Shown here one piece after another: positions 1 through 41,123 of a stretch of DNA of 41,123 bases (position 1 is the first letter of the stretch; every line of letters starts with the position of its first letter). Below the pieces are notes generated by a model that did no database searches, had not been told where the DNA came from, and saw only the letters and a list, made by a program, of their open reading frames with translations. The DNA lies in NCBI GenBank assembly GCA_964525635.1, contig CAZGJX010000026.1, positions 1 to 41,123 on the forward strand, in the 5' to 3' direction. The DNA is from an uncultured archaeon. GTDB taxonomy: Archaea; Asgardarchaeota; Lokiarchaeia; Sigyniarchaeales; SOKP01. Both the position numbers and the translations under genes were made by a program.

Positions 1-2
1 TC

Positions 3-1946
3 AAATATCTCGATATACTAAATGGATACTTTATAAATTATGATTTTGAGAATAATTTCATTTCAGGCCCTAATGCAAATCAAGTCAACACTCGAATTAA
101 CGATTTGTTTAAAAAACAAAATGGACAGTTTGATGAGGAAGCTTTTCTAAATTTCATCTGGAAAAATAGGGATGGAAGTTTTAAATATACATTTACGTAT
201 CCCGATGGCACCTCTGATAAATACACGACCAAAATGTGGTTATACGATATCTATCTCAAGACTAAAGATTATGAAGGAGACAATAGAAATATCATAGATT
301 TAAAGAATAGACTCGATTATTATTCAAAATTACCTGATTATGAAGATAATTTCAATGTCTTCGATGAAAGTTTCACAATTGAGGAAGCTATGTTTGCTGA
401 AATCTTATTTGAAGGGATCTTACAGCTTTTTGGACATTTTACCATCCGCCTTTCTTTTGCAAATATGCTGGATCATTATTACAACGGAGAAGGTATCGGA
501 ATTAAAATATTGCATAGAGGAGGACTTTTTTCAAAAAAATATTATATATTAGCAGATAAATTTAATCATATAGGGTTGATAACGCGTACAGGTCAAGTAA
601 ATAGACTATTGACAAAGAAAGGTTTTCTTGATTATAAATTGAATCATTTGTACGGTTATTTCTTCCTTAAATCTTTTATTAAGTTAGAATTAGATGATAA
701 TAATTTCTATGAACTCAATCTACCATATGGATCAATTATATCTGGGCTGGATGAGAGTCAGATCTCTAGAATATATGAGACTTCAAGGAGATCAGTTGAT
801 TATATACTTTCTGAAAAATTAGGTATTTTGTTCAATGCCCATTATCAAGATTTTTATGAATTGAATCCAGCACACAGATTCATTGAATCCCAGAACAATC
901 TATTTAAGCATTTAAAAGAAAAAGCGAAGGATGCTATTGATATCTTATATAAAGATAAGCATTTAGTTGATATGATAGGTCTTGATAGGATAGCAGAATT
1001 ATACTCTCAGATTATACAAGCAATCCATTATGGTGCTTATTCCGCAGCATCAAGTTCAGGAAAAGATATAAGGAGAATTATTGATGATTTCTTGCTAAAT
1101 AAAGATAGTACTATGAAATTGGTCTTTAATGGGATTGAACACCCCGATCCAAGGGTATCTGGAGACTTTTCGATCGAACTTAAGAAAAGCGAACTTTTAA
1201 AAGTAGACTTTATACATTGGGATGCTACAAATCAATTATATGGTTCTTCTGATGAGGTATCTTCTGTATTTACGCATACAAAGAGAGAGTATTTGCTTCG
1301 ACAGGTAGAAGACGTGAAACAGTACCTTATTGACGAAATAATCCTAAAAGAACAGCTTGGAAGTGGCAAAGTAAGATTATTTCCATTGGTTAATAGAGAA
1401 GGATGCGGTTATCAATTTATTTCACTCAGATATTTTGAAAATTATCGTTGGTATTTACCTCGAATAGTAGATAATAATCTTGGTTATTTCGATATAGACC
1501 TATCTAATTTCGGTACTGAGACATATAGAGAGAGTGAAATAAAATTAAGACATGTAATCAACATCATTCAGAGTATAGATTGTGTTGTTATTATGACTAA
1601 ATTAGATGATAATTTAAGAGAATTTGATGAAAGCGATGATGATAACAGAAAGCTTATAATTTCAGAAATGATATGCGCTTTTACTCGTGATAAAATTCTC
1701 AATGCTGGAGAAATTTATTCATTAAGAGCTTATGAAGCAGATCTTGGTGATTATAGATATCCTTATCGTGTAATTGTCCAATCTGACCTAAAAGATGAAA
1801 TAAATGAAATGAATTATCTGGATTCATGGAGTTATAATATGTTGTTTTCTAGGGGAGATTTAAAATGGTATAGGGAATTAATTAGAAACGATAGGGATAA
1901 ATATTGGGGATTATTTGATTATCTAAGAACTGGGTATTTCCCTTAA
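3..1946 (+). CDS. 3' part of a large hypothetical protein that runs in from beyond the window start
   Basis: The ORF track starts at TTG 105, but the same frame is open back to position 3 (AAA TAT CTC GAT...). No recognisable domain. Confidence 0.75.
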   Translation, partial: KYLDILNGYFINYDFENNFISGPNANQVNTRINDLFKKQNGQFDEEAFLNFIWKNRDGSFKYTFTYPDGTSDKYTTKMWLYDIYLKTKDYEGDNRNIIDLKNRLDYYSKLPDYEDNFNVFDESFTIEEAMFAEILFEGILQLFGHFTIRLSFANMLDHYYNGEGIGIKILHRGGLFSKKYYILADKFNHIGLITRTGQVNRLLTKKGFLDYKLNHLYGYFFLKSFIKLELDDNNFYELNLPYGSIISGLDESQISRIYETSRRSVDYILSEKLGILFNAHYQDFYELNPAHRFIESQNNLFKHLKEKAKDAIDILYKDKHLVDMIGLDRIAELYSQIIQAIHYGAYSAASSSGKDIRRIIDDFLLNKDSTMKLVFNGIEHPDPRVSGDFSIELKKSELLKVDFIHWDATNQLYGSSDEVSSVFTHTKREYLLRQVEDVKQYLIDEIILKEQLGSGKVRLFPLVNREGCGYQFISLRYFENYRWYLPRIVDNNLGYFDIDLSNFGTETYRESEIKLRHVINIIQSIDCVVIMTKLDDNLREFDESDDDNRKLIISEMICAFTRDKILNAGEIYSLRAYEADLGDYRYPYRVIVQSDLKDEINEMNYLDSWSYNMLFSRGDLKWYRELIRNDRDKYWGLFDYLRTGYFP

Positions 1947-1951
1947 TTCAA

Positions 1952-3154
1952 TTAATATTTAATCCATATACCTTTTTTACTTTTTAAGTATCCTTTAAAT
2001 TGACAGATGTCATCTTTGCCCTCACTCCATATATCTTTCTCGTTTTTTAATTTCTCTTCTATATTGTCTTTTATATAATTATGTTCAAGATAAATATACT
2101 CTAAATTGGGAAGTCTAAACAGCGAATAAGGTATCTCTTTAAGATCACAATCCATTAAAGACAGAATTTTTATATTGCTAAATTTACCGTTAAAATCAGG
2201 TGGTCTCTCTATTGGATTTTTGGATATACCTAATGCTTCTAAGCTAGGTAATTCATAAACCCAGTTAGGTATCTCTTTTATCTGATTACCACCTAGACTT
2301 AAGATTTTTAGATTTTTTAATTCTCTAATAATAGATATATTTTTTATATTATTATTTCCTAAATCCAATTCTTTAAGACTCTTGAATTTAGTAATACAGG
2401 CAGGAATCTCTTTTAGTCCAACGTTACGTAATCCTAATTTCATAACGCTCTTATCCTTTATTATAATATTCGTATAATCATTCTCATATTTTTCTATATA
2501 ATATTCTGGTTCATTTTCAAGATATAAATTGAGTTTTACATTAGTTAGCCTCTCCAGCTCTAAAAGTGCTGATGCCTCTTCCATATTCAGGAGCGCCATA
2601 ACTAATTCATCATGCTCCAAATATTCAAAATACCCTTCTTCTTTTAGAAATTCTAGCGTTGCTAAAAATCCGCTTTCCAGCCGCTTGGTGATCTCCTCTT
2701 TAAGCGCTCTTTTCGCAGTTAGATCTCCCTTCTTTGCCAACTTTTTTAGTAGCGGAAACGCTAAATTACTATGCAATAACCTCGTATCGTAATTATTTTC
2801 CGCCCAAGCTTGAAGATTCGAGCAATGGACCCAAAATGCCGTCTCTGGTGGAATATTAGGACGATTCTTTGTCATTTCCGAATATAAAAAAGCTGCTGCT
2901 TCTTTCGTATCCATAGGAGCTTTAATATTTAAAAAAGCGTTAGTTATTTTAAAATTCTCTTTCTCCCTAAAATCATCCGCTAATGATTTGAGCTCGTCAA
3001 TCGAATTTATTTCATTTATTTCCTCTAATCTCTCTGGGGCAATATTAAGCAATACGAATTTGCATTGTCGGAACATTTTCCCGCTAACATAAATAATCGT
3101 CTCGTCACCAAACAATTCAAGCGTGATATAATCGTTAATTTTACATTCTTTCAT
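1952..3154 (-). CDS. Leucine-rich repeat protein of the Lokiarchaeia-expanded type
   Basis: C-terminal LxxLxLxxNxI repeats (LKELDLGNNNI, LKILSLGGNQI, LEALGISKNPI, LEYIYLEHNYI). The N-terminal FWxHCSNLQAWAENNYDTRLLHSNLAFPLLKKL block is typical of Loki LRR proteins as I recall them. Confidence 0.9.
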   Translation of the reverse strand: MKECKINDYITLELFGDETIIYVSGKMFRQCKFVLLNIAPERLEEINEINSIDELKSLADDFREKENFKITNAFLNIKAPMDTKEAAAFLYSEMTKNRPNIPPETAFWVHCSNLQAWAENNYDTRLLHSNLAFPLLKKLAKKGDLTAKRALKEEITKRLESGFLATLEFLKEEGYFEYLEHDELVMALLNMEEASALLELERLTNVKLNLYLENEPEYYIEKYENDYTNIIIKDKSVMKLGLRNVGLKEIPACITKFKSLKELDLGNNNIKNISIIRELKNLKILSLGGNQIKEIPNWVYELPSLEALGISKNPIERPPDFNGKFSNIKILSLMDCDLKEIPYSLFRLPNLEYIYLEHNYIKDNIEEKLKNEKDIWSEGKDDICQFKGYLKSKKGIWIKY

Positions 3155-3518
3155 TTCTTCTAATTCTTCTAATAGATTATGGATTAAATGTATTTTTTGA
3201 TTTATCTAATAATAATAAAGAAAATCACTAATTAAAATCTATACTTCTAACTGTATATTTTCCATATTTTCTCTAAATCAATTGATTCTATACCAATATC
3301 ATAAGCACTATTAAATATGCTAAAGATATCTTCAATATCAATATATTTCCATAATATCAGGGATCCTTTTAGAGGGGATTAACGTATTTAATGAACACAG
3401 AAGTTACAAGGGGAAAAATGAGTTCTATTGTTATAACAAGGAAGATTTTAAATAGAACGAAATAATAGGTAAATATATACTTCAGAAAAAAAAAATCAAA
3501 ATAATTTACCAAAATAAA

Positions 3519-3989
3519 ATGGAAGAAAAGAATAACAAAATAGATAATTCTAATAACGAAAAAAAAACTGAAAATCCAATTACTCAAGGATTTAATAATT
3601 TAATCTCTAAAATGCAAAAGAACTTTAAAGATTTCCACCAAACACTTGAGGAGCAATCTAAAAAAGGAATTGAAAAGTGGGATGAAAAGCAAGAAAAAGT
3701 TAAAAGATTTTTTCAAACAGTTAAAAAAAACTGGGATAATAAATTAAATGAATGGAATGATGAAATCAAAAGAAAAGGAATTGAAACGAGAGAACAATGG
3801 GAAGCTAGTAAACAAAAAATAGCTCAAGATTTCGAAAATTGGCAGGAAAAAACAAAGAGAGATTGGGAAGAAGGGCTAAAACAATGGAATAAATTTTGGA
3901 TAAAAAGCTCATTCTTGTTCCTTTTCTTTATGACACCAATTCTGGTGGTTGTTATTATTATCGCAATTGTAATAACTATGGTTGATTAA
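3519..3989 (+). CDS. Helical, Trp-periodic protein with a C-terminal transmembrane anchor
   Basis: 156 aa. Amphipathic helix with Trp about every 7 or 11 residues; hydrophobic tail FLFLFFMTPILVVVIIIAIVI. Confidence 0.75.
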   Translation: MEEKNNKIDNSNNEKKTENPITQGFNNLISKMQKNFKDFHQTLEEQSKKGIEKWDEKQEKVKRFFQTVKKNWDNKLNEWNDEIKRKGIETREQWEASKQKIAQDFENWQEKTKRDWEEGLKQWNKFWIKSSFLFLFFMTPILVVVIIIAIVITMVD

Positions 3990-4120
3990 TTTATTTCAAA
4001 ATTCTATCCTTCTTTAAATATTCATTTTTTATATTTCTAAACGAATTTTAATAATAAAACCTATATTATCCCATATTTTATAATACTTAATATAATATTA
4101 ACTACTTAGATTTAGGATAT

Positions 4121-4909
4121 ATGAGATCACTTCCTTCTAATGTCAAGCGGATAGTTGTCAAAGTGAGCACACAGATGATCACAGATGGGGTTGCTGAGAT
4201 TTATTATGATAAAATAAAAAATTTTGTTAGGGAAATATCTGAATTAATTAAAGATAATTATGAAATAATTATTGTAACTAGTGGCGCTATAGGATGTGGG
4301 CTTGCTAAATTAGGATTGAATAAAAGACCACAAGATTATAAAAAATTACAAGCTTTAAGCGCTGTAGGGCAAGTTTATTTGATGAAACTCTATCAAGAAG
4401 AATTTTATAATTATGGTTTACACGTGGGACAAATTCTTTTATCTGCTGATGATATGAAAGATTCAGCTCGTCGAGAAAATACAAGAAATACAATAGAAGT
4501 CTTATTAAAAAAAGGGATTGTTCCAATTATAAATGAAAATGATTCTGTAGCGATTGAAGAATTAAGTTATGGTGATAATGATAAACTTTCAGGTTTAGTT
4601 TCGATCTTATTATTTGTAGATTTATTAATAATACTGACTGATGTTAAAGGTTTATGTGATAAAAATCCAAATATTCATTCTGATTCAAAAATTATTCCCC
4701 AAGTAGATAAGATTAATCATAATTTGGAAGAACTTGTTGAAGATATCGATGGTGGAATAACTTTTGGTGGTATGAAATCTAAAATTGATATTATAAAAAA
4801 GCTCACAAACATAGGGATTTCTTCCATAATTACTAGCTATGATGGAATATCTTTGAAAGATATATTAGAAGGAAAAGAAATTGGAACTTACTTTTTAGCT
4901 CAAAAATAA
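4121..4909 (+). CDS. proB: Glutamate 5-kinase (no PUA domain)
   Basis: Motifs IVVKV, VTSGAIGCG, QALSAVGQ, PIINENDSV, GDND, LTDVKGL, GGMKSK. Confidence 0.95.
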   Translation: MRSLPSNVKRIVVKVSTQMITDGVAEIYYDKIKNFVREISELIKDNYEIIIVTSGAIGCGLAKLGLNKRPQDYKKLQALSAVGQVYLMKLYQEEFYNYGLHVGQILLSADDMKDSARRENTRNTIEVLLKKGIVPIINENDSVAIEELSYGDNDKLSGLVSILLFVDLLIILTDVKGLCDKNPNIHSDSKIIPQVDKINHNLEELVEDIDGGITFGGMKSKIDIIKKLTNIGISSIITSYDGISLKDILEGKEIGTYFLAQK

Positions 4910-5037
4910 GAATTAATTTTAAAGACTATTTATCATTTTTATAGGAATAGATATTCAATCTTTTTCCATATTGTTTTTTAAATGATCAAATAATTCTCTT
5001 AATTATACTATTATTTAGATAAAAATTCTGTTAAACT

Positions 5038-6663
5038 ATGAAAATTATTGAGAAAAGTGATATAATGAAATTTAAATATAAAAAATCCCACTTAAAATTC
5101 TTAATTCTACTCTCTATAATATTTGCCACAACTTTCTATTTTAATATAATTAACGTGAATATTATTGAAGATATGATTGATAATAGTCATGAAGAAATAG
5201 ATACCTCACAAAATACTTCTGAATTATGAAATAAGATTAAAGCAGAGTCTTATAATTCTGTTGCGCTTGGAGATATTAACAATGATGATAAATTGGAAGT
5301 GATTGCCGGTTATGATGATGGGATATCTGCATTTGTAGGTGAGAATGGAACTCTTCTTTGGAATTCCACAATACAACCTTTTATTATGTATAGGGCTCCT
5401 TCTCTTGGAGACTTAAACGATGATGGAATATTAGATGTTGTTATTGGAGGTTTAGAAGATACAATGTCTGATGAGGGAATTATTTATGCAATAAATGGTG
5501 AGGATGGAAGTTCTCTTTGGAATTGTACGGTTGGTGGAGATTTTATAATTTCTTCTCCTACTCTTGGGGATCTGGATGATGATGGGAAATTAGAAGTGGT
5601 GATTGGAAGTTATGATAATAAAACGTATGCTATTAATGGTGAGGAAGGTTCATCTCTTTGGAATTTCACAACTGGTGGAATTATATATTCTTCTCCTGCG
5701 TTAGGGGATATAGATAATGATGGTAAATTAGAAGTAGTCATTGGAAGTCAAGATAATAAAACGTATGCTATTAATGGTGAGGAAGGTTCATCTCTTTGGA
5801 ATTATACAACCAATGGAGAAATTGTTTTTTCATCTCCTGCTCTTGGAGATATAGATAGTGATGAAAAATTAGAGGTAGTTATTGGAAGTACAGATAATAA
5901 AACGTATGCTATCAATGGTGAAGATGGAACACTTCTCTGGGTATATAATACTGAAGGTCTGGTATACTCATGTCCTTCATTAGGGGATATAGATGGAGAT
6001 GGTAGGTTAGAAATTGTTATTAGTAGTTATGATAATAAGACACATGCAATAAATGGTGAAGATGGAAGTACTCTCTGGAAATATAATATAACTCATTGCC
6101 CCTCTTTTTTTAACTCACTTATAGATCTAAACGACGATGATAAATTAGATGTCCTCATAGGAAGCATAGGAAATAAATTATATGCTCTAAACGGAGCAGA
6201 TGGAAATAAACTCTGGGAGATTAAATTAGGTGGTTATGTTTTTGCTTCTCCTGTTCTTGGTGATTTAAATGGTGATGAAAAACTTGAAATTGTCTTCTCA
6301 ACTGGAGATCTTGTTTTACATGTTTTAAGTATTTTAAATTCAGGGAAAAGAATATATTGGCAAGGTTTATCGGGAGCATCATCATTTAATAGAACAAAAA
6401 ATCAAGTTGATTTAGATTCTGATTTTGATATGCTTTCAGATTATTCAGAGGGAATATATGGTACAGATCCATATGATTCTGATAGTGATGATGATGGAGT
6501 GAATGATGGAAGAGAAGTGCATTTGGGAACAAATCCATTAGATCAAAATGATATTTCAACAACACCAACTAATATTGATATTCCTGGATATGATTTATTC
6601 ATTCTGATAGGGATAATTTCAATATCATTTGTATTTTTGATAAAGAAAATAATAAGAAACTAA
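5038..6663 (+). CDS. Surface beta-propeller (FG-GAP/PQQ-like repeat) protein with Ca-binding TSP3-like repeats and a PGY C-terminal sorting signal; interrupted by an in-frame TGA at 5227-5229
   Basis: ORFs 5038..5229 and 5293..6663 are in the same frame, separated by one TGA. Signal-peptide-like N-terminus; about seven 46-aa repeats (SSPALGDIDNDGKLEVVIGSxDNKTYAINGEDGSSLW); DSDxDxLSD/GTDP/GTNPL repeats; IPGYD + TM + KK tail. Confidence 0.8.
5614..5803 (+). repeat. 52-bp exact direct repeat (5614-5665 and 5752-5803), 138-bp period, within the propeller-blade repeats
   Basis: GATAATAAAACGTATGCTATTAATGGTGAGGAAGGTTCATCTCTTTGGAATT occurs twice; further degenerate copies follow. Confidence 0.9.
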
Positions 6664-6899
6664 TATATACTTAAAACTCTGAATATTATTTTTTTTTATA
6701 TTTTTCATTCTAATTCTTAATTCGTAAAAAGTAGTTATTCTTAAAGGAGTAAATAGTATTAATTTAAAATCATAAGTGATTTTAAATATTAAGTTCTTTA
6801 TTTATGATTATTGAGAAAAAACTATATGGTATTAAGCATTTAATTAAATAGAAAAATTTTGAATAATAAGAATCAACAATAAAATCAGAGTATATTATC

Positions 6900-8156
6900 A
6901 TGACTATTGAAGAAGAAATACTTAAAATAGGTAAAAATGCTCAGAAAGCAGCCTTTATTCTAAAGAATACACCAACATCATTAAAGAATAATGCAATATT
7001 GAAAATGGCAAGTGATTTAGAACATAATATTGATAAAATCATTGAAGCTAATAAAAAAGATATAGAAAACGCAAAAAGCAAAAACCTTGAACAATCAAAA
7101 ATAGATAGACTTGTTTTAAATTCTGAAAAAGTCCATAAAATTGCTAATAGATTAAGAGAGATTGCTGCCCAACCAGACCCTATTAATGAGGTCATTTCTA
7201 TGTGGAGAAGACCAAATGGGATGGATATAGGTTTAATACGAGTACCATTAGGAGTAATTGGAATAATATATGAATCAAGACCTAATGTTACAGCAGATGC
7301 AACAGGACTTGCATTAAAAGCAGGAAATGCAATACTCTTAAGAGGTGGCAGTGAGGCCATTAATTCAAATGTAATTATTGCAGATATATTACATAATGCT
7401 GCAGTAAATGAGGAATTGCCAGAGAATTGTATTCAGATTATTAAAAATATAGATAGGTCTTATGTTGATGCAATTTTAAGACTTAAGGAATATATCGATG
7501 TCATTATTCCAAGAGGAGGAGAGAGTTTAATTCAAAAAGTAGTCAGAAATTCACAAGTTCCAACAATTGAAACAGGAATAGGAATTGTTAGCATGTTTAT
7601 TAATTATGACGCTGATTTTGATATGGCTGATAGATTAATAATAAATTCTAAATGTTCATATCCCGCCGTATGTAATGCATTAGATAAAATACTGATTCAT
7701 GAAAAAATAAAAGATGTCTATATTCCAAGAATCATTCAACTTTTAAAGGATAATGATGTCGAGGTAAGAGGAGATGAAGGAACCTGTAAGCTTGTACCTG
7801 ATATCATTCTAGCTACAGAAGAAGATTGGAGGACTGAATATTTATCACTGAAAATTGGAGTGAAAATTGTTAAGGATATTAATGAAGCTATAAAAATAAT
7901 TACAAAATATGATTCCAAACATACTGAATCAATAATCACTAAAAATTATAATGATGCTCGTAAATTTTTAAATGAAGTTGATGCTGCTGCAGTTTATGTA
8001 AATGCAGCAACTAGATTAACGGATGGAGGGGTATTTGGACTTGGTTCTGAGATAGGTATATCTACTCAGAAACTCCATGCCAGAGGCCCTATGGGTTTAA
8101 AACAATTAACTTCAACTAAATATATAATTTATGGTAATGGGCAAATAAGAGAATAG
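6900..8156 (+). CDS. proA: Gamma-glutamyl phosphate reductase
   Basis: Motifs VPLGVIGIIYESRPNVT, LRGGSEA, IPRGG, VCNA, GSEIGISTQKLHARGPMGL. Confidence 0.97.
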   Translation: MTIEEEILKIGKNAQKAAFILKNTPTSLKNNAILKMASDLEHNIDKIIEANKKDIENAKSKNLEQSKIDRLVLNSEKVHKIANRLREIAAQPDPINEVISMWRRPNGMDIGLIRVPLGVIGIIYESRPNVTADATGLALKAGNAILLRGGSEAINSNVIIADILHNAAVNEELPENCIQIIKNIDRSYVDAILRLKEYIDVIIPRGGESLIQKVVRNSQVPTIETGIGIVSMFINYDADFDMADRLIINSKCSYPAVCNALDKILIHEKIKDVYIPRIIQLLKDNDVEVRGDEGTCKLVPDIILATEEDWRTEYLSLKIGVKIVKDINEAIKIITKYDSKHTESIITKNYNDARKFLNEVDAAAVYVNAATRLTDGGVFGLGSEIGISTQKLHARGPMGLKQLTSTKYIIYGNGQIRE

Positions 8157-8167
8157 ACTAAAAAATT

Positions 8168-8902
8168 CTATTTTCTCTGAGCACAAATTATCATTTCTCT
8201 ATATTCTTTCCATAAAATTTCTATATTGTTAAAACCACTTTTTTTTAGTAATTCCATATCCCGTGAAATAGATAATGGTTGATCATTCTCTTTTTCTTCT
8301 AAATCGTCCAGGAATTTACGAGTAGATTCATAATTTATAAATCTTTTATCACTTCCCTGAGTTCTCTTCATTATACCATCTATTCTTATTTCTTGAAATC
8401 TAGTCTCGATATTAGGATTATCTGCAACAATCACATCTGCGTAAATTAACCAACCATTTTTCTTAATAATTATCTTTAAAAAATTATATAATTGTTCTTT
8501 TTCATTTTCATTTAAATGGTGAAGAGCATATGAACTAAAAACTACATCAATTGATTCTAAATCCTGAATAATTTCATGTATATTTTTAAAGTCACATATT
8601 TGAAATTCAATATTTTCAGAATAATCATCTAACCTAATTTTAGCAATTTCGATCATAGCTTTAGCCCCGTCGATTCCAATTATATGAGCATTTGGGTATT
8701 TTTTAAGAAATTCAAAAGAAAAATATCCAGTACCAATTCCTAAATCTATTGCCTTTAAAGTAGAATCTACTTCATAAGGTAAAAATTCCAAGGCAATCCC
8801 CATCATTTTTACTCTATTTGGATGCATCTTATTCATGTTATCATCATATGAAATTACTCTACTATGTGAATTATACGCATTTATACTTCGATCTCCATTC
8901 AA
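8168..8902 (-). CDS. Class I SAM-dependent methyltransferase
   Basis: Motif I IDLGIGTG; IGID; VVFSSYALHHL. Confidence 0.9.
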   Translation of the reverse strand: MNGDRSINAYNSHSRVISYDDNMNKMHPNRVKMMGIALEFLPYEVDSTLKAIDLGIGTGYFSFEFLKKYPNAHIIGIDGAKAMIEIAKIRLDDYSENIEFQICDFKNIHEIIQDLESIDVVFSSYALHHLNENEKEQLYNFLKIIIKKNGWLIYADVIVADNPNIETRFQEIRIDGIMKRTQGSDKRFINYESTRKFLDDLEEKENDQPLSISRDMELLKKSGFNNIEILWKEYREMIICAQRK

Positions 8903-9012
8903 TTTAAAAACCTACTAGATTTATGAATAAATTAAAGATGAAAATAATAAATATATACCTTAATTCTATAAGATAATCAAATTCTTAAAAATTAAAAATT
9001 ATCACTTATTTT

Positions 9013-9669
9013 ATGATTGAAATATTCTTTATATCTTTTGTTGTTGCTTTAACTGGAGCCCTCTCACCAGGACCCGTTCTAACATTTACAATATATCGTT
9101 CTCTTAAATCAAAAAAAGGTTATTTAGCGGGTTTATTTATATCCTTAGGTCATGCAACCTTGGAATTTGCATTAATAGTTGCTCTGCTTCTAGGGGCTTC
9201 AATTTTTTTCCAAGATCCCTTTGTTTTATCGATTATCGGAATAGTTGGAAGTATCTTATTAATAATTTTTGGTATATTTGTAATAAAAGATGTATATTCT
9301 AATCCAATTGATTCAAATCTTAAAGAAACGAATGAAAATGATGTTAAAGGTTTTAAAGGAAATTCTTTTTTAGGTGGAATTATAGTTAGTCTATCTAATC
9401 CCTATTGGACTCTCTGGTGGGCAGTAATCGGATTAAGTCTGATGATAACATATAAAATAAGTTTTCAAGAACCTTTCAGTTTAATTTTATTTTATTTAGG
9501 TCATGAATTAGGAGATTTAGCTTGGTTTTGGCCAATATCTATTTTTGTCTATTTTGGAGGAAAATCACTCAATGTTAAATTCTATAAATGGATCCTAGTT
9601 TTTTGTGGTATATTTATGATTGGATTTGGTATTTATTTAGGATTCAATTTAATTTTCAATCCTCTATGA
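9013..9669 (+). CDS. LysE family transporter
   Basis: GALSPGP, LGHA and SNPYWTLWW motifs; about six TM segments. Confidence 0.9.
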   Translation: MIEIFFISFVVALTGALSPGPVLTFTIYRSLKSKKGYLAGLFISLGHATLEFALIVALLLGASIFFQDPFVLSIIGIVGSILLIIFGIFVIKDVYSNPIDSNLKETNENDVKGFKGNSFLGGIIVSLSNPYWTLWWAVIGLSLMITYKISFQEPFSLILFYLGHELGDLAWFWPISIFVYFGGKSLNVKFYKWILVFCGIFMIGFGIYLGFNLIFNPL

Positions 9670-9736
9670 GTTTTTAGATAGAAAAATGAATCTGTAAAAT
9701 AAAGTTAAGATTTTGTAGTAAAAATAATTGATATAT

Positions 9737-10894
9737 CTAACCTAAATTTTCTTTTTTTCTAAAATATTTTATTACAGCAGCATATTTCTTTGCTGAAATG
9801 ATCTTAGGATTTTGTCTATAATAATATGGTATTTTAGCATCACATCGAGAACATAACGTTGAATTCTTGAGCCAATTTTTAAATTCATCTGCATGAGCAG
9901 GATAATTACAATTTGGACATAGAATTATGCCTCGATTTTGATCTTCTGGATGTTTCGGTAAGTTAAAACAAAATATACACTTAAAATCCTCTAATGAAAG
10001 TATTCCTGCTTTAGGTTTTAAACTCTCTAATTCTTTAATTATTTTTTCTCTACTTACTTTTGGTTTAGGAGTTGGTTTAGAAGCGGGTTTGGAGGAACTT
10101 ACTGTTCTAGGTTTCTGAGTTCTAGGTTTCTGAGTTCTAGGTTTCTGAGTTCTAGGTTTTTGAGTTTTAGTTCTTTGGGTACGGGGTTTTGTTTGTCTGC
10201 GGGGTCTTGCTCTATCTGAAGCAATGGAGGCAATTTGAGATCGTCGTCTTCTAAGTAATTCTTGAGAAACTTCTGAAGTTCTTTTAGGTGTTTTAATGAT
10301 TCCATATATAAACAAAAATATTGTTATTAAAATTGAGAAAAAAAGAACCAAATCAGGAGTAGTATATTTAGGATAAAAATCAAAAAACATTTTATTTTCT
10401 GAAATAAATATCAGAAAAATTATATTGAATAAGAAAATAAAAAAAGAAATTATAATTCCAAATTTCCGAACTTTCATAGGTTTACTTTTGTAAATATAGA
10501 CTACTTCATATTTTCTAATACAAGAAAAAATTGAAGCAAATCCAGAGAATATTAGTGGAAATGAAAAAAATAAAATCCATGGAGTAATAAAAAAAAAAAA
10601 GTCAATCTCCCATAACTCAAATAAATTTAGATTAAACAATTCTATTTCTGTATAATAACCCGAATATAAATAAAAAAAACCCGTAAATATAATACCTAAA
10701 GTAAAAAAAGAAGTATTATGTGGAGAATTAAATTCTTTAAAAGTTTTAACTTTATTTTGATATTTTATTATAAACAGAAACCATAATCCAATTAGTATCC
10801 AAGAAAAAAAAATATTATAAGATTCTTCAATTAATCCTTGAATAATAGCAATTAAAAAACTGATAAAAAATATTATAATTGATGTTTTTTTGAT
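9737..10894 (-). CDS. Multi-pass membrane protein with a C-terminal RING-like Zn finger (putative E3 ligase); probably 85 codons longer than the ORF track call
   Basis: C-terminal CxxC..CxxC..HxxE..W..CxxC. The frame is open from 10639 up to an ATC at 10894, which is preceded by a GGTGA Shine-Dalgarno-like motif; the extension adds hydrophobic helices. Last gene of the Ubl-E1-E2-JAMM run. Confidence 0.75.
   Translation of the reverse strand: MKKTSIIIFFISFLIAIIQGLIEESYNIFFSWILIGLWFLFIIKYQNKVKTFKEFNSPHNTSFFTLGIIFTGFFYLYSGYYTEIELFNLNLFELWEIDFFFFITPWILFFSFPLIFSGFASIFSCIRKYEVVYIYKSKPMKVRKFGIIISFFIFLFNIIFLIFISENKMFFDFYPKYTTPDLVLFFSILITIFLFIYGIIKTPKRTSEVSQELLRRRRSQIASIASDRARPRRQTKPRTQRTKTQKPRTQKPRTQKPRTQKPRTVSSSKPASKPTPKPKVSREKIIKELESLKPKAGILSLEDFKCIFCFNLPKHPEDQNRGIILCPNCNYPAHADEFKNWLKNSTLCSRCDAKIPYYYRQNPKIISAKKYAAVIKYFRKKENLG
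10104..10163 (-). repeat. 4 x 15-bp coding tandem repeat (QKPRT)n
   Basis: GTTCTAGGTTTCTGA x3 plus one single-mismatch copy on the + strand. Confidence 0.95.
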
Positions 10895-10926
10895 TGAAGA
10901 TCACCAAGTTGAATTATCTTCTTTGA

Positions 10927-11751
10927 TTATTCTTCATCATATTCTAAGAAAAGTGCCTTGCCATCTGTTAAAGGATTAATAAATCTTAAAAATTCTGGTA
11001 AAGTAGCAACATCAATTGAACCTTTTATTTTGAAAGGAATTTTATGCCATTTTTGTGTACTTAGATTTGCCCTAAAAATCTCAAATCCAAAGGATCTTCC
11101 ATTTATTTGATAAGGATCTATAACTAAAGCTATAGCTTTCTCCCATAATTTTTGATATCTAGATTGTGTTGTGATATCTTCAGAACTCATGAATAAACCA
11201 TAAGAAGGATGAGAATGATACCATCCACATATAAACAATCCATTTCTTTTTATATCTCTAAATGCTTTTACAAAATTTTTATAATCTTTTACTTCAGCAT
11301 TTAAAGCCGTCCCATGACCCATTGGATAAGCATCCTCAATATGTAGTTTTTGATTTTTATCAAGTTTACCAGCGAGAAGACCAATTACTTCTACCCAATT
11401 TTCTCTTGAAATATTAGAATTAGCATACTTTAGAGCATGAGCAGCAGTTTTTAATATTGTTTGTATTGATATCTGACATTGATATTCTTTATGGGGTGCT
11501 TTTTGTATTTTTATCCCCTCTATCTTTCGAGTTTTTATTTCTTTTCTAAAAATATTCGATGATATCCTTTTATCAAGTAAGGAAATTACTTCATCAGTTA
11601 ATATATCCTCCTTCTCTTTCAACTCTTTATAAATCTCTTCTAATATTTCATTCTTAACTTTTTCAATAATCCTGCTTTTTAAATCCCGTTTAAGTGTGTC
11701 TATATACGAATCTTTTTTCTCTTCCATTAAAATTCCTCTATACTTTACCAT
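10927..11751 (-). CDS. JAMM/MPN+ metalloprotease (Rpn11/CSN5-like deconjugase) with an N-terminal helical extension
   Basis: EVIGLL followed by GWYHSHPSYGLFMSSED (HxHx7Sx2D), then ALVIDP. Confidence 0.93.
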   Translation of the reverse strand: MVKYRGILMEEKKDSYIDTLKRDLKSRIIEKVKNEILEEIYKELKEKEDILTDEVISLLDKRISSNIFRKEIKTRKIEGIKIQKAPHKEYQCQISIQTILKTAAHALKYANSNISRENWVEVIGLLAGKLDKNQKLHIEDAYPMGHGTALNAEVKDYKNFVKAFRDIKRNGLFICGWYHSHPSYGLFMSSEDITTQSRYQKLWEKAIALVIDPYQINGRSFGFEIFRANLSTQKWHKIPFKIKGSIDVATLPEFLRFINPLTDGKALFLEYDEE

Positions 11752-12272
11752 TTCTTATTGGCATATTTTTTAGTTAGATGTTTAACTTTTTTCTCAAAGG
11801 TTTTTGGATCATTCATCATTTCAATAGCTGCTTTTTTATTGAAAACATCAGTTGGGTTCACAAACTTTCCTCTAGTATTTAACATAGCTTGAATTGCTTG
11901 GATAACAGTCTTAATTGTTTTAGATGGGCTCCAGCCTCCTTTAGTCCCAACTAAACTTGGATCAATCAATGCTAAACAAATATTTCTCTCACCAGGATAT
12001 TCATGTGGTTTTGGCCAAAAATTAGGGTGCCAAATAACGGTATAAATTCTCATGAATGGAGGATTGTTTGGATAATCATGGGGGAATTTTATTTCTAGTT
12101 TATATAATCCATTTTCAAAAGCAGTACCTTTTGGACCTAAAAGGGTAACAGCTAAGTGATCAATGCTTTTTTTTTGAGGATTAAATGGTCTTAATTGAGA
12201 TATAACTCCATCTTTCATCAATTTCTTTAAAGTTGCAAAATCCTGAGATATTCTATTGCTTCTTACACTCAT
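11745..12272 (-). CDS. Ubiquitin-conjugating enzyme E2
   Basis: GPKGTAFENG, FPHDYPNNPP, HPN motif, catalytic ICL, WSPSKTI. Confidence 0.95.
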   Translation of the reverse strand: MSVRSNRISQDFATLKKLMKDGVISQLRPFNPQKKSIDHLAVTLLGPKGTAFENGLYKLEIKFPHDYPNNPPFMRIYTVIWHPNFWPKPHEYPGERNICLALIDPSLVGTKGGWSPSKTIKTVIQAIQAMLNTRGKFVNPTDVFNKKAAIEMMNDPKTFEKKVKHLTKKYANKKW

Positions 12273-12465
12273 TTTTTCATATCCTCTTCTTTATTATGAG
12301 AAATTAATTAATAATAATAATATAATTTTTTTTTTTTTTTTTCATTAATGATATAATGTTTTTCTCTTAAATATTTAATTTCTTATATATTTTCTTTAAT
12401 TTTACAAAAAAATTTTTCAATTTGAAAGGTATTTCTAATCATATTTATAAATATATTTTATAAAA

Positions 12466-13701
12466 TTATTTTAAATTTAGATTTACGAAGATTTCTCCTC
12501 CTTTAAAACCTGCTACTATTATTAATTCTAAATCTCTTAAATCATTTTCTACTAAGGTTTTATCTAAATCAATAATATTGATGTTGTTAAAATCTAATAT
12601 TGTTATAAGAGGATCCATATCAGGATCTAATTCATAACCTTTTTCAATTAGGTTGTTAATTATTAATTGACAGGGTTCATCAGATTGAATCATAATATCT
12701 TCTCTTTTTACATTTTGGCTGCATTGAATGCAAGTGGGATTTCTTTTTTTCTCTATTTGATAAAATTTCATTGTCATTGCATTAAAAATGATATAAGATT
12801 TTATTGGTATACCAAGTGAATCCTTTTTATTTAACCAATGTAAGATTTTAATTGTTTCATGAGATTGAAGGGCTGATATAATAGCGTTAATTGTAATTAT
12901 TCCAGGATCGTGTCTATCGAGAATTTTTATTATTTCTGATTTTGAAAAAGTTGGTAAAAAATTATATTTTTTAACCAGTGAGTTGGTTTCTTGTTGAATG
13001 AAATTGATCTCTTCAATTTTTTTTAAATTGGGGTCATCCCCAAATTTATCTTTATAGAGCATATTTGCTTTAAATAAACAATGAACTCTCTTTCTTGGTA
13101 TTCCAACAACAGTACAAGCAGCCATTTCATCTGATTCTGCTGTAGGTAGTGGATTACATTCAAAACAAGCATTTTCAAACGGAAAAATTGTATAGATATG
13201 TCCATGATATCCAGAAACACCTCCATCAACTAATGGTTTTTTAAACCTAATGGCTTGTGCGTTTAAATTAAGTCTTGCGTTCATTGAATCTAAACCTCCA
13301 ATAATAACATCCGCATTTTGATATAGTATAGGATCTAATCTCTCTAAGGATGAGTTATAGCCTTCAATCGTAATATATGGATTTATTTGTCTTAATTTTT
13401 TAGCAGCTGCTATTGCTTTAGATTCACCAATTTCAGCATCCACAAACAATAATTGTCGGTTTAGATTTGAAAACTCTATTATATCTAAGTCAACAAGAAT
13501 TAATTTTCCCACACCAACCATAGCTAAATTCTTAGCAATCTCACATCCAAGGCCCCCCACACCTGCTATTAAGACAATGGATTTTTTTACAATATCTTGA
13601 GACCATCCTTCAAGTCTAAATTGACGATCATATAACTCAATCTCATTTGATGTTAATTTATCACTGAAAAAATTGGATTCTTCATTCATTGAAATACACA
13701 A
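12466..13701 (-). CDS. Ubiquitin-activating enzyme E1-like (ThiF/UBA) with catalytic Cys and a probable C-terminal Ub-fold domain
   Basis: YDRQ, GVGGLG, SNLNRQ, CFEC, ACT (catalytic Cys position) and CIQC motifs. The true start may be the ATG at 13689. Confidence 0.95.
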   Translation of the reverse strand: MCISMNEESNFFSDKLTSNEIELYDRQFRLEGWSQDIVKKSIVLIAGVGGLGCEIAKNLAMVGVGKLILVDLDIIEFSNLNRQLLFVDAEIGESKAIAAAKKLRQINPYITIEGYNSSLERLDPILYQNADVIIGGLDSMNARLNLNAQAIRFKKPLVDGGVSGYHGHIYTIFPFENACFECNPLPTAESDEMAACTVVGIPRKRVHCLFKANMLYKDKFGDDPNLKKIEEINFIQQETNSLVKKYNFLPTFSKSEIIKILDRHDPGIITINAIISALQSHETIKILHWLNKKDSLGIPIKSYIIFNAMTMKFYQIEKKRNPTCIQCSQNVKREDIMIQSDEPCQLIINNLIEKGYELDPDMDPLITILDFNNINIIDLDKTLVENDLRDLELIIVAGFKGGEIFVNLNLK

Positions 13702-13775
13702 TAAATTTGAATTTTTAGTTATTTAATATTTAAAAATAAAAAAAATAATTTGATATCTAAACAAAAAATTTAAAA

Positions 13776-14159
13776 TTACATAGTTATACCTGCTGTACTA
13801 GCAGGGATAAGTAAAACTTCATCACCATCATCTACATTATACTCACTTAATGGACGATTCTCATCCATTGTTACTCCTCCTGATGATAGGTGAAAATCAG
13901 AAGGATTTAAACCAAAGATATTTCCAACTGTGTGTTTTATATCTCCTATTTTATTTGCATCATCAACGATTAATTTTTGTTTCTTCTCACCTGGACCAAT
14001 TGTAGAAGTAAAAAATAATGATTTTTTCTTCCCACCACCTGGTCCTTTTATTACTGGTGTTTTTGACTGTATTTCTGGTTTTTCTCCACTTGGAGCCTTT
14101 GAAATAGGTTCTTCTAATTCTTCGTCAAACTCATTATTAAATTCGTCATCAAAACTCAT
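13776..14159 (-). CDS. Ubiquitin-like modifier with an acidic N-terminal extension and C-terminal STAG-ITM
   Basis: Beta-grasp pattern (IGDIKHTV, FHLSSGGVTMDENRPLSEYNVDDGDEVLL); first gene of the E1-E2-JAMM-RING run. Confidence 0.88.
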   Translation of the reverse strand: MSFDDEFNNEFDEELEEPISKAPSGEKPEIQSKTPVIKGPGGGKKKSLFFTSTIGPGEKKQKLIVDDANKIGDIKHTVGNIFGLNPSDFHLSSGGVTMDENRPLSEYNVDDGDEVLLIPASTAGITM

Positions 14160-14343
14160 TAAATTAAACCTTTTCTTATTTTATTTAATATAAATATTGT
14201 TAATTAATAATAAATAAAAAACAATTCACCAATATAAATAATATTAAAATTCATTCCACTTTATAATTAAAACAATTTTATAGCAAAAAATAAAATAATT
14301 GGATTGATTCAATAATATTAATTATAATATGTGAGATATAATT

Positions 14344-15195
14344 ATGCGAGAAAAAACTCCTGCTAAATATAATATCGAAGAAAAAACACCTCTTAAAGAT
14401 AATGATCTCAACATTGATAAAAAGCTAGTTAATAAAATAAAAGAGGAGAGAAAAAAATTAGAAAAAGAAAGATTAAAATGGGAAGAGTCTGCTGAAGAAA
14501 TTCAGAAATATAATGAATCAATTGAAGAGCTTGAAAAAAAAAGAAAGGAGCTTGAGGGAGAAATTAAAGATCTTTTAAAAGAACGAGATCAACTAAGAAA
14601 GAAAAATAATGAAATAGAAGATGATATTCACGAACAGAGAAAAAATATTGATGAAGAAACCTATAAGATTAGAAAAGCTAAAAATGCATTAAATAGGAAA
14701 GAAAATGAAATCAATAACGGGTTGAATGATCTTAAGAAGAATACCGATAAATTATCAAACCTCAAAGATGATATAGAGGATGAGAAAAGGGATTTAGAAA
14801 GAATAAAAAAAAGAGAAGAAGATAGAATTAAAAAAATGAAGGATGATCTATCAAAATTAGATGATAAAAAATATTATTTAAAAAGAGACATTGAAGATTT
14901 AGATAATAAAGTGAATAAATTAAAAAATCAGATTAATAGACTTAATAGTGAAAAAAACAAATTTAATAAAGAGATGGATCAGAAACGAAATAAGCTTTCA
15001 GATGAAAAAGACAAATTAAAAAGAGACAAAAGAAAAATAGAAGATGAGAAAAACAAAATTAAACTTGAAAGAGATAAATTAGAAAAAGATAAAGAACGAT
15101 TTAGAGAAAAAAAGAGAAAATTAGAAGAAAAAATTCAAGAATTCAAGAATATTCCAAAAAGTGAAATTAGATCTAAAAGACCATCAAGATATTAA
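14344..15195 (+). CDS. Long, highly charged coiled-coil protein
   Basis: About 240 aa of K/E/D/R-rich heptads; transcribed divergently from the Ubl operon. Confidence 0.8.
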   Translation: MREKTPAKYNIEEKTPLKDNDLNIDKKLVNKIKEERKKLEKERLKWEESAEEIQKYNESIEELEKKRKELEGEIKDLLKERDQLRKKNNEIEDDIHEQRKNIDEETYKIRKAKNALNRKENEINNGLNDLKKNTDKLSNLKDDIEDEKRDLERIKKREEDRIKKMKDDLSKLDDKKYYLKRDIEDLDNKVNKLKNQINRLNSEKNKFNKEMDQKRNKLSDEKDKLKRDKRKIEDEKNKIKLERDKLEKDKERFREKKRKLEEKIQEFKNIPKSEIRSKRPSRY

Positions 15196-15390
15196 ACTAT
15201 TTATATTTATATATTTATCCTTTTATAACTTGATAATATTAGTATAAATTACCTCAATAATATTTTATTGTTTTTAACTCCAATTTTAAAGTATGCAATT
15301 GACAAAATTTTAGCAGAGCACATATAATGTCCATATTATATTCTTATTTTAATTATGATTTTCTTTTTCCCCTAAAGCAATAATAAAAAG

Positions 15391-15648
15391 ATGATTTATA
15401 TGTCTGATTCAAGAACCTTGTTAATGAAAAAACTTATAGCAATTTGTCCCATCTGTAAAAAACAAATTTATGGGAGAGATATCGATATTAATTGTATTGA
15501 TAAAGAAAAAATTAGAAATTGGCCATTAAGATATGTTCACTGTCATTCTGATAATAATACACCTCTTCATGCTTTAACAATGTACTTAGATGCAAACCTT
15601 TGTGTTAGAGGGAGAGAAGTTTCAGATTTCATAAAAATTCAAAAATAA
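15391..15648 (+). CDS. Small putative Zn-binding protein
   Basis: CPIC...HCH...H pattern; YLDANLCVRGRE motif. Confidence 0.75.
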   Translation: MIYMSDSRTLLMKKLIAICPICKKQIYGRDIDINCIDKEKIRNWPLRYVHCHSDNNTPLHALTMYLDANLCVRGREVSDFIKIQK

Positions 15649-15764
15649 TCATTTTTTCATTTATTATTATTTAATTATAAGAGTTGAGAGCTTTTATTCA
15701 ATAATTAAAATATAATGAAAACCTGCTAATGATTGATTAATTATATTCATTTAGCAAGTTATAC

Positions 15765-17816
15765 TCATGTATTTTCAAATAGATTAGAGCTTGGGTCAAG
15801 AAACGCATTTTGACAAGAAGGACAACTATTATATTTTGAAAGCCAAAATGCTACACATAAATAATGATAAACGCCACTACAAAATGGGCATTTAATTATA
15901 TTCTCTCTTATAAAGTTGATTTTCTTATGACATACGCCACATTGTATATTAGAAACTTCAATTCCTTCTCTGATTCTAACTTTTGTTTCTAATATTCCTT
16001 CTAGGTTTAATAATTCTTTATTATATAATTGCTCTTCATGAGCTAATTGATTTAATTTTGCTTTTAATTCAATTATTCTTTCTTTCAATTCGTCTTCTGT
16101 TAGTTTTTCAGCTAAATAACTTGATAATGCAAAATTGATTGGTAATTCTTCATTATCCATGTTAGTATCTCTAAGTTCTGTTATTTCTTCAAATAGAGAT
16201 TCTTCTTTTTTAATTAAATCTCCAAAATTCTTATAGAGTTTAGTTAGCAATTGTGATAAAAGGAAACTAGTCTGTTGCTTTTTTCTATTAAAATTATCTT
16301 CCCATTCTTTAATTATATGATATTGATCAACGTCCTTTTCTTTGAATGCATTTAATTTTATATAAACGTTGCTTTTTATCTCGTTTATTTTTAGCTTATA
16401 ATCCTTAATAATATCATTTATCTGTTTGAGAGGTGAAAATTTATCAGTTAAAATTAAAACGGTTCTATCTCGATATTCATTGATTATTTTATTTAGTTCT
16501 TCGATTTTTTTGTCAATAAATACTTTAATATTTTCCTTTAATTTTTCATTTTTATTTGTTTTAAGGTATTCTATAAATTCTTCTTTACGGCGATATATAT
16601 CATCTAAATAAATTCTATATGAGTTTCGCAATGAGTCTAAAATAATTTCAAAAGGATTTAAAAAATATTCATAATAGGTTAAGTTTTCATAAAATCTTTT
16701 CATTTTCTCATATAAAATTTCAATTTTTTCTGAGTATTTTTCAATAAATTCATCAATTTTATTTGATTCTTCGATTTCTGAGATTTTACGTTCATAATAA
16801 TTCTCAAATCCTCTAATATAACTATCTATTAGAATTGGTAAGAATTGAGAAATTTTACCTTTTATTAATTGATTAAAATCTATAATTTCTGATTTCTTTT
16901 CTTTAGAATCAATATCTTTATCTAAGTTATCTATTTCTTTAATTATATTTTCTAATCCATCATGAATTGAATCTTTAATAATCGGTTTCAAAAATAATTT
17001 TAAATCTTTTATTTTTTCTTTTCTTTCAACTATATTATAAAATTCTTGTTTTTGGTACTCTTCTATTATCTTATTTAAAAATAAAATATAGACTATTTCT
17101 GAATAAAATTGTAATAGATTTTTATCTTTTTTTGAAATGTAGTCATAAAGAATAATAAAATCAAATGTATATTTCTTATCTTTCTTTTTTGATGATCCTT
17201 TTGATTTATTTTCAATCTCTTTTTTCAAGTAATCGAAAATATCTGAAAATTCATCCCAAACATATAAATTCTCCGGTAATGTTATTATTTCAAAATTAAA
17301 GTTAATAATTTTTTGAATTTGCAACCATAAATAAGAGGAGTCTTCATATTGAAGAGGTATAATCCTTATTGAATTCTCTATTTTCTTTTGAATAATTTTT
17401 ATTTTTTCTGATAAATCTGAGATTTTTGAAAAATAATTATTTAGATATTCATTATCTTTTAAAAATCTGATAGTATTTTGTGTATTTAACTTTAAATTAT
17501 ATAGGTTATTAAATATAACTTTGATTTCATTTAATATTTCTAACTTTAAATAGTAAAATTCATCACTTTTGTTAAAAATCCATTGCTCTAAATTTAATAG
17601 ATAACTATTAAGAAAACTATCTATATTTTTAGCATATTCAGAACAGAAATTTAAATATTCTTCTGAAAATTTCTCTTTAATGATTGATAAGAGCTCATTC
17701 TCTTCAATCTTTTTCTCCTTATAATCTGAGACCTTTTGTTTTATTTCTAATATCTCATCCTTAGAGAATCCAGAAAATTGTTTAACTTTATTTAGAGTAT
17801 TATTAACTAATTTCAA
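15765..17816 (-). CDS. Large helical/coiled-coil protein with a C-terminal RING finger (putative E3)
   Basis: CGVC...CPFC...HYLC...W...CPSC at the C-terminus. Confidence 0.85.
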   Translation of the reverse strand: MKLVNNTLNKVKQFSGFSKDEILEIKQKVSDYKEKKIEENELLSIIKEKFSEEYLNFCSEYAKNIDSFLNSYLLNLEQWIFNKSDEFYYLKLEILNEIKVIFNNLYNLKLNTQNTIRFLKDNEYLNNYFSKISDLSEKIKIIQKKIENSIRIIPLQYEDSSYLWLQIQKIINFNFEIITLPENLYVWDEFSDIFDYLKKEIENKSKGSSKKKDKKYTFDFIILYDYISKKDKNLLQFYSEIVYILFLNKIIEEYQKQEFYNIVERKEKIKDLKLFLKPIIKDSIHDGLENIIKEIDNLDKDIDSKEKKSEIIDFNQLIKGKISQFLPILIDSYIRGFENYYERKISEIEESNKIDEFIEKYSEKIEILYEKMKRFYENLTYYEYFLNPFEIILDSLRNSYRIYLDDIYRRKEEFIEYLKTNKNEKLKENIKVFIDKKIEELNKIINEYRDRTVLILTDKFSPLKQINDIIKDYKLKINEIKSNVYIKLNAFKEKDVDQYHIIKEWEDNFNRKKQQTSFLLSQLLTKLYKNFGDLIKKEESLFEEITELRDTNMDNEELPINFALSSYLAEKLTEDELKERIIELKAKLNQLAHEEQLYNKELLNLEGILETKVRIREGIEVSNIQCGVCHKKINFIRENIIKCPFCSGVYHYLCVAFWLSKYNSCPSCQNAFLDPSSNLFENT

Positions 17817-17933
17817 AATAATTGCACATCGATATCTATAATTAGATATTTATAAAAATGAAATAGTAAATAAATTCTTATTGAATTATTAGAATGAACT
17901 ATTTATTTAATTAAGAAAAAGAGAATTAAGAAA

Positions 17934-18548
17934 TTATTCTCCCAATTCATCAATATCTATATGTTTTTCTTTAGTTCCATCCTTCGTGATAGTTAAAATA
18001 TCTATCCCATTACCAGACATCACATCTCTTTTCATTGCACTTCGAATTACTTTTTCAACTAGCTTCTCTCCTTGCTCTATTGTTAAATTGGGTGTATATT
18101 CAGCCTCTAGTATACCTATAGACATGAGCATACCTGTTCCTGCAACCCCATACTCTTCGGGGATTAAAGAACCAATTGCATCTAAAGTATATAATTTTGG
18201 ACCATCTTTATCCATGCCAGCAACAATTAAATTTGTATATAATGGTGCCATCTTTCGAGAAAATAAATAGTTAGATACTAATTTTGCTAGACTTTTTGTA
18301 GAAATTCTTTCTCTTGTATTCAATTTATATAAATTCGCCTGTGCTATTAGAATTTTAACAAGGATCTGAAAATCTCCAATAAGACCATAAGCTGCTAAAC
18401 CAATATAATTATTTATTTTAAATACTTTCCGGGTTGATTTGTTGGTTACAGTATAACCCCATGTTGCTCGATTATCATTTCCTAAAACAACACCATCTTT
18501 ACATTTTATTGCAACTCCACAAGCCCCGGGAACTGTTATTTGAGACAT
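17934..18548 (-). CDS. psmB: 20S proteasome beta subunit, probably non-catalytic
   Basis: KDGVVLGNDNRAT, GLIGDFQ, LYTLDAIGS and RDVMSGNGID motifs. The canonical G-TTT is replaced by G-ACG. Confidence 0.93.
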   Translation of the reverse strand: MSQITVPGACGVAIKCKDGVVLGNDNRATWGYTVTNKSTRKVFKINNYIGLAAYGLIGDFQILVKILIAQANLYKLNTRERISTKSLAKLVSNYLFSRKMAPLYTNLIVAGMDKDGPKLYTLDAIGSLIPEEYGVAGTGMLMSIGILEAEYTPNLTIEQGEKLVEKVIRSAMKRDVMSGNGIDILTITKDGTKEKHIDIDELGE

Positions 18549-19159
18549 AATAAAAATCTTTTCTTTGGTAATTAGAATTTAAAAATATAGAATCTTTTTA
18601 GTAGTATAAAATTATAAAATAAATTAAAATTTACCTTTTAAAATATTAATATTCATATTATTTTAAAATATATACACATCTTATTTTAAAATGAATATTG
18701 CAATTCTTGTATTATCCTTAAATATTTCAATGTCGATTATTAATAGATTTTTTTTTTGCAGATTACCTAGTAATTTTTAAATAGTATTAACAGATGTTTT
18801 CCAACCTTATTTGAGATACATTTAGTTCTTTTATTAAAATTTTAATAAATACTATAGTAATCATCAATTAATTGAAGTATATACGAAATTTTTCAATAAT
18901 CAAATATCAATTATCAATGAGTAAGATTATAATATAGTTATAACTCTATTTTTTTGGTATATAACCTATTTACATTTAATAAATAATATGTTTTCAATAA
19001 ATTTTTGTCGTAATTTTTTTTAACCTACCGCACAACTATCTTTCCAATTATATCAATAAGTTTAAATATCTCTTCAGATATAATATTATCTAAGTACTTT
19101 AAAAAATAAATCAAAAAAAAATTAAAACCTTAAATTTTAAAGTTTTTAAATAAAATAGT

Positions 19160-19165
19160 GGAGGA
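19160..19165 (+). promoter_or_regulatory. Shine-Dalgarno motif of the histone gene
   Basis: GGAGGA 7 nt upstream of ATG 19173. Confidence 0.6.
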
Positions 19166-19172
19166 AATAAAA

Positions 19173-19391
19173 ATGGCTAAAAAGAAACATACTTTCGCTT
19201 GGAGCCCAATTAGAAGATTAATGAAACAACAAGGTGCAAGCATTGTTGCAAGAGATGCAGTTGATCTATTAATTGATCACTTAGAAAAATCTGCTCGAGC
19301 CTTAACTGAGCAAGCTAAGAAATTTACTATGCACGCTAACAGAAAAAAGATAACAAAAAATGATCTTCTCTTATCAATTAAATATAAATAA
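19173..19391 (+). CDS. Archaeal histone (HMf-like fold)
   Basis: PIRRLMK...VARDA...HANRKKITKND. The ATG at 19173 is preceded by GGAGGA. Confidence 0.93.
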   Translation: MAKKKHTFAWSPIRRLMKQQGASIVARDAVDLLIDHLEKSARALTEQAKKFTMHANRKKITKNDLLLSIKYK

Positions 19392-19923
19392 ACTATAATG
19401 GGCTATATAATATTAATTTTTTTTTTTTCTTTATTTTCTATTATATTGAATCTTATATCTCAAAGTGAAAAGAATATATTTTTCAATTATTCTTAAACAA
19501 CTTTTATGTCTATAATAACAATTATTTGTACAAAAATCTAGTCAAATTCTCGAAAGATTTCGCAATGATCCAAAATAATACTTATTATAGTGAAGTATAT
19601 GAAAATTTAGCAAAGATAGAGGAAAGGTGGTGTGATCAGTGGTTTAAAATCAGAAGCAAAGATGGAGTTATCCTTCTTATAATTTAATGTTTATGGAGTA
19701 TACAATGAAGTGTGAAGAATGTGGCAAAGAAGTAAAAGGTCATAATAGTCTAGAATTTAGGAAATGATATGTTCTTAATTGATTAATTATAATATTACAT
19801 AATCATCTATTGATAATGCATTTTATAAGGATTGGTTAAAATTTAATACTCAACCATAATGTATTTTTAAATTATAAAACTAATTAAAATATAGAATATA
19901 ATAATTTTTTAAAGTGTATAAAT

Positions 19924-20562
19924 ATGGCAAACGAGGCTACTGAAGAGCCCCATAAAGTAAATGGTAAAGCAAAAAGGATTTTATTTGAAGCAATGGATTT
20001 GATTCTAAAAAATCTTAAAGAAAATATAACTCATTTAGATGCAAATTTCAAACACACACAAAAATTTATCAATATTGTACATGATGGATTAGTTAATAAT
20101 CGTCGATTTTTCTTACTTGCATCTGGGAGGAGTGCTTTTATTTTACAATGTTTTGCTACAAGATTAGTTCATTTAGGTGCAGAAGTCCATATGGTAACTA
20201 ATTTAGCAAGTATTCCTGCGATTCGAAAAAAAGATGTTTTAATCGTACTTTCAGGATCGGGAACTACTTCCATAGTAGTTAGTCTTTTAAAGAATTATGT
20301 AAATACAATAAAACCCCACGCAATAGTCTGCATCACAAGTCATCCTGAAACACGAATAGGAAGAATTGGTGATATTACTATAAAATTGATAGGTCGTACA
20401 AAAAAGGATAGAGATCCTTTTGAATATGCATCATTAACTCCAGAGGGAACTCAATTTGAACAAGCTTCATTTACATACCTAGATGCTATAATTGCAGAAT
20501 TAGCTATAAAATTAGGCAAAACAGATGAAGATCTTCTAAAAAAACATTCTGAGACTATTTAA
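19924..20562 (+). CDS. hxlB: 6-phospho-3-hexuloisomerase / SIS-domain protein
   Basis: SGRS, FATRLVHLG, SGSGTT and PEGTQFE motifs. Confidence 0.85.
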   Translation: MANEATEEPHKVNGKAKRILFEAMDLILKNLKENITHLDANFKHTQKFINIVHDGLVNNRRFFLLASGRSAFILQCFATRLVHLGAEVHMVTNLASIPAIRKKDVLIVLSGSGTTSIVVSLLKNYVNTIKPHAIVCITSHPETRIGRIGDITIKLIGRTKKDRDPFEYASLTPEGTQFEQASFTYLDAIIAELAIKLGKTDEDLLKKHSETI

Positions 20563-20964
20563 TAATCCTATAAATCTTTTTTCATTCATAGAACATCTAT
20601 AAATTAAAATGATATTGAAATATAAATTAAGCAAATAAAATTTAATTAGAAAAGAAAGATATAAATATCTATACTTTTTAATTTAAATGTGCCCATTATA
20701 GTGTTTCTACGAGGCTAATTAAAAATTATTGCTATGAATAGAAATCTCCAAATGTGGCACACACTTTTTCTATAAATCCTTAAATTCTTTTCAAGTGAGT
20801 TTACTTGAATTAGTAGATATTATATTAATTAATATAAATTCTTCTTTTTTTTAAATTATTTTTTATTTTTTAATCCATTTTAATCACTAAAATTAAAATT
20901 AAATATATTCATTATCTTATTAAATCATTTTAGACTAAAATAAATTCTATTTTTTAAAAATAAA

Positions 20965-22380
20965 ATGACTAATGATCGTTCTGAAAAACCAAGAGTTGCT
21001 ATTATTAAAAGTGAGACTCCTCAAGATTGCTTTATCAAAGGAATAGAAGAGTTAGGTGGGATATCACAATTTATAGAGAAAGACGATACTATTTTTCTTA
21101 AACTTTCATTAAGACTTCCCTTTGGATATCCAACCAATTCAAATTTTGATTTGGTTGAACAAATTATAAAAATTTGTAAGCAAGTAGGAGCTAAAAAAAT
21201 TTTTGTTGGGAGTTTTCCTTTTCAAGGGATTTCAACTAAATTATTTGATGAAATAATGGAGTTGGAAAAATATTTTAAGAATCTAGGAGCTGAATATGTG
21301 TATTTAGATAATAGTAATCATTTTTCAGAAAAGTCTTTTAATTCTAATAAAATTAAAAAATTAAAACATCAATCTTTAAAGGAAATAGAATATAATAATG
21401 AGATTATTCAAATACCAAATATAATATTAAATTCAGATAAATTAATAATCGTTAATCAAGTTAATGTAAATCCCTTGTTTATGTGTGATCTTTCATTATT
21501 AAATCTTTTTTCAATTACTCCTCAATATTATCAGGATATAAATTATTATGGTGAGGAATGTGAAAATATTATCAATCAAGATAAATTTAAAAAAGATCTT
21601 ATATCAAAAGTATTAGATGTTTATTCAATAAAAAAACCTACTTTAATTATTAATGATATTTTTTATATATTAGAAAAAGCAGGGCCAATAATATATAAAG
21701 ATTCAAAATTAAAAAAAACCAATCTATTAATTATGGGAAATAATCTTATTGCTACAGATAGTATTACATTGCAAGTTATGGGATTTGATATTGAAAAAAA
21801 TGATATTATGTTAGAAATTAAAAAAAGAGGATTGGGTCCTGACAGTAATTCTGATATTAAATGTCTTGGAGAAAATTTAGGAGATATTTCTGTAAACACA
21901 ATTTTATGTTGTTCAAAATTAGAGGATGTTCATATTCAAAACCTCTCCTTATATACAGGAGAAATGTGTTCTGGATGCTTTTTAAAAGCATATCACCTTT
22001 TAAATTTAATAAAATCTATAATGATTAAAGATTTGAAATATATCTCAAATTTCTCATTTTTATTAGGTATAAATCCTCCTGAACCTCAAAGTAAAAAAGA
22101 TATTATACTATTTGGAAAATGTGCTATTAATACCACTCAAAATTATGATTTTCATACATTAACAAAAAAAAGAAAAAAAAAGAAAAAGCAAAAAAAAGCT
22201 AAAAATAAAAATATCCTTGAATTACCTGGATGTCCTCCAGATTTAAACACATGCTTAACAAAAATATATGATTATTTTGGAAAGACACAACTTCCTGATC
22301 TAAATCTTATGTTGAAGGTGCTAAAATCTTCTAAATATTTTACTCATAATAAGAATTTAAAAATTTGGGAGGAGTTATAG
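20965..22380 (+). CDS. DUF362-family protein with a C-terminal Cys-rich (Fe-S) domain
   Basis: LGGISQFI...DTIFLK N-terminus; IATDS; CSGC, GKC and PGCPP motifs. Confidence 0.75.
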   Translation: MTNDRSEKPRVAIIKSETPQDCFIKGIEELGGISQFIEKDDTIFLKLSLRLPFGYPTNSNFDLVEQIIKICKQVGAKKIFVGSFPFQGISTKLFDEIMELEKYFKNLGAEYVYLDNSNHFSEKSFNSNKIKKLKHQSLKEIEYNNEIIQIPNIILNSDKLIIVNQVNVNPLFMCDLSLLNLFSITPQYYQDINYYGEECENIINQDKFKKDLISKVLDVYSIKKPTLIINDIFYILEKAGPIIYKDSKLKKTNLLIMGNNLIATDSITLQVMGFDIEKNDIMLEIKKRGLGPDSNSDIKCLGENLGDISVNTILCCSKLEDVHIQNLSLYTGEMCSGCFLKAYHLLNLIKSIMIKDLKYISNFSFLLGINPPEPQSKKDIILFGKCAINTTQNYDFHTLTKKRKKKKKQKKAKNKNILELPGCPPDLNTCLTKIYDYFGKTQLPDLNLMLKVLKSSKYFTHNKNLKIWEEL

Positions 22381-22384
22381 TTCC

Positions 22385-23926
22385 ATGATTAATAAGGATT
22401 TCATAAAAAATTGGAAAAAAATACTTACTTATAACGAAAAAGTCAGAGAATCTTCAGATGAGGATAAATTTATAGAAGATGTAAGAATCCCTTTAACCCC
22501 CATTAAAACAAATACAAAATTAATTTATAATCTTTTCAAATTTATATATCCTGAAATAATTAATGATCAACAGAATATTGTAGATATTATTATTTCTAAT
22601 GATGAAAAAAAGATATTAGACTTAATACTTTATGAAACAAATAAACCAGGAATTCATGAATCTTATAAAAAACTAGATCTTGATTTAATAAAAGCTAAAA
22701 AATATACTATGGAGAATATCAATGAATTTTTCAATAAACTCCAAAAAAAAATATTAAAAAAAAAAAAAATAAGAATATCTCATATTAGAATATTTAAGGC
22801 TGAATTTATTAATCTAATAAATGATTATTTAAAAAATATTGAAAAATTACCTACTAACGATTTTCTTTTTTCATTTTTCAGCATTATTGAAAAATCAATA
22901 CGTTCTAAGATATTTTATATCTATCCAAAACCAATTATTATTAATTTTTTAGAGGAAATCTTATCATTCTTTAAAGAATTCACATTTTCGGGTCTATATT
23001 CTTATGTTAAGAAAGTTCTACCAAAATTGAATTTTATAATTTTATTCCATTCAAATAATTTTTCTTTCATAGTTGAATTTAAAAAAAAACACCCTAACTC
23101 AAATTCTAAAATTGAATTAAATATTTATCAACCAGATGATCTAGGATTTAATTTTGATAATTTAGCTGAGAATGAGATTTTAAAATTGATTCATAATAAA
23201 TTTAAGAAGAGTAATATCTATATATTCGAACAAAAACGCATATTAAATATATTAAATGATTTGTTTGAATTAGAAATCCCATTAAGAAAGGATAAATTAA
23301 AATTATTGCTTCAAAAGATATTATTTGAATTTAGAAATTTTGAGATAAGTTGGTTTAAGTATCCAAAACCGAAAATTTATGGTACTTTACCAAGATTTTT
23401 AATAAGGATTCTTGGTTTTAATTATAATTTAAAGAAATTTTCACATTGGGCAATCCCTGAATTAATTTTTAAATCAGATTATAGTCTTGGATTTAATAAT
23501 AAAATTATAATTATACTAACTAATATAAAAGAAAATGGGAAACTAAAATATAATAATACCTTTTTATTGGAATCTGAAGAAAATTCTATCTTTAAGATTC
23601 AACAATTATCAATAAATGAAATAATAAAAGAACCCAAATCGTATCAACTTGAAGATCTACGAAATAAATTAAGTGAAAAATATGGATATATTAATACAAT
23701 TATTAAAATTGACCGATATTTAGTTGATTTATTCCTAAATGATTTTATCTTTAAAATTACGAAATTTAAATTATTTTCAAAACTTAAAATCATAAGAGCA
23801 TTTAAAAAAGATAGTTATTTGAAAATTTATCCAGAGATACCAATTTATAAATTCCTTAAAAAATCAAGTTCATTTAGGATATTTAAAACATTATTGCCCA
23901 TTCTAATTGATAAACATGAATTTTAA
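22385..23926 (+). CDS. Hypothetical protein
   Basis: 513-aa ORF starting 4 nt after the DUF362 gene ends. Confidence 0.75.
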   Translation: MINKDFIKNWKKILTYNEKVRESSDEDKFIEDVRIPLTPIKTNTKLIYNLFKFIYPEIINDQQNIVDIIISNDEKKILDLILYETNKPGIHESYKKLDLDLIKAKKYTMENINEFFNKLQKKILKKKKIRISHIRIFKAEFINLINDYLKNIEKLPTNDFLFSFFSIIEKSIRSKIFYIYPKPIIINFLEEILSFFKEFTFSGLYSYVKKVLPKLNFIILFHSNNFSFIVEFKKKHPNSNSKIELNIYQPDDLGFNFDNLAENEILKLIHNKFKKSNIYIFEQKRILNILNDLFELEIPLRKDKLKLLLQKILFEFRNFEISWFKYPKPKIYGTLPRFLIRILGFNYNLKKFSHWAIPELIFKSDYSLGFNNKIIIILTNIKENGKLKYNNTFLLESEENSIFKIQQLSINEIIKEPKSYQLEDLRNKLSEKYGYINTIIKIDRYLVDLFLNDFIFKITKFKLFSKLKIIRAFKKDSYLKIYPEIPIYKFLKKSSSFRIFKTLLPILIDKHEF

Positions 23927-23952
23927 TTTTTAATATAAATAAAAATAGAAAA

Positions 23953-25041
23953 TTATTTTATAAATCCTTTAACTTTTAATAGTTCTGCATTTAAGATAGC
24001 TCCACCTGCGGCCCCTCTGATTGTATTATGACTTAAACCAATGAATTTATAGTCAAAAACAGTGTCTTTTCTCAATCTTCCAATAGTGACTGCCATTCCT
24101 TTATCATTATCTCTGTCTTTTCTCGGTTGAGGACGATCTATATTTTCTAGGTAGATTATAGGTTTTTTAGGAGCAAATGGTAAATCCAATTCTTGAGGAA
24201 GTGATTTGAAATCTGACCATATTCTTTTAATTTCTTCCATTGTGGGGATTTTATCTTTGAATTTCATATTTACACAAGCAGTATGACCATCGACAATTGG
24301 AACTCTCGTACAAGTTGCACTTATGTCTATAGAAGAATCATTTACAATTCCATTTTCCTCAATTTTTCCAAATATTTTTTGTGGTTCCTTTTCTGATTTT
24401 TCTTCTTCGCCTCCAATGTAGGGAACAATATTATCAATCATATCAAGTGAAGGAACTCCGGGATATCCTGCTCCTGAGACTGCTTGAAGAGTTGTAATTA
24501 TCAACTTTTCAATTTTATATCCTGCTTTTTCTAAAGCATATATGGGTGTAACATAGCTTTGGATAGAGCAATTTGGTTTCACTGCAACAAAACCATTTGA
24601 AAATTCTCTTTTTTTCTGTTGGAGAGGAATAACATTTACATGTTCGGGATTAACTTCTCCAATTATCATTGGAACATCAGGAGTCCAACGATGTGCTGAA
24701 TTATTACTTATAACCGGAATGCCATTCTTTGCATATTTAAACTCAAGTTCTTTAATTTGGTCTTTAGTTGGCATATTTATTGCAGAAAACACAAAACTTA
24801 GATTAGTTGGAATTGAATCAAAATCTTGGACATCTCTTACAACAAGATTCTTGACGGTATCTGGAATTGAGATAGGCATTTGCCATTTTGGACCCGTTGC
24901 CTCTTTATATGTTTTTCCAGCAGATCTTGGAGATGCTGCTACATCAACTATTTCAAACCAAGGATGGCCTTGTAAAAGACGGATATAATTCTGTCCAACT
25001 ATCCCTGTGGCACCTAAAATACCAATCTTTAATTTATCCAT
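23953..25041 (-). CDS. asd: Aspartate-semialdehyde dehydrogenase (archaeal/fungal type)
   Basis: GATGIVGQ, PNCS, QAVSGAG, RVPIVDGH and HNTIRGAAG motifs. Confidence 0.97.
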   Translation of the reverse strand: MDKLKIGILGATGIVGQNYIRLLQGHPWFEIVDVAASPRSAGKTYKEATGPKWQMPISIPDTVKNLVVRDVQDFDSIPTNLSFVFSAINMPTKDQIKELEFKYAKNGIPVISNNSAHRWTPDVPMIIGEVNPEHVNVIPLQQKKREFSNGFVAVKPNCSIQSYVTPIYALEKAGYKIEKLIITTLQAVSGAGYPGVPSLDMIDNIVPYIGGEEEKSEKEPQKIFGKIEENGIVNDSSIDISATCTRVPIVDGHTACVNMKFKDKIPTMEEIKRIWSDFKSLPQELDLPFAPKKPIIYLENIDRPQPRKDRDNDKGMAVTIGRLRKDTVFDYKFIGLSHNTIRGAAGGAILNAELLKVKGFIK

Positions 25042-25140
25042 TATTATAATTATATTAATTTTAATTCAAAATGGATAAGTATTCTATTATTTTATAATTT
25101 AATCAATTAATATCATTTGAACTGATTATTTTATGCAATT

Positions 25141-26107
25141 TTATGAAATAAAGAGATCTAAAATAAAAGATAAAAGGACAATTACTAAAATATAAAAAAT
25201 AATTATAAAGAAGACTTCTCTTCTTTTCTCTGGAAACTTTTTTTTAAACAATAATCTGAATGGCTTCATAAATAACCATTTAATAGTCTTGGGAAGAGGA
25301 TTTAAAAAAGATGTTTTACTTCTATAGTCCGAATATTTTTGGGATATTTTTCATTCATTAAAACTTCCTCATATAAGCAAATTCCAATAATTATCATTGA
25401 TGAAATAAACCAAATAAAGGTATATTCAAATATTATACCTCCACGAATAAGATCATTCAGTGTAAAACTTAAAAGATATACACCATACCTCCAAAAAAGA
25501 TACCCTAAATATTGAGGGTGTCGTGAATATTTATAGATTATATCATCAAATATATCTTTTTTTTCTATTATCCCTTGAAGCCAGTTAATTACACCAATTG
25601 AAAAAATGAATAGTCCAATTATTATGAATATATAACCAATACTTATCATGATAAACTCATAATTATCCCAAGAGTTTGTGAATGATTGAACAATTATAGA
25701 GGGTAATTTAAAAATAGAACCAAGAGATAATATATCAAATTCTAAATAAATAAAGGGTAAATTAATAAGCTGAAGGATTTGAATACCTAATAATAAAAAC
25801 ATAGAAAAAAAAAAATTTCCAAAAATAGGAAGAAAGAGAGTTAAATTTCCTAAAGATGATAAATACAATTTCTTAACTATAAATCCTAAAATGATTATAA
25901 CTATTATTATAAAAAGAAATATTAATCCTATTATTGTCCAAAAATCTAATTTATTTAGAGTATCAGGCCATTCCTCTCCAGGAAATATGGGGATTAAAAT
26001 TCCATTATTATATTATGAAATTCAATTGTAAGAAAAAACAAACTAATAGTAAATGATATAGCTGGGATAATTACGAGTGATTGAACTAATAACTTAGATT
26101 TTCTCAT
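25141..26107 (-). pseudogene. ICMT/PEMT-like membrane methyltransferase with two frameshifts
   Basis: YKYSRHPQYLG and EE motifs lie in the middle ORF 25302..25868. The N-terminus (ATG 26107, MRKSKLL...) shifts frame near 26005; the C-terminus (KYSDYRSKTSFLNPLP...) continues in another frame to a TAA at 25141. Confidence 0.75.
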
Positions 26108-26140
26108 TTTAAATTAATGTTTTAGTTTTTATTCAAGATA

Positions 26141-26902
26141 TTATTTTTTTTTGATATTATTTAAACTTAAACTTTTCATTCGTTCTTGTACTTCTTTATT
26201 TTGATATTTTTCAGTATTAATTAGGTAATCATTTATAATTTCACTTTCTATATCAGAAAATTTATCTTTTAACCAATGAATTCCTTTTGAAGTAAAGGGT
26301 ATCAATGAAAATAAATTCACATTATTTTTTTTAGCTAATTCTTCAGCTCCTTGTTCTCTATCTAAAATAACTATGATATTTTCACATTCTACTATTAGAC
26401 TTCGATTTAAAACTTCTATATTAAGTTGTTCACGAGCAATAAGTTTGCTATCTAATTTTGTTACCAAATCATCTATTAATGCAATTTTATCTCCATTTTC
26501 AATTACTCCTTCTACTAATTTGTGTTGACCATATTTAGATATCTTTTCTTGAAAATCATTAATATTTTTGATACCTTCCAGTTTTCTTGTATAACACATA
26601 GCAATATTATTTTCTAATGAAATTGCTGTTGCTATTGGAACTCCAGCAGAAGCTATTCCTATAATTCGATTTATTTCTTTACATTCTTCCTTAATTAATC
26701 GTCCCAAAGCATAACCTATTTTTCTTAAAATACTAGGAAAACTCCCTAAATTCCTTAAATTAATATATATTGGGCTCCACAGACCTGAAAACAAAGTCCA
26801 ACCCTCAGGTTTCGATTTATACCACGTATCGATCATATTTGAATCATATAATAATCCTAATATTTCTTTCCCAAGCTTATCTTTTTCTTCTTGCCAATTC
26901 AT
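26141..26902 (-). CDS. pyrE: Orotate phosphoribosyltransferase-like protein
   Basis: SGLWSPIYINLR, PRPP-binding loop IALIDDLVT, LDREQG. Confidence 0.85.
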   Translation of the reverse strand: MNWQEEKDKLGKEILGLLYDSNMIDTWYKSKPEGWTLFSGLWSPIYINLRNLGSFPSILRKIGYALGRLIKEECKEINRIIGIASAGVPIATAISLENNIAMCYTRKLEGIKNINDFQEKISKYGQHKLVEGVIENGDKIALIDDLVTKLDSKLIAREQLNIEVLNRSLIVECENIIVILDREQGAEELAKKNNVNLFSLIPFTSKGIHWLKDKFSDIESEIINDYLINTEKYQNKEVQERMKSLSLNNIKKK

Positions 26903-27085
26903 TCAGCTAATCACTTATCAATCTTTTTTAAAATAAATACTATTGATGGCTTTAAACTCTTATTATATAGTATTCAATAATAAAAAAGAAAATCTATTAG
27001 AAGTTACTTAAATAAATTAATAATAAATCAAAAATCTAATATTTTTTAAATCCTTTATAAAAATAAATATTACAGTTAGATTTTT

Positions 27086-28123
27086 ATGAAGAATCCATTT
27101 TTCAAATTCAATCGAGTTTTAAGTTCACAAGATCTTTTAGATATTGCATTTAAAAGAGCTATGAAGAGTTCTGCTGAAGTTTCCGCAAATGCCCCAATAC
27201 TAATTAAAGCAAAAAAAAAAGAATCTAAGCGTATAAAAGTAGCAATAGAGGATTTAATTGATAGAATTCTTAAAATCATAAAAATGATACCTATGATTGA
27301 AGAACTCCCTGAATTTTATAAAGAATTAGCATCTCTCTTGGTTGATAAGGATAAACTTAGAGTAACATTGGGGAGATTAAATGGGATTTTACCTGTTTTA
27401 AGTAGAATAGAGCGTGAATATCTTTCTAGTTTAAAAAGAATTGAAAATCCAAAAGAAGCTGATAAATTAAGGCGATCCGCTTTTGGAAGAGTTTCCTCAA
27501 TTATTAATAAACAAAATAAAAATTTAGAATATCTAAATAGTATAAGAAGAAAATTAAGAGAAATACCTGCTATCGATTATGAAAAACCTTGTATAGTATG
27601 TGCAGGAGCTCCAAATGTAGGAAAAAGCAGTATTGTGAAAAAAATCTCTACAAATAAAAAAATCGAAGTTCAAGAATATCCATTCACAACTAAAAAATTA
27701 ATAGTGGGTCATTTGGAAATAGAACGTAGATTTGATACAGTTAGGATACAGATTATGGATAGTCCAGGGCTTTTAGATAGACCGATTTCAAAAAGAAATA
27801 AAATAGAATTGCAAGCAATATTAGCTCTTAGAGTCATTTCTGATTTAATATTATTTATTTTTGACCCAACTCCTGCATGTGGTTATAGTATAGATTCACA
27901 AATAAATTTATTTAATGAAATAAGAGAAAACTTTGCTCAAAAAAATATAGAATTTTATATTATAATTAATAAGAAAGATTTAGCTAGTGAATCTGAGATT
28001 GATTATGTAAAAAAAAAAATTGGATTAAGCGAACAAGAATTTATATTAACTAATGGTTTAACTGGGGAAAATACACATAAAATTGTGGATTATTTAAAAA
28101 ATCGATTTCTTAATTCGAATTAA
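27086..28123 (+). CDS. NOG1-family GTPase
   Basis: GAPNVGKSS, YPFTTK, DSPGLLDRP and NKKD motifs. Confidence 0.95.
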   Translation: MKNPFFKFNRVLSSQDLLDIAFKRAMKSSAEVSANAPILIKAKKKESKRIKVAIEDLIDRILKIIKMIPMIEELPEFYKELASLLVDKDKLRVTLGRLNGILPVLSRIEREYLSSLKRIENPKEADKLRRSAFGRVSSIINKQNKNLEYLNSIRRKLREIPAIDYEKPCIVCAGAPNVGKSSIVKKISTNKKIEVQEYPFTTKKLIVGHLEIERRFDTVRIQIMDSPGLLDRPISKRNKIELQAILALRVISDLILFIFDPTPACGYSIDSQINLFNEIRENFAQKNIEFYIIINKKDLASESEIDYVKKKIGLSEQEFILTNGLTGENTHKIVDYLKNRFLNSN

Positions 28124-28165
28124 TTTAGAAACATAAATTATTTAATTTATATTTTTTAATGATAA

Positions 28166-29266
28166 ATGAAGCAAATATTATTTTTAGGACTAGATATAGG
28201 TGGAGCAAACACTAAAGCCGTTTTAATCCATTTTAAAAACCAAGAAAATTATAACTCATTTTCATATATAGAATACTTTCCTTTCTGGAAGAAAACCAAA
28301 GATCAATTTCCTCTTCTTTTAAAGCGAATTATATCAAAAATAATTTTAAATAATAATTTTACTTTAGAAAATCTGAATTATATTGCTGTTACTATGACAG
28401 CAGAGCTTTCTGATGCATTTCAAACAAAAAAAGAAGGGATCTTATACTTATTAAATGGATTATTGGAAGTATTTGAAGTAGAGAAATTACGTTTCATTAC
28501 TATAAACAATAATTACATAGGATATAAAGAAGCAAAAAATAATATTAAATTAATTATGGCAGCTAATTGGGTCTCAACAGCTCTTTATTTAGGTTCTTTT
28601 ATTTCAGATTGTATTTTAATTGATTCGGGTTCTACAACCACCGATATTATTCCTATTTGTAAATCACTTCCTATTCCTATTGGGAAAGATGATATTGGTA
28701 GATTAATTAATCATGAATTAATTTATACAGGTGGACTGAGAGCAACAATCCCTTCTATTACACATATAGTTCCTTATAAAAATAAAATGATTCGAATATC
28801 TTTTGAGAGATTTGCACTGATCTCAGATATACATATGATCTTAAATAATATTTCGAAAGAGGAATATAATAATGAGACTGCAGATAATCGAGATAAGTCA
28901 ATAGAGGGTTGTTATGCAAGATTAGCTCGTGTAGTTTGTATGGATTTAAATACTGTTTCTAAAAAGGAATTAGATATAATTGCTGAATATATATATATAA
29001 AACAATTGGAAATTATAAAAAAAGAGATTAAAAAATTTCTTATTAATTTCCAAAAAAAAAAACCAGAATTCTGTGTTTCTGATCATCCATTTATCATCAC
29101 TGGATTATCCGCAGAATTTTTGATAGAAAAAGCATTAAAAGAATTAGAATTCAAAAATATTAAATCATATAAAGATATAACAAATATTCCTGATAATATA
29201 AATTCTTCTGCATTTGCTGTAGCAGGAGCACTTTATAATCAATTAATTAGTCAGAAAAATGAATAA
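28166..29266 (+). CDS. mfnF: Hydantoinase/oxoprolinase-family protein, MfnF-like (methanofuran biosynthesis)
   Basis: GLDIGGANTK, TMTAELSDAF, AANW, DSGSTTTDIIP and ELIYTG motifs. Confidence 0.8.
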   Translation: MKQILFLGLDIGGANTKAVLIHFKNQENYNSFSYIEYFPFWKKTKDQFPLLLKRIISKIILNNNFTLENLNYIAVTMTAELSDAFQTKKEGILYLLNGLLEVFEVEKLRFITINNNYIGYKEAKNNIKLIMAANWVSTALYLGSFISDCILIDSGSTTTDIIPICKSLPIPIGKDDIGRLINHELIYTGGLRATIPSITHIVPYKNKMIRISFERFALISDIHMILNNISKEEYNNETADNRDKSIEGCYARLARVVCMDLNTVSKKELDIIAEYIYIKQLEIIKKEIKKFLINFQKKKPEFCVSDHPFIITGLSAEFLIEKALKELEFKNIKSYKDITNIPDNINSSAFAVAGALYNQLISQKNE

Positions 29267-30020
29267 AAAAATAATTTTAGTTAAATTGGGTGGAATGATT
29301 TTAGAGGATATTCAAAATTTGAATTTTACAATCTCACAATTGAAAACATTTATAGAGAGAGATCAAAATATAAATAATGTAGTAATCATTCCAGGTGGAG
29401 GAACTATTGCTAATTTTATTAGATTTATGGATAAAAAGTTAGATATAGGGGGTGATTTAGCACATTGGGAAGCAATATTAGCAATGAATTGGAATGGTTA
29501 TCAAATACATAAGAATTTTCCAAGTCTCCCACTTATTTCTCAGTTTTCGGAATTAAGGAATTGTTTAAATCTCAAAACAGATAAAAAATTTCCAATAATT
29601 TTTTTACCATTTGATTATTTGCGGACTAATGATATATTACCTCATCACTGGAACGTCACTTCTGATTCTATAGCTATTTATATAGCTAAAAAATTAGAAT
29701 TAAATGAATGTTTTCTAATAAAAAATATTGATGGAATTTATGATAATAATAATCAATTGATAAAGGAAATTTCTGTAGAGAAATTCTTAGAGTTAACTAA
29801 TTCAAATAAATTAGCAATAATAGAGGATAATTCAAATAAGCTTAAACAATCTACGCCAATTGATATATATTCTTTAAAATTAATTGATAAATATAAAATC
29901 TCTTGTATTATTTTAAATGGATTTTATTTAAAATCAAGGATTTTAGAATATTTTTCAAAATCTCAAAGAGATAAAAAAATTTATACCAAAATTTATTTTA
30001 ATTTATTGTTAAATACATAA
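29259..30020 (+). CDS. mfnE: Amino-acid-kinase-family protein, MfnE-like
   Basis: VKLGG, PGGG, AHWEAILAM and WNVTSDSIA motifs; overlaps the end of mfnF. Confidence 0.75.
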   Translation: MNKKIILVKLGGMILEDIQNLNFTISQLKTFIERDQNINNVVIIPGGGTIANFIRFMDKKLDIGGDLAHWEAILAMNWNGYQIHKNFPSLPLISQFSELRNCLNLKTDKKFPIIFLPFDYLRTNDILPHHWNVTSDSIAIYIAKKLELNECFLIKNIDGIYDNNNQLIKEISVEKFLELTNSNKLAIIEDNSNKLKQSTPIDIYSLKLIDKYKISCIILNGFYLKSRILEYFSKSQRDKKIYTKIYFNLLLNT

Positions 30021-30125
30021 AATATCTGAAAAAAGTTATTTTAAAGTATTTTTGTGCAATAAAAATATAATAAAACATTTTTATATTACTTTAACAGATA
30101 ATACCATAATATACATCTTAGAACA

Positions 30126-33077
30126 TTGCGGATAGTAAATTTGGATCTAAAAGAAATAGAAACCTTGATCTTAAAGGGGAACTATGAAAAAGCTACTTAT
30201 CAGCTGTTTGAATTAATAGATCTATATAAATCAAATTCAGATAAAGAATTTATTTATCATTGTCTAAACTTAGTAAATTTAATTTGTGATAAATCACCAA
30301 AAATTTCATTAGAAGTGATAAAAAACCTTTCCATATTTATTAATGATCCTGATTCTTGGATTCGGTTAGTTTGTCTAGAGATTCTATTTCAATTATCCAT
30401 ATATCGTCCTAATTTACTTATAGATTTATTAGATAAAATAAGAACCCGCTTATTTGATAGAGACCCTTCTGTGAGAAGACTTGCTGTAAAGATCATAGGA
30501 ACACTGATATCATCATTATATTTTAGTTCAATAGAATTGGATGAGATTTTAGAAGAATTCACTGAAAAATTAATGGATAATGATTGGAAAGTTAAATTAC
30601 AAGTAATAAGAACTATACATAAAATTATTACTCAAGATCACACAAAGATAAGAAATTTAGAACCTCTCCTTTCAATGGTAATTATTACTTTAAGAGATGA
30701 GGATGATGATGTCGCTAGAGCTTCTGCTGAATTATTGAAAATTTTAGGAACATATTTTCTATCAAAAGAGAAAATTTTTTATATTTTATTATATCTATGG
30801 CATAATGAAGATTCCAGAGTTAGAGAATTGATTGTATGGTTATTTGGTGAGATTGGGAAAGAAACTTCCTCAGAAATTATTCCTTTTATTCCAAAAATAC
30901 TGAAATTTTTAAATGTTGAAGATTTCAATATTCAATTAAAAGTAATTGATGCAATAAACAATATTGCTATTAATAATTTTGAACAGATTTGGGCTAATTT
31001 AATCCATACTATATCTGAAGCTAGTCAAAAATCATATAGAAATTCTCTTGGAAATGCAATATCTCAACTTTGTCAAGATCATATCGAACAAATCTTCCCC
31101 TATTTAATTGAAGAGTTAGAAAATCCTTCTGAAAATATTAGAAACACTATAATGATAGTTTTTAAGAGATTATATGACGAATTCCAAATTGAAATTGAAA
31201 ATGAAATTACACGAATTCTTTATAGAATTGAATCTAAATATTGGAGAGATAGGAAAAAAACAATTCAATTACTGAAAAATATTAATATAATTTTAAGTAA
31301 GAAGAAAATTGCTATTTGGATTAATATAGAATTAAATAAAATCTTACAAAAAGAAAAAGATTTAGATGTAAGAGAAGAAATATCATATACTTTAAAGACA
31401 ATAGAATCACAATTTCCTTATATTAAAAAAGATATTGAGAAAATAAATAATGAATTGTCTTTATTACGTAAAAGTATAAAGGATTTTCAAAAAATACCAG
31501 CAAAATTTAGAAAAAAATTAAATTCTTACATTAAGAATTTTGAGTTTAAAACTACTGAGATTCAATTAAATCAAATGTACGATGATATCTTAGGAAAAAT
31601 TCAAGACTTTCATAAAAAAATAGATCGTTTTGAATTTAAGAGATTAGCATTTAATTTGATTGAAGAATGGGAAGAAACTAAACTTCAAATAATAGATGAA
31701 TTAAGTACTATTAAAAGTTTTATTTTTGAAATATGTGAACAGAAAAAACAAGAGTTTAAATTAGATTTAGATGTAAAAATCAATCTATTGTTAGATAGAA
31801 TTGATATTTTAAAAGCTCAATTTGAATATATTAAAAGTATATCATTAGATAATAAATTTTTAGAAGATATAGACCTTAAATGGTATTCTAAACCTATAAT
31901 AAAAGATAATTTTAATTCTTTCTCCCTTCTAAGGAAAAATTTATTTAATCTTGATGTTGAGATTAGGGAAATGCTCATAAAAAATGTGGAGTTTGATACT
32001 ATCTTTAAAAATCTTCTTGATAATTGGGTTAAAGTAAAAATTGATATTCAGATATATCTAAATGATTTGAATAGGAAAATTAAAAATATTAAACAGAAAA
32101 TCATTGATGATCTTTCTACAATTAAGAATCCCAATGGAAAATCAGATCTTCAGAGCATCAATGAATTAAATGAAGAATTGTCTTTTCAGATTGTTCAAGG
32201 TCATATACAATCTATTATAACTTTTGGAATTGAAGGAATCAAGAAATTTAATAGTAATTTTGAAAATTTAGAATCAAACATAGATGTTTTAACAAAAACA
32301 GGAAGATTTGAAGAATCTAAAAAATTAATTGAAATGAACTCATCTCAAATTAAATCTTTCATTAATGAAACAGAAAAGCAGATAGAAACTATCATAGAAA
32401 AAAAAGATATTTTTGAAAAAAGTAAAGATGGATTTGATCTCTATATTCGTCCTTTTGTAGATAAATGGAATTCTTCAAAAGATTTAATTATCCCTAAATT
32501 GAAGAATTTTATTCAAAAAGGTAAAGAATATATTTATTTAAATGAAATTAAAAATTATTTAAAAATTATGAATCCAGTTGATTTTGAATTAATTTCGAAT
32601 TACATTGGATTAGAGAAAGACCAAATTAAAGAATTAGCTTTGAAATTTATAAAAGAAGAAAAACTTGATGCTAAAATAGTAAATAATTCTTTATATAGTT
32701 CTAAACTTGAATTTGAATTACCTAATTTAAGAGAGATTCTTTTATATAAAAATATAAGATCCATTGGAAATGAAATGGAGATAAATCTCAGATTAAATAA
32801 TCCTTCACATTATGATGTTAGAGATTTACAGATCACATTAAAATTGCCTCCATATTTAAGAATATCTAAAAAAGGAAGCTTTCCAAAATATTTTAATGTT
32901 GAGATATTAAAAGCAAATAATAATTTCAGATTTAAATATATATTAATATTCGATAAAGAAAGCAGAAAAAAAATCATCAATAAAGCTCAAGATGAAATTA
33001 ATCTTATAATATACTATAAAGGACCATATGAAGTCTCAAAAAAAATATCTAGAAGAATAAACTTATTTTTATCATAA
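30126..33077 (+). CDS. HEAT-repeat solenoid + helical region + winged-helix (PCI-like) + C-terminal Ig-like domain
   Basis: Repeated D-x-D-x-x-V-R HEAT units; ISNYIGLEKDQIKELALKFIKEEKLDAKI (winged-helix-like); EINLRLNNPS...LQITLKLP (beta-sandwich pattern). Confidence 0.8.
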   Translation: MRIVNLDLKEIETLILKGNYEKATYQLFELIDLYKSNSDKEFIYHCLNLVNLICDKSPKISLEVIKNLSIFINDPDSWIRLVCLEILFQLSIYRPNLLIDLLDKIRTRLFDRDPSVRRLAVKIIGTLISSLYFSSIELDEILEEFTEKLMDNDWKVKLQVIRTIHKIITQDHTKIRNLEPLLSMVIITLRDEDDDVARASAELLKILGTYFLSKEKIFYILLYLWHNEDSRVRELIVWLFGEIGKETSSEIIPFIPKILKFLNVEDFNIQLKVIDAINNIAINNFEQIWANLIHTISEASQKSYRNSLGNAISQLCQDHIEQIFPYLIEELENPSENIRNTIMIVFKRLYDEFQIEIENEITRILYRIESKYWRDRKKTIQLLKNINIILSKKKIAIWINIELNKILQKEKDLDVREEISYTLKTIESQFPYIKKDIEKINNELSLLRKSIKDFQKIPAKFRKKLNSYIKNFEFKTTEIQLNQMYDDILGKIQDFHKKIDRFEFKRLAFNLIEEWEETKLQIIDELSTIKSFIFEICEQKKQEFKLDLDVKINLLLDRIDILKAQFEYIKSISLDNKFLEDIDLKWYSKPIIKDNFNSFSLLRKNLFNLDVEIREMLIKNVEFDTIFKNLLDNWVKVKIDIQIYLNDLNRKIKNIKQKIIDDLSTIKNPNGKSDLQSINELNEELSFQIVQGHIQSIITFGIEGIKKFNSNFENLESNIDVLTKTGRFEESKKLIEMNSSQIKSFINETEKQIETIIEKKDIFEKSKDGFDLYIRPFVDKWNSSKDLIIPKLKNFIQKGKEYIYLNEIKNYLKIMNPVDFELISNYIGLEKDQIKELALKFIKEEKLDAKIVNNSLYSSKLEFELPNLREILLYKNIRSIGNEMEINLRLNNPSHYDVRDLQITLKLPPYLRISKKGSFPKYFNVEILKANNNFRFKYILIFDKESRKKIINKAQDEINLIIYYKGPYEVSKKISRRINLFLS

Positions 33078-33098
33078 TAGGATTTTTTATAAATTTTA

Positions 33099-33272
33099 AT
33101 GAATTTGTTAAATTCTATAAAGATTTTGAAAAATTAACCAATTCTTGTTTTCATTACTCATAGTCCTTATGGAACTGAATGGACATTTGGTGGTATTTCT
33201 TTTGCTATTGCTTGTGCTAATCATGAAATCCCAACTAAAGTAATTTTTATTAAAAATGGTGTTTATGGTTAA
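33099..33272 (+). pseudogene. DsrE/DsrF-like sulfur-relay gene remnant
   Basis: ILVFITHSPYGTEWTFGGISFAIACANHEIPTKVIFIKNGVYG* with an in-frame TAA at 33135 and a premature end. Not in the ORF track. Confidence 0.65.
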
Positions 33273-33334
33273 TCTCTTTTTTGTTATTAAGAATAGAGAA
33301 TTAATAAACCAAAAAAAATAGAATATTTTTCTAA

Positions 33335-33571
33335 GTGAAAAAAAGAATGGCGATAAATGAAATCTTAGACTATGCTAAATTGACCTGTACAAATTTAATG
33401 ATAAAGTTAAAAATTCTTCTGAAAAAAACCTCAAAGGGAGATTCAATAGAATTCTTTTCAAATCGAGAGCAATATGATAATATTAAGAAACCATTTTCAA
33501 AAAAACGTTTTAACTTTAAGGGAGAAAAAATATATAATAATAAACATCATATTATTATTTTAAAGAACTAG
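33335..33571 (+). CDS. TusA/SirA-like sulfur/selenium carrier
   Basis: ILDYAKLTC (LDxxGLxCP-like) and KGDSIEF; about 75 aa, directly upstream of selD. Start may be the ATG at 33347. Confidence 0.65.
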   Translation: MKKRMAINEILDYAKLTCTNLMIKLKILLKKTSKGDSIEFFSNREQYDNIKKPFSKKRFNFKGEKIYNNKHHIIILKN

Positions 33572-33669
33572 ATTTTGAAATCCTATAAATATACCAAATA
33601 ATTATAATAAATCTAAAAAATTACTTTAATTGAAAAAAGTAATTAACAAAAATAATATTAATTGGAAGT

Positions 33670-34710
33670 ATGAGGTTGATGAAAAAAGAAGTAGATTATA
33701 GATTAACATCACAGGTTAAGCTTCATGGATGATCATGTAAACTAGGTCCAAGTCAATTAAAAAACCTCTTAATGAAAACTGGTTTAACTGATGATATTGA
33801 GGATGCTTCTGTTGTTCCAATAACAGGAACTAATCTATCACTTGTTAAAAATCTCGATATTTTTACACCAATTGTGGATGATCCTGAAATTCAAGGAGAA
33901 ATAGCTGCTTGTAATGTTACAAATGATGTTTTTGCAATGAACGTTCCTGAAATAAATGGGGGAATGCTTGTCTTCTTAGGAATTAAAAATAATATGCCTT
34001 TAAGTATAATTGAAGGAATTCTGCGAGGAATAAAAAATTTCTTAGAACGCAAGATAAATTCAAAAATAGTTGGTGGTCATACAATATTTTGTGGTTGGCC
34101 ATTAATTGGGGGTGAAGCCTCTGGATTTGCAAAAAATGATTGGATTATAAAAAAGAGTGGTGTGAAAAACGGAGATAAGCTAATTTTAACAAAACCAATT
34201 GGATTACAAGGTGTTATGGCGTCATATCGATTATTAAAAGAGATGCCAGAGGTGTTAAATAATTATTCAAAAAGCGAATTGAATAAATCTATTAATACAG
34301 CTATAAAAATCATGACGACTTCAAACCAAAATATAGTGAAAACAATACATTCAATTAAAGATTTTTCTTTCATACATGCTATGTCTGATGTTACTGGATT
34401 TGGTCTTGCTGGACACATAGAAGAAATGCTTCAAAATTCTAAGCTTTCAGCTTTAATCAATAAGATTCCCTCAATTAAGTTTTCAAAAGAATTATCTGCG
34501 GAATTAGGATATGCTTTTGACGAATGTAAATCTCATGAAATTGCAGGTGGTATGTTAATGGCTGTAGATCCTAAATATCTAAATGATTTTACAAATAATC
34601 TTTCAAGTAATAAAATCCCAAATTGGACTATTGGTGAAATAGAAAAAAGAGATCCCAAATTAGTTAGGATTTCAGAAAACGTTAAACACATCGAAATAAA
34701 TGATTTTTAA
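33670..34710 (+). CDS. selD: Selenophosphate synthetase, selenoprotein (Sec at UGA 33730-33732)
   Basis: The in-frame extension MRLMKKEVDYRLTSQVKLHG-U-SCKLGP joins ORF 33772. DIFTPIVDDP, GGHT, LTKPIG and DVTGFGLAGH motifs. Start is ATG 33670 or 33679. Confidence 0.95.
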
Positions 34711-34711
34711 T

Positions 34712-34783
34712 TGATGTCGATGATATAAGCTTAAACGCGTTAAGCGAGTGCTTATTGAGAATTGCACCTGCAAGGTGTCATCA
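34712..34783 (+). ncRNA. Eukaryote-type SECIS element in the selD 3' UTR
   Basis: AUGA(U) 34720-34724 / UGAG 34756-34759 core; helix AUAAGC/GCUUAU; apical AAA plus mini-stem CGC/GCG; lower helix UGAUG/CAUCA. Confidence 0.85.
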
Positions 34784-34885
34784 TATAATCCTAAATCTAT
34801 TTATAATAATTTAATTAACTGTTAAAATATCAATTCTGAAAAAATAATACCTTAAATTACCATAAAATTTATTTCAAGAATAAGT

Positions 34886-35701
34886 TCATTTTATTTGTCC
34901 ACCTAAATCTAATATAATGTGTTTTAATTTATTTAATACTACATCTACTTTTTCGTGGCAATTGGGATTATCAAAGCAAGTTATAGAAAGTTCTATTTCA
35001 ATTGATGGTCCACTTTTTGGATGGGTTTTTATCCAAAGATTAGGATAATTATCTTTTAATTCATTTATTAATGGTGCTATTTGAGATTCTCCAATCTCTG
35101 TAAAAATAAACCCTTTTTGAATAAAGATACGTTTATTTTCTTTTAATAAAGGTAAAATTGAATTTTTAAACATAGCTTTCATTTCTGTGGGGACTCCTGG
35201 TAAAATAAATATATTTGTATTTTTCTCTTTAATTAAAACTCCTGGTGCAGTTCCTATATTATTAGTTAGAGGTATTGATCCTTGAGGTAAAAAAGCCATT
35301 TTTTCTCTAGCTTTGGTCATTCCTTTTAGTTTTAATCTTCCAATCTTATTTAGTTTATTATAACTCTCCTCTATTGATCTATATGCTTGATTATTTAAAA
35401 TGAGTTCTTTCCCTAATCCTATGGCAATTCCATTATTCGTCATATCATCAAAAGTTGGACCCAAGACTTTAAGAACCTTTATTCCTTAAATTAATCCGCC
35501 CGATGAAATGATTATTTCTGGTTTCCTTTTTAAAATTTCTCTAATTACATTCCCAATTTCTCCTAAATTGTCTCCGATTGTAGTAATCCTTCTAACTTTA
35601 TGTCCATATTTAGATATTTTTCTTGCCATCCAATTTGAATTTGTATCTTGAGTGTGTCCAAGAAGTATCTCATTTCCAATTATAAGAAGTTCTATATCCA
35701 T
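34886..35701 (-). CDS. CinA N-terminal-like / molybdopterin-binding-fold protein (COG1058 nucleotide pyrophosphatase family), two exons: 35701-35492 and 35461-34886 (261 aa spliced)
   Basis: IGNEILLGHTQDTNSNW, GD, SGGL|GPTFDDMT, GTAPG and LPGVPTEM motifs. The two track ORFs are in one frame and are joined by removing 30 nt. Confidence 0.9.
35462..35491 (-). other. Candidate 30-nt bulge-helix-bulge mRNA intron
   Basis: AUUUAAGGAAUAAAGGUUCUUAAAGUCUUG with an in-frame UAA. Outer helix GGGC/GUCC, central helix GGAU/GUCU, bulges UA^A and UG^G, inner helix UUUAAG/CUUAAA. Confidence 0.85.
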
Positions 35702-35905
35702 AAAAATCGAAAATCATCTATATAATTTAATTATTCTGATAATTAGATTTAAAATATAAATAATAATATACCGAAAATAAAAAAAGAGGTTATATATTTT
35801 AGATTTATAAAATTATAAAAAAAAATGATTTTTATTGTTTATTTACTAAGATTTGAAATATCTTGATTTATTTCTATAAATAATAATTAAATAAATATTA
35901 TAAAA

Positions 35906-36472
35906 ATGAGTGGCAAATCAAAAACAATCGAAATAGATGATAGTGGGACAGGTGATTTAGTAGGAAATGCTTTTATAGCGCTTCATCTAATCAATACTGG
36001 TGAGATTATTTTTAAAACAGTTCCGGTTAAATTGTATAGGGAAGAGAATTTGAAAAAAAATTCTCCAAAAAAAAAAATTCTTGAACTTGTCAAGCAAGGT
36101 TTAAAAGAATTGAATTTTAATAAAGAGACAGATACAATAAAATTATGTAGAGGAGATTGTTTTGATTTAGTTCGTATTTATTTTAAAGGAGAAGGTATAA
36201 ATTATGAACCCACTTTAATAGAAGGAAAATTACAGGATGCTGTAGAGGGAAAGCTAGTTTCACATTTAAAAAAATTAGGGGTAAGATCTAAAAAATTATC
36301 TATTAAAAGCGGTGTAGAAAGATATTTTATCTTATTTAATTGGGTTTGTCGAGATTTTCCAAATCGAGAAAAATATGTAAAAACTGGTTTTAAAAAATGG
36401 AAAACGGTGTGGAGAGAAAGAGCAATTATAAATTATAATAAATATAAGAAATCCAAAGGAAAAGTATCCTAA
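35906..36472 (+). CDS. Hypothetical protein, possible RNase H-like fold
   Basis: N-terminal IEIDDSGTGDLVG resembles the RNase HII/HIII DE-x-G-x-G motif. Confidence 0.6.
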   Translation: MSGKSKTIEIDDSGTGDLVGNAFIALHLINTGEIIFKTVPVKLYREENLKKNSPKKKILELVKQGLKELNFNKETDTIKLCRGDCFDLVRIYFKGEGINYEPTLIEGKLQDAVEGKLVSHLKKLGVRSKKLSIKSGVERYFILFNWVCRDFPNREKYVKTGFKKWKTVWRERAIINYNKYKKSKGKVS

Positions 36473-36535
36473 CTAATTAATTAACTAAAACAATTTCTTT
36501 TATTCAAATAAAAAAATTTATATTAACCATAAATA

Positions 36536-37234
36536 TTAAAATTTAAGTTCAGTTCCACAATTAATACATTTTGTTGATTTAGCTGGAACTTCTTGTCCAC
36601 ATGCAAAACATATTTTATTTCCTTTTTGGTTATAATTTTCAAGTTGAATTTCATTATTGTTTGCACTAGAATTATTTTGTGCAAAAATGGACATATCTAT
36701 ATCTTGATTTATCCTTTTCTCAACATATTCAGGATCATGTGGTGCAAGAATTTCAAACTTATTTGAAGCTTTGATTTCCTTAACACCTTTAGGTAAATTT
36801 TTGAATTGTGAGTTTTCTATTATTTCAAAATCTCTTTGAATTGCATTAAATCTTTCTTCCTGTATTTTATTCTCATTAGTTTCTACATTTATTTCTTTTT
36901 GTATATCTGGTTCTTTAATCATTGCTGGTTTAGGAATATCTTCTCTTATTTCATTGCTCTTTTTTTCTTTTGGTTTTTGAATAATTATAGGTTTTATTTT
37001 TAGTTTATTTAATTCATTTTTTAGCTCTTTAATATGCTCAATTATACCTTTAGTTCTATTATATAACATATTTCTAAATGTAAACTCGAGTTTAGGATTT
37101 TTAGAAGCTTTTAAAGTTAATTCTGTGATTTCAATCCAAACATCAACAGCATCCTTTAGATTATTGTTTTTTTCAGCAATTTTTGCTTTATTAACTAATA
37201 AATTTAATATTTTATTGAATTTTGTGATATCCAT
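36536..37234 (-). CDS. MIT-like three-helix domain + linker + C-terminal Zn ribbon
   Basis: KAKIAEKNNNLKDAVDVW...IIEHIKELK pattern; C-terminal CFAC...CINC. Confidence 0.7.
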   Translation of the reverse strand: MDITKFNKILNLLVNKAKIAEKNNNLKDAVDVWIEITELTLKASKNPKLEFTFRNMLYNRTKGIIEHIKELKNELNKLKIKPIIIQKPKEKKSNEIREDIPKPAMIKEPDIQKEINVETNENKIQEERFNAIQRDFEIIENSQFKNLPKGVKEIKASNKFEILAPHDPEYVEKRINQDIDMSIFAQNNSSANNNEIQLENYNQKGNKICFACGQEVPAKSTKCINCGTELKF

Positions 37235-37474
37235 AATATTTAACCTTTTTATTCAATTTAAACTAATAAAATCAAATATAAAAATTATAGAGTTTTTGCA
37301 TATATTCTCTTAAATCCATCAGATCTGCTTTGATTAAAATAATATAAAATAATAAACTTAAATATTAATACTTATTTAATAATAAACGTTAATAAAAGCA
37401 AATTCTATAATAATAATTTCTAATATCTAATATAGCTTCATCATTATAAATTAAATTATATGTTGCTAAAGTAA

Positions 37475-39361
37475 ATGTCGATAACTCCATTATCCCAAAA
37501 TGAAATTGAAAGATTACAAGATTTTATTGAAAAAAATGGTTGGTATTTAAAGGGATATATAGAGAATTACTTTCGATATAGTTTAAGAAAAGATAAAACA
37601 ATAATACTTACTATCAAATTTCCTGTTGTTCTTCCTGTTCATTTAAATATTCCGTTTGAAGTTGCATGTTTTAGAATTTCTTTAGCTTTTAAATACTGGA
37701 ATTTAGATACAAATATATTTAATTTAATTCAATATCTTCAAAAGAATTTGAGAGATCTTGCTTTACAAGTAACAATCGATTATGATTTCCCTATAAAAGG
37801 TAAAGAAACTGTTCTAATTGAAATCTTAAATTCAATAATCCCAGATTTAATTAAAAACGAAAATGAAAAAGCATGGAAAAACAGAATTCGGATTTCATTG
37901 ATGAATAAAGAAAAACTTTTTGATAATTTTAAAACTGAAGAAATTAGAAATATAGTTAATGAACTAAAAGAAATGGGATTAAATCCTACTTTTAATCATC
38001 CTTGGGAATTAAATAAAGGAATTCCTAAATTAAGAACTTCAGAGACCTTATTCTTTTCAAATGATGAATTATTTGATGAATTCTTTATATTAGAGAAGGG
38101 TTTTTTTACTTATTTTAAAGATCTAAATTTCAAAAAATTTTATATTAGATCCTTATTTGAAAGTTATAGCCCTTATATCCTTTTAAAGATATTCGAAGAT
38201 AATTCTGAGATACAATTAAATAATTTAATAAAAAATTGGGTCAAATTTTCAAGATTAATTCTAAATTCTATCATTGAGATAATAAATAAAAATGATTTCA
38301 GCGAAAATTTATTGGTTTCATTCAGACCAGAAAAAGCATTAGATGAAGAAGATTTTCTAGAGGAAGAAAATAATTTTCCTTTTTCCACACTTCATTATGA
38401 ATGTTTAGTTGCAAAAGAATTATTTCCTCTACATAATGATTTATTAACTCTACCACCAAGTGATTTTGAAGTAATTGAACATTTAAATTACTACACAAAA
38501 GCAGAAGAGTTAATGAATAATTATAAATTTAAAGAAGCAACTGCAATTTTGACAGAAGCTCTTAAGATTTTTAATAAACATAAGCAAAAAAAGATGGTTG
38601 TATCTATATTATTATTTTTAAATAAAATAGCTTTAATATTAGACCAAAAGGATCTGGCAATTAATTATTTAGAAAACGCTCTTTCAGTTGCTAAATCGGG
38701 GGAAGTTCCAATAAGTTATATTTTAAAAATTCATTATGAAGTTGCTAGAATATATTATAAATTGAAATTTTATGCTCAGGCAAGAGAACATTATGAGATT
38801 ATAGATAAATTTCTTGAAAGTGAAGAATTATCATTTAAAGAAAAAGAAGAATATCAAGGACTTTCTCTCATATTTTTAGGCTTAATTCATCAAGAATTGG
38901 ATAATATCCCAAGAGCAAAAGAAAGTTTCAAAAAAGCATTCCAAATAACGAATAACTCCATTAAAGTAAAATTAAAATATTATCTAATGAGGGCAAAATA
39001 TTATAAAACTAAAGGACAATTACCATTAGTTCAAAAAATGTTAAGATTAGGATTAAAGGATATAAATGTTAGTTCTGTAGATGATAATTCAAGAAAAATT
39101 CTAATTAATCTATTTATGGAGATTGCTGAATATTATATTCATGATAGACCAGATAGAAAGAAGGCAGAATATTACCTTAAAGGTATAAGAGATTCTATAA
39201 ATTTAACAACAATCTCAGGTATTAAGAAATCTATTAGATGGAATTTATTAATGAATGATTTTTATAAATTTTTAATAAAAGATCAAGATAAAGCTCAATT
39301 TTACTTTAAAAAAAGTCAAACTCTACAAAATCAATTAAGAATTATAGGGTTATCAGAATAA
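37475..39361 (+). CDS. TPR-repeat protein
   Basis: C-terminal TPR-like helices (AINYLENAL, AREHYE, LGLIHQEL...AKESFKKAF). Confidence 0.8.
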   Translation: MSITPLSQNEIERLQDFIEKNGWYLKGYIENYFRYSLRKDKTIILTIKFPVVLPVHLNIPFEVACFRISLAFKYWNLDTNIFNLIQYLQKNLRDLALQVTIDYDFPIKGKETVLIEILNSIIPDLIKNENEKAWKNRIRISLMNKEKLFDNFKTEEIRNIVNELKEMGLNPTFNHPWELNKGIPKLRTSETLFFSNDELFDEFFILEKGFFTYFKDLNFKKFYIRSLFESYSPYILLKIFEDNSEIQLNNLIKNWVKFSRLILNSIIEIINKNDFSENLLVSFRPEKALDEEDFLEEENNFPFSTLHYECLVAKELFPLHNDLLTLPPSDFEVIEHLNYYTKAEELMNNYKFKEATAILTEALKIFNKHKQKKMVVSILLFLNKIALILDQKDLAINYLENALSVAKSGEVPISYILKIHYEVARIYYKLKFYAQAREHYEIIDKFLESEELSFKEKEEYQGLSLIFLGLIHQELDNIPRAKESFKKAFQITNNSIKVKLKYYLMRAKYYKTKGQLPLVQKMLRLGLKDINVSSVDDNSRKILINLFMEIAEYYIHDRPDRKKAEYYLKGIRDSINLTTISGIKKSIRWNLLMNDFYKFLIKDQDKAQFYFKKSQTLQNQLRIIGLSE

Positions 39362-39377
39362 AATAAATAAAAATAAT

Positions 39378-39581
39378 TTAATTCGTATATTTATTTCTTT
39401 TTGCTCCAATAGAATTTGGTTGACCAGAATATTTTTGCTGTACAAATCGACTTTTATAAAGTTCTCTATAACGCATTCTTGGAGGTTTTTTTGAATTTGA
39501 ATTAACTCCTGTTCTTTCAATTTTAGGAGTTTGCATTTTAACTTTTCCTGCTTTTGTTAAACTTCCGTGAGAGCCTGGCAT
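39378..39581 (-). CDS. rps30e: Ribosomal protein eS30
   Basis: HGSLTKAGKVKMQTPKI signature. Confidence 0.95.
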   Translation of the reverse strand: MPGSHGSLTKAGKVKMQTPKIERTGVNSNSKKPPRMRYRELYKSRFVQQKYSGQPNSIGAKRNKYTN

Positions 39582-39746
39582 TAATTATCACTTGTATTGA
39601 AATATTAAATTTTATATTATTAATAAGGAAATGAATAAAATAAATTTTATTAAATTAAATTATAAAGAATGTGATTTAAGTATAAAAATTTAATTTGAAT
39701 AATTCTCTTTTATTATTAGAGAAAAATAAAAATATTTTTTGAGAAT

Positions 39747-40259
39747 ATGAGTGCAGAACCACCAAATTTAGAAAATAGAACCACAATGGCTTTATGTCTT
39801 TTACTTTTTATAGTTTCTGCTATAATAGCTATTTTAAGTTACTTAATCTTTGATGTTTTCTGGATTATGATTATTCCACTCGCATTTTTAATTGTTATAA
39901 TTATCTCCCAATCATTTTCAAGATTATTTTGGAATACAAATAAAAAATGTCCTAGATGTAGAGAGTCTGTAAGTATATATAGTGAATTTTGTCCAAATTG
40001 TGGGTTTAAACTAATCATATCATGCCCTGAGTGTCAAGGCATTATGAGTTTTGATGATCCCATCTGTAAAACTTGTGGTTATAGATTTAATAAAATCTAT
40101 ATCCCGGATGATGCTGAAATTGAATTAGCATATGATGAAAAAAAAAATAAACAAATTGTAGAACAACTTAATTTTTGTCCTCATTGTGGAGTACAATTAG
40201 AGATAAATAAGCAAAACCTAAGATTTTGTGATCAATGTGGGAGTAGAATTAATTTATAG
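39747..40259 (+). CDS. Membrane protein (2 TM) with multiple Zn ribbons
   Basis: Two hydrophobic helices followed by six CxxC motifs. Confidence 0.85.
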   Translation: MSAEPPNLENRTTMALCLLLFIVSAIIAILSYLIFDVFWIMIIPLAFLIVIIISQSFSRLFWNTNKKCPRCRESVSIYSEFCPNCGFKLIISCPECQGIMSFDDPICKTCGYRFNKIYIPDDAEIELAYDEKKNKQIVEQLNFCPHCGVQLEINKQNLRFCDQCGSRINL

Positions 40260-40542
40260 ATGATATATTTTTCACATCTTTCAACGATCTATTATTAAAG
40301 GATAACTAAAGTGTATTTTTAAATAATTGCTCTAAAACTTTAAATGAGAAAGATATAGAACTAATTCAATAATTTATAAATATAGAATTTTATAAGAAAT
40401 AATTATTCCTTTATTTTATTAATTAATAAGTATATACACCCATGCTCGTTGGTTTGGATTAATTGATCTCAAAAATGATAAATAATTTAATTGATCATAA
40501 TTTTACAAAGATACAATTATATATATTACACCATTTAAATAT

Positions 40543-40646
40543 GGGGACTTGGCGCAGCCCGGTAGCGCGATAGCCTCCAGAGTTATAATTAAGAGAATTT
40601 TTCTCTTAATGAGGAATGGTCGAGGGTTCAATTCCCTCAGTCCCCA
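40543..40646 (+). tRNA. tRNA-Trp(CCA) with a 30-nt insertion at the start of the variable region
   Basis: Acceptor stem GGGGACT/AGTCCCC-A; D stem GCGC/GCGC; anticodon stem ATAGC/GTTAT with loop CT-CCA-GA; T arm GAGGG-TTCAATT-CCCTC. There are 35 nt between the anticodon and T arms instead of about 5. Confidence 0.9.
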
Positions 40647-41075
40647 TTTTAAGCGTGCAGAGAAGGTCTGCCCAAATTAAGAATCCTTATTCCTATTAAT
40701 AAAAATAACTGTAATCCTATATTGACTCAAAAATTTTTATAAAAAAAGAAAAATCCATTAGATAGATTCTAGATGATATATTTAATCAACCAAAAAATGA
40801 ACTCTAAAAAAAAAAATTATAATATACATATTTTAATTAAATAATCTAAACTTTTAAATATCAATATCATATTATTAAAAAAAGAGAGACCTTATGATAA
40901 ATAAATCCAATTTTTTAAAAAGAATATATTTCAATAGAATTAGAATCAACATATTTTAATTATTTTTCAATACTTCACTTATTTTTTATTAAACCTCCTA
41001 TAATTATAATATGTTCCATTTTAACTATATTTTTATTAGTATTCAACTATAATTGAACTACCACGCCCTAAACAG

Positions 41076-41123
41076 CAATGTCATTAAGTTAAGCAATCAC
41101 TTTTTTTTTATACTTCCAAAACC
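41076..41123 (-). mobile_element. Probable end (terminal inverted repeat plus last transposase codons) of an IS4-family element, truncated by the window end
   Basis: CAATGTCATTAAGTTAAG resembles the IS4-group IR as I recall it (TAATGCCGATCAGTTAAG). A minus-strand frame ...FWKYKKKVIA* stops inside the repeat. Confidence 0.5.

What the first reader, a model, noticed from the sequence alone, without database searches (positions are those of the whole stretch)
35455..35503. Bulge-helix-bulge intron in a protein-coding gene (CinA-like/COG1058) of an Asgard-type archaeon
Seen: the minus-strand mRNA reads UCG GGC GGA UUA^AUUUAAGGAAUAAAGGUUCUUAAAGUCUUG^GGU CCA ACU UUU GAU GAU. The 30-nt insert has an in-frame UAA and splits the GGLGPTxDD signature. 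It folds as a full BHB: outer helix GGGC/GUCC, 4-bp central helix GGAU/GUCU, 3-nt bulges UAA and UGG on opposite strands, and inner helix UUUAAG/CUUAAA. Established: archaeal tRNA splicing endonuclease (EndA) cuts after the second nucleotide of each bulge, and the crenarchaeal cbf5 intron is the classic mRNA example. Those two cuts give GGA UUA GGU CCA (G-L-G-P) and an intact 261-aa protein; both exons otherwise look undecayed. Inference: this is an EndA/RtcB-spliced mRNA intron that makes the enzyme splicing-dependent, analogous to non-spliceosomal HAC1/XBP1 splicing in eukaryotes. Gene callers would mis-annotate it as two fragments. I do not know of a report for this gene family.
Basis: partly seen in the sequence, partly recalled or inferred. 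Interest (0 to 1): 0.95.

Follow-up and report, generated by a model that had tools for sequence, protein, structure and literature searches.

The report
tRNA-type mini-intron in Asgard cinA gene
A 30-base insert that breaks the active-site codons of an enzyme gene in a Loki-type Asgard archaeon is very probably an intron cut out of the mRNA by the tRNA-splicing enzymes, and in relatives it travels between genomes together with a neighbouring selfish DNA-cutting gene.

Summary
The insert is real (35491-35462, minus strand, 30 nt, in-frame TAA) and identical in four other assemblies. Bulge-helix-bulge (BHB) cuts restore the COG1058 signature GGL|GPT and a 261-aa protein, the only PF00994 match in this genome. 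Eighteen alleles from relatives carry 29-30-nt inserts at the same site, while most orthologs lack one. The insert's hairpin covaries and both exons are under purifying selection. The 29-nt variants and the missing start codons exclude readthrough, hopping and a two-piece enzyme. EndA (two subunits) and RtcB are encoded, and four more genes in this genome carry such inserts. Some alleles are mosaics whose exon 1 is foreign up to the intron, which points to collaborative homing. That nuclease gene is absent at this locus. No RNA run was available, so splicing is inferred, not shown, and a HAC1-like regulatory role has no support. This scan noted the same class of intron, and the nuclease pairing, before in other genes. 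In the papers searched, cbf5 is the only confirmed archaeal coding-sequence case.

The parts
35492..35701 (-). cinA/COG1058 exon 1 (70 codons; carries the GxEx3G motif; ends in GGL)
   Evidence: NF002291 positions 7-72
35462..35491 (-). 30-nt BHB intron: 1 nt + 23-nt hairpin + 4-nt central strand + 2 nt; in-frame TAA
34886..35461 (-). cinA/COG1058 exon 2 (191 codons plus stop; starts GPTFDD)
   Evidence: NF002291 positions 73-260
35455..35503 (-). Whole BHB motif: outer helix 35501-35498 with 35460-35457; central helix 35497-35494 with 35467-35464; bulges 35493-35491 and 35463-35461; inner helix 35490-35483 with 35475-35468
35702..35905 (.). 204-nt spacer between cinA and the divergent upstream gene. 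In relatives this is where the free-standing LAGLIDADG gene sits; no remnant was detected here
35906..36472 (+). Conserved divergent upstream neighbour (188 aa, no Pfam hit). It marks the locus in most relatives and is context, not part of the intron

Best explanation
The insert is an ORF-less BHB intron in the mRNA of a stand-alone COG1058 (CinA N-terminal, probable ADP-ribose/dinucleotide pyrophosphatase) gene. The pre-mRNA folds into a BHB made half of exon and half of intron. The two-subunit splicing endonuclease cuts after the second base of each bulge, RtcB joins the exons, and the GGLGPTxDD active-site motif is restored (geometry, enzymes and selection shown; cutting and ligation inferred). 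The intron is probably a tolerated passenger rather than a regulator. In the family it spreads by collaborative homing: a free-standing two-motif LAGLIDADG gene just upstream cuts intron-less cinA at or near the insertion site, and repair copies nuclease gene, exon 1 and intron as one block. The nuclease gene later decays (association, mosaic breakpoints and a decayed copy shown; the cut site inferred). In this genus the intron is inherited vertically and no nuclease gene lies beside it. Confidence is 0.88 for splicing and about 0.7 for homing as the route of spread.
For: Same-site inserts in 18 alleles (17 different insert sequences; nine of 29 nt, nine of 30 nt), from 9 GTDB genomes in 4 genera plus metagenome contigs; BHB cuts restore GGL|GPT in all. 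Covariation: 88.8% of cells paired, 6 of 8 inner pairs with two-sided changes, 0 of 500 shuffles as high on cells paired, and slid controls at 62% or less. The exon-side outer helix is complete in 14 of 15 intron alleles and 5 of 48 intron-less ones; the Leu codon is YTA in 15 of 15 against 10 of 48 (kin are not independent). dN/dS is 0.07-0.25 across intron-bearing pairs and low in both exons. GPT[FY]DD is kept in all 18 although 17 have no start codon ahead of it in its frame, and three have a stop codon directly before it. Only PF00994 match in the genome. EndA alpha with the Tyr/His/Lys motif, a beta paralog and RtcB. Four more genes are split the same way inside conserved motifs. Homing: nuclease gene beside 7 of 17 intron alleles and 1 of 55 intron-less ones; all five contigs fetched through the nuclease carry an intron-bearing cinA. 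L089 vs L055 differ at 60/207 bases in exon 1 and 12/150 in exon 2; L095 vs L094 at 64/207 and 8/150; control pairs show no such contrast. L097 carries the nuclease gene with residues 51-326 deleted.
Against: No spliced read, excised intron or junction peptide was seen. The fold is weak. The outermost central pair is a G-A mismatch in 7 of 18 alleles, so a relaxed-specificity EndA is needed. The central and outer helices show only one-sided changes, as their 5' halves are fixed by the protein. dN/dS in this genus (0.16-0.25) is somewhat above intron-less pairs (0.07-0.15). For homing: this locus and 9 other intron alleles have no nuclease gene; L112 has the nuclease beside an intron-less cinA, though a divergent patch in exon 1 suggests later replacement; three of the seven nuclease-positive alleles were found through the nuclease, which inflates the association (unbiased: 4 of 14 against 0 of 54).
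Confidence: 0.88

Rival explanations
1. The gene is a pseudogene inactivated by a 30-nt insertion.
For: The gene is probably dispensable: 338 of 400 phylum genomes match. No transcript was seen. dN/dS is slightly raised in this genus.
Against: All 18 alleles are broken at this one site and, where the contig covers them, nowhere else. dN/dS is 0.07-0.25 at dS up to 1.7, and the hairpin covaries.
Confidence: 0.02
2. Translational recoding: the ribosome reads through the stop codon or hops over the insert, as in T4 gene 60.
For: In this genome the insert is 30 nt with a single TAA, a hairpin follows the stop, and the last insert codon TTG is a Leu codon like the take-off codon TTA.
Against: Nine of 18 alleles are 29 nt, including three congeners, which shifts the frame. 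The last insert triplet is Leu in only 1 of 18, so there is no matched landing codon (the need for a match is from my own knowledge of gene 60). Readthrough would put 10 residues into the active-site loop. Recoding does not explain the exact 3-4-3 geometry.
Confidence: 0.04
3. A split gene: a 71-aa and a 185-192-aa chain are made separately and assemble.
For: Gene callers predict both ORFs, and here exon 2 can start at a TTG just before GPT.
Against: That start exists in only 1 of 18 alleles. In the others the first start lies after GPTxDD, yet those residues are invariant. The motif's Asp region is a family signature (PMC3680494).
Confidence: 0.03
4. The intron is spliced and kept because it regulates expression, as in HAC1/XBP1. 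This is an add-on to the best explanation, not an alternative to splicing.
For: The unspliced mRNA is non-productive. In Haloferax, a 5' UTR BHB intron affects expression (PMC7714728).
Against: Most orthologs lack it. Distribution is patchy (at least 8 changes on the tree, 4 forced by strong branches), and close sisters differ. The loop sequence is free, and the intron is linked to a selfish nuclease.
Confidence: 0.1

Closest known systems
BHB intron of the cbf5 pre-mRNA in Crenarchaeota (Watanabe 2002; Yoshinari 2006; Yokobori 2009, PMC2738675)
   Same: Short ORF-less intron (16-44 bp there, 29-30 here) in a coding sequence, placed in a catalytic motif, BHB-bounded, patchy with gain and loss, and often mis-annotated.
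   Different: Different gene (COG1058) and phylum (Promethearchaeota/Lokiarchaeia). It is one of at least five such genes in this genome rather than a single case, it is linked to a free-standing nuclease, and splicing is not yet shown here.
BHB intron in the 5' UTR of Haloferax HVO_1309 (PMC7714728)
   Same: An mRNA substrate of the splicing endonuclease.
   Different: It lies outside the coding sequence and does not break a reading frame.
Asgard tRNA introns (bioRxiv 10.64898/2026.10.13.758758)
   Same: Repeated gains at BHB-compatible sites and a two-subunit EndA; none has been shown spliced in an Asgard cell.
   Different: That study covers tRNA genes only ('mRNA' does not occur in its text) and found no general route of arrival. 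The cinA data offer a candidate route.
Collaborative homing in phages (free-standing homing endonuclease beside an intron; described in PMC10448857)
   Same: A free-standing nuclease next to an intron-bearing gene, with both acquired together.
   Different: Here the host is an archaeal chromosome, the nuclease is a LAGLIDADG, and the intron is a 30-nt enzyme-spliced BHB intron rather than a self-splicing group I intron. The cut site is untested.

Membership tests
Archaeal BHB (EndA/RtcB) intron | [quoted passage not shown] | tested here: met
   4 of 4 pairs here; 90% of cells paired across 18 alleles, with a G-A end pair in 7
Archaeal BHB (EndA/RtcB) intron | Flanking exon and intron helices | tested here: met
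   Outer helix 4 bp, inner helix 8 bp; 6 inner pairs with two-sided changes
Archaeal BHB (EndA/RtcB) intron | Cuts after the second base of each bulge restore the functional RNA | tested here: met
   261-aa ORF with GGL|GPT; same result in all 18 alleles
Archaeal BHB (EndA/RtcB) intron | EndA and RtcB encoded by the host | tested here: met
   Two PF01974 genes and one PF01139 gene
Archaeal BHB (EndA/RtcB) intron | Spliced RNA or excised intron observed | not testable with these tools
   No RNA holder listed
COG1058 / CinA N-terminal pyrophosphatase | Signature motifs GxEx3G and GGL/IGPx3D; stand-alone in archaea (PMC3680494) | tested here: met
   Both motifs are in the spliced protein. An intact ortholog hits Ta0487/3kbq at 2e-31. 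Its best NCBIfam hit, NF002291, scores 264.6, below the cut-off of 293
COG1058 / CinA N-terminal pyrophosphatase | ADP-ribose pyrophosphatase activity | not testable with these tools
   Needs an enzyme assay
Collaborative homing unit | Free-standing homing endonuclease next to the intron-bearing gene | tested here: inconclusive
   Met in relatives; not met at this locus
Collaborative homing unit | Co-conversion tract that joins nuclease gene and intron | tested here: met
   Exon 1 is foreign with the breakpoint at the junction in L089/L055 and L095/L094; weaker support in L088/L018
Collaborative homing unit | The nuclease cuts the intron-less allele at the insertion site | not testable with these tools
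   Needs a cleavage assay
Group I or II self-splicing intron | Ribozyme core of some hundred bases | tested here: not met
   30 nt long; no Rfam match at this place
Translational bypass element (T4 gene 60 type) | Matched take-off and landing codons | tested here: not met
   The last insert triplet is Leu in 1 of 18 alleles

The most novel reading that the evidence does not exclude
Loki-type Asgard archaea routinely splice protein-coding mRNAs with the tRNA machinery. The roughly 30-nt introns are spread into active-site codons by free-standing LAGLIDADG nucleases that use the intron as protection for their target and later decay. That would be a mobile, enzyme-spliced intron system in the closest prokaryotic relatives of eukaryotes, with cinA as one well-resolved example.
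Probability: 0.62. Interest if true: 0.9.

Novelty: new variant of a known kind. Interest (0 to 1): 0.8.

Why it matters
In the papers I could search, confirmed BHB splicing inside an archaeal coding sequence rests on one gene, cbf5. Here a Loki-type Asgard genome has at least five protein genes broken by such introns, each inside a conserved motif. That implies routine mRNA splicing by EndA/RtcB in the lineage nearest to eukaryotes, where RtcB-type ligation also serves XBP1 splicing. It also means Asgard annotations hide intact genes as fragments, including a small GTPase. The cinA locus adds a directly testable route of intron gain, which a 2026 preprint names as the open problem for Asgard tRNA introns: a named nuclease, a predicted target, mapped recombination breakpoints and a decayed nuclease copy.

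Tried and rejected
RNA evidence: no RNA holder listed; only DNA contigs were laid. One 2021 contig overlaps just 13 nt of the insert, too little to count. A search for a spliced product in public assemblies found no full-length protein near-identical to this one. P0133 (265 aa, clustered with split forms) is an intron-less sister strain on a DNA contig, 85-89% identical, not a transcript. A metagenome junction scan with a 0-30-nt gap gave 7 intron-bearing loci and 1 distant intron-less locus. Fold energy alone is uninformative. The covariance model's second hit in this genome (C50, E 3.7e-4) lies antisense in an uninterrupted repeat-protein ORF and was rejected. The 'nearest intron-less' table was a script error and was not used; the L020/L059 control is misaligned and was ignored. 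The tree is the quick version only and cannot tell gain from loss. No nuclease remnant was found in the 204-nt spacer, and the nearest homolog in this genome (C4, about 40%) lies elsewhere. Viral contigs gave one distant nuclease (33%), so no viral carrier was shown. My genome scan needed long open frames on both sides and is noisy (1605 raw candidates); five is a lower bound, picked by motif and then checked with Pfam. Four literature searches found no report of Asgard mRNA introns; the library lacks most subscription papers.

Full report
Verdict. The insert is real and is very probably a BHB intron spliced from an mRNA (0.88). Splicing is inferred from structure, conservation and selection; no RNA was available. 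In relatives the intron appears to travel with a free-standing homing endonuclease gene (about 0.7).

Observation. On the minus strand exon 1 (35701-35492) ends in GGA TTA, a 30-nt insert follows (35491-35462) with TAA as its second codon, and exon 2 (35461-34886) begins GGT CCA. Removing the insert gives 261 aa. The halves abut in NF002291 (7-72, 73-260). This is the genome's only PF00994 match. The break splits GGL/IGPx3D, one of the two COG1058 signature motifs (PMC3680494). Homologs are labelled Promethearchaeota or Lokiarchaeota. Four other assemblies hold the same gene and insert at 100% identity, so this is no assembly error; they may come from one sampling campaign.

Structure. The fold is thermodynamically weak: z = -0.58, and the BHB form lies 0.4 kcal/mol above the minimum, which leaves the central helix open. 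The geometry is rare by chance: 26 in a million shuffles of the insert reach it.

Relatives. 338 of 400 phylum genomes have the gene, mostly uninterrupted. Inserts at exactly this codon boundary occur in all four genomes of this genus, in five genomes of three other genera, and on metagenome contigs: 18 distinct alleles, nine of 29 nt and nine of 30 nt. BHB cuts restore the motif in all of them. Six of eight inner pairs show two-sided changes, 88.8% of cells pair, and shuffled and slid controls are lower. The last central pair is a G-A mismatch in seven alleles. Exon positions that complete the outer helix pair in 14 of 15 intron alleles but 5 of 48 intron-less ones. Relatedness and hitch-hiking inflate that contrast, so it is support and not a probability.

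Rivals. A pseudogene is unlikely: dN/dS is 0.07-0.25 in intron-bearing pairs, low in both exons, and there are no other breaks. Readthrough fails because half of the alleles shift the frame. Hopping fails because a matching landing codon exists in one allele of 18. A two-chain enzyme fails because GPT[FY]DD is kept in 17 alleles that have no start codon ahead of it, three of them with a stop directly before it. Only removal at the RNA level explains all of this. The genome encodes an EndA alpha subunit with the Tyr/His/Lys motif, a beta paralog and RtcB.

Not a single case. A genome scan ranked four more 30-32-nt inserts with the same layout, each in a conserved motif: thioredoxin WCGPC|K, Elf1 CPQ|CG, a DeoC/LacD aldolase DHG|Y and a Ras-family GTPase WDI|AGQ. 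For three, the halves are consecutive in the Pfam profile; the aldolase's first exon lies outside the model. Earlier notes of this scan list more in the same genome; I did not test those.

How it spreads. The intron is patchy: at least 8 changes on the protein tree, 4 forced by strong branches, with intron-bearing and intron-less sisters side by side. A two-motif LAGLIDADG gene lies head-to-head with cinA in L088, L089, L092 and L095, all intron-bearing. As a test I fetched five contigs through homologs of the nuclease; all carry an intron-bearing cinA. In total the nuclease sits beside 7 of 17 intron alleles and 1 of 55 intron-less ones, or 4 of 14 against 0 of 54 without the loci found through the nuclease. 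Some alleles are mosaics. L089 differs from its intron-less sister L055 at 60 of 207 bases in exon 1 but 12 of 150 in exon 2; L095 and L094 differ at 64 of 207 and 8 of 150. The switch falls within about three codons of the junction, and control pairs show no such contrast. L097 matches L095 around the intron but has lost nuclease residues 51-326. This fits collaborative homing as described for phages (PMC10448857): the nuclease cuts the intron-less allele, repair copies nuclease gene, exon 1 and intron, and the nuclease then decays. The cut site is inferred. One exception, L112, has the nuclease beside an intron-less gene; a divergent patch over the second half of exon 1 suggests later replacement. 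At this window's locus there is no nuclease gene or remnant, and both exons have the same nearest relative. The intron here is therefore old and inherited; that it once arrived by homing is inference from the relatives.

Comparison with what is known. It works like the cbf5 intron of Crenarchaeota (16-44 bp, in a catalytic motif; PMC2738675). A 2020 paper counts cbf5 as the only other mRNA case besides a Haloferax 5' UTR intron (PMC7714728). The 2009 paper mentions predicted introns in other protein genes, which I could not read. A 2026 preprint on Asgard tRNA introns does not treat mRNA, found no general route of arrival and notes that none has been shown spliced. All BHB features testable here are met. 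The HAC1/XBP1 comparison is fair for the chemistry, but nothing supports regulation.

Earlier notes of this scan. The same class of intron and the nuclease pairing were noted before on other DNA. I reached the homing reading before seeing those notes, and they are not used as evidence. No note on cinA was found.

Scores. Observation confirmed; first reading supported; new variant of a known kind; interest 0.8.

Noticed in passing
window 33772-34710 (+) and about 45 nt upstream: SelD extends upstream through an in-frame TGA (HG*SCK), so it is a probable selenoprotein. A SECIS-like hairpin (AUGA...AA...GA) lies in the 3' UTR near 34720-34760. Known for Lokiarchaeia, from my own knowledge.
   Followed up: partly
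window 40543-40646 (+): tRNA with anticodon CCA (Trp) and an insert of about 30 nt, a hairpin, in the variable region (ARAGORN miscalls it Leu). Its layout resembles the mRNA introns and it ends like the Elf1 insert, but I could not draw a canonical central helix.
   Followed up: partly
G000 C1:45712-45743 (-), C4:58629-58658 (+), C3:4428-4457 (+), C27:33768-33797 (+) (L147-L150): Four more BHB inserts splitting thioredoxin, Elf1, a DeoC/LacD aldolase and a Ras-family GTPase. Orthologs were not examined.
   Followed up: partly
L112 (G190:C50): cinA-linked nuclease beside an intron-less cinA with a divergent exon-1 patch. This genome holds a second cinA copy on C128.
   Followed up: partly
L113-L141: The wider LAGLIDADG family occurs in 74 of 135 genomes searched, often in several copies and some decayed. 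Their neighbours were not checked for introns.
   Followed up: no
G000 contigs listed: An array of 22 tRNA genes on one contig and a cluster of 6 on another, mostly intron-less; possibly from a mobile element or contamination.
   Followed up: no
window 35906-36472 (+): Conserved 188-aa protein with a DDSGTGD motif and no Pfam hit, upstream of cinA in most of the family.
   Followed up: no
L027 (G014): A cinA ortholog broken elsewhere, after about residue 122-130, with no insert at the GGL|GPT site.
   Followed up: no

What the first reader, a model, noticed from the sequence alone, without database searches (positions are those of the whole stretch)
35462..40616. The mRNA intron and the tRNA insert look like members of one micro-intron family
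Seen: both are 30 nt with the same layout, 1 nt + 23-nt hairpin + 4 nt + 2 nt. Aligned without gaps (ATTTAAGGAATAAAGGTTCTTAAAGTCTTG versus AATTAAGAGAATTTTTCTCTTAATGAGGAA), 14 of 30 positions match by my count. They share TTAAG...TCTTAA stem arms and a compensatory T-A/A-T swap at the closing pair. Inference: a short intron may have moved between tRNA and mRNA targets, for example by reverse splicing, so more such inserts may hide in this genome's apparent pseudogenes. AT-richness and hairpin symmetry inflate the apparent similarity.
Basis: inference. Interest (0 to 1): 0.75.

Follow-up and report, generated by a model that had tools for sequence, protein, structure and literature searches.

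The report
Two unrelated tRNA-type mini-introns, one in mRNA
A 30-base hairpin that breaks a CinA-type enzyme gene and a 30-base insert in the tryptophan tRNA gene of this Asgard (Loki-type) archaeon are both real introns of the kind cut out by the tRNA-splicing enzymes, but their resemblance to each other is no better than chance.

Summary
The cinA insert (35462-35491, minus strand) sits in a perfect bulge-helix-bulge (BHB) motif. It splits the conserved SGGL|GPT motif, carries an in-frame stop, and recurs at the same codon junction in six genomes of three genera. Three of those copies are 29 nt long and shift the frame, so the insert must be removed from the RNA. The tRNA-Trp insert (40587-40616) lies after position 43. 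An intron-less orthologue fixes its boundaries, and its motif is only a relaxed BHB.

The kinship claim fails:
- 14/30 is reached by 9-10% of natural hairpins of this 27% GC genome.
- A covariance model of the two inserts finds nothing else.
- No near-copies exist in the genome.

The prediction of hidden inserts holds. I verified ten more 29-32 nt mini-introns in other protein genes (RadA, RNase HII, thioredoxin, Rab-like and others). Five of the eleven share an AWWTC loop that the two inserts lack.

Earlier reports of this scan described such mRNA mini-introns in this and related genomes. The papers I could search confirm archaeal pre-mRNA splicing only for cbf5.

The parts
35492..35701 (-). 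cinA-like gene, exon 1 (70 codons, ends ...SSGGL)
   Evidence: The ORF at 35486-35701 matches PF00994 profile positions 2-66/144 and NCBIfam PRK01215 positions 7-72/264.
35462..35491 (-). 30-nt mRNA mini-intron: 1 bulge nt, 23-nt hairpin, 4-nt central-helix strand GUCU, 2 bulge nt. There is an in-frame UAA two codons in.
   Evidence: Exact match. BHB score is central helix 4/4, outer helix 4 bp, inner helix 8 bp. An insert sits at the same site in six genomes, with compensatory changes.
35457..35501 (-). Whole hBHBh' motif. Exonic outer helix GGGC (35498-35501) pairs with GUCC (35457-35460). Central helix GGAU (35494-35497) pairs with GUCU (35464-35467). Bulges are UA|A and UG|G.
   Evidence: The same architecture is kept in L002, L003, L004, L010 and L014.
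34886..35461 (-). cinA-like gene, exon 2 (191 codons plus stop, begins GPTFDD...)
   Evidence: Matches PF00994 positions 67-143/144 and PRK01215 positions 73-260/264. This continues exactly where exon 1 stops.
40543..40586 (+). tRNA-Trp(CCA), 5' exon (acceptor, D arm, complete anticodon arm)
   Evidence: Rfam RF00005 at 56.1 bits over 40543-40646. The anticodon stem covaries A27:U43 / U27:A43 within the genus.
40587..40616 (+). 30-nt tRNA intron after position 43 (variable region): 9-bp hairpin plus GAGG AA tail
   Evidence: Exact match. The intron-less orthologue in G009 reads GUUGU-UGGUC across the site. The hairpin keeps pairing through two double-sided changes in G001-G003. The motif is a relaxed BHB only.
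40574..40577 (+). CCUC (last stem nt plus anticodon-loop nt), predicted partner of the intron's GAGG (40611-40614) in the precursor
   Evidence: The RNAfold MFE of the precursor shows this helix in G000, G002 and G003. This is an inference with no covariation, because both strands are invariant.
40617..40646 (+). tRNA-Trp, 3' exon (variable loop UGGUC, T arm, acceptor, discriminator A)

Best explanation
The two inserts are independent introns of the archaeal splicing-endonuclease type. They belong to the same mechanistic and size class but are not demonstrably related in sequence.

(1) cinA. The pre-mRNA folds into a canonical bulge-helix-bulge motif. The (alpha-beta)2-type splicing endonuclease cuts in the two 3-nt bulges (UA|A and UG|G). 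RtcB joins the exons and restores ...SGGL-GPTFDD..., giving a 261-residue NMN-deamidase-related/CinA-type protein. The motif, the exact restoration of the protein and the conservation are shown here. The cleavage and ligation themselves are inferred.

(2) tRNA-Trp. The precursor carries a 30-nt intron after position 43. It is probably cut by the same enzyme at a relaxed motif: a 4-bp helix CCUC:GAGG stacked on the intron hairpin, the 5' site at the end of an enlarged 10-nt bulge, and the 3' site in an AAU(G) bulge.

(3) Both are part of a genome-wide population of 29-32 nt mini-introns that interrupt at least eleven protein genes and most tRNA genes of this Asgard archaeon. The shared 1+23+4+2 layout is what the enzyme and a stable AT-rich hairpin impose. 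It is not evidence of common descent.
For: cinA
- Pfam and NCBIfam profile coordinates abut exactly across the insert.
- The BHB is perfect: 4+4+8 bp.
- The same site is interrupted in G000, G001, G002, G003 (same genus), G015 and G011, and is uninterrupted in 23 other loci.
- The 29-nt copies shift the frame, yet both exons stay open and conserved.
- The hairpin and both exon-intron helices keep pairing through changes on both sides.

tRNA-Trp
- Rfam scores the gene at 56 bits, with the insert in the variable region.
- G009 has an intron-less orthologue, and the anticodon stem and the intron hairpin both covary.
- The precursor MFE is given.

Machinery
- Two EndA-domain genes and one RtcB gene are present.
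- Asgard archaea carry the broad-specificity (alpha-beta)2 EndA with the L1 loop (PMC5829648).

Class
- Ten further mini-introns of 29-32 nt were found. Profile coordinates meet or nearly meet across the insert for Ras, Gtr1_RagA, Rad51 and thioredoxin. The downstream exon begins part-way into the profile for RNase_HII (position 9) and ThiF (position 32).

No kinship
-.
Against: - There is no RNA-level evidence for either splice. The spliced-junction pattern was not found in metagenome contigs, and no near-identical uninterrupted protein is in the protein collection.
- The tRNA insert does not fit a strict BHB at the boundaries that give a 5-nt variable loop. The CCUC:GAGG helix rests on an energy prediction alone.
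- Thirty AT-rich nucleotides lose detectable similarity quickly, so an old common origin cannot be excluded.
- As a group, mRNA introns are slightly more alike than decoys.
Confidence: 0.8

Rival explanations
1. The two inserts are diverged copies of one mobile micro-intron that spread between tRNA and mRNA targets. The route could be reverse splicing followed by reverse transcription, or homing followed by decay.
For: - Same length, same layout, purine-rich 5' arm and pyrimidine-rich 3' arm, and 14/30 identity.
- The non-canonical tRNA introns and the mRNA introns of this genome share the ~30-nt size, whereas four of the six anticodon-loop introns I measured are only 18-20 nt and the other two are 23 and 29 nt.
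- mRNA-mRNA intron pairs score slightly above decoys, and 5 of 11 share an AWWTC loop.
- A tRNA-Trp intron in relative G011 has a TAATTCA loop.
Against: - The similarity is within the range of natural hairpins.
- The covariance model of the pair finds no third member.
- No near-copies exist.
- mRNA-tRNA pairs are not above decoys (p = 0.17).
- Neither insert has the AWWTC loop.
- In the same-genome comparisons for G002 and G003 the scores are 12.5 and 14.5, no better than in G000.
- A preprint census of Asgard tRNA introns found no copying between tRNA genes (10.64898/2026.10.13.758758).
Confidence: 0.12
2. cinA is a pseudogene, or a gene split into two separately translated polypeptides, and the hairpin is an incidental insertion.
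For: - The unspliced reading stops two codons into the insert.
- An in-frame TTG lies at the 3' end of the insert.
- Public annotations call only the C-terminal piece, at 185-192 aa.
Against: - Both pieces stay open and conserved in six genomes of three genera, in a 27% GC genome where stop codons arise easily.
- The break lies inside the GGLGPT signature of a single domain.
- The 29-nt versions put the second piece in another frame.
- A conserved BHB with compensatory changes has no role in this model.
Confidence: 0.04
3. Translational bypass (as in T4 gene 60 or mitochondrial byp elements): the ribosome takes off at UUA and lands at UUG 27 nt downstream.
For: In G000 the take-off codon UUA, a nearby stop codon, a hairpin and a matching UUG just before GGU CCA would give the same protein (read).
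Against: The matched codon pair is not conserved. The codon before GGC is AAG or AAA in G002, G003 and G001 and UAA in G015, and the 29-nt gap is not compatible. This model does not need the exonic BHB helices, which are conserved.
Confidence: 0.02

Closest known systems
BHB intron in the cbf5 pre-mRNA of Desulfurococcales and Sulfolobales (Watanabe 2002; Yoshinari 2006; Yokobori 2009, PMC2738675)
   Same: A short intron inside an archaeal protein-coding sequence, bounded by a bulge-helix-bulge motif. It occurs in a lineage with a hetero-oligomeric endonuclease and is patchily present among relatives, implying gain and loss.
   Different: The host gene differs (CinA/MoCF-binding domain) and so does the phylum (Asgard, Loki-type). 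The intron is one of at least eleven such introns in a single genome rather than a single case. The size class is uniform at 29-32 nt. No RNA evidence exists yet.
Non-canonical tRNA introns of Thermoproteales and Asgard archaea (Marck and Grosjean 2003; Sugahara 2008; preprint 10.64898/2026.10.13.758758)
   Same: The tRNA-Trp insert lies outside position 37/38, is about 30 nt long, has a relaxed motif, and is missed or misread by standard tools. ARAGORN finds nothing by default and, with intron search on, calls it Leu with a 14-nt intron. Its position turns over among relatives.
   Different: It sits in the variable region, where the preprint finds only 21% canonical motifs. The predicted central helix uses the anticodon loop, so the 5' bulge is 10 nt.
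Transposed tRNA-intron families of Thermoproteales (Fujishima 2010, as cited in 10.64898/2026.10.13.758758)
   Different: In Thermoproteales 28% of introns fall into families of 80% identity or more that span several tRNA types. Here the two inserts are 47% identical, which is at chance level, and no copies exist.
Unconventional HAC1/XBP1 mRNA splicing (IRE1 plus tRNA ligase/RtcB)
   Same: Non-spliceosomal removal of a short intron from an mRNA. The cuts fall at paired stem-loops or bulges, and an RNA ligase of the tRNA pathway seals the exons.
   Different: The endonuclease differs (IRE1, not EndA). That system is regulated by stress. Here splicing is presumably constitutive and needed to make any protein.

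Membership tests
Archaeal BHB intron in a pre-mRNA (cbf5 type) | hBHBh' motif at the exon-intron junctions: two 3-nt bulges separated by a 4-bp helix and flanked by helices | tested here: met
   Central helix 4/4, outer helix 4 bp, inner helix 8 bp at L = 30. The motif is kept in five other genomes, scoring 3-4 / 3-6 / 7-8.
Archaeal BHB intron in a pre-mRNA (cbf5 type) | Removal at the predicted sites restores an uninterrupted, conserved protein | tested here: met
   Profile positions 66|67 of PF00994 and 72|73 of PRK01215 abut. The spliced reading gives SGGLGPT(F/Y)DDMT in all six genomes, as in the uninterrupted orthologues.
Archaeal BHB intron in a pre-mRNA (cbf5 type) | Splicing endonuclease and RNA ligase encoded in the genome | tested here: met
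   Two PF01974 genes (C18, C105) and one RtcB gene (C119).
Archaeal BHB intron in a pre-mRNA (cbf5 type) | Spliced RNA observed | not testable with these tools
   The junction pattern is absent from metagenome contigs. No near-identical uninterrupted protein was found.
Archaeal tRNA intron (non-canonical position) | Removal yields a standard cloverleaf that matches intron-less orthologues | tested here: met
   Rfam places the insert between the anticodon stem and the variable loop. G009 has the same tRNA without it, with variable loop UGGUC.
Archaeal tRNA intron (non-canonical position) | BHB or a recognised relaxed form (HBh', hBH, BHL) at the boundaries | tested here: inconclusive
   There is no strict BHB at L = 30; the best local fit is 3/4 + 1 + 9 at L = 28. 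The MFE gives a CCUC:GAGG helix, a 10-nt 5' bulge and an AAUG 3' bulge. This rests on energy alone.
One sequence family of copied (mobile) introns | Sequence similarity between members above that of shuffled or natural hairpin controls | tested here: not met
   14/30 identity: P = 0.04-0.07 against shuffles, and 9.7% and 8.75% of natural hairpins do as well.
One sequence family of copied (mobile) introns | Further members detectable with a model of the family | tested here: not met
   Covariance model R1 of the two inserts hits only the two inserts themselves in 4.45 Mb. No copy with 24/30 or more matches exists.
Translational bypass element (gene 60 / byp type) | Matched take-off and landing codons flanking the gap | tested here: not met
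   UUA/UUG match only in G000. There is no match in G001-G003 or G015.

The most novel reading that the evidence does not exclude
The cinA and tRNA-Trp inserts would be diverged members. The conserved AWWUC hairpin tip would be a handle for a factor that spreads or splices them. This would be a simple, protein-enzyme-based precursor state of widespread mRNA splicing in the closest archaeal relatives of eukaryotes.
Probability: 0.12. Interest if true: 0.9.

Novelty: new variant of a known kind. Interest (0 to 1): 0.6.

Why it matters
In the papers I could search, confirmed archaeal pre-mRNA splicing concerns a single gene, cbf5 of Crenarchaeota. Here an enzyme gene of an Asgard archaeon can only be expressed if a tRNA-type intron is cut out of its mRNA, and it is one of at least eleven such genes in the genome. 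That makes mRNA splicing by the tRNA machinery routine in the lineage closest to eukaryotes.

It also has a practical cost. Gene callers report such genes as truncated or hypothetical proteins (185-192 aa instead of about 262), and tRNA finders miss or misname the tRNA.

The negative result matters too. Look-alike layout and about 47% identity between AT-rich hairpin introns is not evidence of intron mobility. How these introns arrive remains open.

Tried and rejected
- ARAGORN with default settings found no tRNA in the window. With intron search on, it misread the Trp gene as Leu(TAA) with a 14-nt intron. I used Rfam and orthologues instead.
- A strict BHB-plus-open-frame scan of the genome gave 398 site clusters with a flat length distribution, mostly gene boundaries. 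A relaxed scan with a codon-usage score gave 329 clusters. True introns had to be picked out by junction motifs and then checked with Pfam.
- The candidate at C88:5304 had no support and was dropped. Candidates at C6:7457 and C1:10220 were not tested.
- I did not build a covariance model from the six cinA introns. MAFFT put the 1-nt gap in one hairpin arm only, which makes the pairs inconsistent.
- The search for the spliced junction in metagenome contigs found nothing.
- The protein search found no near-identical uninterrupted CinA that could be a transcript.
- The gene tree of CinA could not decide between one gain with losses and several gains, because the backbone is unresolved.
- I considered and rejected translational bypass, a split gene, a pseudogene, and a long variable arm. 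At 35 nt the last is too long, and an intron-less orthologue exists.
- The idea that the Trp intron slid from position 37/38, because its GAGG still pairs with the anticodon loop, could not be tested.
Full report
**Observation.** Both 30-mers occur exactly once, at 35462-35491 on the minus strand and 40587-40616 on the plus strand. Aligned without gaps they share 14 of 30 positions. Each has a 23-nt hairpin at positions 2-24.

**Organism.** The window is contig C26 of a 4.45 Mb, 26.8% GC assembly in 245 contigs. It is archaeal, since ribosomal protein S30e is encoded at 39378-39581. The closest CinA homologues come from Promethearchaeota/Lokiarchaeota MAGs.

**The mRNA insert is a real intron.**
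- The minus-strand ORF 35486-35701 matches the MoCF_biosynth profile at positions 2-66 of 144 and NCBIfam PRK01215 at 7-72 of 264. The next ORF matches positions 67-143 and 73-260. Nothing is missing from the protein, and 30 nt with an in-frame TAA are extra.
- My BHB scorer finds a perfect motif at exactly these boundaries: outer helix GGGC/GUCC, central helix GGAU/GUCU, bulges UA|A and UG|G, and an inner hairpin of 8 bp.
- Among 40 relatives, the orthologous gene is interrupted at the same SGGL|GPT junction in six genomes. These are the window's genome and three congeners, G015 (another genus), and G011 (a third genus, whose congener G021 lacks the insert). The other 23 loci compared are uninterrupted.
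- Three of the copies are 29 nt long and would shift the frame, yet both exons remain open and conserved. Every copy keeps the BHB, with changes on both sides of pairs.
- The six introns are clearly homologous to each other, with 79% mean column identity.
- The CinA tree leaves one origin with later losses possible but unproven.
- A split gene, a pseudogene and translational bypass each fail to explain these facts. For bypass, the UUA/UUG codon match exists only in the window's genome.

**The tRNA insert is also a real intron, with a relaxed motif.**
- Rfam scores a tRNA at 40543-40646 with 56 bits and places the insert between the anticodon stem and the variable loop. The anticodon loop CUCCAGA reads Trp.
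- Within the genus the 27:43 pair switches from A:U to U:A. The intron hairpin keeps pairing through two double-sided changes.
- G009 has the same tRNA without any insert, reading GUUGU-UGGUC.
- The motif is not a strict BHB. At the boundaries that give a 5-nt variable loop, the central helix has no partner next to the 5' site.
- The minimum-energy fold of the precursor in three genomes pairs the intron's GAGG with CCUC of the anticodon stem-loop, stacked on the intron hairpin. The 5' site then lies at the end of a 10-nt bulge and the 3' site in an AAUG bulge. This is an energy prediction without covariation.
- It fits a preprint census in which only 21% of Asgard variable-region inserts have canonical motifs (10.64898/2026.10.13.758758).
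- Relatives carry tRNA-Trp introns in the D arm, at or near 37/38, in the T loop, or at several sites at once.

**Machinery.** The genome encodes two proteins with the EndA catalytic domain and one RtcB ligase. Asgard archaea are reported to have the (alpha-beta)2 endonuclease with the L1 loop, which gives broad substrate range (PMC5829648).

**Are the two inserts kin?**
- The 14/30 identity has P = 0.06 against shuffles and 0.04-0.07 against pair-preserving shuffles.
- 9.7% of 7382 natural 23-nt hairpins of this genome match the cinA insert equally well. With gapped scoring, 8.75% of 50760 hairpin decoys do so.
- The cinA insert resembles the tRNA-Glu and tRNA-Cys introns more than the Trp one. 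The Trp insert resembles the RagA-like and Rab-like mRNA introns more than cinA.
- As a group, mRNA-tRNA intron pairs are not above decoys (p = 0.17).
- Neither insert has a copy with 24/30 or more matches anywhere else.
- Same-genome comparisons in two congeners are no better.

**More inserts do exist.** A genome scan for BHB-bounded inserts that interrupt open frames, followed by inspection of the junction peptides and Pfam checks, gave ten further mini-introns:

| Host gene | Contig and coordinates | Length (nt) |
|---|---|---|
| Rab-like GTPase | C27:33768-33797 | 30 |
| RagA-like GTPase | C62:3369-3399 | 31 |
| RadA | C44:13663-13693 | 31 |
| Thioredoxin | C1:45712-45743 | 32 |
| AMP phosphorylase | C109:3066-3095 | 30 |
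| aIF2-gamma | C142:4667-4695 | 29 |
| E1/ThiF-like | C178:567-596 | 30 |
| RNase HII | C4:30164-30193 | 30 |
| DnaG | C102:12429-12459 | 31 |
| MoxR | C1:63069-63099 | 31 |

- Support differs among them:
  - For Ras (54|56) and Rad51 (196|198) the Pfam coordinates meet across the insert.
  - For thioredoxin (33|36) and Gtr1_RagA (41|54) they nearly meet.
  - For AMP phosphorylase, exon 1 matches the preceding N-terminal domain and exon 2 enters the catalytic-domain profile at position 11.
  - For RNase_HII and ThiF only the downstream exon scored, starting at profile positions 9 and 32.
  - aIF2-gamma, DnaG and MoxR rest on junction motifs I recognised. MoxR was located by its motif only and was not given a Pfam check.
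- Lengths are 29-32 nt, like my reading of the non-canonical tRNA introns (28-32 nt). Four of the six anticodon-loop introns are 18-20 nt and the other two are 23 and 29 nt.
- Five of the eleven mRNA introns have a 5-nt loop AWWTC (ATATC twice, AATTC three times), against 0.23% of decoy hairpins. Neither insert of this finding has it, nor do the eight tRNA introns compared.
- mRNA-mRNA pairs score slightly above decoys, but the pairs are not independent.

**Relation to earlier work.**
- Earlier reports of this scan described BHB mini-introns in this same genome (ubiquitin, Elf1, AMP phosphorylase, TFS, Rab-like, MoxR, 5S rRNA) and in related genomes. One noted a conserved loop tip ending in UC. 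I re-found and checked the Rab and AMP phosphorylase sites and the loop signature, and located the MoxR insert by its motif. I did not check the others.
- In the papers I could search, confirmed archaeal pre-mRNA splicing concerns only cbf5 (PMC2738675). I found no paper on Asgard mRNA introns.

**Verdict.** The description is accurate, and both inserts are real endonuclease-type mini-introns of one mechanistic and size class. The proposed kinship and movement between tRNA and mRNA is not supported. The prediction of hidden inserts is correct.

Noticed in passing
G000 contig C54:19100-20390 and 25170-26270 (outside the window): Two facing arrays of about 22 tRNA genes, nearly all without introns, lie on a 27.6 kb contig with the same GC content as the genome (26.5%). 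The scattered tRNA genes elsewhere are mostly interrupted. This could be a mobile-element or viral tRNA array, or a second intron-free tRNA set. It includes another tRNA-Trp(CCA).
   Followed up: partly
G000: C27:33768, C62:3369, C178:567, C4:30164, C1:63069 (mRNA mini-introns): Five of eleven verified mRNA mini-introns have a 5-nt hairpin loop AWWTC (ATATC or AATTC), against 0.23% of natural hairpin decoys. The cinA and tRNA-Trp inserts lack it. A tRNA-Trp intron of relative G011 has a TAATTCA loop.
   Followed up: partly
G000, junctions of the verified mRNA introns: The introns sit inside the most conserved, glycine-rich motifs: GHVDHG|KTT, WDI|AGQ, GIDEAG|RGP, WCGPC|K, KHS|TGG, VGAL|GCE, GGL|GPT, GHVLLE|GVPGLGKT. 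G-rich codons may supply the exonic BHB helices in a 27% GC genome, or conserved sites may be homing targets. However, I picked the sites by recognisable motifs, so ascertainment bias is likely.
   Followed up: no
L035 (G011), L036 (G006), L037 (G024), L040 (G004), L041 (G014), L043 (G020), L038 (G028): tRNA-Trp of related genomes carries ~30-nt introns at different places: the D arm, at or near 37/38, position 43/44, and the T loop. G011 appears to have three introns in one gene. This points to very fast turnover of intron position in one orthologous tRNA.
   Followed up: partly
window 40574-40577 and 40611-40614: The tail of the Trp intron (GAGG AA) is complementary to CCUC of the anticodon stem-loop, which is roughly where a canonical 37/38 intron pairs. 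This may be a relic of an intron that slid from 37/38 to 43/44. The tRNA-Lys intron at C185:4179-4282 shows a similar complementarity.
   Followed up: no
window 34886-35464; proteins P0001, P0002, P0003, P0023, P0108: Public gene calls for intron-bearing CinA genes report only the C-terminal exon, at 185-192 aa. One is named 'hypothetical protein' in a Lokiarchaeota MAG. Uninterrupted homologues are about 262 aa.
   Followed up: partly
G000 contig C16:37841-38034: Two weak, odd tRNA-like genes score 35 and 43 bits in Rfam. One has an oversized anticodon loop around CCA. They may be further disrupted tRNAs or pseudogenes.
   Followed up: no
window 36536-37234 (-) and 39747-40259 (+): Two proteins carry C-terminal or multiple zinc-ribbon (DZR) domains, one of them with an N-terminal membrane segment. 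A 628-aa TPR protein with no other recognisable domain lies at 37475-39361.
   Followed up: no
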